64,000 nt of DNA, taken from the NCBI GenBank assembly GCA_004022145.1, contig RCNU01000003.1; one strand, written 5' to 3'. Positions within the stretch are counted from its first letter, which is position 1. Every line of letters starts with the position of its first letter. Both the position numbers and the translations under genes were made by a program. This document shows positions 1 through 64,000 of this stretch, piece by piece. The notes under the pieces are model-generated. The model made no database searches and had not been told where the DNA came from. It worked only from the letters and a program-made list of their open reading frames with translations. This stretch comes from Paecilomyces variotii (lineage: Eukaryota).

Positions 1-474
1 TGTATGTGAATCTGGGCTTTTATACCAGGTCCTGGCTCGGAGACATATCGGATACTTCTGATATCGTCCACGATGGGCCCCACTCCAGCTGCAGTAGTAT
101 CTGCTCTCCAGATGCAGATGGCCCTGGTAAATTATCCGTGTAGCCTAGTTTGGGCTCAAAATGTCTGCTGCGATGGCAGAAAAAAGCAATAAGGAGGGGC
201 TTTTAACTTTTAGTTCGAGGATGTACCATATGTAGTTCCACCAAGGTAGCAAGGTGGCATAGCTCCCTTTCTGAGCAAGTAAAGGACGTCTTCGACTACC
301 CTGTTTATTCACGTATTTGGTATCAATCACGAATTCGTTGGCTCAGAAATGGGGAAGTAAGTTACTCCGTTTTGAGTCTGTTGCGGCTCGACAACATCAA
401 CCATGTCAACCTACCTATGGGCAACAGCAGTCTACTACTCGACTACTCCGGTGTTTGAGACACAAAAAAACAAG

Positions 475-489
475 AAAAAAAAAAAGAAA
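475..489 (-). terminator. Pol III oligo-T terminator of tRNA-Ser
   Basis: Minus strand reads TTTC then an 11-T run, starting about 5 nt after the discriminator base. Confidence 0.75.
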
Positions 490-494
490 GCAAC

Positions 495-659
495 CGTCAG
501 CGACAGGATTCGAACCCTGATTGGTACATGTTAGTTTATCTTGTTTTTTTCTGTAATTCAGTTCGAAGTAGACTTACTGTGCGGGCGAACCCATTCGATG
601 TCTACTCCTATCATAGATAGTATTCGAGTCGAACGCCTTAACCACTCGGCCACACTGAC
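495..659 (-). tRNA. tRNA-Ser(CGA) interrupted by a 23-nt canonical intron (622-600) and a 61-nt spliceosomal-type intron in the T-stem (577-517)
   Basis: Spliced sequence (81 nt): GTCAGTG-TG-GCCGAGTGGTTAAGGC-G-TTCGA-CT(CGA)AA-TCGAA-TGGGTTCGCCCGC-ACAGG-TTCGAAT-CCTGT-CGCTGAC-G. It has a 7-bp acceptor stem, D-arm, perfect anticodon stem, long Ser-type variable arm (GGG-TTCG-CCC), perfect T-stem and discriminator G. A box TGGCCGAGTGG, B box GGTTCGAATCC, and a T-run follows. Confidence 0.93.
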
Positions 660-983
660 ATAACTGGCGGAAATTTTTGCCAGCGGTAGTCTAATAATAC
701 TACTCCGCGTGCCTTATCAAGATCGAGGCGATCCCTCCGCGCGGAGCTTGTAGCCTGAGTACGGCGCCGCAGAGACACCCGTTTAGCTCCACGTCGGCCT
801 TCCTTCAGTGATCACGGCGGAGGGACAGCTTCGTCAGCATACACACCTTTATACCTCGACTTGCTGCCATCGTCCAGCTCTTTAGACCCTGAAATCATCA
901 TCTTGCCCTCCTTACCTCCTCCTGGGGCCTTGAATTATTCTCTCCGCAGCCCGTCCCTGTTGACACCCGCCTCCTTCCCTACC

Positions 984-2287
984 ATGGAGGGTGACAAGAT
1001 CGCCGACTTCCTCGCAGACCAGCGCGATCAAGCTCCTGCGGAGGCGCAGGCCTTTTTCTTGAGCTTCGAAGATTTCTGGGAGAGGAAGCTATGGCATCAA
1101 CTCACGAATTCCCTCATAGATTTCTTCTCTCTACCAGAGAGCGCACCGCAACGGCTACCTCTCTTCAAGTCGTTCATCCTCAGCTTCGCCGATAGGATCA
1201 ATCAGCTGAAGTTCGTGTCGCTGGGTTTGATGGCATCTACGCAATGCGCAGGTCAGTGGTTTTGATATATACAATCCCTTGCTCCATTGGGTGCTACGTT
1301 GAAGCTCGTCCGATCTGAACAGAGGCTGACATCACTGGTGGTCCTTAGATGACAATGAACGATTTGCTTTCCTTACTTCCCTTGCAGACAAGGTCAACAA
1401 GCCAGACTCGCAGGATGCATATGTCTACGCTTTGGCAGATGTGGCCAGCGTGAAGCTACGACTAAAGGATTTTGAGGGAGCGCGCAAGGACTTGGATACT
1501 TCTGAGAAGATCCTGGACAGATTCGACTCCGTTGAGACGGTTGTCCATGCTTCGTTCTACAAAGTAAACGCTGCTTACTACCAGGTATGTGGAAGACAGT
1601 TGATGCTTTTTAGATACTGCCATGGTTCTAATGTACGATCTCCAGGCCAAGCAAGAATTCGCCGCTTATTACAAGAACGCCCTGCTGTACCTCGCATGCA
1701 TCAACATTGAAGACTTGACTGAAGAAGAGCGTGTGTCGCGCGCATATGACCTCAGTGTTGCAGCCCTTGTTTCGGACTCAATCTATAACTTTGGTGAACT
1801 GCTCCTGCACCCTATCCTGGACTCCCTCACCGAGACACCCCACGCCTGGCTGCGGGACCTTCTCTTCGCCTTCAACCGTGGCGATCTCACCGCCTACGAC
1901 GTCCTCGCCGGTAACATCACCAAGAACCAGCTCCTCGAGCAACACCGTATCTTCCTGTACCAGAAGATCTCTCTGTCGGCCCTAACAGAGACTGTCTTCC
2001 GTCGTCCCCCGCACGACCGCACCATGACCTTTGCCGCCATCTCCGCCGAGACGAAGGTCAAGCCTGATGAAATCGAACATCTCGTTATGAAGGCGCTATC
2101 CCTCGGTCTGCTGAAGGGTAGCATCGACCAGGTCGCTCAGATCGCGCGCATCAACTGGGTCCAACCCAAGGTACTGGACATGAAGCAGATCGACGGCATG
2201 CGGAGGAGACTGAAGGAATGGGACGCTGGCGTCAACCAGCTCGGACACTGGATCGAAGGTGTTGGAAAGGATGTCTGGGCTGCTTAG
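984..2287 (+). CDS. RPN9: 26S proteasome lid subunit Rpn9 (PSMD13); 3 exons (984-1251, 1349-1584, 1646-2287)
   Basis: N-terminal FEDFWERKLWHQLT, IYNFGELLLHPIL, PCI-domain C-terminus (EHLVMKALSLGLLKGSIDQV...WVQPKVL); GT-AG introns join the frames. Confidence 0.95.
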
Positions 2288-2671
2288 ACAAAATGAAAGA
2301 ACCCCGCGACCTTCTCCCGGCCGCGTTGTATCTTTTACCAAATCCGAGCTTAATTTTATTCGGGTCAAATATATGATCCCAATGTTTGCGGATTTCAGGA
2401 ACCAAAATACGAAAGAACAAGACCTAGGGTAAGATAGGTTCTGCGGAAACCGAGTCTCTCGAAGTAGAAAGGCCCGGTACGATATGATATTGATGATATC
2501 CATTAGTAACAAAACAAATAAGGAAGACAATGTCTTAACTTCCCGTCATTTATTCCCGCTCGTAGTTATAATAGTACAAATACAATACATGTCTGGAAGA
2601 ACACATCACATGTTTGAAGTTCAATACAATTCCCTCAAAGGAGAAAGCAGGACCAAGCAGGTAGGTTGGAC

Positions 2672-4966
2672 CTAAATCACCGAAGATCCCAACAACACAC
2701 ACCCTGTCAACCAAGCAGGCCACCAAACACACCAGACAACGACCTGCGTCCACATTCCCCACACATCCCAACCGAAAGCTGCTTGCGTGAGAACAACAGA
2801 TACAGGAACGCCCGTATACCAGCACGTAGCTATGAAGACTGCTGGGGGAGAAAGCAGGTTCATGACGAGAAAGCCTATCGTGGTGAGTGCGTATCTGATT
2901 GCTGGGGGCGTAGATTCCGGGTTGATACGGCCGATGAAGCTCAGCGGGGTGCAGAGGAGGCCGATCATGAATGATAGGGAGAAGTTGATGGTGGCGAGGG
3001 CGGAGAGGAAAAGGCCCAAGAGGAGGAGGGAGAATGATTTGATCAGGAGGTATTGCTGAGATGTAGGGACGGAGCTGGGGGCGTATTTGAGAAGGGTTGA
3101 TATGAGAATGGGCAGGACTGAGTTGAGTCCGGCGAATGCGTAGGTTGCTGTGGTGAAGTGCTATACGTGGAGGAATTAGTTTAGATGGTCCCAAAGGGTT
3201 GTTTTATAAGACGTTTATTAGATTAGACACTTACTTGGTGGGAAAGATTGTTGAATATGTAGAGAGGGATGACGCCGAGGAAATGGAGGCCGATGACTGA
3301 AGTCAAAGGTAGCGCTAGCTGTCGTTCCAGGATTCCTTCTACTTCTCTTTCCCCTCCAGTAGCTCCTTTCGCGGACTCTGGCGACTCTTTCGACTCTTTC
3401 GACTCTTTCGACTCTTTCGACTCTTTCGAGTCGGACGTCTTGTCTGCAGGAGTGGCAGGTGATGCAGGTATATCTGTCCGATATCCACTGAGGTTCCACA
3501 GAGCAATGGCCATGACAGTGAAATTGACCGCGATCAGCATCGCACTGGGAAGATACGTTCCAATACTGACGAAGCGATTTGCCTGCATGAGCAGGTAGAA
3601 GAAGAAACTCTGATGCAAGTGCTCCAGCAGGTTGTTCAGACTCCGACAGAGACTCTCGACCGTCCTGCCCAATGCCATCTCATCCTGCCAACCATGGCCT
3701 TTCGTCTGGAGAGTGATGGCATCGATGTGGTATGGCATGAAGCTACTATGAGCTCCCGTAGCATAGCCAAGACCCTGTTTGACCATTCCTCTGAGAATCG
3801 TCTGCAGGCGCATCTTATAGCTGTCGTCATGATCCCACATCTCCTGCAGGTTGGCACCGATGCCCATCTGTCCGCTGGCGATTGAAACGGCGGTGTTGAA
3901 GAGATCCAGGTTTGGTAGTTGTCCATTAACACCGTCATAAACAATATGAAGCGTTTCGAAGGTCCAATCGAATGGATATTCAATGACCAGTGCACCTTGC
4001 AGCGCACCACTCTTCAACGGCAAAGGCTGGACAGACGACGGATGCGTATCATGGTATGCATCAACCCAGGCCTTGGTACCTGATTCACTATCCGGGGGGA
4101 TCACGAATATGATATCCTTCGACCACAGAGACCACCCTAGTCACGTTCTGTCAGCAAAGCCTAGCTCATAGAAGACCCGCAAGACACCTCACTCTTAAAG
4201 TATCTCGCCAATGTCAAAGCGAGAGTAACTCCGTTTAGATTCAATTCACCATCCACGGTCCTCCAAGGAGCTACGAGCACGATGGCTTCGGTAGCATCTC
4301 CGCGTGGAGCATGGATAATCGAATAGATGTTCTGCCCCTTATGCACGATACCGGCGGACTTGTATTCGTAGTTCTGAGTCGCAACCTTCAGGCCAGAGGC
4401 GCGAAAGATGGACTGTAACTTCTCCGATACCCTGTATTCGATCATCACAACCATTAGCCAAAGCCCTTCTGGAGTTGTCACCCTACCAGTCTGAGCATGG
4501 GTTGAACGTACACGGGCGACGTCTCCCCTCCTTTTCCTCCTTCTGGTCCACTATCAACCAACAATCCCTCGAGCTCCTTCTTATATCCACGAAATATATG
4601 CTGCTCGCTCCCAGCAAAGTATGTATGTACCTGTCCCGGGAGCAGCGCGTTCTCGGATATGTAGGTCTGTCGCGAATACTCGTCGAGCGGGAGGAGAAGG
4701 AGCCAAATGATTCCGACGACGATACAGATCAGAGACACGAATGGAGTTAGGCGCGTGAAAATGAACTGAGGATTGCCCCGCAAATTGCGGAGAGCCGCTG
4801 GCGCTGTAATATTGTCAGCTTCTTTCTATCCAGAACAGAACCGTTATGGGGGTTGATTGCGGAGGGGACGACAAGTGGTCGTTGAAACGAAACAACAGCA
4901 CTTATGCCGTAAATCCACAACATTGGCATGATGAACAAGGAATTCACACTTACATATGAGCGCCAT
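2672..4966 (-). CDS. GAA1: GPI transamidase component Gaa1, multi-exon
   Basis: TYISENALLPGQVHTYF, HAPRGDATEAIVL, GVNGQLPNLDL, LNNLLEHLHQSFFFY and a multi-TM C-terminus; short first exon ATGGCGCTCATAT|GTAAGT. Confidence 0.93.
3382..3429. repeat. 9-bp coding minisatellite (CGACTCTTT)x5 encoding SKE repeats in Gaa1
   Basis: Perfect tandem copies; protein reads SKESKESKESKESKES. Confidence 0.9.
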
Positions 4967-5232
4967 TGCAGGGAAAGGCCTTGAAGATTTCCCAGGCGGC
5001 CTTGGAACAGGACCGTGATGTTCGGAGCTAGAACCCCAGGTCCGCTCAAATGCATACTTAGTTACACCATGAAATTTACGGCTAACCGTACGGCCCATCT
5101 ACGCACTCGATGCTATCGAGTCATCTATCTTAAGTGTTTATCCTTTCTTTGTATTCGCGGGAACGGTGACTACAATATTTTATATCATCATAATATATAC
5201 AAGAACGTGACTATACATTAAATCGTATCTTT

Positions 5233-6352
5233 TTACGGACCAAGTCTCTGGGTAGTCCCGTAATAGCCCATAGCCACCGAGTGCTCGGTAGTGGCCGCAG
5301 TAGTTGGTAGAACGCCATATCGGCCATATGTTTTCTGGTCGACGGAGACGTAATGGGGCAGTCTTCCGAGGAGATTCAGTTTCATTTCAATCCACCTGAG
5401 GATCTTCTCAGGCGGCACAAAAATCTTAAGATATCCAAGGCCAACTGACGCGTTATAACCATTAGCACTTGTCAAACAAGCCGGGGTGTACAAGTCACTT
5501 ACGCAGATAACCCATAAGGATGGCGCAAAGGTGACCGAGGAAACTGGTGTTGCGAACTAGAATAGCAACGAATATACAGGCGAACAGAGGCGACGTCCAA
5601 GTAGGGATTTTGTAAGTTCCAATGCTGACAGCTGTTAGCAACAACGTGTGACGAATTTGGTATTTTTATATACGAACGTGAAATACGGATTCGACTTGAA
5701 TGTCCTTATGGCCTCTGATGCTAGAAGCAAGAAAACCCAGACACTAGATCCTCAAATTAGATTATTTTTGTCACCTTTGACAAAGGGAAGAGGCACTGAC
5801 CTTGCACCAACAACTGGGGTAGCCTTATGCAGAATACCTCTCTCGAAAAGTATGTAGAGGCCTGCAGGGAAGGTTGAAAGTGCTAGCGATAGAAGTCAGT
5901 ACGAATGCATTTCAGCAAGCAAGATAGCAATGGAACGTGGGTCTAGACATACGTCCAAGGAACAAAGCGACAGAAGTCAAGGTTCCATGCTCAGCCTCGA
6001 ACCGTTCCAGTAGCGGCGTCAGCGCCAAGACGTTCAGGAGCATATGCACAAAGCCCGCGTGTATCAAAGGATACGTATTCAGTCGATACACTATGAAAGT
6101 CAATAACTATTCTGTATAGCATTGTCCCGCGACTTTGGGGGTCTGAGGTGCCTTACTTCCACTTGTAATACTGATCTCGTCGGGCTTGAGAGATCCCCAT
6201 TGTATCACGCTCCAGACAGTCTGCAGCTCTAGTATCCATAGCGCAATGATAACCAACAATATCAATCGCGTGAAGAGCGGAAGTCGCAGAATGTACGAGC
6301 GTAGTCTGGCTGGATTGAATGGCAAAGGAGGTAGGGTCGCCGGGGGAGCCAT
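5233..6352 (-). CDS. Rhomboid-family intramembrane protease (Rbd2/RbdA-like), multi-exon
   Basis: YRLNTYPLIHAGFVHMLLN (rhomboid YR...HxxxxHxxxN motif), ERFEAEHGT, C-terminal PHYVSVDQKTYGRYGVLP; likely 5'-UTR intron at about 6889-6692. Confidence 0.88.
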
Positions 6353-7380
6353 GGTTCCGTTGTGCCTCGGCTGCAATACGTTGGCTGACGAGCAAGGATA
6401 GATTTGACAGCCGCTTGACTATGGCACTGCAGAGAGCCCAGGAAAGCGATTTATCCAAGGCGTGGGCGCGCTGGCGGGCAATGATCGATGGAGTTGATGA
6501 GACCGGTATCCGCGGACGCTTCGACAGTAGCAGGGGGACGAGAGATACGCCCCTTGGTCTGTTTAGAAGATTGCGACGTTCATAAACGATGACAACCCGT
6601 CGAGACAGATGTCCTGATGCCGTGAATCCTCGATCTCAAAACGGAACACGCGGGTAACAACGAATTTCGGACAATGTTCTCCGCATCCACGGCTGTAGGA
6701 TGCGAAAGGAGGGTAAATGGACGAGTCAGCGATATCCTCAATCCTCCAGAGCCACTGCTGGGTATCCCGAACAGTGCTGTGAGGATGAGCGAGAATAATG
6801 TAAAGTGTTGGCAGATGGACACGAAAAAAAAAATTAATTAGGATCAGACAGGCCGTTGAAGGTAGCCGCGCGAGGAGTTTCGGCTTACCTGGTCTCCAGC
6901 GGTGGAGCCGTTGTTTTACTGCGATGAATGCGGAGCTGCAAATGCCCGACTTCCGTCCCTGGCAGCGTTGGCATCACATGATTTGATGCCTTTGTTTGTC
7001 CTCCACGTTTCAACCTGGACTGAACAATAATAAGATACAGATTTCCAATGGCTAGTCAAGTAATATGACCACTACTACACTGCAACTGCATCATATGCAG
7101 CATTGATCCTACAATCGACTACTAGTTACCAGGCCTGGCACTGTGATATACATGGCCACTGCCCTTCAATGAGCATTCGTGACAATAACAGCGTAATAGT
7201 CGAGATATAGTACGAATACCCTCTTCGTTCACAGAGCCAAAACGCCGTTCGCTACGCTACATCATTGCCTAATCGTTCCAAGGTCGCACGTATGATGGAA
7301 TATTAGATTCTAACCTAGTGGAATATATAATCGAAGGTAAATCGTCCAATCATATGCCTATTTGAATAGACGCTGAGGCT

Positions 7381-8390
7381 TTACAGGTGGTAAGCGAACC
7401 AAGCGATAGCCTGAACGAAGGCCTGCTCCTTGGCGAACTTGTTCTGGGGCTTGCTCAGATCGGCGCGGACGGCGAAACCGTGAACGACACCGCTGAACAG
7501 GTTGATTTGCCAAGGCTGGCCGGTCTTGATAAGGGTGCCCTCGGACTCGTGGCGCAGCTCCGTGGTGAAGATCTGGTCAGTTTCTGTGGGATCGAGGCTG
7601 TCAGTAAATGTCTACGCACACGCCATTGTTCGATGTAAGTCTCGCGGGGGAGGAATAAACGTACCGGCAGCAGCGATGGAGAGGGGTCCCTGGATGGCGC
7701 CAAGCTCCTCGTGGGTGACGAAAGACGGGTGGGCATTGAATCCAACGTCGATCTGGCCGTTCTTCAGGAAACGGGTCACATACTGCAAAGATTCAACGCG
7801 CGTTAGCTCGACAACGGACACAAATCTTCCTAAACGGGCAATGAAATTACGCACCTTGGCACCGAAGCAGTATCCGACACCTCCGATCTTCTTGATGCCC
7901 TGCTCGCGAAGGTTCTTGATGGCCGCCTCGACAATAGGGTCGACGTGGTTGGTCTGGTGGTTGGGGAGCCAGCTGGGCAAGTCAACCTTTCCGCCCTCCA
8001 TAGCAGCGACGTCGATGGCGTCACCGGCGAAGAGGTCAGGGATGACAGCGAGGTAGCCATTCTCGGCAAACTGGTCAGCAATGAGCTGGCTGTTGGTGTA
8101 GATGCCGAAGATGTCGGTCAGGATCAGGATGGCCTTGTCGGTCTTCTCCTTGGGCTGGGCGAAGTAGGTCTTGACTGCAACGCAGAAGAAACGGTAAGTA
8201 AACGACCAACCAAGTCAAGAAATTATTTGTTGCAAACATTGGCAACGAGCCATGATCCTGAAGAACAGGACATCAAACGAACAAAAAACGCCTGAGACTT
8301 ACCACCTCCGATGTCCTTGATCTCGCCGGTAGGGTTGCCCTCATGCTTGAAGCCGGTAGCGCAGCAAGCGCCAGGTGGGTTGGAAGCCAT
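7381..8390 (-). CDS. Dienelactone hydrolase family alpha/beta hydrolase (Aim2-like), multi-exon
   Basis: MASNPPGACC start, ILTDIFG, GVGYCFG nucleophile motif, HPS, HGFAVR. Confidence 0.92.
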
Positions 8391-10354
8391 CTTGCAGGTT
8401 ACTAAGTATTGAGGAAACGTATAATAAGGAAAAGAAAACTCCCAGAACGGATGGAAGAAGAATATCGGAGCTCTAAGCGGGTTAATATACCGATGTCCTT
8501 CTCCTCTACACTAAAGTGATTCCACTGAGGGGTAGCTAGCTAAAGCAGAATTGCGGCAAAACAGAAGGCAAGGCCCCCTTTGTTACAGCCCCTCCTTCTG
8601 AAGCGCCTCCACCTTGAAGATCTCCAATGAAATCCATACGTTTCCGTTCTTTTCTCGATACAACGGACCTCCGAAATGGATATTTTCTGTTGCTTATTAA
8701 TCTCCCTCCATTGATGGTCAAGGCCAATAACTGACGTGTCGTGGGAAACTTCCCCGCGCTAACCATGGAACGGGGCCGATTTCGGCAATTCATTTTTTTT
8801 TAAAAAAAACATTGTTATCTACCAAGACTTCAACAACGTGGGCGGTCGATTAGGAACTCATGGGATTTTATAATAGACTTGGCCACTCAATGCATATCTT
8901 TGCACAGTTAGTTTACTTTGAGCTGAAGTTGACCTTCTTAAGGGCTATCTGCATAGCTTCTATCTATATGATGATAAATAAAGCGCAACCATCTCAACGG
9001 ATCTACTCCGTAACTAAGCGCTCGGTATCTATATTACTAGTTAAATGCCGAGCCCATCTAGTCAGTAGTAGTTAGACGACCCGAACAGCCGAGACTCCGA
9101 TAAGCATCAAGTAGAATAGGTACTAGACCGCCAAATACAGTAACTGTGTACTACTACATATACATATATCTCTCCAACGCAACGATGAAAATAGTGTACT
9201 TATATATAAAGCGCAGAATTCTATATAGACTACCTTTTGCAGGAGGCCACGGGAGAAAGGAAATGTAAACTGAACAACAATAAACAGACTAACTATACTA
9301 GAGAGGAGAGGAGATTATGTACATAAGCTAATCGTTCTTATTATTCACCGTCAGTTAACCTAAACTATCTATCTACCTACCTAGATTCCGCGACTGCTTC
9401 CCTCGATAGATGATAGCATACATACTGGGTACATACACTGCACACGTTAAAGTTCCGGGAGAGGGTATTATCCTAATAACGAAGCGAGAAGATACTAACT
9501 GTACTTTAATAAATGAATTAAAGAACTTACTATAGATATAATAGACTGCGGATCAAAATACCTCTACCTTAACCTAAAACAGGGATATATACTACATAGG
9601 TTAGAGTTAATATAGATAGATAGTACTACCATACTAGTTATACTATAATCTGACGTCATGAGCGATAGGTGGTAATATTATCGGGTAAGCACTAGAATAC
9701 TAACAAACTTGAGATCTACAAGGATATAATATGGAAAAGATCTTGATCTTAAAAACTAGTGCACCAGATCTGATCTTTACTTTAATACTCTGCCAAGATT
9801 GAGCTTTAATCGTACCCTAACTTCTCAAGTACGTGTTAGACAGGAAAAGAAACTTCTAAAAGAGTCGAGTTCTCATTTTATTTTTTTTTTAAAATACTTT
9901 TCTCGCATTTTTATTTTCATGTCTTTGAAATGAATGCTCGTCCGTATAGATCCCGTGGTAAGACTTTCCCCACCAGATGACCAGTTCCCGACCATTCGAC
10001 CACCACCGTATTAATGACGCTTCATCATCCGTTATAGATCGTGGCCATGAAGCGTTCAAACATTAGATCAGATCGAAAACAAAAAGCAGGGGGAAATAAG
10101 GGCATAAAATCCGTAAAAATATTCGAGGTCACATCAAGCACATCACCGGCAATCCGAAGAGACGAACCGGGGGTATTGATCCGACGACAAAAAAAAAAGA
10201 CAACCAGTTTAATCGGGGTATAAAGCGGGATTGAAATCGACATCAACCGTCCTAGAAGATAAGAAAAGAAAAATATTAAGTTAAATCCAGGGTTGGCCCA
10301 CCGGCGCGGGAGCAAGCAACCGTGCTCGCGGGATATCCAGAGCGCTGGTCAAGC

Positions 10355-12410
10355 TCATGCGGGGAAGCGGAAGCCGGGCGCCAATTTGGGCGGAGCCTCT
10401 CGGTTGACCGCCCACGCTTTGATGGCAATAGCGCAGATCTCCATCGCCATGATGAAGGCGGTGAAGCCCATACCAACAGTGAACGTGAACATCGCATTAA
10501 GGTCATAGTAGACCATTACGTCGATAACGTCCTTGGTCTGGGATCATTAAGTTAGCAAACCGTTATCACAGTTACGGAGAACTTCTCCCGACGGAATTCG
10601 AGACATACACTCAGCATGAAGATGAGACCGCCTGCCATGAGGCAGAATGCGCTAATCACTTCGGACGGCGGGCGGGATGGCAAGTATGACGTCGGAGGTT
10701 TGATGAATAAGAGAACATAGGTGACAGAGCGCGCGAGCGCAAATCCAACCAGCAGAGTTCCCCACTGCTTGTGGACCATGGTAGAAACCATGGACGCCTG
10801 GTGATGCGAGCCCATCATCATTCCCAGCAGGAGAATGACCAGACTAGGCATCGGATTGAGCGAGACTCCTTGGGTGTTGGGAACCTGCCATGCAGGATCG
10901 GGTTGTCCGTAGGCGTCGAGATGCGTAGACGGGCGCAAGACAGTGTTGTTGAGCCATCCCCGAATGCGCTTGGACTCGAAAAGCATACCAGCCTGTCCAG
11001 GTTCCATTGTCAGCGAGGCTCTTTCATTTCGGTCGCAGATCCGAGGAAGCTTACCAGTCCACCGCCAAAGAACATGACAGAGATCGACACGTGCTCCAAG
11101 TCCATAGCACTCCACGCGCCTCCCCAACCGGCCAGATGCTCAAGGAAGACGTTGCTTGCACCGTACAAGAAGATCACGAGAGATTCAGTGAACTCGCCAG
11201 TGGGAATGCGAGACTTCCACTTGCCAACGACAGAGCTTGGGGGCTTGACGTTCCAGGCCCATCCAAAGTCCGCCCAACAGCCCATCCATCGACCCAGTGT
11301 CAGAAGACCGTACCAGAAGAAAATTCCGCCCTTGATGAAGTGAGCAAGGCCGTTGAAGATGTTGTTACCTCTCTGAAGGCTAATGTTAGCGTAATGGCAG
11401 CACTGGTGGTGCGGGACATCCTTACAAAGATACCACCATAGACCACACCGCCGGTCACCAACGCAACGAAACCAAACGGCAGGATAATCCGGTCAATTAC
11501 AATGTACGTGACACCCAGGATCTTGAGCAAGCGATCGGAGACGAAGTTAGGCACACGATTGGCCAGGAAGCGGTCCAGCACGGTGCTCTTGATCCAGCCA
11601 CGGGGCGCGGTAGGTTCATCCTCCTCCAGGTCATCTTCCGGCTTTCCATAGATCTCGTACATTTCCGGGGAGGGGCAGCTGCTCGATGGGGACGAAGGTC
11701 TGCTATTGAGAGAGGACGAGTTCCTCTCGGTACCCTGACCGCTGTCACCCGACCACCGGTATTCGTGCACAGCACCGGTAGGGTAGGTATTCTGGTGTTG
11801 CGCCATCGTCTGAGAAGACACAGGCAGGAAAGAGGCACGTTCATATGAAATACCCTGGGCGCTCTTTCCGCGACCAGAGTATGCGAAAATCAAGCCCATG
11901 ATGACTTGCGCGCTCACCACCCAGGTCACGATCCAGCCGATCTTATGGTGAACATTGTTCTCATAGAGATCTGGGGTCTGACTGTTGTAGATGATTCCTA
12001 CAAGGATACCAAAACCATTGACCAGCAGAAACAGGAATTGAGTGGGCAGCGCATATCTAGACTTCGCAACGCTGAACATGACTCCTGTAGTAACGGTCAG
12101 ATCTGTCTGTGATGCTACTTTTCTGGGGAAAACCGGAGATCTTACCAACGGGGAGAACAAAGCACCATGCCAGCACCATCAGGATTATGTGGGCCAGAAT
12201 TGTGCCCGTATGTTTCCCGTATGCGAAGTAGCTCATCATTGCGGGGTCAGTGGTTGGCGCCGCTGCTGTCTGATTATGGCCCATGCTGTCGTCCATCTTC
12301 ATATCCATTGACATGTCCATAGACTCGTGATCTTCGTGAGGAAGAGCGCTAGCCAGTGCGGCCAGCAGCAAAGCTGCCGCCAGCACTGGTTGAACGGAAA
12401 CCTGCCTCAT
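10355..12410 (-). CDS. YTP1-like integral membrane protein (DUF2427 plus Ytp1 domains), multi-exon
   Basis: Signal peptide and His/Met-rich N-terminus, TPDLYENNVHHKIGW, GCWADFGWAWN, ASNVFLEHL, MMGSHHQASMVSTMVHKQWG. Confidence 0.88.
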
Positions 12411-13938
12411 GGGGCGCCGCAGCTAGTATAATTCCCCAGATGTAGTTTTTACGCGGCCGGAAACCGCGGAGACAGGTTTGTTTTATGCGCCTGGAGCTGC
12501 CCACCAACTTTTACGCTGGAGGAGACAGTGGATTGTTCTGGAACCAAGTCCGGTAGCTGTGAAGGTAGCAGATAGAGTGACAGTGAAGTAGCGTAGATGC
12601 GATCGCGAACCAAGCTAGGAAGCTCCGGAACGGCGCAAGACAGCGAGGAGTGAAGTAATAAAGCAGTCAGGGGTGTAGGAGAGGCGACGCAGCAAGCTCA
12701 CAACGAGGCCAGGACCGGGGAACGTGGGAAAGAAAAATAAAAAATAGAAAACGGGACAAGGCTTTTTGAAGATAGAAAAGCATCGAGGCCAGTGGAAGAG
12801 CCGGACCGGGATCGATCATGTCATTTTGGGACTTTTCGGACAGCGCGGGGATAAGCTGCAGCGCCGGAGGGCGTGGCAACAAGCAGCGCCCAAGCTCCCA
12901 GCTCCGTGGCCGAGAGCGGCTTGTTCCTTGGGACTTCTTGGTCGGTCTAACACTCCGGCTGAACGCGCGCGACTAACTACTTTTTCATTTTTTTTTCATT
13001 CGTTTTTTTTTTGCCCATTAATTTCTGCAGAGTTACTGGTACTCCTGCTCTCTTTTTGGTGTCTGCCTGGATGCGTAACTCTGGCGTAACGGGTGGTGCC
13101 ATCTGGAGAAGAAGGGGAAAGACTGTGCCGGCTCCCGAGTACTTGGGATCAGCTTACTCTGTACTTACTACTTAGTTACTTACTCTACGCTGGATAGTTA
13201 ATTAAATAGTTATTATTATGATACGAAAGCCAAGGACCAAACCGAACTGCGAAAGTCATGGCTAGCAACTATCCGAGTCAGGCATCAGGATAGTTATGGC
13301 CCATTCGATTATGCTGTCCATAGAATCCATGAAATTACCTAGCTAACTATGTATTATTATTTAGTTAGTTACTGTTAGTTACTTACAGCCTTGGGCGCAT
13401 TCGGCACACTTGGCGCCGGCCCTACGGTGCTGGCCGAAGTACCGACGACCGGCAGTCCCGGAACCTCGATCGAAGTCACTTGCTCCAGCGGTCTGTGTGT
13501 CTAGTGACTTCACCTGAAGTACCGGTACTCGTCCTTGTCTCTGACGTACTCTGAAGGTGTTGACTTGCTGTGGATATTCGTGCAACACACCATCAATCCA
13601 GACAAGACATTGCATATAAGTACTACTACTTAGCTTGCTGTTGGAAGGGTGAATAATCCTGTGACGGGGTCGACTCTCTTGGCTTTAATTTCCTAACTTG
13701 ACACTAAGACACTAATGGGGCTGGTCAGAAAAACGCCCAGCCCTAACTAAACTGTAAATTATCTACTGCTCTCTAACAAGCACGAACCAGGCGGTCACAT
13801 TGGGCGTTGGGACCTCGTGCATAAAATAATTCATTCCATGCACTAAGTCTTCAAGTGCGGAAGTACGGAGCATCAGCAAACCGGAATCGAACAGTTTCTT
13901 TCTTTCTCTGGATCCTGATTAATAAGTAATACATAATA

Positions 13939-14284
13939 CAGTAAAACCTGGATATAACGAATCATTTTAGCCAGGTAGTGTAATTCGTTGTATAGAGGAT
14001 TCGTTATATAAAAAGTGGGTCTGTATTAGTAATATTGGTATGGGCAGTAAATTTTTCGAAAAGATTACCCTAATAGGAAATTTTTAATGAGGTAATCACT
14101 GATTAATAAGGTAAGTTTGTACCTTTGTATAACGAATTGTATGGAAAAGGCCTGAAAAAATTAACGAATTTCGTAGTAGGGAGGAATAACGAATTTTGTA
14201 TGGGATTTTAATTTTGACACGGTTTTGAATTCGTTATGTCGAGGTATTCGTTATACCCGGGTTCGTTATAGCCAGGTTTTACTG
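13939..14284. mobile_element. 346-bp non-autonomous Tc1/mariner (pogo/Tigger-like) MITE
   Basis: 23-bp TIRs CAGTAAAACCTGG(A/C)TATAACGAA (22/23 identical), TA on both flanks (13937-13938, 14285-14286), repeated internal TTCGTTAT/ATAACGAA motifs, no ORF. Confidence 0.88.
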
Positions 14285-16752
14285 TAATAACTACCAACTC
14301 GGGGAACAGCTAGACGGGGTTTCTATACTATAATAATAATAATAACCTCAGACTGTCAGCGACCCGACGCATCCTGAACACAAATCCCGCGGCCTCTGCA
14401 GCGTAACGGGATTGAACAGTGTGCCCATCTTGCGCATACGGCGATATGGAGAAATTCTCCATCTCTTCTTATTGATCATATGCACCCCGCAGCGTCCTAT
14501 CACCGCTTCTACGCCAAATCGGGCATATCGCAGGGGGACCGTGTTGTTGTACGGAGTGAGTCGCATGTGGTAAGCGGTCGTCTTGATCCGCGGACTGATT
14601 GTATACTTACCAACGTTGAGAGATGGCAGGCTCTATAGGAGATATCTCGTTATGCCCGACTAAGTACCTACCATACTCTACAGTTGTCGCATTGTAAACC
14701 CGACCGCCATGTCATCTGTCAAACAACCGCTCGCGATGTGTATCTCATGATAATTATACAGTCAATCAATCTATGAGTTTCGCCTCGGTTCACTCTCCGC
14801 CATTTCATGCAGCTGCGCTCCAGTGCTAGCGCGATAGTGGCCGCGGATCATCGGACCAGCCAAGGGCCCTTGCTGGCACCAGCTGGATGTCTGCCTTCTC
14901 GCGCCCAGTCAAGCAAGCCGATGCTTGTTTACTCTACCGAGTCTACTCTGTCCAGCTGAAGATACCATCTCCTCCCGTGTGTGGTGTGAAGTGAACTATC
15001 CAGGGATATCAGACTCTATGAGACTATCGACCGGGCTTCGATCCAGAATAGGAGCTTCCGTCGACCGGCGGGGAATATCGCAATAATACTTCGATTGCCT
15101 GCCTGCGCAAGGGTGTTGCAGTCAGGACGTGCGATCGTCTTCGTTGTCACGTCTCGGGGAGTACCATACTGTAATAATTATGCGCCAGACCCCAGACGAC
15201 GCCTCCAGGAGTCCAGGGTGTACCTATGGTATGGTATGTATACCTCGCTCGCGCAGCAGCTTAATACGAAAAGAGCAAGTCTTGAGTCTGCAGCTCGCGA
15301 CTTCGATACCCAAGGCCCACTTTCACCGTTGCAGCGTCTGGACGACGACGGCTGGAGTTGCTGTTATTTGACCGTAGGATAACACTCATCCTCGCTTAGT
15401 GCTTGCGAACGGGGCAGCCTGCTGACTTTTTTCCTTTCCTTGAAGCGGGATCCGGACTCTGGTCAGCCGCCAGGCCGATTGCTGATCCCGTTGTGCTTTG
15501 CTTGCTTTGCTTACGAGTAGAGTATGGTGGATGACCAACTAAGTTATTTACCTCATATCTAGTCCAGTCCCAAGACCAGGTCATTCCGTCTTGGTATTAT
15601 TATTAGTCTATTGAGAGAAGAAAAAGAGCTCGGAGCTTCAGTAACCACGCACCTTCTCATATCGCCACGGCCTCGTTCTATCGCCGTCCAGGGACCAGCA
15701 AATAATAATAACACCAACCTTTCTCCACCATGCCCTTTTTCTTCTTGCTAACCAAGTTAGATAGATACTCTTAACTTACACAGACGTTCGTATGACTCAT
15801 GGAATCCAGACTTGGAATGGTTCGGGCGTGGACTTCCCCGGCAGGTATTATTATTGCGGAACGACCGTTCGGACAACAAGGCTGACTGCCACAGCATCAT
15901 AACCTACAGATGAGCTTTCCAATCACAAGAGACAAGTTTCATATCCTATCCGCAGGATCAAAAACGTCCCTGAATGCGATCCACCACTGAGGACTTCGCC
16001 CCTGTCCATCCATGACTTAACCAAGAGTAGGTATCTACGAGTATATCGCTCGAATCTGCTCGTCGTGTGCAAGTATACCATAAGTATATTGATTTTCTGC
16101 CACCAGACTACTAACTAACCTTTAGACGATATTGACCACTTGAGGAGAATGTTCCCGTTTACCATCTAGCATCCGTCACATCTGTCTTACTTTGGACAAG
16201 AAGCCCGCCAGATCCCGAGTGCCGTCTCCGAGCAGCGCAAAATTTTTTTCTTTCTTTTCTTTCTTTCTTCGGTAGATAATAGTAATAATAATAATCAAAT
16301 CCAACCCGCCAACTTCCAGAAGACGATCTTCGTTCCCGTTATAACGGGATCTGACAGGACACCGTGCCCACATTCCTCCCGCTGTAGGAGTTGAAACTAG
16401 AATCCGCCGTCCTGGGTCAACCATGGCTCGGGGCGCTCCAGCCGGGGCGACGCGGATATGATGTATTGCACTTTTCTCTCTCTCTCTCTCTCTCTCTGTC
16501 TCTTCTGTGACCACTGACGCATACTCTTTTGAAGACTCAGCGTCTGCATCTGTTATTATTGCAGTGGCATGAGCGCGATAAGCAATTGTAAATATGCTTA
16601 AATAACTATCCTACAAGGTCGCCTACACTGTTGTGTCGATCTGCCACGGGTAAACAATATGCGCTAGTTAGTTACCTACAGTAGATACGGGCAAATGACC
16701 GCATATCCTATCCTACTCTACCTAGATATAGTGTAATTCAACCACGCAGGGG

Positions 16753-16859
16753 AAAAGTCAGGATCATGCGCCAGCGACGGGGTTCGAATAATAATTCATA
16801 CCATATTCTTCGAGACCCAGTCGAATCCCGTCGCTGACATTCCTGATTTTTTTTTTTTT
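16753..16859 (+). repeat. Inverted repeat whose arms resemble the tRNA-Ser 3' exon, followed by a T13 run
   Basis: Arms AAAAGTCAGGA...CAGCGACGGGGTTCGA (16753-16787) and TCGAATCCCGTCGCTGACATTCCTGATTTTT (16821-16851); 16821-16838 matches the tRNA's TCGAATCCTGTCGCTGAC at 17/18. Confidence 0.7.
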
Positions 16860-19066
16860 CTGGGATTTGGGATAACTACGTACTTAACCCTGTCCGGATA
16901 AGCAAGTTATATACCTAAGCCGAAAGTTTCCCGCGCATACTTAACTTTGGCGGGCTAAAAGACACGATGCTTTCCGCATAGAGTAAGTGCAGTACATACC
17001 TACCCGTGGACATAGTTAGACTACACTACTAGCACTTAATTACAACAGTGCTTCTTCTGCGCTTTGAAAGATTTACTCCTTCTATTTCGCTTGTTTTAAT
17101 TTATAGTCGTGTTTTTTTTTCGAGGCTTAATCTCTCTTATTCTTTGCTGTTTCTTCTCTTTCTGATCTTCTTATCATCTCCCTCTTATACCTTGCCGACC
17201 GCACGGATATACTCTTCGCAGATCTAAACTGAAGATCTCGGGATTCGGCACCTTTTTAAACATTTGTCGTCTCTGCTAAAATTGGGAGAATAATAATATA
17301 TAACACTACTACTACTAAGTAGTATTGTCCGTTTTTTCTTTTTCTTTCGTTTAACTAAGAAGGTTGATTAATTCAATGTCGCTTTTTTCCCCGTTAACTA
17401 CATTGCTAGCGCCCTAAGATCCCGTTAATAGAGATTCAGGGAAGTAGAAATACTACCGTAACTGAATTACTAGACTCTCGAGTGAGCAAGTATTATAGAA
17501 TAAAAGATCATTACCGGATAAATAATAAAGTAGGATAAATCGATTAAAACTTAAAGATAAACAATTCCTGCTGCTATTCAGCTTATATACAACACTAACT
17601 GTTCGGAAATTCCAATATATAGCCTTCCTCAACGCTATTATTTCATCGTCTGAGGTAATTATCAACTTACGTAGTGAGTTTATTAAACTACTCCTCTTCC
17701 CAGGACCTCAGAGTAATAGTATACCAGAACAAGCATCTATTTACCACAACGCACGTGAGAAAGAAGGGGTAAAGACTATAGTTATTTAAAGGAGACTGAG
17801 AAACATTTGCTTTGATGAAGTTAAGGCACACTCACCCACTCACTCACTCATTCAGTTCAGTTCAGTTCAATTTATTCAGTTCTAGTATGGAGTAGTTAAC
17901 GAAATCCACGTCCTTCAGCTATTGATCAGTAGTACATGTCAAATATGCCACGTTGCAGGCAAAGCCCTTTCCTCGACCTCGACCTTGAGCTCCGAAACCG
18001 AACGGTAAGTTACTTCTCGATATCTGCATGCTCTAGGACGGACTCTATGCTGAGTCTCATGATAATATAATTGACATAATGATGTTTATTATAATAGTTA
18101 GCTATATATTGCAAATTATATAGGTAATACTTAACTAGCGGGAGCTATTATTCAAAATCCGATCACGGAAATTACCTATATTAAATTGACTCTACCTAGT
18201 TAGGACGGGGATACTGCGCGATTATTCCGTGGGGAGTTAACTTCGGGATCAAGAAAAAAAAAAAGGAGATATAAACTTTCCTTCTGAGGAATAACCTGTG
18301 TTGCATGAGCAGTAATTGCAGTGCGGGGTTCTTTCACTTTCCTGTCTTGATGGAGGAGCAAGAATTGAGGTTTGTGGACGTTGGGCACTTCAAAAAGAAG
18401 GAGGAGGAGGGATGGCGAACAAAAGCGCCCATGAAAACGCTATACTTTGTCGTACTTAACCAGAGAAACGGTCGAGGCGAATGACGATGTCTCAGTACGG
18501 TGTGGATCCAACCTACAGTATTTAATTACTGCTGATAAAATAATGTCTTTCGCAGTCGGACTTGACCTTGGCCATGTATTTTGGTTCGAGTCTGTCATAC
18601 TTCTTCGAGAGACCCGAATGCAACTACGCGAACCTGTATGGAAAGTCCCAGGCGGTTGTTCGTACTGCTCATTATCTCTCCAGGTGCAGACGCACGTTGT
18701 ACTGCTGCGTGTAGGTTCTATGTAGCACCGGGAAGGACCAATCCAGCAAGTTCTATCGTGACGGATAAATTGTCACATCTCTGATTTTCAAGTAGTTTTT
18801 CATTGACAATATGTAAAACCACTTGGGAACTCGATCCACTCGCATATCATGTCATACAAAGAAGTAATGTAACAATAAGAATTTCAAAGCTACTGCCCCG
18901 AAATAAAATGGGTTCGTTCACTGGGTATTGTACCGGACAACGCCAACCAGCACCGAACCGAGATGCTCCATGATTTACATAGAATCTCAACGCCTAACCA
19001 TGTACCCGGCGCGAGCAAGAAAAGAAAATGACTGCATCAGGATTCACAGGAAATAGAATAGAGACC

Positions 19067-20892
19067 TCAGTGGCCCTGGCTCTTGCTCTGGTTATGGTCA
19101 TCCACCTTGGCCGTGAGAGAGCGCAAGTTGTAGAAAAGAAGATACGCATCTGCATTCAGCACGTCTGCTTCCCCTGCGGGAGTTACCTGATCGTCGTTGA
19201 AAAGCATCCACTGAGACTAGTTAGGTAACTGAAACGAGGTACATATAGGCTACGGGTGATATCCTACCTGTTCGCCTTGTCGACAATATGCGTAGTAATG
19301 TCCCGTGTCGAGTTGGCCCTTGTGGATAACAGCGGTGGACAGGTCATACATGTATTTTGACTTGGGCACCTTTTGCGAGTTTGGCTTGGTCGTGTAAGGA
19401 AGCATGTTGATGGATAGCGGGAAGTTCACCCTGCCCTCAAGTTTCTCCGAAACAGCCTCTGAATGTCCAAAGCGCTGGTTTTGTATGTCAGTTAAAGCCA
19501 CCCAAATCACCACTATAACAGAAGTCGACGAACCTTCAGCTGCATACACAGAATCGCTGGCAGCTTCTTGATCCTCAGCTGCTTAGTCGCTTTTTGACCT
19601 GCCCCACCACATTCACTGCAGTTGTACATTCCTGCCGATAGCCTCTCTGGAGAAGTAAATCTTTCCAGACAGCCGTGCAATGTTGGCGTAGACGGAGTAT
19701 CCTGCCCACCCAGTGCGTGCTTCTTCGCCCGCGTCTGCACATCAAGACTGAGGTCCATGATGGGGTCTTCAGTGCGAGTAACATTGCCGCAGTTGTCACA
19801 GGTGACGGTGCTCCGAAGTTTCCCATAGAAAGCTTTGTGGAAGAAGCATGGACAATCTTCATTCATGCCGTCGGCGTGTCCCTCAGCAGTAGCATGCAGC
19901 CTGTCGACGAGAAACTGATAGAACTCGTGGGCATCTTGTTGCCGGTAGCCTTGTAAAGACTGCCCATGGACATCGTCAACTCACTCGCTCAGATATACCA
20001 ATTGAAACAACGTGACTTACCACACTAGTGTTCCATAAGGCGTACATCAGCTGGACTGCCGTGAATGCCTCGTTCTTCTCGGTATTGTTAGCATCGGCAA
20101 AAGCGTCAGCCAGCGGACATGCCATGCAACGAGGCCACAGGCATTCATGCCCTTGATGGCCATTGCCAAGGAAATACGTGTTTAGTATTGGGTCATGAAG
20201 AAGGGCCTGCAAGATGACGTTCATATAACAAGATTGACCAAGGTTATATATACCCCTGGCGCCTTCCCTGCCACAGGGTCGTTTGTTCGCGTTAGCTCTA
20301 ACGTAGACTTGATCGGCGGAACTGTCGCTGAATTTCCGCTTTTTCGAAGCTGTACGAAGTTAGATGTGTAAATAAAATAGCGCTCAACACAACACGTACC
20401 TTTGAGAGGGCAACCCATCGCGAGCAAGCGTTCCAGGCCTCCGTCATAGACGAGATCATCGCATCCCTGACAGAAGAGATTGCAGTTTCTCGATTCCAAA
20501 TCTACCAACTGTCAGCAGTTATCGTGCAACGAGACACGATTCGACTTACAGAATTTATGACCTGTCTTCTCAGAGTGGGCGTGCCTGCCGCCGTTGTCAC
20601 AGGTTTCCGAACAGGTCAGACAATGATATGTCGGTCTGAGAGAAAAAATAGTCTTGGGAGTAGATGCCTTGTGGACAGAAGCACTCTTCTTTCGCGCTTC
20701 AATAGCAGCGTGAGACTTGGCGAATGATTCTCGGAACTGCGCAGCAGTGCTTTCATCCTTCCCAAGGACAGCCGCTAGATGTTCTGTTACGGAGTCAATA
20801 AAACTAGTCTAGTCTCCAGCCAAAGATGAATTGCACTTACCACAGCCATATTCCGCCTCAGACTTGACAAACACTCTAGTGGTAGTCGCCAT
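19067..20892 (-). CDS. Ubiquitin-specific protease (C19), Ubp8/USP22-like with N-terminal zf-UBP remnant, multi-exon
   Basis: YGCEH N-terminus, Cys box GIYNLGQSCYMNVILQ, QQDAHEF, His box HKGQLDTGHYYAYCR, WMLFNDD...AYLLFY; start codon less certain. Confidence 0.87.
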
Positions 20893-22149
20893 TTCGTATG
20901 CGTGTATAGGATGCAATTGCGTGTACACGAGAACAGAAAAAATTGTCCGCAACACCGACAGAGGAGAGCGATGGCTCAGAGACGAAACAGGATATTAGAT
21001 GATCCGATCGAGATGTTCTCGCACGCAATAGTACTGGGTAGGTAGACCTCAATCACCGCTAACCGAGTTCTTCTGAATCCGGTAAGAGAATGGGCTTGGG
21101 CAAAAAAGATAGGATGGATGAGGATATTAGAGCCACGGATTCCGCACAGCAGACTCAGGACTTCAGGACATGGAGATCAAGAACGAGAAACACGGAGATG
21201 CTGAAGAACCAGATACCAACGGGCTTTGATATTGGCAGTTCTCCACCGGACGGACAATCAAGCGCTAGCGGCTTTCACTATCAATAGCGGACAATAGGCA
21301 CAGCTGAAGGACCAACACAGGACTAGGAGAAGACACGGTGACATGAGACAATGCAGAATCAAGACAATGCCATGGGATTGGTCTTGAAGTGAATGGACCT
21401 GGGTGTGCTCGCGGGCGATGCGTTGGAGGCAAAGACGAAGGAAGAATCTCTGTTCGGCTCAGGGTCTGGCGCGTGTGTCGGCTGAGGCGGTAAAGGCAGC
21501 CTGTCAGAATCCCGGAGGCGGCGTGGCAAGTCGACGAATCGCGACAACTCTGATCTTCGCGCCAGAGATGCTCGACACATTTTAAGATCTAGTAGTTAAA
21601 GTACGCTTGGCTGCGTTTTACTGGTTTCTAGTGCATATCTAGCGCTTGCAAAATCTAACCTAGCAGGCGTGGAATTGACACTCCAGTTTGAGAGACCAAG
21701 GATGGATATGGGGTATCTAGTTAACTAGCCATCTGCGCGTGAGGACTCCCTGCGAAACGGGGTCCCAGTCCACCATTAAATTCATGGGATGTGTAGTATG
21801 GGGAATCACTACAGAGTCCTGACTCAAAAAGTTTGCTTGGTGAACAGGTTCTTATCAGGTCTGTTGTGGGCCACTAGCCAGTTGACGCCGCGTCCGGTAG
21901 TTAGCGGTGATCGTAATGTTCCGGGTACTAGCAACGGGTATTGGGCCATCATTGGAACATTGCGCCTTTGCGTCCAACAACTTGCGTGTCTCGTGGACTG
22001 GGGTTTACTCTAAAATCCCAAGTGAGGTCATCCATCACGCTATTTTGAGATCTGGCGGCAGATTCCCGGGGAAGATTGGATGTAATCATCGTCGGCATCG
22101 CATCACCAGTGGAAGTCCATCAATGCCGGGTTCACGTGTAGACTAAGTC

Positions 22150-22961
22150 TCAACGCACTCCTCTGCCCCTAGGCAACGCGCTTGGGCGAGCTGCTCTTCC
22201 ACTACCCCTCGTTGTGCCTCTTGTCGAATAGCGGTCGCCAATTGAGCCTCGAGTGGAGGAACCCCGGGAGGAGGTCCGCGAAGGTTTGGGAGTGGCTTTC
22301 GAAGATATTGTGGGCGGTGGATTCTCAATGAAGGTCGTGTCGGTGGTCCTGGAGGGAATCGAGATCAGTCAATGGGAACGCCAGGAACAATGTAGTTCGA
22401 CGAAAATCAAGTTGGCCACTCACAGGAAGGTGGTCTCTTCATTCGTAGAGCGATATTGATCTGCTGCAAGGTCTGACACGAACCAGATTAGCTGGGAACA
22501 GAGAAACTACGGAACCACACAACACACCCTCCTGGGTTTCCGCCTGTTTGGCCCTGCGGAAGGACTCTGAAATAGGAGCCTATCTCATATCAATACCGTG
22601 CTCATGGCTGTCTCCTCTCGTAGCCCTGCGATGGCAGCCATACCTCGGGAAAGTCGACACAGAAAGCATTCATGTTCAAGCCGTATAGGAAGCTGGCGAA
22701 ACTCTCACTGAACCGGGTCAGACTCTCGTGCATTAGCTGCAGATGCATAAAGTTCGCCTCCAGATCGGCCATCGAGTCTGCCAATTCCGCGAATTGTGGC
22801 TCCAGGGCGTTGATTGCAGGCTGCGAATACCCCGCACTATTTATACTTGCGCCATAACCATGGGCGTCCCGAAAGGATGATCGCGAGCTCGGGCGCAAAG
22901 GCGTTACCGGGCGGGAGGGAGGCCTCGAGCGCGACGCAGATCTGGGGGCGGAGTCTTCCAT
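22150..22961 (-). CDS. DAM1: DASH/Dam1 kinetochore complex subunit Dam1, multi-exon
   Basis: FAELADSMADLEANFMHLQLMHESLTRFSESFASFLYGLNMNAFCVDFPEAP signature; S/R-rich tail. Confidence 0.92.
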
Positions 22962-23374
22962 GGTCGTGTGCGCTCAGTGGCGCGGGGAGGAGGAGAGGTG
23001 GGAGAGGAAAAGAGGAAGAGATAGAGAGGAAGAAGTTGATACTGTAGAAGTGTAGATAGATACTTATGGTAGAGTAGACGATCGTTTGTTGACCCGCCAC
23101 ACGGGCTGTTGATGATCCGGGCCCAAGTGGGTGTGACGGAAGAGGCCGGCTTCCTCTACTACTTGCAACCGCCAACTTTCTCGATATAAACCCAGACATC
23201 TTTATCTTCATTCCTTATTATTCCTCCCCGCAATATCCCTCCCCCGCAATCTGGTGAGCGGCAGGGTCCTCGTGCAGATCGTTCTGATAGCGGACAATAT
23301 CAGGGTAAAACTAAACGACGTGACCGCGTTCATCCATCCTGGAGCAGCAGTCGGGCTGCTTCTCTCGGTAGCAC

Positions 23375-25383
<2,009 letters not shown>

Positions 25384-26765
25384 ACTGTTGGAATTGATCA
25401 GAGCATCAGCTAGGTCTGATATCGGCGGTTTCTGTTTCTCTGGAGTTCAAACATATTATCACTGGACTATGACATGCGTCTTTTTGGGTCTGGTTTGTAT
25501 ACGCGCTTCCTTGGCCGCTTGAATGAATTGTGTACGGTACACGGTTTCTGAACTTTTTTTGGTATGGTGCTGAGGGTGCCATATTTGTGCTTGTTTTATT
25601 TGTACTATTGTCTCGCATTATTAGACGTCATATATATCCGTCTTCTATTTTTCCAGTTTTTTTCCACGCTTTCTTGCCTCGTTACTATTTATCTCACTTT
25701 TCTATTTAGATGAATTGTTGAATGTAATGCCAGATAAAGATCCGCGAGGAAGAGATGTATGTACTACATCGGCTAACTATATTCGGAAATAGTAAGATAA
25801 GACGGGATATACACAATTGAAAAATGAACGGATCCAACTTGTACAATATCTATAGGTCACTAGGGATATGACTTAAGGCAGATTCTTCATTCCTAGCTTA
25901 AGAAACGGCTCAATGAATATATGGAGAAAAAACGAATTTACTTCTGTTATCCTTCTCATTTCCTATGTTGATTGGCATGGATTTCAAAATTCCGTTTACA
26001 TTGTTAATGTGGTAAGTACAGACCCATGGTCTTCAATAAACTGAAGAGATGCTTCATCTCCTGCCTAACCATCGCTAGTGTCTTTCGGTTGACAGCTTTT
26101 AAGACTCCTCTCGCTTTATTGACTCCTGTTCCGTCTCTTACTTCAGTATATGAAGAAGAGGGTATATCTCTGCACAATTTCCGAACGCAACACGGTTCCC
26201 GGTGAGCCTCATCTCGAGGAGATCGTTCATCGTGTACCCGCTCATTGCCATCGCCTCATCTTACCCCGATGGCTTTCGATAGCAAGCGTATGTGAGGCTC
26301 ACATATCGTTCTGACCTTCTTTGGCTCTAGCCAGTGCAAAACTTCCTGGACCTCTTTCTCTGTCATTCCCAGCTCACTGATCCAGGACTATTTCTTCGAA
26401 TACTTGTCTTTGCAAAGACAATTGTTTAGGTTTGCATCTATTCGAGTTCCATGCTCGAACCACCTCCAGTAACGGACGTGGCCTTTCGTCAAGAGTTCAG
26501 GAAACTGTTAAACTGAATCTGAAAAGAAGTAATAGGAGTGACAGGGAGAGAAGAATATATGGGCGAGAGTTTCGCTAGGAAATTGGACTTATACTTGATA
26601 ATAAACAACTTAACGCTTGACCTCAGCTTGAGAGGGGAAGGGGCGTTTGAGCCCGTCAAAGCGAAAAAAACGTGACACTTCCTTTCTGGATTTGATCATC
26701 AGATCATATATAGAGAAAAACCCGAAGGTTTAATGATCCACTGATGATGATATTAGTTAGAATCC

Positions 26766-27900
26766 TTATCCACTCATTATCTTATCTTCATTACTGCTGC
26801 CAATACGCAGTCTCCAGTACTGTCGTCCAGTCGATGCGTTATCGACAGTTCTCTTGATCTTCTTTGCTGAATATATAGGTGATGAAAGTGCGCTTGCACT
26901 CTGTGTGATTAGTACCAAGTGCGTCCAGATTATATTGCTTGCCTTGCTACCCCAGTTCCATCCATGGGGGCTTGACCACTTTGAGTACTATGAAATGTCA
27001 GTATAGATAACTAGATCAGTAGAGATTCTTACCCTAGCTTCGTTGTCAATGCGCAGAAAGGTAAAATCATCACCATCAGAGACACAGCCATAGACTACTG
27101 CGTTTATCCTGCCTTCTTGCTTCCGAATGTGATGCACCATGCCTGTGTAGTATAATTAGGACACTCGTCCAACTTGTAGAAACAAGAATTAAGAGAAAAA
27201 AAAAAAAAAAAAAAAAAAAAAATAGAAAGCAAAAGGCGAAAAAGGCCAAAGGAGGAAGGTCCTGACTTACCCATATAGGCAAGACACTGAGGAACTCCAC
27301 CGGACACACCGGCCTCGTCCTTGGCCTCGCAAATAACAGTGTTTATCGACATGCCCCTGTTGTCGTACCAAATGGAATAGTCGGATTGGCCGCTCAAAAT
27401 ACGGTCGTCGCCATTGTACTTCACCCTAAGCTCTAGGTGAGATTCCGCAATAAGGGTAACACATCTTTCTTTCTTCTGCTGTTGTTCCATCCGGATGCAC
27501 GTCTGGAGGATAACATCCAAAATCCAACGGCATGTTGCCTCATTGGTCGGATCTCCGCCTAGTACTTCTCTGATATCACGAAGACGATCACCTTGGAACA
27601 TCAGCACATCATACGGCATGACAACATAAAAGGTATAAACCTACGAACGATTGTAGGAACGGGAATGATGTCCTCTTCATTAAGAGACCAAATTTCTCGA
27701 GCACGGTCATCCTGGGACAGCCCTAGCAAATCCCTAACCTCGTGCTCTTTCAGACTGCTGGCTCCAAGCGATGGCGGCACCTGGTTCATCTGCTGTAATG
27801 CCTCTTCCACCTTTTCAGCTGCTTGTGATTTCTCAACGAGGATCTCTTTTAACAAGTGCAGGATGGTCCTGACCCGTTTAAGGCAAGGGGATGTGGGCAT
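26766..27900 (-). CDS. Uncharacterised fungal protein with a PD-(D/E)xK restriction-endonuclease-like motif set, 4 exons
   Basis: Splices into an open frame with E...SGQSDYSIWY...ICEAKD...QCLAYMGMVH...VYGCVSDGDDFTFLRIDN; GT-AG introns; the fold call is inference from motif spacing. Confidence 0.65.
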
Positions 27901-28670
27901 GATGACGACCTTGATAAAGTACACAGAGTCTTGATAAAGGAAGCAGAATTCTGATAAAGGAAGCAATGCCTTAATCAACTTGGATAGTCCGTGAACTTCC
28001 AATGGTCCTAAGAAGCTGAATTCCTATCCTCTGGTCAGAGGAGTAATTAAACACACTGATTACTGAGGCGGTAAAGTGTTAAATACCTACCTAGGTACCT
28101 TGGGTAGGTAGGTAGGTAGGTACCTAGGCATGGGATCCTGTTGGAGCCTGCCTACAGGCAGACCTCCTGTCGGGTTTCTCCCACGCCTTCGAGCTCCACC
28201 CACAGAGATAAATAGGCTGAGCTAGTTGCTGGAGAATTCAAGCTCAGAAAAGGAAAGTTAAGTAGTGGATCCTCTACCCAATTCCACGTTGCCTGATCCA
28301 AGCTTCACTATGATGTACGGTGATGCCAAGAAGGTCTCGATGAATATAGAAAATACTAGGAGACCGGGATTCGAATCCATTCACCGACTCGAGATTGTAT
28401 ACCAATTTGACTTTTATTCACATAGCCCCCCTTACGGACCTTTCCTTCTCTTATCTAGCCTCCGGGCTCCCGCCAGCACTAAGCTTTACCTATATATCGG
28501 AGCAGAGCTTAACCCAGACTTGCTTTCCAAGGTTGCATGCAGTCTATATACGTAATACCATAGCTTACCTCCCTATACCCCATGGGAGCTCGACCAGGGA
28601 TACAGGCGAATGCCTGTGTCCCGCCGGACATCAACTAATACCACTACGCGAGCAGGTAGAAGCTTCAACG

Positions 28671-29837
28671 ATGTCGAATTTGTCTGAATTTCCCGTTATA
28701 TCAGCCGAAGATAGGGCAGATTTGAAGCGCCACGCTATAGACCGCGTGCAGAGATATGTCCCTGCAGGCCGCAGTCTGGACAAACTGCTGGTGCCTGCGC
28801 TACTGGCCTCCCTGGAATTCCTTGGATCAGGGATATCTCAAGCATCGATGATGATACAAAGCTGTACGAACATTTTGAGTATATTTACCAGTCACTATTC
28901 CTCCCAAGTTAGTTTGACCTCTTTTATCGATGGGGTATCTCCTGATAGTCATATACAGTGAGGACTATTCTTAGAAAGTTATTTATTCCCGAGTCCCCCG
29001 TCCAGCTGTATTAAGAACAGGCTGAGAAAATCGCCTCCGATCTATCTTCTCCTGCCAAGCGAGAATAGGAGACACGCAAGAATACACTAAAGAGAGACGG
29101 TAGACAATGTGTGATCACCAAGAGAATGCTAAGGAAGGACTGGAAAGATGCTGGTAAACCTAGCGGGGAAACGCCCTCGAATCTAGAAGTGGCCCATATC
29201 ATTCCTTTTATTTACGGGCCCCACAAAAATCAAAATGTATGTATCTATTTTGGGGTTTTGGATCAGTTTACTGTGCTGATATATCTTATAGCCTTCGGAT
29301 AAGTATGCCACACGGCGATGGACCTGCCTATATCATTACTTCCCAGTACTCCACGGGAAGATTTATGCCGAGAAAATAAACGACCCGTTGAACACTATCA
29401 CCTTGGCAAGCTACATTCATAAGGAGTTCGGAGAATTCAACATCGCGCTGAGGCCTACGGTACGTATAAATATTAGAGATCCATATTTATTCGCCTACAT
29501 ATATAGATACTAATAAGATTCCGTTATTCCAGGGATTTTCAAATGAATATGAAGTGAATGTCTATGATGGCTTCGATGATGTCTTCTCACCTCTGTTGCC
29601 GAAGGATAGATTACTACGGCTCAGTATCAGTCCAGGAAACGAGGATATCAAGCTTCCCGATCCCAACTTTCTGGACACATACTACAGGCTTGCGGAGATA
29701 TTCCATGCCAGTAGAATAGACGAAGAGATCGATCGTCATATCCAAGATTTTAAAGATCTCACCTGCTTGGCTGAGGACGGGTCTACAAATATAAACCAGC
29801 TTCTTACCATCTGACTTGCCACTGCTATATCCTCCTG
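28671..29837 (+). pseudogene. HNH endonuclease (fungal HNH_2 type) pseudogene
   Basis: RDGRQCVIT, LEVAHIIPF, INDPLNTITLASYIHKEFGEF, LPDPNFLDTYYRLAEIFHAS; frameshift near 28825, in-frame TAG near 29066, premature TGA at 29812. Confidence 0.75.
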
Positions 29838-29880
29838 AACAGAAGTAAATTCACACGCCTTCATTTACAAAATAAATAAT

Positions 29881-31045
29881 CTAAATCTTCGCCTTGAGCT
29901 CCTCGTAGAGAGCCTTAAGCTTGTCCATATCAGTGGCCTGGGCGGGCCAGCCAATTCCAAGACCTTCGGTTTCGTTGGGCTTGGGGATCTGTGGAAACAA
30001 GAATCAGCGATTAGTATCTTCTTGCTTCATGTGCGCCCATATAGGGGGCCTTGGTCTGACGGGGATGCTGTAGCTGAGGTCGGGCAGTTTGCGAAAGGGG
30101 TGTCACGTTTAGGTCAGTGAGATTGGAAAGGAATCAACGTACCACATGGAAGTGAACCTGTAGATTTTCAAATTAGAACCACCATTCTTCCTAAAAGATC
30201 GAGAGTTGGATAAAAAAGGGGAAAGACTCACATGGTCAACGACCTGGTGCGCCGGGCGACCGTTGTTCTGCAGGACGTTGTAGTTCTCTGCACCGCTGGC
30301 AACGGCGATCTTCTTCGCGATCGGCTACATTCCAAAACAGGGTAGGTTATGCGTTAGCCCGAGCCATTCCCAAAGGTCCGGGTGGTCTTGTGTGCCGTCC
30401 TCAAGGTACGCGCCATATGCGGAGATGGGGTATTTAGGGATCGGATGGTCCGGGGCTTAATCGATCGACTCAGAACGTACCAGAATCTCTCGCAGGTCGT
30501 CGTCAGGGATATCAGTCAACTTGGCGCCGTGGAACTTGGGGATGACGAGCTAAGAAGTTCTTTTGTTAGTCTCTTCTTCTTTGGACATTTATTGACCAGG
30601 ATATTCGAGATTATTGATCCCGTCTCAGGGAACAATTGTGGTTTTAACGAAAGAGAAGCATATCGGGCCAGGCGTCTTGTATTTGGACATTGGACGATAG
30701 AAGACAGGGTTCCGAACAAAGCAATGGGCTATAAGGGGAGGCTTCAATGAGAAGAGAAACTTACCGCGTGACCGCGACTCAGAGGTTGGATATCCAAGAA
30801 TGCAAAGACCTTGTCATTCTCGAAGAGTTTAAAGGACGGGATGTCGCCTGCAATTCTCCATATATCAGTCTCATGGCGTAACTACTATGATGTCTCACAA
30901 CAAGAAGACCCGTGAGCTCGAACTGATGGTGACATTGCATTGTCGGGGATGTTCAAAACAAAAGGGTAGAAACAATAAGAGATATGTAACAGGGATATCA
31001 ATTACCCTTGATAATCTTGCAGAAAATGCACGCAGCAGCCGACAT
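29881..31045 (-). CDS. HNT1: Histidine-triad nucleotide-binding protein Hnt1 (HINT1), 6 exons
   Basis: CIFCKIIKGDIPS, FLDIQPLSRGHALVIPK, YNVLQNNG..AHQVVDHVHFHVIPKP..GLGIGWP; 15-nt exon at 30157-30143. Confidence 0.95.
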
Positions 31046-32352
31046 GATGAATTTACAGTATAGGATGTTTTGGGATCTCACTTGAAGGAAAGGAATCAAC
31101 CGGATGGCGGTGATGCGGGGTGGACTTAAAAGGCCGATGAGGGGAATGCGCGTCGGAGAAAGGGCAATAATGTGAGATGGGTGATCGAAAAAAAGAATCC
31201 GACCGAGGCAGAGGGCGGAATCGAACTGGTGCCACTGGCTGCTCGGGAAGGGTACTTAAGTCACTTTAGGGGTTTCCTGTGTGAGGAGTGGGACGACCTA
31301 GCTCAGAATCCATTTCTTGCCTTTTACCAGAGATGGCCGTGGGTCGCCCACAAAACTCCTCTTCAGCAATCTTTGGAATCCTACTGTCGACACAGCAGTC
31401 GATAATTTTATTGTTTTTGTTTTTTATTCTTGTAGTCTAGTGTCTGGAGATATGCTTTCTTTTTTCTTGATTTTCAATTAGGCGTATTTGGAAAGATATG
31501 CAACATTTTGTGTTCTCGGGTGCGTGCCGATAATTGAAAAAACTCCGTGTGATTATGACTCTATACTACATACAGTCCAACACAGAACAGAGACGACAAT
31601 AGACCATATGACTGGACACTGTGCCAATATGAATCCATTTTCTAAAACCTAGTGTTCCAATTTACGTGTTTTCTTCCTCCTCTAGTACCGGGACATAGAT
31701 AAAAAGAGGTTCTTTGGCTTCTCAAAAGCTTCAGCTGCAAGGACGCAAGCCGAGTCTGGATTATTAAACACTATATCTAACTACTGCCGTTGCCTGATGG
31801 CTGGTAGCCCTCCTGTCACTGTACTTTAGGCTATGTTCCAAAATGAATTTTTTTTTCCGTTCCAATACGTCCACAGACCGCATCTGGATTCTCGTATATC
31901 TAAACATCGCAAATCCAACTATTTCTCTCGAAAGCACTAATCGATAACTAGTCTAGGTATTGCATAAAGTACAATCGTCCACAGGATGGATATTGTTCTC
32001 CTGCCTTTCCTCCATACGCGTGAGATCAATAATAGAGGGTCCTAGTAGAAGTATCTTGCCTGGGGAGCTGGATGATACCATGACGTTCCGTATTTACTAA
32101 GAACATCACTATCTTCTATATACATTTAAATTGTCTGCCTTTCTACAGTAGAGATATAGCGCCCAGTCTGTGACTTTTACGGTTATTTTGCAGTTGCTAT
32201 ATGTTGATTTTCTCGAAATACTTCGCAAAGGTTTCGTAGGGGACTGAATTACAGCTAAGTATTTTATTTCCCATAAATCGATATGTGCCCTAAAACATCA
32301 AGCCTTCGAGTACTGGCTCAGTTCTTGACGCCCTAAACGGTTAAGGATAGTT

Positions 32353-33101
32353 TCAAATCCTGCTATATTCGGGCAAAGCCCATTTCACCATCCATTCCGT
32401 TTTAAGAACCTGCTGGGCAGGGGGTTGGTTCTCGGGCTAGAATAAGAGCATAGACCTTAATATAGCAGAGACAGCATCTCTTTCCGCCGGATTAAAGGAT
32501 GACAGCCTGCTTCCTCGCCATAGTTACTATATATAGTCCTTAAAATAATCCGCCTATAACTGATAAGGATTATAGTTTATTAGAATACTATCCTCTATAA
32601 ACCTCTCTTATTGCGGCTCCTACTTTAGCCACTATTTCAGTGGTAAAATACTAAAAGCATTAATATACTCGCAGGTTATATTGTCTTCTGTTGCCATAAA
32701 TCCTCTAAATAGTAGTCTTTAAGCAATAATAGCCCAGATAATATAGGCGAGCGTCCAAATATCTGAAGAGAAAGACAGAGGCTTTGTTGGTTCAAATCGC
32801 GCCTCTAGGGGACGGGGCACGAGATTTATACTTCGGCTCCTTTAAAGGCCAAAATGCCTCGCCAGAATCTATAAGCAAGATCCTAGCTTCTAAGAGGGTG
32901 ATTTTATCGCTCGCTTCTCTAAGCCATAGGTATTAATATAATGCCATAGGGTGGGACACTCAGCAGAAGAGGCTTATTATCAAAATAAGCCACCGGCTCC
33001 ATCTCCAGTGCTCTATATTCCTAATAGAGTCTTTCTACTGAGAGATGATTAAAGTCGGATGGCAATCAGAGAAGAACGTTGCCAAGGTGAAGGTCTCCAT
33101 A
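32353..33101 (-). pseudogene. Mutated and truncated Ser/Thr kinase pseudogene (SRPK-like fungal family)
   Basis: Hand translation gives YGDLHLGNVLL*, ARILLIDSGEAF, PLEARFEPTKPLSFSSDIWTLAY, E*WLK*, AQQVLKTEWMVKWALPEY; multiple stops consistent with transitions; N-lobe not found. Confidence 0.8.
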
Positions 33102-33496
33102 AGTAGGTATTTTTATTACCTGGAACTGTATTCTAAGTTCCACACCATCATTAACCGCTTTGAAGCCTCATCTAGGCGGCAAATTATCCGAACCCTGATA
33201 TGCAATCACGTGGAGATAAATGTCAAGTACTATACTGGCCGTTATCGCCAGTATCGGCTAACCTACTTATCGAGACGGCCGTCCAATGTTACGAGCTTGT
33301 ATGTATCGGCCAACAAGATGAGGGGAACGGATGAGGGGTTTCGATAAGCAGAACGTCCGTTCCTGTCCTGGCGATGCATATCTTATCATCTTCGTGCGCT
33401 GGGCAACGGAGGCCCCCGCAAAGTTGATTTGATGTTCACTACCGGTATATAAGAAGGGAGAGATACAGCTCATTTAACTCCCCCCTCGTGAGCGAT

Positions 33497-35208
33497 ATGG
33501 TGCCCTTTGCGTTCGGACGCTCTACGCTGCTTTCAAGTTGCAGCTTGTCAACTAGAAGATCTGCCCTTCAATCCCAGCAACAGGTTCCGTTTCCTCGAAT
33601 TAGACAGTTCTCTTCGTCTTTGCGGCTCGCTATGTTGACTACTGAATTGTCGGAAGCCCAAGTGTCGGCGTTGAGGGCCAATAAAGAGCGATTGGCGAAG
33701 GACCTGCACCATAGCTGCCAATGGGGCTCAGGTATACGATGGGGAGAGTAAGTTACAATTTCCTATTAACAGAATATTATCTGAGAGTATATACAAGTAT
33801 TGGTTGTCCGATTCATGTAACTAGCCATTCTAATGGTTTTCGGAGACTGGATCTGAGTGAAGCAAGGTCTAATATCGCTAACTCTAACGCAGCGGTCCAA
33901 CGGACACTGGAATGCAACGTCTTGCCTTATCTGAGGATGACAAGAAAGTCCGCGATTGGTTCATCGAGACGACCAAGGCACTTGGTTGTAACATCACCAT
34001 CGACGAGATGGGCAACATCTTCGCTGTTCGACCAGGAAAGAGAAAGGATGTGCCCGCTACATTCATCGGAAGCCATCTCGACACGCAGCCCACTGGTGGT
34101 AGATACGATGGTATCCTCGGGGTGTTAGCAGGCATTGAAACGTTGAAGGTCATGGAGGAGATGGGACTGGAAACTGAAGGGGGCGTTGGAGTTGTGAATT
34201 GGACGAAGTAAGAGCATTGTTCTGTCCGCGTGATTCTAACGCACAGCTCGCTAACTAGCTCATAGCGAAGAAGGTGCTCGATTCCCCGTTAGTATGATAT
34301 GTTCAGGTGTATGGGCTGGCTTTATACCTCTTGACCAGGCGCATGCACTCAAGGAAGTTCCAACAGTTGCTTCTCTACCTACGGCAGCTTCAGCTCCCGA
34401 GACTATGAAGTCTGCCCTGGAAAAGATCAATTATCTGGGAACGGTACCGTGCTCATATAAAGAAACCCCTATGGCCGCGCACTTTGAACTGCACATTGAG
34501 CAGGGTCCACACCTCGTGTCTGCCGGTCAGCGCGTTGGTGTCGTGACGGCGGTACAGGCCTACCGCTGGTATCGTCTCAAAGTCATCGGACGGGATACAC
34601 ACACAGGAACGACGGCATTCCAACACCGCGCGGACGCACTTTACGCCTTTTCCCGTATGATGGTGCGTGCCAGGGAAATCGCCGATAGTCATGGTTGTCT
34701 GGCCAGTGTTGGTATCATAGACGTGAAGCCGGGCAGTGTAAATACTGTTCCCGGGCTAGTAAACTTCTCACTGGATGTGCGAGGGCCGGAGACAGAGCTC
34801 GTCGCGACTGTGGAAGCTGAGCTGAAGAAGGAGTTTGATGGTATTGCGGCAGAGGAAGGCAAAGGGATCGGAAAGCCGTGCCGCGTGGAGTGGACGCTTG
34901 ACTTCGACTCTCCAGCAGTCAAGTTCCACGACGACTGTATCGCATGTGTCCAAGAGTCGGCAGAGGCTGTCGTCGCTGATGCTGGCGTGGCTGACTCCAA
35001 GTCACTTGTTCGCACAATTATGAGCGGTGCTGGTCATGATAGTGTCTTCACCTCGAAGAGAGTCCCAACTAGCATGGTCTTTGTTCCTTGCAAGGACGGC
35101 CTGAGCCATCACCCAGAGGAGTTTTGCTCCGCGGATGACTGCGCCACTGGCGCTTCAGTTATTCTACAGGCTGTGGTGAGATATGACCGCAAGAGATTCC
35201 AGTCATAA
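33497..35208 (+). CDS. M20-family N-carbamoyl-amino-acid amidohydrolase (beta-alanine synthase/Pyd3-like), 3 exons
   Basis: GSHLDTQPTGGRYDGILGV, VNWTNEEGARF, HFELHIEQGP, HTGTT, SGAGHDS, GLSHHPEE. Confidence 0.92.
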
Positions 35209-35544
35209 AAGGGAAGATTTCCGAGCCAACACGGAGGAATTCTGTACATAGTTCTGACCGTCCATATCCATAAAAGCTTCATTGAGGTTAGTTGAAAGAT
35301 GGGGAGCCTAGTCTACTTTTGAGGAAGCACAATTGAGTGATGAATATCCTGCCATTGATCTAGCTACCTCGTAACATGATAAATGGCTATCATAAAATTT
35401 CATTCCCCATATTATTTTTTCTTTTTTATTCCTCTTTGATGCGCACGGTGAGGTCAAGGGACCAGATGCAACTACATCCGAAATGTCCCAACACACGTAC
35501 CGACATCATTTAAGGCCATCGCAAGACGATCAAACAAGAACCGC

Positions 35545-36248
35545 TTACGAAGGAGGAGCGGGACGGCCACGGCCGAATCCGCCACGGAAAGAAGGAGCGA
35601 ACTCGCCAGGGGCACCACCCTCCTTGCCCTCCTCACGGCGGCGGTAGCCTCCCTCACGGGGACCACCACGGCCACCAGGGCGGCGCTCGCGCTCCTCACC
35701 ACCGAGCATACCACGAGGGGGAGCGTGAGAACGCTGCTGCTTGATGTGGGTGGCAGGGACGATCTCAGCGGGCAGGTGAAGCCATTCGCGGAGGTAGTCG
35801 AGACCCTCGGGGGTGAGGGTGTAGTAGTAGTACTGCCACGAGAAGCGGGTCTTGAGGTAACCGCGGGAGGTGAGAGACTGGCAGGCCTTGATCACCTATT
35901 GATTTCCATGTATGTTAGATCGAATAGTTCGATGAGTTGAGGGCGCGCAAACGCTGCATCGGGTAGCCTTACGTAGAGGTTCTTGGTGTCAATGTCGCCA
36001 TGCTTGGGAAGGTTGAAGTCCTTCTTGGCGACGAGCACACCCTCTATTGAACGAATGTCAGCAATGTTGACAATAAGGGTATTCAGATAGTTCAATCAGA
36101 AAAGACGCGCCGTCTAAGTGTTCACATACCGCGGAAGAGGTACTCGTGGATCGCCTTGCGGTCGGCCTTGGGAATAAGCCTGGCGATAGTGTCAGTCTCG
36201 GCCACATTCAGAACGAAGCAACACTCCAAATATATTTCACACGTACAT
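35545..36248 (-). CDS. RPS10: 40S ribosomal protein S10 (eS10), 4 exons; start codon split by the first intron
   Basis: [32 protein letters not shown]...[36 protein letters not shown]-rich tail. Confidence 0.97.
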
Positions 36249-36615
36249 TGTCGCGAGTTCCTGGCGTTATTCGGGGAATCGCTCAGACAACGCTAGGGGA
36301 TGATTTGGTTGACGGGTTTGGTTGTAGACGGAGCGAAGCTATCAAGTAAAAGTGCGATATTGATCGATCGCTCTGCTAGGGTAAGGACCCTAATCTGCAG
36401 GCTAGTCCTGATATGGATACGATCACGTGATATGGTTCCAGCCGCGCCAAGACTCAGATCTCCGTCACTCTCGCCTCCAGGTGATCTTATCAACTCCGCA
36501 TCACCACGACGAAGACAGCGTTGGTGGCATAATCACTCGCGGTCACGTCCGTGTATACATACACAAGAATACCTCTGCTAAACACACGCTACCTGCCAAG
36601 GCAGGATCAACCGCT

Positions 36616-37545
36616 ATGATGGCGCAAACAATCAACGTTCTGCTCTCCTCTTTCCCAGGACTGTCCTTACCACCGACACTCTCGATCTCTCTGCCTTCGA
36701 CATCGACCATTTCCGATGTGACCGAGAAAATCGCTTCTTACCTACCCGCGTCTCTGAGCGCTCAGTCCTTGATCCTCACGACTACGAGCAACAAACAGTT
36801 GTCTCCATCCTCAGAATCATTACTCTCGCTCCTCCCCAGACACGATGACTCTACTAAAGTATCGAACTTTCTGCCACTACGACTTACCGTCCCTTTGTGC
36901 GGAGGTAAGGGAGGTTTCGGTTCTCAGCTGCGTGCCGCTGGTGGCCGTATGTCTAGCAAGCGAAAGCGCAACCAAGGCGACAACAATGGATCCAACCGCA
37001 ATCTTGATGGACGACGCTTGCGCACCGTCAATGAAGCAAAAGCACTCGCTGAGTACCTTGCAGTGAAACCTGAGATGGAGAAGAAAGAGAAGGAAGAGCG
37101 CAGGCGCCGATGGCAGGCGATCGTGGAAGCAGCTGAAAAGCGGGAGGAAGAGTTGAAGAATGGTGGGGGAAGGGCCAAGATCGATGGTCAGTGGATGGAG
37201 GATAAGGACGAGATGAGCGAAAAGGCGCGAGAGGCCGTCCTGCAGGCGATGAAGGATGGAATGTGGAAAGACAATCTCCGTGATGCGCTCCTGGGAGGAT
37301 CAAGCACCAGTGCTAGTGAAGGCAGCGGAAGCGGTTCGCCTGCTAGTTCGAGTGAAGAGAGCGAGGATGAGGATATGGAAGAGCCGGCAGCGGACGCAGC
37401 AGGCCCGTCTGAACCTCAACCAAAGCCTGTCGCCAGGAAATTCTTCGGTTTTGACGACGAAGATGAAGAGTTCATGAGCGACAGCGACGAAGAGAGTGGG
37501 AAGGAAGAAGACGAATCTGCTGGTAAGGGAAAGGGACGAGCTTGA
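36616..37545 (+). CDS. SDE2: Sde2, ubiquitin-fold-activated splicing/silencing factor
   Basis: N-terminal UBL ending in LCGG|KGGFGSQLRA, NRNLDGRRLRTVNEAK, acidic tail. Confidence 0.9.
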   Translation: MMAQTINVLLSSFPGLSLPPTLSISLPSTSTISDVTEKIASYLPASLSAQSLILTTTSNKQLSPSSESLLSLLPRHDDSTKVSNFLPLRLTVPLCGGKGGFGSQLRAAGGRMSSKRKRNQGDNNGSNRNLDGRRLRTVNEAKALAEYLAVKPEMEKKEKEERRRRWQAIVEAAEKREEELKNGGGRAKIDGQWMEDKDEMSEKAREAVLQAMKDGMWKDNLRDALLGGSSTSASEGSGSGSPASSSEESEDEDMEEPAADAAGPSEPQPKPVARKFFGFDDEDEEFMSDSDEESGKEEDESAGKGKGRA

Positions 37546-37916
37546 TTCTACAATGGTGGGAAATTTCATGACTATGGTTGGCAACGGCGTTTTTCTGGGG
37601 GATTTGGGCTCTACTGTACAGCAAGCTTTAGATTGCATTGTGTAATGTGTGCAATGAGAGAATCGTTATTTAATTGACAAATTGAACTGCTTAAGACTTG
37701 AATACATTTCCGGACAGTTGTTGCATGTCCTGAACGCTCTCAAGACCAGTACAGTAAGTAGTTGACTAGTCCCCATAGTCTGTAGTTCGAGGCAATGTTC
37801 TGATTCGCCACTCGCACCAAATTCTTACGGCGGCCGATACATGCCATGAGAGCTATCGATTTCTAGTACCGCAAGCTCTCCGCGGAGGTTTGTTTGAGCT
37901 GCAACATTTTCACATC

Positions 37917-39966
37917 ATGTTTCTGTGCCCCAGATGCATTGTTTCAAAGTCCATAAGACCAAACATTCGCGGTCTTTTATTACCTACTTCCTTTCAGCGG
38001 CCGCTGTCGACATTGTCGACTAGGACGCCCCGTTTAACCCGTCAACCTTTAATCGCAAGCCGTCGCAATTTCCAAGCTACTGCGAGACAGTCAGATGCGT
38101 CGATAGAAACTCAACCGCCACCAAACAAGCCGCTAGATTTGGATAAAGAGCTGCTCCCGATATGTTGCCCAGGCTGTGGCGCATATTCTCAGACGATAGA
38201 CCCGAACGAACCTGGGTACTATAGCATGACAAGGAAGGAGACTCGCAAGCTTTTGAATAAAACGAAACGTCTCGCTGAGGAGAAGGATAAACTGCTGCTG
38301 TCGCCTGCGATAGAAACTTCAACCGGGAATCAGGATGCTGCTTCCGAGCCTGGAGCAAAAGCGGTCGAGAATAATGTACCTAAACCTGCCCGTAAGTACA
38401 TACTTTTCCCTTGATTATTTGGATTGGTCTTTTCTCTAACTAGAAACTATAGACGGTGCTCTAGTGAAAGAAGATGTGGTTGTTGCAAATGCCAGCCGCT
38501 ACGCTGAAGAAACCTCGATACCCTCGCCGGTTTGCGACAGATGCCATAACCTCGTTCATCATAACCAAGGTGTCGCAGCACCGGCGCCCACAATATACTC
38601 CATCCGCGAGCTGCTCGACGAATCTCCACATAGACGCAATCGCGTTTACCATGTCATCGATGCGGCTGACTTCCCGATGTCCCTGATACCGAACATATAC
38701 GATGCGCTTTCCCTGCAGGGTCAGCGCTCGAAGAATCGTAGGGCGAAAACCACGAAGTATGTCTCCGGAAAACTACAAACCACGATAAGCTTCATTATTA
38801 CACGGTCAGATTTGCTGGCTGCTACCAAGGAGCAAGTGGACTCGAAGATGAACTACATACGGGATGTGCTGCTCAATGCTCTTAATCAAGATAAAGAGGA
38901 TATCCGTTTCGGCAACGTCCATATGATCAGTGCCCATCGGGGCTGGTGGACAAAGTCAGTTAAAGACGAGATCAGAGAACATGGGGGCGGTATCTGGGTG
39001 GTGGGTAAAGCTAATGTAGGGAAGAGCAGCTTCATCGAAGTCTGCTTCCCGAAGGACTCAAAGAACCTAGAAAAACTGGCAGACCTCTTGGAGCGCGATC
39101 CGCAGCAATTCCTCAATTCCGCACAAAATAACGAGCTTCCCCTACCAGACGAAGACAGTTTGTTGCCTCCAGCACCTCGTGAAGATCTATATCCTACACT
39201 TCCAGTTGTTTCGTCGCTGCCTGGAACGACAGTGTCACCAATTCGGATCCCATTCGGACACGGCAGGGGAGAGATGATCGACTTGCCAGGCCTTGAGCGT
39301 GAAAGCTTGCAGGAGTATGTCCGTGAAGAATATAAATCGGATCTCATCATGACCAAGCGTGTGAAGCCTGAGCGGATCACCATAAAACCTGGCCAATCAC
39401 TTCTTCTTGGTGGAGGGCTCATCCGAATCACACCTGTTGATGTTGATGATGTCGTGATGGCCGCTTGCTTCTTGCCTATCGAAGCTCATGTTACCAGAAC
39501 AGAGAAAGCTATCGAGGTCCAGGCCGGTGCGCGGGCGTACGCTGGCACGAACATCATCAAAGAAGAGGCCAAAGCCACCATATCGTCCGCTGGGATCTTC
39601 GAACTCAAGTGGGATGTGACCGATAGCCATCTTCCCCGGTCAGCCAAGAAACTCCTGGAGGATCAGGGTATCCCGCCTCCTCCACTTCCGTATAAGGTCT
39701 TGTCAGCAGATATTCTTATTGAAGGATGTGGCTGGCTTGAACTCACCTCACAAATCCGAGCCAGAACGACACCGGGGGTGTCTAAAGGATTTCCGAGAGT
39801 CGAGATCTTCAGCCCACGCGGAAAACACGTCGGGACTCGATCTCCGATGGAGGCTTACGAGTTCATCGCCCAAAAGAAAGTCTCAGATAAAAGGAAGAAA
39901 GGCACCCGTCCGGCTAGGCAGAACATCAGTCAAAAGAAGCGGGCAAGCCATGCGTCTAAACTTTGA
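37917..39966 (+). CDS. GEP3: Mitochondrial circularly permuted GTPase Gep3/Mtg3, 2 exons
   Basis: CCPGCG...CDRCH zinc motif, IDAADFP, TRSD (G4), ISA, GKANVGKS (G1), PGTT, DLPG; Arg-rich presequence. Confidence 0.88.
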
Positions 39967-42075
39967 TACTTCTGATGCGTCTTGAGCAATGTGGCATCGG
40001 TGAATCTTTTCTTTTCATGATTGTTGCTGGAGAAAAATATGTACATGTATATATAATACTTGCATAGCGTTGGCGTCGGGTATTCATGAATCTGATAGCA
40101 ATAGATATCCGCAACTGGTTTCCACTCTATCTCGAAAACATGCTCTCTCGTAGGCTTCTACTGCTGGATGACGTGAAAGTTCAAGTCACTCAGATCCACT
40201 AGATACTGTTGTCTAAACTTCCTAGAGGCACAATTGTAGAGGTGTCCCCTTTGGCGGTATCTTATCAGGTATACCCTGGCTTACAGTGATATCTTCAAGC
40301 GGAGTAATCAGCTGTTTCGCGATCGATCTTATCAAACTCCCCCAGCGATGATCATCTGCCGTTCTGACACGCATATTAGCCCACACATTATCATGTTATC
40401 TGGAATATGCATACCGCAAGAAGGTTCTGCTTACGCTGAACCATTGTCATATCAGTTAGCTAGTATTTTGGTATTTGTCCGGACAGTTTATACTTCTAGA
40501 GAACCCTGTAATTGATAAGTAGGAGTTTTCAGTCCTTGCTAAAGTAAGATATAAGATCTCACTCACTTACAAGTTCGCAACATCTGGACAAAGTAAGACC
40601 ACACACAATTGTCAGATTTTTTACCGTCGTAGCAACAGCGTCATATCTGTCAACATACCTCTTTTCCCCTGTTATACAGTTAGCGATGTAAATTACAAAG
40701 TCACTGGACAGAACTCTCCTGCCATACCTGCTCTTTGGTCCGGCGGGGGCAGTCAGGGGTTGTGGTGGCCCTTCCGGCTACACAATTTGCACTATGTATA
40801 TCTATTTCAGTATCGAAGCAATAGGCCCGCCTGGTAAAATCGTTGCATACGCTTGGGTCTGAATTGAAAAAAAGTCCAAGATTAGCAATAATTGTAATTA
40901 TAACTAGAGATTCACTCACTTCCGTATTTGAATTCTTTTCGAAAAAAAAAAAAAAACAGGCAGACATCATTGATTAGCCACGTCCCTTAGATAGAAGCTA
41001 GCCGTGGAAAACACGCGACTTCAAGAACCATCAGCAGCAAGCTTACCCATGATGGTTTGATTTCTGGCCGGTAACAAAATTATGTGAGTAAAGAACAACT
41101 GATCTATAAGAGGGAAGATATCCATACAGTGTGGTACTACTGGGGGATCAGCAAGACTATTCTCAATTAAGTATTAGGTGGTCAGAATAAACTTACCTTT
41201 AATTGGTGATTCTACTTTAGCAGCAATTGTTGTTAGTCTTAATTTTGGTCGACTGGCAAAAAAAAAGCCATCAAGAATCTGTAAAGTAAGAGATCTGGAC
41301 GAGGAAGAGAGAAATCGGAGTGTTGGCATTTGATCCCTTTGGGATGCATACCCTTCTGTACCGTATCTGTAACCGATGTTCTCCGTTGCCATATAATGCC
41401 AGCCAGATCAGGCGGTCCTATGAGTAACAAAGGAGGATATATTGCTTATTATCCAAGGTAAGATGTTTTTAAATCGCGGAGATTGTCGATTATTATTTGC
41501 GAGTAAGAAGGCAACATTACCACTGATGACTTGTTCCCAGCCTACTGCTGCAAGTGTCTCTGGACCGCGTGAACTGGAGAAAAAGAGTTAGAAGGTGTCC
41601 CATGAGGGATGAGCTGGTAATAGAAGATGCCGCTGAGCAGGCAGCAGACGAGGTGTTTGACCTTGCAATCGCGTCACTCAGGTCGAAAACACCCCGCAAA
41701 GCCTTTGTTCGTCCCTACTGAAGTCGCAATGAAGATGGAAGAATAAGTTGCAAGAGAGACGACGTTGCAGAGCAACAGTCAAAAATAGTTCTGCCATCTT
41801 AGAAAAATGATACGGAGAAGATATTTATTTCCGGCCAGGAATATTCAGTCTGACCTGAGTTGGGACGCGATTCGTAGGATAACTGGAAAGAGATGGATGT
41901 CATCTTTGTATGGCTTCGCGCGCTCAAGTACAGCTTGATATCAGAATAATAAAATGCAGCATTTGGACATTGTGAACTTCCGTGGGAGTGAGGAGCATTA
42001 GTACCCCCGTAGCCAATGGGGGTCCTTTGGATCCATATCTTCCAACAGGGACGAACATTAACATGATCATTGTTG

Positions 42076-42397
42076 CTATCTTCTCAAGGGGAATAACGTC
42101 CTGAATAGCAGGAATTGCTCTTCTGTAATCCGTGAGCCGGATTCCAGATTATTAGGGCATGACTTCAATGACTTTGCCCCGGATGTTCTTTTTGCGGACT
42201 TCATCTTCCCAGTCTGTGGCAGTTGCACAGAGGAGAGGCTTTTGGAACTTTTGGAGTTCCGCGGAATGCGTCTGGAGTATGCGAAATTCTGCATTAAACC
42301 TATCAATGAGAGCATGAACAGAATCATCCCTCTTGACAGTCCGATTGGGGTTGCAACGAAGAGTTACTAAATCTTCATAACTCTGACGAAGAAGCAA
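42076..42397 (-). pseudogene. Probable degraded gene fragment of an uncharacterised fungal family
   Basis: Two overlapping ORFs join with one frameshift into WEDEVRKKNIRG-KSLKSCPNNLESGSRITEEQFLLFRTLFP; the flanking 40.0-43.4 kb has no intact gene. Confidence 0.35.
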
Positions 42398-44392
42398 ATT
42401 CTTTGAATACGCAACATATAACGATTACGAATGGAGATATTGAAATATTGCCTGCAACATATGCCACGGCATGACTTTTTCTCGTTGTGTCCCGAGACAA
42501 TATTTTAACTTGATTATATGCATAACAGATCTGAGTTCCGATCATCGACTAGTTCCACACATTTTGAAGATAGTGAAGAAAACGGTCAAGACCAATAGAG
42601 GCTTTGGTCTCGATGATCAAGCAAGAATTAGTAGAAAGAACATCGACAATGGCCGAAGGCGATATGCAGAAGACACCGAGAGACTTGTAGAGAGCAAAGG
42701 GAGCGGGAAAGGCACAGCAGCAGCTGCGAACGAGATAATATTGTCCACCAACAATGTTGAAGTTGAAGAACTATAAATCTTGCCATCTAGGCCCAGATAG
42801 GGCATAAGTCTGGTTGGGATTATCGGATATAATAATAGTTACGTGATTTTTTTTTGGAGATGAATCATATACCACCTGTGGGTAGGAGACATGGAGGCTT
42901 GATGGTGCCATCTTCCATGTAGGTTATCAAGAGATATAGTGACAGTCCATGGCTTTAAGGTAAACGAGAATTGCTTTGGCTCTATTGAGCACACAACGTG
43001 CAATCTGAGGCATGATAAAGTGAAATAATGGCAGAACAGACGAAGAGTAGCCATCATGAGTTTCATGCTTGCAAGGTAAATCCTAGCCGCCTGCCATGAA
43101 ATTCATGAAGGGATTAAGTAAATCTGTATAGATGCTCCGCAGAAGGTGCATCAGGATGTATAAGGAGTTTATATGTACAAACCTCCAGTTCAAAGCTGCA
43201 TTGATATAGAGGGTGTAGTGCATGGTGGAAGAGAGAAAGGAGGAAGGAATAACAAGAGAAGAGATATATAGAAGATGTGGAAAGGCGGGGTCGAGCAGGA
43301 TGACGGATAGCTGTGAATGTATGTCGAGTGCATTTCTACATCTACAATAGTCGAGACGGGAGAAATCCTACCGTCTTCATTGATAGCATGTACCATAATT
43401 GCATTCAATGCAAGGAGCCATCACCGCTGCTGGCAATGACGAGGTTCTCGAAATGTCGGTGAATACCTAAGCCAAACGGGCAAACAGGGGACCTTGGCGG
43501 GAGTCTGGAAAAGCTCAGAAATCATCTGGAGGTCCGTTGCATCCTCGTGACTGCTGATAAGCGGCGGAAACCGTGGCCGATAAAGCTTGGGAGGACGAGG
43601 ATATATCATATCCGTGACTTGTAAGTTAGTAACTGAGTCCCATAACCTTGGAAGGCAAGATCAGCACTAGAGCGACTCATCGTCGGTGTTGTGCAGCGCA
43701 GCTGAGCGGAACCGATCCTCGCTCACCCCGCGGAGCCGACTCAGCAGCAACTCCATCTCCATCCATCCGGACTCTGGATTCTTTCGAAAAGAACAAAGAT
43801 TAAAGCCATCGGAACCGGGAAGTACATAGTCATAATGAGCAAGCGGCTCCTACAAAGTACTAACTACTACAATTAAGTTGTTGAATCACCGGACAAAACA
43901 AGCTCTGCCAACTTTAATGGGTGGGTGGCGGCCTCGGGAGCCGGAAAGATTGTTTCCCTGGATGATTATCAGCGGGCGAGAGGAGCCTTGTTGGCAAACG
44001 ACGATGGAGTATAGGGAAATTAAGTATATTAGGTTATTTAGGTAGGGATTACAGTTGCTAACTTGACCGGTTGAGGATGTAGAGTTTCTCCAAAACATGT
44101 ATTATGGTGCCTGACAATCTCACGGTGCTGCTGTTGCTCTTATGGTTGGGCCCAGATGACGAAAAGCTGCTGACACTGCTGACAATAGTCATCTTACTAG
44201 TTAGTGATGATTAGATGCTACGAGCCTTGAGACATGGCTGCATGGATTATTGCGAGATACTAGTGAGCGAGTATTAGTGATTGCTGTTAGGCTGCTGCAT
44301 AATAATAATGAAAATAATAATAATTGTAGTTGCCTGTCTTGGTCTATCGGGATGATCGAGAGCGGAGGAGAGGGGCGGACGAGTTTCGACCG

Positions 44393-45156
44393 CGGGGATC
44401 AGTAGAACCGAACCGCTAGGTTAATTCTCTGGTTAACTAGATAGCATCGAAGTTATCTACACGGAGGCCTGGGAAGCCGACAAGCACGAGTCAAGTACGG
44501 AGCCGAGTCGAGTATCTCCGTTGTGGCTCATGATCTGCGACGACAAGAAAAACGCCATGTATCTAGACTATCTACGGTCTGCTATCGAACATCTAGAAGC
44601 CCGCCAGCGCCAAGAAGACCGCTCGTTTGGCTCGTATTGCTCGTTTCGGGAAATTAACTCACTTAAGAATATGACTTTTTGATATTAATATTTCCATGGG
44701 TCAGTGCGGTCCGTGTATTATTGTAATATTGTCGGTACTGTCCGATACCACTGACAGTGAATTATCACGCATCAGGCTTAGTCTGGCTGAGTCAGTAGTT
44801 CAACGGGGCCCAATGCACCTGTGAGGCGCTCGGGATCGCGGTCGCAGAGAGCGTGGCCCACCCGGAACGCGCGAGGGCCCTGAATCCGATACGGTAAGAA
44901 ACCCCCCGCGAACGGAGAATGCAGCATCCGGTGCCCGCCAGAACGAAAAGGATACTTTTCCCCGGGCGGGGGCATTCCGCGCGGCCTGCCAGCCAATCAA
45001 GGTTGCCAGCGGGCGACGCGAAGCATCGTTGGCGCCTCCTGGTGCAACTGCCCGATTAAGCATCGCATCGTCGAACTAGTTAGCCCGTTTGCCCTTTGTA
45101 CTCTCTCTATGACTTTTGTTCCAGACAACCCACTGGCTCGGTTCGTTGGCGTTCCG
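44393..45156 (+). promoter_or_regulatory. Three CGG-N12-CCG Zn2Cys6 (AtrR-type) sites upstream of the PDR transporter
   Basis: CGG GGATCAGTAGAA CCG (44393-44410), CGG AGAATGCAGCAT CCG (44913-44930), CGG TTCGTTGGCGTT CCG (45139-45156). Confidence 0.55.
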
Positions 45157-45475
45157 TCTGTCTGCAACTAGACGACCTAAAGCAGCTAAATGTCGCCGCT
45201 GCTGACAATCGACCGGGTTTACTGCTACGGCCATCCCGATTCGCTGAGCCGGAAACACTGTACTGTCGCATGGTGATTGATAACTCGCCCTGCCTGGATA
45301 TATACCCTACGACGGCCGTCCTATGCCGTCGAGCAACTTGATTACCACCTGCGCCAATAATTCCCGTCTCCTTATTTCTCTCCCCATCCCTCTGTCGTCC
45401 GTTGTACAGTGGTGAGAGACGTTTGGTGTTCGTTTCTAGCTACCAAGGGGTGTCCCCCCTTCGTTCGACTTGACC

Positions 45476-46745
45476 ATGTCTCTACTTGGGACCATCAACC
45501 CCAATCTCAACCCGGAGCGCGGGGGGCGCGCTGGTCCGTGGGATCAAGAGAACAATGAGGACGCGGTTCGTGGAGTCGCGAACAGCGTGTCGACTGACGA
45601 TACCGCATTGGAAGAGAAGGAAGACAAGGAGGAGCAGTTGGAGCAGCACATCAGTCAGTTGGCACGGCGATTGACCCGTGAGTCGACCCGGTACTCGACC
45701 AAAGAGGACCTGCCAAATCCGTTTCTGGATGTCCCCGAGGATTCGACCTTGAATCCGCACAGCCCCAACTTCAAACCGAAGAATTGGATGAAGGCCCTGT
45801 TTGCGATCCAGTCCCGCGACCCAGAACGCTATCCGCAACGCACGGCCGGTCTGGCCTTCAAGAACCTCAGCGTGCACGGATACGGCAGTCCGACCGATTA
45901 TCAGAAGGATGTGGCCAATTCAGTTCTTGCGCTGGGCTCGCTCGTCCGGAACATCGCCGGGTCGGGCAAGCAGAAGATCCAGATCTTGCGCAACTTTGAC
46001 GGCTTGATCAAAAGCGGGGAGATGCTCGTCGTTCTGGGAAGACCGGGAAGGTACGTTACTCTTCTTTGGTTTAGAAGAACCGCAATTTATTGACTCTTTT
46101 TTTTTTTTTTCTAGTGGATGTTCGACCTTCCTGAAGACGATTGCTGGAGAGATGAACGGAATTTACATGGATGATTCGTCGTATATGAACTATCAAGGTA
46201 AAGTTTGCCAACTACATGGGTCGGGGGGAGAAGAGAAAAACGCAGCAAACTGACATATCTACAGGTATTTCGGCAAAGCAGATGCGCGGCCAGTTCCGTG
46301 GTGAAGCTATCTATACCGCCGAAACAGATGTCCACTTCCCCCAGCTCAGCGTGGGGGACACGCTCACCTTTGCCGCATTGGCTCGCGCCCCGCGAAATCG
46401 TCTCCCTGGGGTCACCCGCAGGCAGTATGCAGAACACATGCGAGACGTTATGATGGCGATGCTTGGATTGTCGCATACGATCAATACCAGAGTTGGTAAC
46501 GACTTCGTCCGTGGTGTCAGTGGTGGAGAGCGCAAACGTGTCAGTATCGCGGAGGCTACCCTCAGCCAAAGTCCCATCCAGTGCTGGGACAACAGTACCA
46601 GAGGTCTGGATAGTGCCAACGCGTTGGAGTTCTGTAAAACACTGCGCTTGAGCACTGAATACGCTGGTACGACGGCTTGTGTCGCCATCTACCAGGCCTC
46701 CCAGAGCGCTTACGATGTGAGTTTCTCTCGTCCGTAGATATGAGG

Positions 46746-46782
<37 letters not shown>

Positions 46783-49700
46783 CGTGCTAACACTGGTCGT
46801 TGTAGGTCTTTGATAAAGTGGCCGTCCTCTATGAAGGTCGACAGATCTATTTCGGTCGCACGGAGGAGGCCAAGGAATTCTTCACCACCATGGGATATGA
46901 GTGCCCAGAGCGTCAGACGACAGCCGATTTCCTGACCTCGCTGACCAGTCCCGCTGAGCGAATTGTGAAGCCAGGATACGAGAACCTTGTCCCAAGGACA
47001 CCTGACGAGTTTGCCGCTGCCTGGAAGAAGAGTGACGCTTATGCCAAGCTGATGAAGGAAATTGACGAGTACGAGCGAACATATCCCATCGGCGGCGAAA
47101 GCTACCAGAAGTTCGTCGAAGCCCGCCGAGCTCAGCAGGCCAAGAGTCAGCGTATCAAGTCCCCATACACGATCTCCGTCTATGAGCAGGTCAAGCTTTG
47201 CGTCTGGCGTGGCTTTTTGCGTCTCAAGGGCGACGCAAGTCTGACCCTGACTCAGTTAATCGGAAACACTATCATGGCCCTCATCATTGGAAGCGTCTTC
47301 TACAATCTCCGAAAGGACACCGGCAGCTTCTATGCTCGTGGTGCCCTGCTGTTCTTCGCCGTCTTGCTTAATGCATTCTCTAGTGCTCTCGAAATCCTCA
47401 CTCTATATGCTCAACGTCCGATTGTCGAAAAGCACGCTCGTTACGCCCTGTATCACCCGTTCACGGAGGCGATTGCATCGATGCTGTGTGACGTGCCCTA
47501 CAAACTGCTCAATGCGACAACGTTCAATCTCACGCTTTATTTCCTGACCGATCTGCGTCGAGAGCCCGGCGCATTCTTCATCTTCTACCTTTTCTCGATC
47601 GTCACCACGTTTGCCATGTCGATGATTTTCCGTACGATCGCGGCATCCTCTCGGACGCTAGCACAGGCTCTGGCGCCCGCGGCTATCCTCATTCTCGGTC
47701 TGGTCATCTATACCGGTTTTACCATCCCCACTCGCAACATGTTGGGCTGGTCTCGTTGGATGAACTACCTTGACCCCATTTCGTATGCTTTCGAGAGCTT
47801 CATGGTCAACGAATTCCACGACAGAACCTTTGAATGTGCGGCCAATCAGATCGTCCCCACGGGTCCGGGATACGAAAACGTGCCCATGGCCAACAAGATC
47901 TGTTCCACAGTCGGTGCTGTTGCAGGTCAATCAACGGTCCAAGGTAACCTGTATCTCAGCAAGAGTTTCGAGTACGCAAAGAGTCATCTTTGGAGGAATC
48001 TCGGTATCATGTTCGGCTTTATGGTCTTCTTCATGTTCACCTATCTTGTGGCTTCAGAATACATCACCGAGGCCAAGTCCAAGGGTGAGGTTCTTCTCTT
48101 CCGCCGTGGCCACCAGCCCGTGGCGGCTCGCAAAGCGTCCGACGATGTCGAGACGCAGCCCGAGCCAGTTCCTGCCGAGAAGACTGAGGTGAACAACGGA
48201 CACACCACCGCGGCCATCCAGAGACAGACGGCTATCTTCCAGTGGCAAGATGTCTGCTACGATATCAAGATTAAAGGAGAGCCACGGCGCATCCTTGACC
48301 ACGTTGACGGTTGGGTCAAACCGGGTACTGCCACTGCGTTGATGGGCGTTTCTGGCGCTGGTAAGACAACTCTACTTGATGTTCTCGCCACTCGTGTCAC
48401 CATGGGTGTCGTGACGGGAGAGATGCTAGTTGATGGTCGCCCTCGAGATCAATCATTCCAGCGCAAGACCGGTTATGTCCAGCAACAGGATCTCCATCTT
48501 TCGACATCCACAGTCCGCGAGGCGCTGCGCTTCAGTGCAATTCTTCGCCAGCCTGCCCACGTGAGTCGCCAGGAGAAGCTCGATTATGTTGAAGAAGTTA
48601 TCAAACTGCTTGGCATGGAATCCTACGCCGATGCCGTTGTAGGTGTCCCCGGTGAAGGTCTCAATGTCGAACAGCGCAAGCGTCTTACCATTGGAGTCGA
48701 GCTGGCTGCCAAGCCACAACTGCTCCTCTTCTTGGACGAACCTACCTCTGGTCTTGACAGTCAAACTTCGTGGTCTATCTTGGATCTCATCGACACTCTG
48801 ACCGCACACGGCCAGGCTATCCTGTGTACTATCCACCAGCCGTCAGCCATGCTGTTCCAGCGATTCGATCGTCTCCTGTTCCTGGCGAGGGGTGGTAAGA
48901 CCGTCTATTTCGGTGAGATTGGAGAGAAGTCGTCTACCCTCTCCAGCTACTTCGAGAGAAACGGTGCGCCGAAGCTACCGCCAGACGCGAACCCCGCCGA
49001 ATGGATGCTTGACGTTATCGGTGCCGCTCCTGGATCTCACACTGACATTGACTGGCCCGCTGTTTGGCGCGAGAGTCCTGAGCGCAAGGCGGTCCATGAG
49101 CACCTGGCTGAATTGAAGTCGACTCTGTCCCAGAAACCGGTCGACTCTTCGGTGACTGATCCTTCTTCATACAAGGAGTTCGCTGCGCCATTTTCGGTCC
49201 AACTCTACGAGTGTCTTGTCCGTGTTTTCGCCCAGTACTGGCGGACTCCCTCGTACATCTACTCCAAGTCGGCCCTATCCATCCTCACTGCTCTCTACAT
49301 CGGGTTCTCTTTCTTCCATGCCCAGAACAGTTTGCAGGGACTGCAGAACCAAATGTTCAGTATTTTCATGCTGATGACTATCTTCGGTAACCTTGTTCAA
49401 CAGATCATGCCCAATTTCTGTACCCAGCGATCTCTCTACGAGGTTCGCGAACGGCCTTCGAAGACGTACTCCTGGCAGTCTTTTATGACTGCTAACATCT
49501 TGGTTGAACTTCCCTGGAACACATTGATGGCTGTCTTTATCTTCGTCTGTTGGTACTACCCGATTGGACTGTACCGGAACGCCGAACCCACCGACGCCGT
49601 GCACGAGCGCGGAGCCCTCATGTTTCTGCTCATTTGGACTTTCTTGCTGTTCACCTCCACCTTTGCTCATATGATCATTGCAGGTGTGGAGTTGGCAGAG

Positions 49701-50174
49701 ACCGGTGGTAACCTTGCCAACTTGCTTTTCTCTCTGTGCCTGATCTTTTGCGGTGTTCTTGCGACACCCGAAGCGCTTCCTGGATTCTGGATCTTCATGT
49801 ATCGCGTTTCACCTTTCACATATCTTGTATCGGCAATGCTCTCGACGGGTGTTTCAGGCACGAATGTGGTATGTGAGGACGTTGAACTCCTTCGTTTCGA
49901 TCCCCCAAGCAACATGACCTGCGGCGATTATATGAACCCCTACATCAGCAAGGCCGGTGGATACGTTGCAAACCCAGACGCTACGACCAACTGCGGATTC
50001 TGTCAGATGTCCGACACCGACACCTTCTTGGCTACCGTGTCGAGTTACTACAAGGATGCATGGCGTAATTTTGGCTTTATGTGGATCTACATATTTTTCA
50101 ACGTCGTTGCGGCCGTGGGCATCTACTGGCTGGCTCGTGTGCCCAAGGGAAAGAGAACCAAGGGTACGACCTGA
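45476..50174 (+). CDS. Full-size PDR/ABCG multidrug transporter (Aspergillus Cdr1B/AbcG1-like), 4 exons
   Basis: (NBD-TMD)2 architecture: [57 protein letters not shown]-terminus [10 protein letters not shown] resembles Cdr1B from memory. Confidence 0.95.
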
Positions 50175-50983
50175 TTTCGCCGAACGGAGCACGAAGAAAG
50201 AAAGAAAACAATACGAAATCAAACGCACTGTCCTTTCTGATTTCTCCACTCGCTCCTCGGAGATATGTCTCTTCCACCCTCTAAATCACTCGATACACCT
50301 TGCTGCATTTACATGGATTTACACCGGAGTCCCGTGGCCTTTTATTGCACATCCGTTATTCCTTAATTCTCAAGAATTTTGTGTCTAGATTCTTTGATTG
50401 CGCCAGGTACATGTCCTTCCTGCGCCTGCTCGTTGCTTTTCTATTCATCTGAACAAGCAACTTTCATATTTCACCATTAATAGATTATTAAAGACCTTGA
50501 TTATTGTTTATGCATGTCTGACAATGCATGAGCTCATCCGACACTGAATATTCCTTTATCCAATCTTGGTTCTGGTAGAACTTGTATTCTATAGTGCTAG
50601 CTTCGTATTCTTCTTCTGAGTAGATTTCTTCTAACTATTCTGCCCCTAGCTTAGGCCTGATCTGCTCCCAATGTACCTCAACATCCTTCGGTGTGTTGAA
50701 GTTGTGAATCATAGTCCTCTATTCCTTATCGGGATATTTCAAGTCAAATCTAAAATGCACTATAATTCATAAACTAAAGCATCGCTTTGTATTGTATTGT
50801 ATTATGCGATCTGGAAACAGTTTGTATGTTCACGATTCCACGGGTAGGACTATATAGCTTAGTAAGTCTTGGTGTTGCTATCAACACAAGACCGTACTGT
50901 ACCATACTTACCTACTCTGCTCTACGGTGGGCGGTAACGACCACGCTATGCCACCTCCGTAAGTACACCACTATCTACTGTAG

Positions 50984-51892
<909 letters not shown>

Positions 51893-52516
51893 TTTTTCCT
51901 CCGTGATCTTTTTTTTGTGGTCTCGAGGACATACATATATACACACACACATACTTATGCTTTACATCTGGGCTTTTTGGAGCGTTATGAGACTTGGTTA
52001 TGTTATGTTATGAATATGCATTTTGCTTAGACTATTCGCGATAGATCGATACCCTCCATTTATAATGAGATGATGAGATGAGGTTTTGGTTCCGGTCATG
52101 GATTTGAGAGCTTACAGGTGCCTGGAAGTTGTCGTCCCTGATTAATAAATATACGATTAATCGGAATATAATCCTGTACATGATTATTGTAACACATTTT
52201 CCCTCATGAATGTGGCATTGACACTGGGATAGAATTGCACAGACGCCATTTAGCCATCAACTAGTTAGCTAGTAGTTGTTAACTAGGTACACTCCTCTCT
52301 GTCCCATTTAGGCATAAATACCCCTCGTTGCGCGCCTTAAGTATTATTATTTATTATTCCCGAACCATTCAACCAGTTTCTTATTAATAGTTTCCATTCG
52401 CATTGTTCTTCATTCCACCAGACGAGTTGCCACATCTTGCAACTGCACTTGAACCTACGTCCCATCATCCCTTACGACCTTGTATCGATCGAGCCCAGGA
52501 CTCTCTACTTCCAGTC

Positions 52517-52870
52517 ATGTTTCCCCTACACGTCAGCCTCCCAGTTTATATGCTCTCGTGCGTCGTCCTTCTGGGCGGCTTCTCTCGCTTCACGCACGGC
52601 AAGTATACGCCAGGATGGTACGCATTTCAGGAGTATCATTCGCCAGACGACGGCTCGACCATTGCAACTATCACACCCATCATCGACACGGTGATGGGAT
52701 TGATGCTGGTTTTCGGGAACCGGGCAGTCAAGCTGTCTGCTGCAGCAATCAGTCTCTCATTTTTCACCATGGGCCTGCTTATACAACTACAGGCGGGGAA
52801 AGAGTATTGGGGCGACGTAGCGTTGGTGGGTTTGGGGGCCGTTACGGTTGCAGTGTTGCTTCGTAGGTGA
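52517..52870 (+). CDS. Small hypothetical multi-pass membrane protein
   Basis: 117-aa ORF with about four hydrophobic segments; SRFTHGKYTPGWYAFQ. Confidence 0.6.
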   Translation: MFPLHVSLPVYMLSCVVLLGGFSRFTHGKYTPGWYAFQEYHSPDDGSTIATITPIIDTVMGLMLVFGNRAVKLSAAAISLSFFTMGLLIQLQAGKEYWGDVALVGLGAVTVAVLLRR

Positions 52871-53545
52871 TCATATGGCGAAATCTGGGCTGCAACAGAT
52901 CAAGATAGGAACTAGTTATGGAAATCCATCAGGGAATGAAATCTATGTATGTATGCATGTATTCCGTCGGCAGCACACTTACTAGATGTTGGAACTGACT
53001 TTCAGGTGTCGCGATTATTCTCCTTCACACACAAGATACTAGGTATACAATTATGATATGTGGGGTTATACATACAGTACAAGCCATCAGATATTCTAGT
53101 CGGTATAGATAGCAGTTGGTATTGAACTATGCAGTTCTTTCATATATGAATTAATTAGCTTAGTATTTTCCCTGGGGAGGGAGAAGAAGTGATCGGCTCG
53201 GGGGTTCAATGATGCTATGTATGTATGTACATACAAGCATAAGGGATCAGCTGGGAAGAAACGGCCCAGCTATCCTAATAATAGAGATCTTTAGAGAAAA
53301 TATAAAAAGTAAGAAAGAAATACGGGTAGTTGGAGCAGCGAGGGCCAGTTCTTATACTCTTATTACGAGTAAGTAGCTACAGTACAATAAGTATGGCATA
53401 TCAAAAGCCCAAGCTTCCCCGGCTCCATTTCCACTCTCGCCGAGCTTAAGCTTGCTTATTACAACTACAAACACCCAACATTCAACGTTCAACTCACGCG
53501 TCTTATACCAATCTACATACTCACCAGCAAGAGCAAGAGAGAACA

Positions 53546-54310
53546 ATGTCAGACCAACATCTCAAACCACCTTCAGCGGCGCGTCCCTCCTCATCACAAC
53601 ACCGCTCCTCATCCTCATCCCACCCCCATCGCTCATCCAACTCGCACGCCGCATCTTCATCAGCATCCTCCACACCACGAGCACCTCTCTCCATCCATCC
53701 CAGCTCCGTCGTCGCAGACACCGCCGTCCTACAAGGCACGTACCAGATCGCCATCGGGGCCGGAAGCGTCATCCACCCTCGCGCGCGTCTCTACTCTTTC
53801 GAAGGCCCCCTCGTCATCGGCGACGGGTGCATCATTGGCGAAAAGAGCGTGATCGGCTCCCCGCCGCCGTCCGCAGGATCCCCTACATCTCCTACCTCGC
53901 CTTCTTCTGAAGGAGGCGGAATCGCAACACGTCTCTCTTCCTCAGTGACGATTGCTCCGCTCGCAACTATCCTTCCTGGCGCGTACGTTCGGTCTAGCGC
54001 CGTGATCGATTCTCTAGCCACTGTGAATCGGAATGCTGTCGTGGGGGCTCATTCGAAGGTGTGTTCTGGGTGTGAGGTTGCTGAGAATGGGCGGATTGAT
54101 GATTGGACGGTGGTTTGGGGATCGGGGGTTGGCTTTGGGCAGAGACGCAGGAAGAGGGTGGTTGGGACAGTGACGACGAGTTCGATATCAAAGGGTGATG
54201 TGCCAGATGGCAGGGTGGTAGAGGATGCGAGGTTACTCGTCCTGCATAAGGAGAAGGAGGGCTTAGTCAAGTTGATCGGGATGTCTGCGGGTGGCTCGAG
54301 GAAAAGGTGA
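53546..54310 (+). CDS. Hexapeptide-repeat (left-handed beta-helix) protein, dynactin p27/DCTN6-like
   Basis: IAIGAGSVIHPRARL..EGPLVIGDGCIIGE; further LbH repeats. Confidence 0.75.
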   Translation: MSDQHLKPPSAARPSSSQHRSSSSSHPHRSSNSHAASSSASSTPRAPLSIHPSSVVADTAVLQGTYQIAIGAGSVIHPRARLYSFEGPLVIGDGCIIGEKSVIGSPPPSAGSPTSPTSPSSEGGGIATRLSSSVTIAPLATILPGAYVRSSAVIDSLATVNRNAVVGAHSKVCSGCEVAENGRIDDWTVVWGSGVGFGQRRRKRVVGTVTTSSISKGDVPDGRVVEDARLLVLHKEKEGLVKLIGMSAGGSRKR

Positions 54311-54844
54311 ATTGTTCTGCAGCTTGGAGATTGGAGGGGAAAAAGGCTATCATTGAGAAGTCGGGGGGGATTTGATTCTATTGCAGCAAGCAGGGCGGCT
54401 CTTCGGAGAGGACGAAGGAGATTACGATGCTATGACATTTGGCCTTATATTGTTTTGTACAGTGTTCAATATACCCATAGAGAGAGATTTGATTTGTATG
54501 TGCATAGCTATAACCAGGGCTACCGATTTGCTGCTGTGGACAGATAATGATACAAAAACATGCTTTTCTAAGCCTGCTAAACTACTATACACTGTAGAAG
54601 ATGTCGGCGCCCTTCTCAACCTCGTAACTTCCACACCGTAAATTGTATACCAGATAGAACGATCAGTCAGTGCGCCATGATTGATGTAACTGCAGAAATG
54701 ACAAGATGGATATGGGTGAGATCTCAACCCGAGAAATGCACAACATTAACAAAGGAAATTATATCATATTTTGCCGCCGACTGAAAACAAGCAGAGAAGG
54801 GAGAAAGAAACATGATTAGAAGACCGACGCAGGGATGGCAAGCT

Positions 54845-57800
54845 CTAAGAGCCTCTAGCATTGCCACCGCCTCGCATTCTCTTGCCTGCATTTGCTCCGG
54901 CATCGACGCTGCCCTCAGCACCATCTTCCCTTGCACGCTTGTTGCCTTGAGGAATGAACTGACGAGCCTGAGCATTCAATGCGCCTCTGTTCGACTGGCC
55001 TTGACCTTGGACATTTTGTTGTCCTCCCCGACCTTGGCCACCGCCGCGTCCACCCCGGCCACGAGGCAGTCCAGAGCCACGCTGGCCCTGGCCCTGTGCC
55101 TGCTGCTGCTGCGTTGCCTGGGGGCCGAACGGATTCTGCTGCTGCTGTTGCTGCAGCTGTTGGTTCTGCGGTTGCATGCCACCACGTCCACCTCCTCTTC
55201 CCGCCCTAGCAATGGGGAGGCCGGACTGCAGTGCCCTCAGCGCGTTTGCACCGGCCATAGGGTGGTTACCAATGCCAGTCCCGGCTGGGGGCTTGTTCGG
55301 TAGGCCAGAAGGTTGCTGGTTCTGTTGGGACTGTCCAAAGGGGTTCTGAGGTTGGGATTCAGCCTGTTGCTGCTGTTCCTGGGCCTGCTGCTGTGCCGGT
55401 TGTGCTTGTTGAGTTGACTGCGCTTGATGCTGCTCTTGTGGTTGCACCGCCTCTTGTGCAGTGGCAGCTGGCTGAGCCTGCGCAGGAGCTACTTGTTGAG
55501 GCTCCTGAGCTGCAGATGGCTCCTGAGACGGGGCCTCAGCAGCAGGAGCAGGAGCCTGAGCAGGCGTAGGAGCAGGCGTAGGAGTGGGAGCGGGAGACGG
55601 CGCAGCACTAGCGGCTGCTTGAGGTTGGCCTTGTGCTGGCGAGGGAGGAGGCCGCTTAGGTGTTTGAGCCGGCGCAGCAGGGGCTGCTTTGGCATTCTTC
55701 GCAACCTCCCAGACTTCGACCACGGGTTTCTGTGGTGTCTCAACGGCGGCCTTCTGGACCACGTCAATCTTTGCTTGTGCGGTTCTATATCGTGTATCAA
55801 GCATGCTCATCTTCACGGCAGTCTTCTTGTCAGATAGCTCGACAGCAGACTTGATCTTTTCCTCCACTCCCTGCTCGTGGGCCTTCTTCAAAGCTTCTTT
55901 CTCCTCGTTGAACTTCTTCTCCAGCTCCGCCAAAGCTTCTTGGCTCTGTGCAGGAGCAGCCTGCTGAGCTTCCTGTCGTTCCCTCTCCTTGGCAATCCCT
56001 GTCCTGATATTCGCGCGAACAATGTTTCGAATGGTTTCATTCTTGGCAACCAGATTCCTTGCTTGGATGTCAGTAAGCTGGGGCAGGCTATCGTCCGCTT
56101 CCTTGACTGGGGTAGCGGGAGTTGCAGGAGCCTCTGCTGCTTTTTGAGCTGGTGTACCCTGCTCCTGAGGCTGCCCTTGCTGCTGTTGACTGGCCCTGAG
56201 CTTCTCGATCTCCTGTCGGTGATTGTTCCTGAATTCGTTCAACTTCTGATTGAACGTCTCCTTCATCCTATCTACCCTTTCCTTAATCTTGGCCTCGGCC
56301 TGCGCGTCCTTCTCCGCGAGAGCCGCCTCCAGTCTCTGGATCTTCTCTTCCAGAGCCTTGACCTTCTCCTCATCAGCCCCGGATGTCACTTGCACCGTCT
56401 GCGTAGGGAACTGAGATGCAGGAGTAGAGTTGATGTTCGTTCCATTCTCGGCGCTCACAGGAGCCGACACCGACGCTGGTTGTTCTGCCAGCTTCTTCTT
56501 CAGTTCATCAAGCTCCTCCCGTGTCGTCTTCAGTTCTTCCTGGATAACCTCCTTCTCTTGCAACACAGCATTGAGTTCCTGCTGCTTAGAATTGATACGT
56601 CCCGTCAACTCCTTGGACCTAGCCTTGAACTGTTCCGTGAGTTTAGCACGTAGATCCTGAATTCGCTCTTCGGCGTGTTTGAGCTGCTCTGGGAACGTTG
56701 CCGCCTGTGCCTGGAGATTGTCGCGGGCTGAGACTGCCTCGTCTCGTTCCTTTTCCAGCGTGGCGAGTTTCTCCTTCAGAGCTTCCATCTCGGCAGGGTC
56801 CACCCGGTCGTATTTCTGTAAGATATTTTGGGTTCGTTGCTGCCAGCGATCCCTATCTTCCTGGAGAAGTTTTATTTCTCCGTCTTTGATCTCTACGACA
56901 TTCTCAAGTTCGCGGATCCGAGTCTCCAGAGGTTCCATCTGCTGGACCAGCTCATCGACGCGAGCAGACTTCTCTGCAAGAGCAGCCTCGGCCTGTTTCA
57001 CCTGGTTTCGAAGAGTAACGCTGCTCTCACGGAACAGGTTGAGCTCGTTCAATGTCTCCATGAGCTTGTTGTGGCTCAGTGCGTTGTGATCGCTGTCAGC
57101 GGCCGCACGGCGCTGCTGCTCCAGCTTGAGACGGGTCTCATCGAGTTGCGACTGAGTGTAATCAAGCTGCTGTCGAAGGCGCTTGCTCTCTTGTGTCGAC
57201 AGATGATATTGTACGTCAACGATTTCCTTCTCTCTCCGCAGGTATTTAATAACCTCCTGCAGGCCCTCCAAGTTGGAGCTTGTCGTTTCGCTTTCCTCCT
57301 CGCCCTCCTGTATGTTGGCGCGATCCCGTTGCAACGTCGATATCTGGTTGGTAATGCTCTCGAGTTGGTTATGCAGCAAGGAGTTCTGGTGAAGGACCTC
57401 CTCGCGGCGTTTCTGCAACTCAGTGAGCTCACTCTCGTATCTTGCTTTCAGTTCGGTCCAGCTCTCTTCCTTCTGAGACAGATTCTTCTTTGCCGTCTCC
57501 GCTTGTGTTCTCAACTCAACAACTTCAAGCTTCAAGGTGTTGGCTTCAGCCCGGACTGTCTGGAGATTTTTGGCCGCCTCAGCATGCTTCAGCAGCTCGC
57601 TTTCGTAGTTCTGCTGTGCGTGTTGGGCGATCTCTGCTTGAGCCTTGAGGTCCTCCTGGTGGAACTGAGCAGCAGTACGCTGGCGCTCAGCCTCGTCCTT
57701 GAGTCTGGCAACCTCCGCTTCATACATCGCTTTCTGTTCCTCTAGACGACGACCAGCGTCTGCTTGTTCGTCGCGAAGTCTAGATAGCTCATTGTTGGAT

Positions 57801-60800
57801 GTAGATAGCTCAGACGTGATCTCCTCGATACGCTTTTCGAGATCCTGGATCCTCTTTTCCTTCTCCTCGACAAGGCGTTCAGTCTCCTCCCTGTATTGCT
57901 CCTGAGTCTCAGTGACGGACTGTAGCCGTTCTTCCGTTGCCTCACTGATAGCCTTGTAGTCTTCAACCTGCTCCTTGGCGTGCTCCAATTCAGACCTGGC
58001 CAGCTCGAGGTCGCGCTTCAACTCAGAGACTTCAAGCGCCAGTTCCTGCTCACGAGTGAGACCCATACCTTCTTCTCTCTCCTCGGTTGCCTCGGCAATC
58101 TGGGCTGGTGCAGCTGAGGGGGCAGCGCTCGGCTTCGACTGCAAAACTTGCAGTCGTTCCTCTGCGCTTTTCAGTTCCACGGTGAGCTCGTCGACCCTCG
58201 ACTGTAGGTGATCTCTGGTGGTCTTGACGGCCACCAGCTCCTCGCGGGCCGAGCCTAGAGTGGTGACGAGGTCGTCAATTCTCTTCTGGCTCTGTTCGTG
58301 CTCGTACTCTCGGCGAAGTGCTGCCTTCTTCGATTCTTCAGACTCCTCGTTGAGCTTCCTCTTTGTAGACTGCAGTTCCGATTCGAGGGACTCGACACTG
58401 AGCTGCAAGCGACGCCTGCTGTCGGCGTCGGTGTGTTCGCGTTCGTTCAGGATATTCTGTAGATTGGCGTTCAGAGAATCCAGACGACTGCGCTCGTTGC
58501 GCAAGGATTCGTTATCCTCGATCAACCTCCTCTCAATGCTCTTCCACAAGTCCTTCTCCGCCTTCAAGTTTGCGGTTTCCCTTTGCAGGCTGTCAATGAG
58601 TCCCTTGGCCTCCACCAGGTCTTCGGCGGCCTGTTGGGTCTTGATGTCCTGCCTGTTGGCGTTCTCCATAAGGGTGGCATAACGCTTCTGTAGTTCAGAG
58701 TTCTCATTCTTCAGCATATTGAAGTTGCTCTGAAGAAGTTCGGCCCTCTGGGTTGCCGCAGTAAGCTGGCTGTTCGACCGGCTAATCTCGCTCAGGAGCT
58801 CAGAATTCTTCCTTGACAGCTCATTGACCTGCTGCTTCAAAGACGCATGATCTGTTGCCGTCTCCTGTCGGAAAGTATCGAAGTGAGCCTGCACCTTACG
58901 AAGCAGCTCTCCATAATCAGTCATGTCCCTGGCTTGTTCATCTCCGGTAGGGGGCGTTGCACCGAAAGGAAGCGACTGGGAGAATGCAGAAGCATCACCC
59001 ACAGTCTGGCGTCTGCGTGTCAGCATGCTGCGGAATGTATCACGCTCCTTCACGTAGCTCTTTGTCTGCGCAACCAGGTTGGCAATCTCATCCCTATATG
59101 TCTGAACCCGAATACGAAGTTCCTTGAGCTCTTCCTGTTCTTGTATATAGGCAGCGTCCTTTTCGCGCGCCTCGGCACTCTCCATCTTGTCACCTATCTC
59201 GCGAAGCATCCTTCTCAGAGTAACGTTCTGCTGCTGAAGCTCGTTGAGATCCTTGAAGGTTGTGAGATTGCGGCTGATGAAACGGCCAGTGGCGGTGAGA
59301 TCGGCCATGGATTCGTCGATTTCATTGCGGGCAATCTTCTCAAGTTCTTCCCTGTCATACTCCTGCTCGCCTTCTCTAAGAAGGGTAACCTCGAGCACCA
59401 GAACCTTGACCTGCGCACTGAGGTCTCTGAGCTGCTGTCGAAGGATCTCTCCTTCACGGGTAAGTCCTTCAACCTGTCCTTGCCACTTCCTTGCTTCGCG
59501 AACAGCTTCATCTCTCTCCTTTCCAGCCGACTCCAAAATGTTAGACATGTCGACAACGGCGTTTTCGAGCCTTGCGTGGTCTGCGCGCAATTCGTCGATT
59601 TCAGGCTTGCTGGACTCAAGATCCTGAACCATTTCATCCAGAGTTGCCTTAAGCTCCTGGTTGTTCTTCTGCTCTGCTGCCAACATTGTCCGCATCTTGT
59701 CATACTCTGTGTACATCTGCGTGAGAGTGAGGCTGCCCTTGGTCCTTGAGGTCCGGGGAGAGAACGTTCCAACAGGAGTGCCCGCACGAAGTGGTGTAGC
59801 TGGACCTCCGTTCAAGCTTCGAGTTGGGCTCAAAGACCGGGTTCGGCCCTCTGTCTCGAGCTGGCTCACAGTCAATTCAAGCTCAGCGATACGTCGTTCC
59901 GCTGCCTCCTTGTCGGAATGCTCGCTTTCGATCTCCACACGCAGTCTAGATATTTCACCCGCCGCATCATCCTTTGCTTTCTCCAGAGCCAGCTGGCATT
60001 CCTGCACTCGTTGTTTGGCTGTCTCCGCAGCGGCACCCTGGAGTTCAGCAAGACGGTTCGAACTATCGAGTTCGATTCTGAACGATTCTGCGGCCTGAAT
60101 AGCCTCTTCCTTGAGTTGCTGAATGGTCGCGAGCGACTCCTCGTACTTCTGTTCTACTTCGTCGAGACGACTCTTCAGGGAGTTTTCATTGCGCCTGAGA
60201 GAGTCGATAGTCGCGTTGGCTTCTTCATTTTCACGCTGAAGCTCCGAGAGACGGGCGCTCTTCTCCTTGCGGAATTTGAGATACTCGGCTGACTTGGTCT
60301 TCAGCTCCGTCTCGAACCATTCATTGTTCCTCTTCGTCAGGTCTAGTTCCTGCTGCAAGTTCTGCTCACGGAATCTAGCACTGGCGGAAGCGGAGTTGGC
60401 GGCCTGGAGGTTCTGTTCGGCCGTCGAAAGTTCACGTCGCAGGTCGATTGTCTTCTTATGTTGGGCTGAAAGTTCCTCCGCGAGCTTGTCGTAGGCTGCA
60501 GTCTTCGACTCAAGAAGAGCAAGCGTATCCCGATTAGATGCTTCGAGCGAGCTGATTCGTGACTTCAAGGTGCTGACCTCGGACTCATTCGAAGTCGAGG
60601 AAGATTTGAGAGTCGCGATCTCAGACTCCAAGCTAGCTCGCGCATTTTCTGGAAAAAGAAAAATTAGAATGCATTTCAGCGTCGACAATGCCAGATGGCC
60701 ACTTTACCTGCTTCCTGCAGCTTTGTCCGCAAGTCTGCTCTCTCTGCAAGTCCCTTCTCAACTGATCCCTTCAGAACCTTGATTTTCGACTCGCTCGTGC

Positions 60801-60999
60801 GCACAGCATTTTCAAGCTCCACCTCCAAACGCAGCTTATCCGACTTCAATTCGTCATATTCACGCGCCTTGGTGGTGATGCTTTCCAGCAGTTGATTGAC
60901 AAGATCGACGGTAGGAGCTTGGGTGAGAGTAGTGAGAGTCGTCTCTGGGATCGAATAATGTGTAGATAAGAATGGTACGTCTACCGTAGCTGCCGCCAT
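54845..60999 (-). CDS. MLP1: Nuclear basket coiled-coil protein Mlp1/Tpr, 2 exons (intron 60707-60649)
   Basis: About 2030-aa coiled coil; LTLTQMY, LTTFKDLNELQQQNVTL, AQQNYESELLKHAE, YLRREKEIVD, LNLFRESSVTLR, RWQQRTQNIL; Q/P/G-rich tail with KR-type NLS. Confidence 0.93.
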
Positions 61000-61623
61000 G
61001 GCTACCACGCTTCAGCACTCTGTGCCACCGTATGTAGCAGGGAGCTGTTGAGAGTGGAAAAGCTCGATGCGTAGTGACGGGTCCACGTCGCGCGCGATGT
61101 GCACTGTTAGTATTGGTGCACTCAACGCTCCAACGACAAGTCTAGGACATATCGCAGCTAACAAAAGATGGATGAAGAAAAGACAGACAAAGGGAATGTT
61201 GAGATGACCAGCAACCCTGAAGGGTGAATGCAGTGGCCTGGATAACTAACTAAAGGAAGAGAGCTTCACTCGACTTGGAACTTGCGGGCGGTTTCCCAGC
61301 TGCTGCTTGTCGTCCCGGTCGGGTTAGCGCCGGTGGTTGGTGGCCACGTGACGTCGCCGCGTTCATGAACTCCTCAGAGTGGCTTCACTTGATATCAGAC
61401 CTCGACTCGCTTCTCCGCGGCTACTGCCTCACTGTTACCGCTGGAGACACTTTCAGCAGCCTCTTTGCTTACCTGTCAGACGAATTTATTGACTCTCTCG
61501 AGCGTGTCTGCCTAAGCCTTTTCCTCGCCGGCCTAGTTCCGTCGAGGCAGGGCCTTGGACCCTATCTGATATTCACCAGTGCCCAGCGAGGCTGATCCCA
61601 AGTAATACGTCGCGGTTCCCACC

Positions 61624-62520
61624 ATGTCGTATCTACAACAACAGATCAAAAGCTTCAACGCAAATGTCGTTGACGCCGCGGGGCGCCTCCCCCAGCAGAA
61701 GCGCACCGCTGGCAGCAACGGCGTCGTCGCGGGATCTGGGGTCTCTGCCAGCAGTTCCCAGCCTCCATCTTCAGGAACTTCTACACCTACTGGCGATCCA
61801 AAACGACGGCGGCATGATGCGGATATTGTGTACTCGCAGCCCGCGAACACAGGCACGGGCAAGGATATCATGACGCAGGTCCTCTTTGCGATTGAGCACA
61901 TGAAAGCGAAGGGCGTACCTCTCAAGTTCTCCGATATCGTCTCATACCTCTCCCTCCAGCACCGCGCGAATGATCAGGGATATATCCATGCTCTCCGTAG
62001 CATTCTCCAGGTTCACGAGAAGGTTCAATATGACCCGAAGGGCGCCAACGGCGAAGGCACGTTCAGCTTCCGTCCGCCGCACAATATCCGCAACGCGGAA
62101 CAGCTGTTGAAGAAGTTACAGTCGCAGCCCACGGCCGCTGGTATGAACGTACGAGAGCTTCGAGAGGGTTGGCCCAACGTGGAAGACACGATCAACCAGC
62201 TGGAGAAGGAAGGAAAACTGCTCGTTACGCGGAACAAGAAGGACGACCACGCCAAGATGGTGTGGGCCAATGATCCGTCCCTTATGCAACGCTTTGACGA
62301 TGAATTCAAGCAGATCTGGGAGAAGATCAAGGTTCCTGACCAGCAGACTGTGACGGAGGAGCTGGAAAAGGCCGGTATCACTCCCACGAACAAGAACAAG
62401 GTCGTCAAGGCGCGGCCAAAGTTTGAAATGAAGAAGACCAAGAAACCTCGACGAAGTGGTAAAACCACCAATACCCACATGATGGGTATCCTGAGAGACT
62501 ACTCTCATCTGAAGCGGTAG
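61624..62520 (+). CDS. TFA2: Transcription factor IIE beta subunit
   Basis: VYSQPANTGTG, FRPPHNIR, ELREGW, FKQIWEKIKVP, C-terminal KTTNTHM. Confidence 0.93.
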   Translation: MSYLQQQIKSFNANVVDAAGRLPQQKRTAGSNGVVAGSGVSASSSQPPSSGTSTPTGDPKRRRHDADIVYSQPANTGTGKDIMTQVLFAIEHMKAKGVPLKFSDIVSYLSLQHRANDQGYIHALRSILQVHEKVQYDPKGANGEGTFSFRPPHNIRNAEQLLKKLQSQPTAAGMNVRELREGWPNVEDTINQLEKEGKLLVTRNKKDDHAKMVWANDPSLMQRFDDEFKQIWEKIKVPDQQTVTEELEKAGITPTNKNKVVKARPKFEMKKTKKPRRSGKTTNTHMMGILRDYSHLKR

Positions 62521-63410
62521 ACGAGCAGAGCCTACGTCTGGAAGCCTCTTATTTCCGGGCTCAAACAATCCTGCATCTGACTTATGAATGATCAATTTGC
62601 ATTTCCCGGCGCTCTGGTTTAGTTCGGCTTGGTCTGGTCAAGTTATCGGGGACCTCTATCCCTTCTTCTATTCCTTTTTCATTTTTCTTTTTTTTTTCCT
62701 GCACTCCTGCTTCATCTAGAACATGCCCTCGAAGAAAAACGAGGCTGACCATATTGTCTTATGTGTTCGTTTACGACTTTTAACTTGACATCAACTCAGT
62801 ACCACCAAAGAAACAATTCTACTAACACCAACAAAACAGGACATGTCTATTCTTTCCACTACACTGCACTTGAAGCGCGGATTTATTGGAACATAAATCA
62901 TAAAAAATCAAAAATCAGATACCCCTTAAAGGAAAAGAGAAATAAAAATTGAATATCATCTCGAATGCCACTTTTCCCAGTTCTTACCGTAGAACTAGTT
63001 ATAATCTTTATATATATATTACAGTAGAATAAGTAGCAGAGCTAATTCTTCACGGAGAAACATAAAAGCCACAGTCCAAGGGCTATTTATGAGAGAGAAA
63101 AAGAGTAGTCGAAAGATGCATGAAGTCGACAACGCGAACATAGATGAGAATATGTACTGTATATGTAAAAGAAAAATATATATAAAACGATGAAGTAATA
63201 ACGTATATGCGAAAAAAAAAATCTCATCTCGCCAACTCTTTGGTCTTCTCTTTCTTCTTATTTTTTTTTCTTGTATATGATGATTTTAACCCGCCCCCCC
63301 TAGAACAGTATACACCAAATACACATTTGATTTGATCTACCAGAGATCATCTCAGTATTCTATATATCAATATATAAGAGCGCGCCATTTCCTTCATAGA
63401 AAACAGAAAC

Positions 63411-63939
63411 TTAATGCTTTCCATTCAAGACCGGATTTGAGCCAGATCCCTCGATCTTCTCAACATATTCCACTAAATCCTCGATCGTGCAGACTTTCAA
63501 GCCCCATTTCTTGCCGAATTTTAAACAGCTGTCTCGGCGCATCATGCCGTTGTTGCCGCGGAGTTCGGCCACGCCGGCAACTTCCTCGCCGTCCTCGACC
63601 AGTTCCGCAATGACGGCCGCCAGGGGCTTGTTTGCCAATCGACAGAATTCGACCGCAGCTTCGGTGTGACCCGTTCGTTCCCGGACGCCGCCTGGTCGTG
63701 CTCGGAGAGGGATAATGTGGCCTGGTCGTCGGAAGCTGTCGGGGCGAGCGTCGGGAGAGGCAAGTGTGCGGCAGGTAAGAGCGCGGTCATGCGCAGAGAT
63801 ACCGGTCGTGATGGAGGGGTCGCTCGAGTCAATGGACACGGTATAGGCGGTTCCTTTCGGGTCTGCGTTCTCGACAACCATCTGGGGCAAGGATAGCTTG
63901 GTTGTGAGCTCAGGGCTGATCGGCGCGCAGATAAGTCCA
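63411..63939 (-). CDS. RIB3: 3,4-dihydroxy-2-butanone-4-phosphate synthase, last exon (5' part outside the window)
   Basis: GLICAP, TAYTVSID, TTGISAHDRA, FRRPGHIIPL, RTGHTEAAV. Confidence 0.93.
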
Positions 63940-64000
63940 CTACATAGAACATAGAGTCAGCTCGTGTTTAAAGAAATAAAAATAATGATTTGAGTTCCAT

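What the first reader, a model, noticed from the sequence alone, without database searches (positions are those of the whole stretch)
517..577. Spliceosomal-type intron inside the T-stem of a tRNA-Ser(CGA) gene
Seen in sequence: on the minus strand the tRNA reads ...CCCGC-ACA|GTAAGTCTACTTCGAACTGAATTACAGAAAAAAACAAGATAAACTAACATGTACCAATCAG|GG-TTCGAAT-CCTGT. The 61-nt insert has a consensus GTAAGT donor, an ACTAAC branch point (branch A at 531, 14 nt before the end) and a CAG acceptor. It looks like the mRNA introns in this window (RPN9 intron 2 is also 61 nt). Cutting at GT/AG restores the perfect ACAGG/CCTGT T-stem. The rest of the cloverleaf is intact, and the insert has no T4+ run that would stop Pol III. 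Established: nuclear tRNA introns are normally at 37/38 and removed by the SEN endonuclease, while spliceosomal introns are known in some fungal U6 snRNA and rRNA genes. I do not know of them in tRNAs. Inference: this tRNA may need both the spliceosome and SEN to mature. Ser(CGA) is often single-copy in fungi, so the gene may be essential, and tRNA scanners would likely miss it or call it a pseudogene.
Basis: partly seen in the sequence, partly recalled or inferred. Interest (0 to 1): 0.95.

Follow-up and report, generated by a model that had tools for sequence, protein, structure and literature searches.

The report
Spliceosome-type intron inside a tRNA gene
A fungal serine tRNA gene is interrupted, inside a stem the tRNA needs in order to fold, by a 61-base insert that looks just like the introns of protein-coding genes; if it is spliced it would be the first tRNA known to need the spliceosome, but splicing itself has not yet been seen.

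Summary
On the minus strand, 659..495 is a tRNA-Ser(CGA) gene. It has a normal 23-nt intron at 37/38 (622..600) and a 61-nt insert (577..517) between T-stem nucleotides 51 and 52. The insert starts GTAAGT, has ACTAAC with its branch A 14 nt from the end, and ends CAG. ARAGORN finds no tRNA in the locus, but calls tRNA-Ser(cga) once 517-577 is removed in silico. The mature sequence then matches all 43 columns that are at least 95% conserved in 94 other Ser(CGA) genes. The junctions show no bulge-helix-bulge motif and the insert is unstructured.

Contigs from other sequencing runs contain the insert. RNA-library contigs from two studies carry a second version: exons identical, first 9 and last 18 insert bases identical, middle strongly diverged.

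No spliced junction was seen, and contigs cannot exclude one. No genome was available to count other Ser(CGA) genes. No paper describing a spliceosomal intron in a tRNA gene was found in eight answered searches.

Best reading (about 0.55): a working tRNA gene that needs the spliceosome first and the tRNA endonuclease second. Main rival (about 0.3): a gene disabled by the insert.

The parts
495..659 (-). tRNA-Ser(CGA) gene, from mature 5' end G1 (659) to discriminator G73 (495). It is 165 nt with both intervening sequences and 81 nt without them.
   Evidence: Sequence. ARAGORN calls it after in-silico removal of 517-577. Rfam RF00005 scores 29.3 bits. 43 of 43 conserved columns are kept.
623..659 (-). 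Exon segment 1 (tRNA positions 1-37), including the A-box-like TGGCCGAGTGG at 652-642 and the anticodon CGA at 626-624.
   Evidence: Zero differences from the variant haplotype (X17 record 5).
600..622 (-). Canonical 23-nt tRNA intron between positions 37 and 38 (endonuclease type).
   Evidence: ARAGORN intron call. The variant haplotypes differ here at 4 sites: 606 insertion, 614, 619 insertion, 621.
578..599 (-). Exon segment 2 (positions 38-51): anticodon-stem 3' strand, 13-nt variable arm, and the first three T-stem bases ACA.
517..577 (-). 61-nt spliceosomal-type intron between T-stem positions 51 and 52. 5' splice site GTAAGT at 577-572, branch site ACTAAC at 535-530 (A531), 3' splice site CAG at 519-517.
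   Evidence: A 48%, T 21%. Unstructured: MFE -2.1 kcal/mol, z +0.88. No BHB motif. No other copy in the window. Present in contigs of runs X7 and X16.
495..516 (-). Exon segment 3 (positions 52-73), including the B-box GGTTCGAATCC at 516-506, the acceptor 3' strand and the discriminator G.
   Evidence: Bases 501-516 are identical in the variant haplotype (X19 record 11).
464..485 (-). Likely Pol III terminator: a T11 run (485-475) starting 10 nt after the discriminator, then a T7 run (470-464).
   Evidence: Sequence. Its function is inferred from the known Pol III termination signal (recalled).

Best explanation
This is a live tRNA-Ser(CGA) gene of a filamentous fungus that carries two different kinds of intron.

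Proposed pathway:
1. RNA polymerase III transcribes the gene from its internal A and B boxes and stops at the T11 run.
2. In the nucleus the spliceosome recognises GUAAGU, ACUAAC and CAG, removes the 61-nt insert as a lariat, and joins A51 to G52. This creates the ACAGG/CCUGU T-stem.
3. Only then can the T-arm and the L-shape form. RNase P, RNase Z, CCA addition and the tRNA splicing endonuclease with ligase can then act. The endonuclease measures from the mature domain and removes the 23-nt intron at 37/38.

Shown: the anatomy; the perfect in-silico product; the presence of the unspliced form in RNA libraries; and a second haplotype with intact exons and intact splice signals.

Inferred: Pol III transcription, spliceosomal excision, the order of steps, and that the product is used in translation.
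For: 1. All three splice signals are at consensus and sit exactly at the borders of the insert. Its 61-nt length fits the host's introns: the median of 19 predicted introns is 62 nt, and the RNA-confirmed RPN9 introns are 97 and 61 nt.
2. Exact removal gives a tRNA that ARAGORN calls Ser(cga). This tRNA agrees with the consensus at 43 of 43 columns that are at least 95% conserved among 94 unique Ser(CGA) genes from metagenome contigs (134 ARAGORN calls). 26 of those columns were fixed by my search pattern, so about 17 are independent. The rebuilt T-arm equals that of uninterrupted genes in that set.
3. No alternative removal route is visible. The central helix of a bulge-helix-bulge motif would have 1 of 4 pairs in either register. 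The insert is unstructured. No Rfam family other than tRNA matches better than chance.
4. Haplotype comparison:
- X16 record 2 links a variant of the 37/38 intron to the same RPN9-flanked locus.
- X17 record 5, X19 record 12 and X19 record 11 show a version with 0 differences in 59 + 16 exon positions, 4 differences in the 23-nt intron, the same first 9 and last 18 insert bases, and a middle too different to be laid at 90% likeness.
- If the 4 intron differences were placed at random over 98 positions, the chance that all fall in the 23 intron positions is 0.0025 (my arithmetic on the counts).
5. Contigs holding the unspliced form come from two RNA libraries of two studies (X17 depth 61.7, X19 depth 41.3). 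In the same libraries RPN9 appears spliced (joints 1249>1347 and 1580>1642).
6. Precedent: reviews record spliceosomal introns in U6 and other snRNA genes and in rRNA genes (passages of PMC5855946). That U6 is a Pol III transcript is in the abstract listings. That S. pombe U6 is actually spliced is recalled.
Against: - Splicing is not shown. No contig in the 4 runs laid joins 516 to 578. Mature tRNAs are poorly captured by such libraries, and contigs cannot prove absence.
- What the RNA libraries do hold is the unspliced form, at depths like that of RPN9 mRNA. That fits slow splicing or no splicing equally well. It would also occur in a dead gene, because the A and B boxes are intact.
- The copy number of Ser(CGA) genes in this genome is unknown.
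- The two haplotypes differ by only about 1-2% in flanking DNA, so identical insert ends are expected by default. The diverged middle could be one replacement event rather than many substitutions.
- The second version was tiled by hand from two loose ends. 12 of its letters were not printed.
- No interrupted Ser(CGA) gene was found in any other organism: 0 of 135 pattern matches, and 0 hits with two interrupted-gene patterns.
- In the predicted fold of the precursor, the 5' splice site region pairs with the 37/38 intron over 9 bp. That could hinder U1 binding.
Confidence: 0.55

Rival explanations
1. The gene is disabled. A spliceosomal intron (or an intron-like mobile piece) was inserted into one of several Ser(CGA) genes. 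Pol III still transcribes it because the A and B boxes are intact, but the transcript is not matured and is degraded. Other Ser(CGA) or Ser(UGA) genes do the decoding.
For: No spliced junction was seen. Only unspliced forms appear in the RNA-library contigs. The Ser(CGA) copy number is unknown. Multi-copy tRNA families are usual in filamentous fungi (recalled). No interrupted relative was found elsewhere.
Against: The exons show no decay: 43 of 43 conserved columns are kept, and there are 0 of 75 exon differences between haplotypes whose introns have diverged. The splice signals are perfect and are kept in both versions. A terminator follows the gene directly and none lies inside it.
Confidence: 0.3
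2. The insert is removed, but not by the spliceosome. The tRNA splicing endonuclease or another nuclease-ligase route cuts it out, as with the off-position introns of red-alga nuclear genes (algal nucleomorphs recalled) and Archaea.
For: tRNA genes with several introns at unusual positions exist in Cyanidioschyzon merolae and Archaea (passages of PMC4033280). The same gene already uses the endonuclease for its 37/38 intron.
Against: There is no bulge-helix-bulge motif at the junctions: 1 of 4 central pairs in both registers. A full GTAAGT / ACTAAC / CAG set is unexplained by this route. The insert has no stable structure.
Confidence: 0.04
3. The insert stays in the RNA. The transcript works as a tRNA-like molecule with a huge variable region and a 4-bp T-stem built with the insert's terminal CAG, or it works as some other small RNA.
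For: Rfam's tRNA model can thread the unspliced sequence at threshold (29.3 against 29 bits). Unspliced RNA is present.
Against: The Rfam threading is forced: it needs a 58-nt and a 38-nt insertion and mis-assigns the anticodon stem. No such tRNA is known. This reading gives no reason for conserved splice signals. The insert's middle is free to vary.
Confidence: 0.05
4. The intron belongs to a Pol II transcript (an untranslated exon or a long non-coding RNA) that happens to overlap the tRNA gene.
For: Fungal genomes are compact. RPN9 starts 325 nt away on the other strand.
Against: The splice borders coincide to the base with the gap in the T-stem. There is no ORF of note on the minus strand downstream. 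The RNA-library contigs over the locus are short: 106, 46, 153 and 116 nt.
Confidence: 0.03

Closest known systems
mRNA-type (spliceosomal) introns in U6 snRNA genes of fission yeast and other fungi
   Same: A GT..AG intron with a branch site sits inside a small, structured non-coding RNA gene that Pol III transcribes. It lies in a functionally essential part of the RNA. These introns are not conserved in sequence apart from the splice sites (PMC5855946 passages).
   Different: The host here is a tRNA, which is not part of the spliceosome. The usual origin story for U6 (reverse splicing into an RNA sitting at the catalytic centre) therefore does not apply directly. This gene also has a second, endonuclease-type intron. 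Splicing is experimentally shown for S. pombe U6 (recalled) but not here.
Spliceosomal introns in U1, U2 and U5 snRNA genes (Rhodotorula) and in rDNA of ascomycetes
   Same: Spliceosomal introns in fungal non-coding RNA genes (passage and reference list of PMC5855946).
   Different: Those genes are Pol II or Pol I transcripts. None is a tRNA.
Off-position and multiple tRNA introns of Cyanidioschyzon merolae and Archaea (algal nucleomorphs recalled)
   Same: tRNA genes with more than one intron, including positions outside 37/38 (PMC4033280 passages).
   Different: Those introns are defined by a bulge-helix-bulge fold and are cut by the tRNA endonuclease. This insert has no such fold and instead has GT / branch / AG signals.
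Canonical nuclear tRNA intron at 37/38 (SEN endonuclease plus ligase)
   Same: Present in this very gene (622-600).
   Different: The 61-nt insert lies in the T-stem, not the anticodon loop. Reviews state that tRNA splicing does not use the spliceosome.
Self-splicing group I / group II introns in bacterial and organellar tRNA genes
   Same: tRNA genes interrupted by an intron that is not of the endonuclease type (a reference to Reinhold-Hurek and Shub 1992 was seen; the rest is recalled).
   Different: Those are long, highly structured ribozymes. This insert is 61 nt and unstructured, and it has no Rfam match.

Membership tests
Spliceosomal (U2-type GT-AG) intron | 5' splice site GT with the extended consensus GTRAGT | tested here: met
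   GTAAGT at 577-572.
Spliceosomal (U2-type GT-AG) intron | Branch site CTRAY a short distance upstream of a YAG 3' splice site | tested here: met
   ACTAAC at 535-530, with branch A531 14 nt before the last base. CAG at 519-517.
Spliceosomal (U2-type GT-AG) intron | Length within the range of the host's own introns | tested here: met
   61 nt. The 19 heuristically predicted introns in the window have a median of 62 nt. The RNA-confirmed RPN9 introns are 97 and 61 nt. The base composition is atypical: A is 48%, and 0 of 19 predicted introns reach 45%.
Spliceosomal (U2-type GT-AG) intron | Excised in vivo: an exon-exon junction in RNA and a lariat | tested here: inconclusive
   No 516>578 joint was seen in the 4 runs laid. 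The RPN9 joints were seen in 2 of those 4. Contigs cannot show absence, and mature tRNA is poorly captured. A lariat is not testable with these tools.
Nuclear tRNA-Ser (class II tRNA) gene | Cloverleaf with a long variable arm, a serine anticodon, discriminator G73, and conserved D- and T-loop bases | tested here: met
   Met only after removal of 517-577. ARAGORN calls Ser(cga). 43 of 43 conserved columns are kept against 94 unique Ser(CGA) genes.
Nuclear tRNA-Ser (class II tRNA) gene | Internal A and B boxes and a downstream T-run terminator | tested here: met
   TGGCCGAGTGG at 652-642, GGTTCGAATCC at 516-506, T11 at 485-475. The gap between the boxes is 125 nt instead of 41. That TFIIIC tolerates such spacing is recalled, not tested.
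Nuclear tRNA-Ser (class II tRNA) gene | Mature, aminoacylated tRNA made from this locus | not testable with these tools
   Only unspliced forms were seen in RNA-library contigs.
Endonuclease-type tRNA intron at a non-canonical position (BHB type) | Two 3-nt bulges holding the cut sites, separated by a 4-bp helix | tested here: not met
   1 of 4 central-helix pairs in either register. My simple BHB rule also gave only 2 of 4 for the gene's own 37/38 intron, so the rule is strict.
Self-splicing group I / II intron | Conserved ribozyme core and stable structure | tested here: not met
   61 nt, MFE -2.1 kcal/mol, z +0.88. No Rfam hit.
Introner-like / transposon-derived intron family | Many near-identical copies in one genome | tested here: inconclusive
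   No second copy in the 64-kb window: the best other blastn-short match is 12 nt. The genome is not available. A 3-nt direct repeat CAG (579-577 and 519-517) flanks the insert, which is weak evidence.
tRNA pseudogene | Decay of conserved positions or stems | tested here: not met
   All stems are perfect or G-U. 43 of 43 conserved columns are kept. 0 of 75 exon positions differ between haplotypes. Loss of function through the insert alone is not excluded.

The most novel reading that the evidence does not exclude
This is the fungus's only source of tRNA-Ser(CGA), and its maturation needs two unrelated splicing machineries in series: the spliceosome for the T-stem intron, then the tRNA endonuclease and ligase for the 37/38 intron. 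It would be the first tRNA in any organism that depends on the spliceosome. It would tie decoding of UCG codons to spliceosome activity. It would also show that spliceosomal introns can colonise Pol III tRNA genes.
Probability: 0.2. Interest if true: 0.97.

Novelty: new variant of a known kind. Interest (0 to 1): 0.82.

Why it matters
Textbooks and current reviews keep the intron classes apart. Spliceosomal introns sit in Pol II transcripts and a few snRNA and rRNA genes. tRNA introns are cut by a protein endonuclease, without the spliceosome.

A tRNA whose T-stem exists only after spliceosomal splicing would break that division. It would give a second class of Pol III transcripts handled by the spliceosome. 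It would also offer a natural test of how introns are gained in structured RNAs.

There is a practical side too. Standard tRNA finders miss such genes. Apparent gaps in fungal tRNA sets may therefore hide more of them.

Tried and rejected
- **Whole genome.** Not held. The count of other Ser(CGA) genes and a genome-wide search for other split tRNAs could not be done.
- **Earlier findings.** Closed.
- **Spliced junction.** No 516>578 joint appeared in X7, X16, X17 or X19. X7 and X16 behave like DNA: RPN9 introns are retained and contigs reach 176 kb. Contigs cannot show absence, so this is no evidence against splicing.
- **Uncovered stretches.** X17 and X19 have no cover over 702-835. I noted this but do not use it as evidence.
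- **The contig end at 577.** X19 record 13 ends at 577 on both arms, which is the last base shared by the spliced and unspliced forms. I first took this as a hint of a spliced form. It is fully explained by the 30-base overlap (k-1, if contigs were built with the 31-letter words of the index; inferred) from the polymorphic site at 606/607. Rejected.
- **The contig ends 17 nt into the variant insert.** These appear in both X17 and X19 and remain unexplained. They may reflect further polymorphism.
- **The 'no T4+ run' argument.** 15 of 19 predicted mRNA introns also lack one. Uninformative.
- **BHB route.** Not supported.
- **Helix between the two introns.** The predicted precursor fold has a 9-bp helix between the 37/38 intron and the start of the insert. 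By hand comparison it is not kept in the variant haplotype. Treated as chance.
- **Repeated element.** No other copy of the insert in the window.
- **Other tRNAs in the window.** None. B-box-like motifs are at chance level: 23 found against 16.8 expected.
- **Relatives elsewhere.**
  - An interrupted-gene pattern gave 0 hits in metagenome contigs, and a pattern one base shorter gave 0 hits in prokaryote genome contigs.
None had a T-stem insert.
  - In one search, the spacing from anticodon loop to B-box was 22-42 nt in 116 matches. It was 59 and 65 nt in 2 matches (a long 37/38 intron and a tandem partial copy).
  - The other 17 matches missed my B-box regex. By eye (not counted by a call) most have ordinary but variant T-loops; the rest are cut off by contig ends or degenerate.
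  - No close relative was in the set: the best was 72 of 81 identical.
- **Literature.** Eight answered searches (plus the listing re-used in 27) found no report of a spliceosomal intron in a tRNA gene. Subscription-only papers and supplements were not searchable.

Full report
**What is there**

Read on the minus strand, bases 659 to 495 form a class II tRNA gene with the following parts:
- a 7-bp acceptor stem with one G-U pair;
- a 3-bp D-stem with the usual GAGTGGTTAA loop;
- the anticodon stem TTCGA/TCGAA;
- the anticodon CGA at 626-624;
- a 13-nt variable arm;
- the T-loop TTCGAAT;
- the discriminator G.

Two stretches interrupt it. The first is an ordinary 23-nt intron after A37 (622-600). 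The second is 61 nt (577-517) and lies between T-stem positions 51 and 52. The T-stem therefore reads ACA, then the insert, then GG on its 5' side, against CCTGT on its 3' side.

The insert begins GTAAGT. It has ACTAAC at 535-530, with the branch A at 531, 14 nt from its end. It ends CAG. A T11 run starts 10 nt after the discriminator.

**Is it more than chance?**

ARAGORN finds no tRNA in the 64-kb window and none in the 221-nt locus. When 517-577 is removed by slicing, it calls tRNA-Ser(cga) with a 23-nt intron.

Rfam's tRNA model scores 29.3 bits against a threshold of 29. The printed alignment shows how it gets there. It mis-threads the sequence, using a TCGAA inside the insert as the anticodon-stem strand and the insert's last bases as part of a 4-bp T-stem. 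Standard tools therefore either miss the gene or misread it.

The strict three-signal pattern occurs twice in both strands of the window, against 0.35 expected from shuffles. One of those two matches fills the gap in a T-stem to the base. That cannot be chance.

The only ambiguity is a one-base slide, because 577 and 516 are both G. Only the 577-517 register is GT..AG.

**Is the DNA real?**

Contigs of runs X7 and X16 cover 300-598 with no difference inside 501-598. Five further runs of 'organism A' from two studies hold 97-98% of the sampled words of window 300-2300. The insert is not an assembly artefact of one data set.

**Is the tRNA intact?**

ARAGORN called 134 Ser(cga) genes in them, giving 94 unique sequences.

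The window's tRNA, with both interruptions sliced out, carries the consensus base at 43 of the 43 columns that are at least 95% conserved. My search pattern fixed 26 of those columns, so about 17 are an independent test. Several uninterrupted genes in that set have exactly the same T-arm as the rebuilt one.

None of the 135 pattern matches has an insert in the T-stem. The interruption is therefore rare. No close relative was in the set: the best was 72 of 81 identical.

**How could the insert be removed?**

The tRNA endonuclease route needs either the 37/38 position or a bulge-helix-bulge fold. At the insert's borders the central helix would have 1 of 4 pairs in either register.

The insert alone is unstructured: -2.1 kcal/mol, z +0.88, and 172 of 200 shuffles fold at least as well. 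No Rfam family other than tRNA matches better than chance. A ribozyme is therefore excluded.

What remains is what the sequence says. The insert is a spliceosomal intron of the length usual in this genome. The median of 19 heuristically predicted introns is 62 nt. The two RPN9 introns confirmed by RNA joints are 97 and 61 nt.

Its composition is unusual, at 48% A. None of the 19 predicted introns reaches 45%. I cannot explain this.

15 of the 19 predicted introns lack one too.

**Evidence from other runs**

X17 and X19 are RNA libraries from two studies. In both, RPN9 appears spliced (joints 1249>1347 and 1580>1642, both GT..AG).

Both libraries hold short contigs over the tRNA gene. X17 record 5 is 106 nt at depth 61.7. 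X19 record 12 is 46 nt at depth 41.3. These contigs include the 37/38 intron. X17 record 5 also includes five bases of 5' leader. Both fit the first nine bases of the insert (569-577) and then run on for eight letters unlike the window.

X19 record 11 (116 nt, depth 4.78) fits 501-534, which is the 3' exon and the last 18 insert bases including CTAAC and CAG. It then runs on for 42 letters unlike the window.

The printed parts of the two loose ends overlap by seven letters, and the lengths add up (23 + 8 + 9 + 2 = 42). Together they therefore tile a second version of the insert, about 58 nt long. This tiling is my own, done by hand, and 12 letters were not printed.

This second version has:
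- the same GTAAGTCTA start;
- the same 18-nt end;
- a middle that I could align by hand at only about 60% identity.

The same haplotype differs from the window at four sites in the 23-nt intron. It differs at none of the 59 + 16 exon positions covered.

X16 behaves like DNA. Its record 2 carries nearly the same variant of the 23-nt intron and runs on through the spacer into RPN9, so the variant sits at the same locus.

The pattern is one of exons frozen, both introns changing, and splice signals kept. That is what a working gene with a working intron predicts. The caveats are these:
- The haplotypes are only about 1-2% apart in the flanks, so identical insert ends are the default expectation.
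- The changed middle might be a single replacement event.
- Intact A and B boxes would keep even a dead gene transcribed.

**What was not seen**

No contig joins 516 to 578. This is not evidence of absence. Mature tRNAs are short, modified and badly represented in such libraries, and contigs drop rare forms.

I first read the ends of a palindromic X19 contig at 577 as a possible sign of a spliced form. They lie exactly 30 bases from the polymorphic site at 606/607, and so are most simply a k-mer graph break (assuming a word length of 31, as in the run index). I withdraw that reading.

**Surroundings**

RPN9 lies on the plus strand with its ATG at 984, 325 nt from the tRNA's 5' end and in divergent orientation. 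Pfam confirms it: PSD13_N, PCI and Rpn9_C.

There is no notable minus-strand ORF downstream of the tRNA. The window holds no other tRNA, and one U5 snRNA gene.

**Mechanism proposed**

1. Pol III transcribes from the internal promoter. The gap between the A and B boxes is 125 nt instead of 41. That TFIIIC tolerates this is recalled, not tested.
2. The spliceosome removes the 61-nt intron in the nucleus.
3. The T-arm then forms.
4. End processing follows, and then the endonuclease and ligase step at 37/38.

The order is inferred. RNase P, RNase Z and the endonuclease all read the folded mature domain (recalled; partly in the passage).

Reviews record spliceosomal introns in U6 genes. U6 is a Pol III transcript (abstract listings). 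That the S. pombe U6 intron is actually spliced is recalled.

**Origin**

The origin is open. Reverse splicing into a tRNA followed by reverse transcription is one possibility. Insertion of an intron-bearing element is another. The insert is flanked by a 3-nt CAG repeat, which is weak evidence for the latter. No second copy exists in the window.

**Comparison with what is known**

Passages of a U6 review list spliceosomal introns in U6, U2, U5 and U1 snRNA genes and in ascomycete rDNA. Passages of reviews from 2023, 2025 and 2026 state that tRNA splicing is independent of the spliceosome and treat the intron classes as unrelated.

A review of tRNA gene diversity lists multiple and off-position introns only for Archaea and Cyanidioschyzon merolae, and describes the BHB motif for the archaeal introns and the permuted tRNAs.

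Searches with eight term sets (and the passages in 27) found no report of a spliceosomal intron in a tRNA gene. The library lacks most subscription journals, and supplements were closed.

**Verdict**

The insert is a spliceosomal-type intron by every sequence test available, and the gene around it shows no decay. Whether it is spliced and used is unproven.

| Reading | Probability |
|---|---|
| Working, spliceosome-dependent tRNA gene | about 0.55 |
| Gene disabled by the insert | about 0.30 |
| Other routes together | about 0.12 |

It is a new variant of a known kind, namely spliceosomal introns in non-coding RNA genes, in a host class where none has been described. It can be tested directly with tRNA sequencing, a lariat assay and a genome-wide count of Ser(CGA) genes.

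Noticed in passing
window 31283-31399 (+): A U5 spliceosomal snRNA gene (Rfam RF00020, 75.5 bits, full-length match 1-117). It is uninterrupted.
   Followed up: no
window 984-2287 (+): An RPN9 / PSD13 proteasome lid subunit gene, divergent from the tRNA. Introns 1252-1348 (97 nt) and 1585-1645 (61 nt) are confirmed by RNA-contig joints in 2 of the 4 runs laid. Pfam finds PSD13_N, PCI and Rpn9_C on the last exon.
   Followed up: partly
window 565-573 and 600-608 (-): In the predicted fold of the precursor, the 3' part of the 37/38 intron pairs over 9 bp with the insert just after its GTAAGT. By hand comparison, the pairing is not kept in the second haplotype.
   Followed up: partly
window 560-566, 594-598, 629-633, 508-514 (-): The palindromic TTCGAA / TCGAA motif recurs in the anticodon stem, the T-loop and the insert. 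The copy in the insert is what lets Rfam's tRNA model mis-thread the unspliced sequence. Whether it points to an origin of the insert from tRNA sequence is open.
   Followed up: no
window 300-720: Strain differences around the gene in runs X7 and X16: AAT put in behind 324, GACTA put in behind 440, and substitutions at 337, 418, 424, 690 and 712. At least three versions of the 23-nt intron exist across the four runs, with G or A put in behind 606.
   Followed up: partly
window 623-661: In X7 (a 19.5-kb contig, depth 72.6) and X16, another contig matches only the first 37 tRNA positions plus two leader bases, with 2 mismatches, and then diverges into a different intron. This is a second tRNA-Ser gene with a 37/38 intron in some member of that community. 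Its organism and anticodon could not be determined.
   Followed up: no
window 896 / 1606: X17 record 6 joins 896 to 1606 on opposite strands. It is most likely a chimeric contig.
   Followed up: no
L003 301-, L108 381-, L005 156-: Among the metagenome Ser(CGA) hits, two loci have a tRNA-Ser 5' half followed by unrelated or degenerate sequence. One has a tandem partial copy. These may be tRNA-derived repeats.
   Followed up: no

Follow-up and report, generated by a model that had tools for sequence, protein, structure and literature searches.

Complementarity between the two inserts of a tRNA-Ser(CGA) gene of Paecilomyces variotii and its possible origin in local DNA copying

Spliceosomal introns are described in fungal genes for non-coding RNAs, namely U6 (transcribed by polymerase III; fission yeast and others), the U1, U2 and U5 snRNAs and rRNA, and the excerpted text of this source presents the introns of the snRNA and rRNA genes as short, with canonical 5' splice, branch and 3' splice sites and a sequence that is otherwise unconserved (PMC5855946). 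Multiple tRNA introns, and ectopic ones outside position 37/38, are reported in the excerpt of a second source from Archaea, Cyanidioschyzon merolae and the nucleomorph of Guillardia theta, where the tRNA endonuclease cuts these ectopic introns at a bulge-helix-bulge (PMC3978253). In the literature searched, no tRNA gene was described as carrying a spliceosomal intron; the texts covered included excerpts of two general reviews on the processing of tRNAs and on their introns.

Analysis of a 64,000-nucleotide stretch of P. variotii DNA, here called the window, revealed a tRNA-Ser(CGA) gene with two inserts on the minus strand (659-495; 165 nt in the genome, 81 nt without both inserts). Exon 1 (659-623, 37 nt) is followed, directly after position 37, by a canonical tRNA intron of 23 nt (intron 1, 622-600); exon 2 (599-578, 22 nt) is followed by a spliceosomal-type insert of 61 nt located between T-stem positions 51 and 52 (intron 2, 577-517); and exon 3 (516-495, 22 nt) completes the gene, all of these features lying on the minus strand. 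The gene is similar to the ectopic-intron tRNA genes in carrying more than one intron, one of them outside 37/38, but intron 2 differs from the ectopic bulge-helix-bulge introns in having GT...AG borders and a CTAAC branch site and in lacking such a motif. Like the introns of snRNA and rRNA genes it keeps its signals around a variable middle; unlike in those cases the host is a tRNA gene that also bears an endonuclease-type intron, and to judge from the sequence two machineries would act on one small RNA. The two-intron tRNA gene is an unusual object, and the helix that its introns can form with each other probably does not count as a separate feature.

The segment 659-495 scored 29.3 bits against the Rfam tRNA model, whose gathering score is 29, and ARAGORN called nothing on the genomic form of the gene. 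Following deletion of 577-517 in silico, ARAGORN called tRNA-Ser(cga) with a perfect T-stem and a 23-nt intron in the anticodon loop, and the call was obtained with or without intron 1. The deletion rebuilds the 5-bp T-stem ACAGG/CCUGU exactly. The ARAGORN call and the boundaries place intron 1 at 37/38, one base 3' of the anticodon, and once the introns are removed the exons form a cloverleaf with the correct anticodon loop. Standard tRNA finders miss the gene; since ARAGORN is blind to the genomic form, genomes of this kind may be credited in error with a lack of tRNA-Ser(CGA).

Comparison with an uninterrupted gene informed the exon borders. When metagenome contigs were scanned for an exact match to 29 nt from exon 1, a single locus, L001, came back, and the doubly spliced 81-nt product (in silico) aligned with its tRNA-Ser(CGA) over 81 nt and without gaps. 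This intronless gene (3517-3597 of its contig) is useless for covariation. It lies on a very AT-rich, eukaryote-like contig and is identical to the window exons in the D-arm, anticodon arm and T-loop, the differences falling mainly in the acceptor stem, variable arm and T-stem. The sense strand of the window gene contains no TTTT, and T-runs of 11 and 7 (485-464) come after the gene on the same strand, so that a polymerase III transcript through both inserts is possible. Pairing of intron 2 with the trailer in RNA would require a transcript that extends beyond these runs. We infer that both inserts are spliced out.

Intron 2 begins with GTAAGT, the fungal consensus 5' splice site (577-572), carries the branch site CTAAC (534-530), whose branch A (531) is 14 nt from the last intron base, and ends with CAG, a YAG-type 3' splice site (519-517), all three on the minus strand. 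GTAAGT, CTAAC and CAG/YAG occur together in 2 of the 127,878 61-mers of the window. The other such 61-mer (38392-38452, plus strand) adjoins an ORF at 38464-39966 and is presumably an ordinary protein-gene intron; its 61 nt are a normal intron length in the window, where the short introns bear fungal signals. A search with the end of exon 2 plus GTRWGT gave 0 matches in genome contigs and 0 in viral contigs, both being non-fungal collections that are uninformative on fungi. Intron 2 was also considered as a bulge-helix-bulge intron, and no such motif could be drawn at its borders, where the lone 4-bp candidate pairs GUCU with GGGU through three G-U pairs and reaches into exon 3. Elsewhere the window contains a U5 spliceosomal RNA gene (31283-31399, plus strand; 75.5 bits against Rfam RF00020) and a CRAL-TRIO protein (23375-24583) whose nearest clusters are in Ascomycota.

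The two introns are complementary to each other over 9 bp. Arm A, GGAGUAGAC, comprises the last 9 nt of intron 1 and ends at the tRNA endonuclease 3' cut site (608-600, minus strand; letters of that strand, GGAGTAGAC). Arm B, GUCUACUUC, comprises nt 5-13 of intron 2 and overlaps positions +5/+6 of the 5' splice site (573-565, minus strand; letters of that strand, GTCTACTTC). Together they form a contiguous antiparallel duplex of 9 bp, of which 8 are Watson-Crick pairs and one is G-U, with a duplex energy of -12.6 kcal/mol. The letters and the duplex computation agree with the original prediction, which had claimed precisely this intron-intron pairing, and the coordinates agree with its claim that the helix covers the endonuclease 3' cut region and +5/+6. 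The prediction further held that the 22-nt middle exon is looped out; exon 2 is indeed looped, but the loop measures 26 nt, made up of the 22-nt exon 2 and GUAA.

Shuffling of both introns (mononucleotide) produced a helix of at least 9 bp with at most one G-U in 55 of 3000 trials, and the observed energy was reached in 81 of 3000. With GTAAGT, CTAAC and CAG held fixed, the corresponding numbers were 34 and 44 of 3000, and under a wider null, in which any helix of at least 9 bp anywhere in the precursor was counted, 72 of 1000 shuffles qualified. The helix does exist in the sequence; set against chance it is mildly unusual, and taken alone it is not compelling. A 9-bp match arising between a 23-nt and a 61-nt sequence by pure chance, with no common history or function, is a doubtful explanation which nevertheless has numbers behind it, in that such helices appear in 1.1-2.7% of shuffles of the intron pair and in 7.2% when any precursor helix is allowed, and in that this helix was picked from many features screened in the 64-kb window.

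Folding was computed with nearest-neighbour models, which work without tertiary contacts or pseudoknots. The helix was present in both the minimum-free-energy and the centroid structures of the double-intron precursor, with pair probabilities of 0.99-1.0 for the six core pairs and 0.27-0.70 for the three outer pairs. By nesting it is incompatible with the anticodon stem and with the T-stem, and in the double-intron precursor the anticodon stem had a probability of 0.002 and the T-stem of at most 0.001; a constraint that combines T-stem and helix crosses itself, and the energy computed for that pair is meaningless. The free ensemble had an energy of -44.6 kcal/mol vs -30.9 when the cloverleaf was imposed. 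At prefix lengths of 66 and 82 nt the model gave the anticodon stem with an intron hairpin, and at 95 nt, once arm B had been made, it gave the helix. When intron 2 was removed in silico the best fold was the ordinary pre-tRNA shape. Set against shuffles, the whole precursor gave a z of -1.09, 29 of 200 shuffles folding equally well, i.e. it has no extra stability, a value that also suits the chance explanation. Folding of the precursor, which had been proposed as a check on the helix, made the helix dominant in the models and left the precursor as a whole no better than its shuffles.

In ordinary eukaryotic pre-tRNAs the 3' part of the intron is usually base-paired, with the 3' cut site next to the paired region. 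The gene without intron 2 behaves in a similar manner, its best fold pairing U33-C34 with the G and A that intron 1 carries at its 3' end. The double-intron precursor departs from the ordinary pattern, the partner in the helix being a second intron 26 nt downstream and the helix competing with the anticodon stem.

These models could be read as evidence for a functional helix, in which a non-cloverleaf fold would hide the endonuclease 3' cut site, the spliceosome would act first, and the outcome would be ordered splicing or a quality checkpoint. The presence of the helix in the minimum-free-energy and centroid folds with a core at 0.99, its exclusion of the anticodon stem and T-stem, the switch at 95 nt of the prefix, the usual pre-tRNA fold after removal of intron 2, and the finding of inter-intron helices this long in just 34-55 of 3000 shuffles all speak for such a role. 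We nevertheless consider it unlikely, since a near-identical variant described below keeps 5 of the 9 pairs with no compensation, arm B is accounted for by the 3' flank, of which it is part of an inverted copy, and the T-stem insert of 61 nt should itself delay recognition by enzymes that depend on the mature tRNA shape, so that the helix would not be needed to impose order. Such enzymes require the elbow to be intact, and the T-stem insert alone should impose the same order. A more specific proposal, improbable in our judgement, is that the gene would need two unrelated splicing machineries, the spliceosome for the T-stem intron and the tRNA endonuclease for the canonical one. It treats the helix as a lock under which the 3' cut site and the middle exon would stay hidden until the spliceosome has taken out intron 2, no half-processed tRNA being offered to the endonuclease or to export. 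A functional helix would be the first cross-talk of spliceosomal and tRNA-endonuclease splicing within one small RNA, which the evidence makes unlikely.

Public sequencing runs provided a natural variant of the gene. The search listed 24 rows, of which 16 contained part of the stretch and 8 of these 16 were recorded as RNA; four RNA-library runs from three studies (X2, X3, X6 and X7), all of them represented by Logan contigs, were aligned to the window. Runs X2 and X3 carried the window form, showing no difference over 501-661 in contigs of 744-5198 nt that extend into the flanks; their libraries have very long contigs (up to 176,133 nt), and carry-over of DNA is possible. The bins at 380-491 are uncovered since they were skipped as repeats, and they do not mark a transcript end. 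Runs X6 and X7, metatranscriptomes from two other studies, gave short contigs that cover only 501-667 and lack window-type flanks. These contigs matched 569-606, 569-667 and 501-534 with 0 differences and diverged between 535 and 568, with 8 unmatched letters before 569 (X6 and X7) and 42 behind 534 (X6).

The copy represented in X6 and X7 is identical to the window in its exons, in intron 1 and in the 8 bases upstream, and none of the variant or window contigs showed a difference in the exons. In intron 2 of the variant the first 9 nt and the last 18 nt, including the branch site, are kept and the middle is different. Nucleotides 10-13 of intron 2 are AACG in the variant vs CUUC in the window, which leaves 5 of the 9 contiguous pairs (GUCUA/UAGAC) and an energy for the shared part of -3.8 vs -12.6 kcal/mol. 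No compensating change was present in intron 1 of the variant in the X6 and X7 contigs; a palindromic X6 contig has, in one of its arms, an extra A behind 606, inside arm A. The variant is known from contig ends only and, as one relative, is a weak test of conservation; within this limit its sequence argues against a requirement for the 9-bp helix. The original prediction had suggested that the helix orders or couples the two splicing steps and had pointed to compensatory changes in relatives as a sign of it. The folding models allow such ordering, but the one relative available, known from contig ends, retains 5 of 9 pairs at -3.8 vs -12.6 kcal/mol beside an unchanged intron 1, and lends the suggestion no support.

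The variant may be an allele, a paralogue, or a copy from another or sister species. Its kept signals and swapped middle fit what would be expected of a working spliceosomal intron. Because everything around the variable middle is identical, the pattern would fit a replacement event rather than gradual drift.

The same contigs bear on the alternative of a disabled tRNA gene. The insert in the T-stem would then never be removed by splicing, the locus would not have two introns, and the pairing would have no meaning at the RNA level. No RNA contig joined across either insert in 4 of 4 RNA-library runs, as a disabled gene would have it, although contigs, with exons of 22-37 nt, cannot show absence; the silence of ARAGORN on the genomic form and an Rfam score of 29.3 barely at the threshold of 29 point the same way. 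Set against these are the restoration of a perfect 5-bp T-stem and of a full tRNA-Ser(CGA) upon removal of 577-517, the presence of GTAAGT, CTAAC and CAG at the right spacing (2 of 127,878 61-mers), the retention in the variant of both ends of intron 2 (5', 9 nt; 3', 18 nt with the branch site) around a middle that differs, the unaltered exons in all contigs, and the short contigs from the RNA libraries X6 and X7, which cover the gene and not its flanks. We give a disabled gene only a slim chance.

Some contigs contain strand switches. In X7 one contig (record 12) joins 667 on the plus strand to 534 on the minus strand and continues as the reverse complement of 534-506, and in X6 a near-palindrome (record 11) has both ends at 577 and turns at 659/641. 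These switches could derive from snap-back cDNA of a structured RNA (5' ends at 667 and 659), from a de Bruijn branch between spliced and unspliced forms, or from a rearranged locus, and none of the three is drawn on as evidence here. Runs X2 and X3 (records 3 and 5) also contain a second sequence that matches exon 1 over 623-661 with 2 differences and is then unrelated at the place of intron 1; the X2 copy lies inside a 19.5-kb contig. It is probably a tRNA-Ser gene from some other organism, or else a paralogue that carries another intron.

Pairwise alignment showed that arm B (573-565) falls within a longer inverted copy of the 3' flank. Nucleotides 4-43 of intron 2 (574-535, minus strand, about 40 nt) form a gapped inverted copy, with a local alignment score of 33, of the segment 429-480, which on its plus strand reads much like intron 2 in the sense direction and takes in the T7 run together with a portion of the T11 run. 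The copy comprises an exact AGTCTACT block, a TCGA block and an A-rich block of 20 nt, the latter with 18 of 20 matches and facing the T-runs after the gene (repeat pair I1; I11 is a second pair). The inverted copy was scored by pairwise alignment, MAFFT having misplaced the first intron-2 block. Dinucleotide shuffling attained a score of 33 in 1 of 1000 trials and, in a second run, in 0 of 500. Among 2220 other segments of the window none attained it (best value 32), nor did any of the 26 segments whose A-run is 7 or longer (best value 28); the score stems partly from an A-run opposite a T-run, and the margin over the best unrelated segment (32) is just 1. The first block alone was equalled by 33 of 6341 segments.

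The motif found in arm A is itself clustered at the gene, with GGAGTA/AGTAGAC motifs in the two flanks as well as in the two introns. GGAGTA occurs at 24 sites in the window, 4 of which fall within 344 nt (363-706; sites at 363, 444, 603 and 701), all on the sense (minus) strand of the tRNA. GGAGTAG has 3 of its 9 window sites at 443-706, and AGTAGAC has 3 of its 7 at 430-606, within 177 nt. The window-wide totals of these motifs are not above those of shuffles, and the excess is therefore local. It could stem from repeated local duplication or represent a binding site. This clustering, locally far in excess of expectation, with GGAGTA at 4 of 24 sites in 344 nt of one strand and AGTAGAC at 3 of 7 in 177 nt, together with the position of arm B inside a longer inverted repeat, counts against pure chance. 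Chance had been among the explanations offered at the outset, and it stands in so far as 1-7% of shuffles yield the helix when this is taken alone, but fits less well with arms that lie in a clustered motif and, in the case of arm B, in a longer inverted repeat.

A direct repeat of about 30 nt also surrounds the gene. The copy in the 5' flank (711-681, minus strand) holds GGAGTAG and the copy in the 3' flank (453-425, minus strand) holds GGAGTAG and AGTAGAC; their alignment score of 26 was reached by 1 of 500 shuffles. The two copies lie approximately 22-52 nt upstream and 42-70 nt downstream of the tRNA gene. The repeat could be what is left of an ancient tandem duplication that included the gene unit.

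Of the explanations considered, the one we rate most likely, at about even odds (probability roughly 0.5), is that the helix is a scar or by-product of this local DNA history, unselected as an RNA element. A fold-back or template switch would have copied the 3' flank (429-480), inverted, into the 5' two-thirds of intron 2 (574-535), and the copying would have happened either at the birth of the insert or in a later conversion of its middle part. On the sense strand the motif GGAGTA(G)/AGTAGAC is common to both flanks and to the 3' end of intron 1. Since intron 2 holds an inverted copy of the flank, and the flank shares its motif with the end of intron 1, complementarity between the two introns follows automatically. 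From the pattern of these sequences we infer a template switch as the mechanism. The original prediction had mentioned a fold-back event creating the second intron, with the helix as its scar; an inverted copy was indeed found, but its partner is the 3' flank (429-480), and intron 1 merely shares a motif with it.

Under the scar reading, a precursor of the window allele that still has both introns can probably adopt the helix. The endonuclease would act only after the helix opens or after intron 2 leaves first, and the anticodon stem and T-stem would then form. We read the wait that the helix would impose as a tolerated side effect. Several points weigh against a scar: in the models the helix is the dominant feature of the precursor (core 0.99), the motif in intron 1 still needs an older repeat or a coincidence, the score of the inverted copy barely exceeds that of the best unrelated segment, the comparison has a single relative seen at contig ends, and the 5-bp core beside the 5' splice site is kept in both forms of the gene.

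Templated mutation at quasi-palindromes is a process in which an imperfect inverted repeat is perfected by copying of its other arm through fold-back template switching. The present locus resembles such a correction in that the window allele agrees with the inverted 3' flank at 18 of 20 positions in the middle of its intron 2 and the variant differs in that very part with identical surroundings. The likeness is one of pattern, and either the window allele or the variant may be the derived form.

The sturdier point is the tRNA gene itself, whose T-stem houses an intron of spliceosomal type with consensus signals. Between near-identical copies the middle of this intron varies and the signals stay the same. 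In its resemblance to the 3' flank in inverted orientation, intron 2 offers a concrete, testable picture of the birth or remodelling of an intron by fold-back copying of neighbouring DNA, and so bears on the old question of the source of new spliceosomal introns.

The remaining comparisons between the gene and its flanks were at chance level: the alignment score of the gene with the 3' flank in direct orientation was reached by 188 of 500 shuffles, that of the gene with the 5' flank by 310 of 500 in direct and by 465 of 500 in inverted orientation, and that of the 5' with the 3' flank in inverted orientation by 367 of 500. A search of the window for a dispersed family of the 24-nt flank motif, with at most 3 mismatches, found the query alone, and a search with a spaced pattern found nothing in the window, not even the two flank copies, because the spacing differs between them. 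A near-palindrome of similar flavour, GGAAGTAAGTTACTCC, is present in the 3' flank (353-370, plus strand). At least two further haplotypes of the 5' flank were identified in the RNA-library contigs, over 632-763 in X3 (records 6 and 7) and over 569-780 in X2. One haplotype has differences at 690 and 712 and the other at 662, 703, 708, 717 and 733. Position 703 lies within the GGAGTAG of the 5' flank, and this copy of the motif is not invariant.
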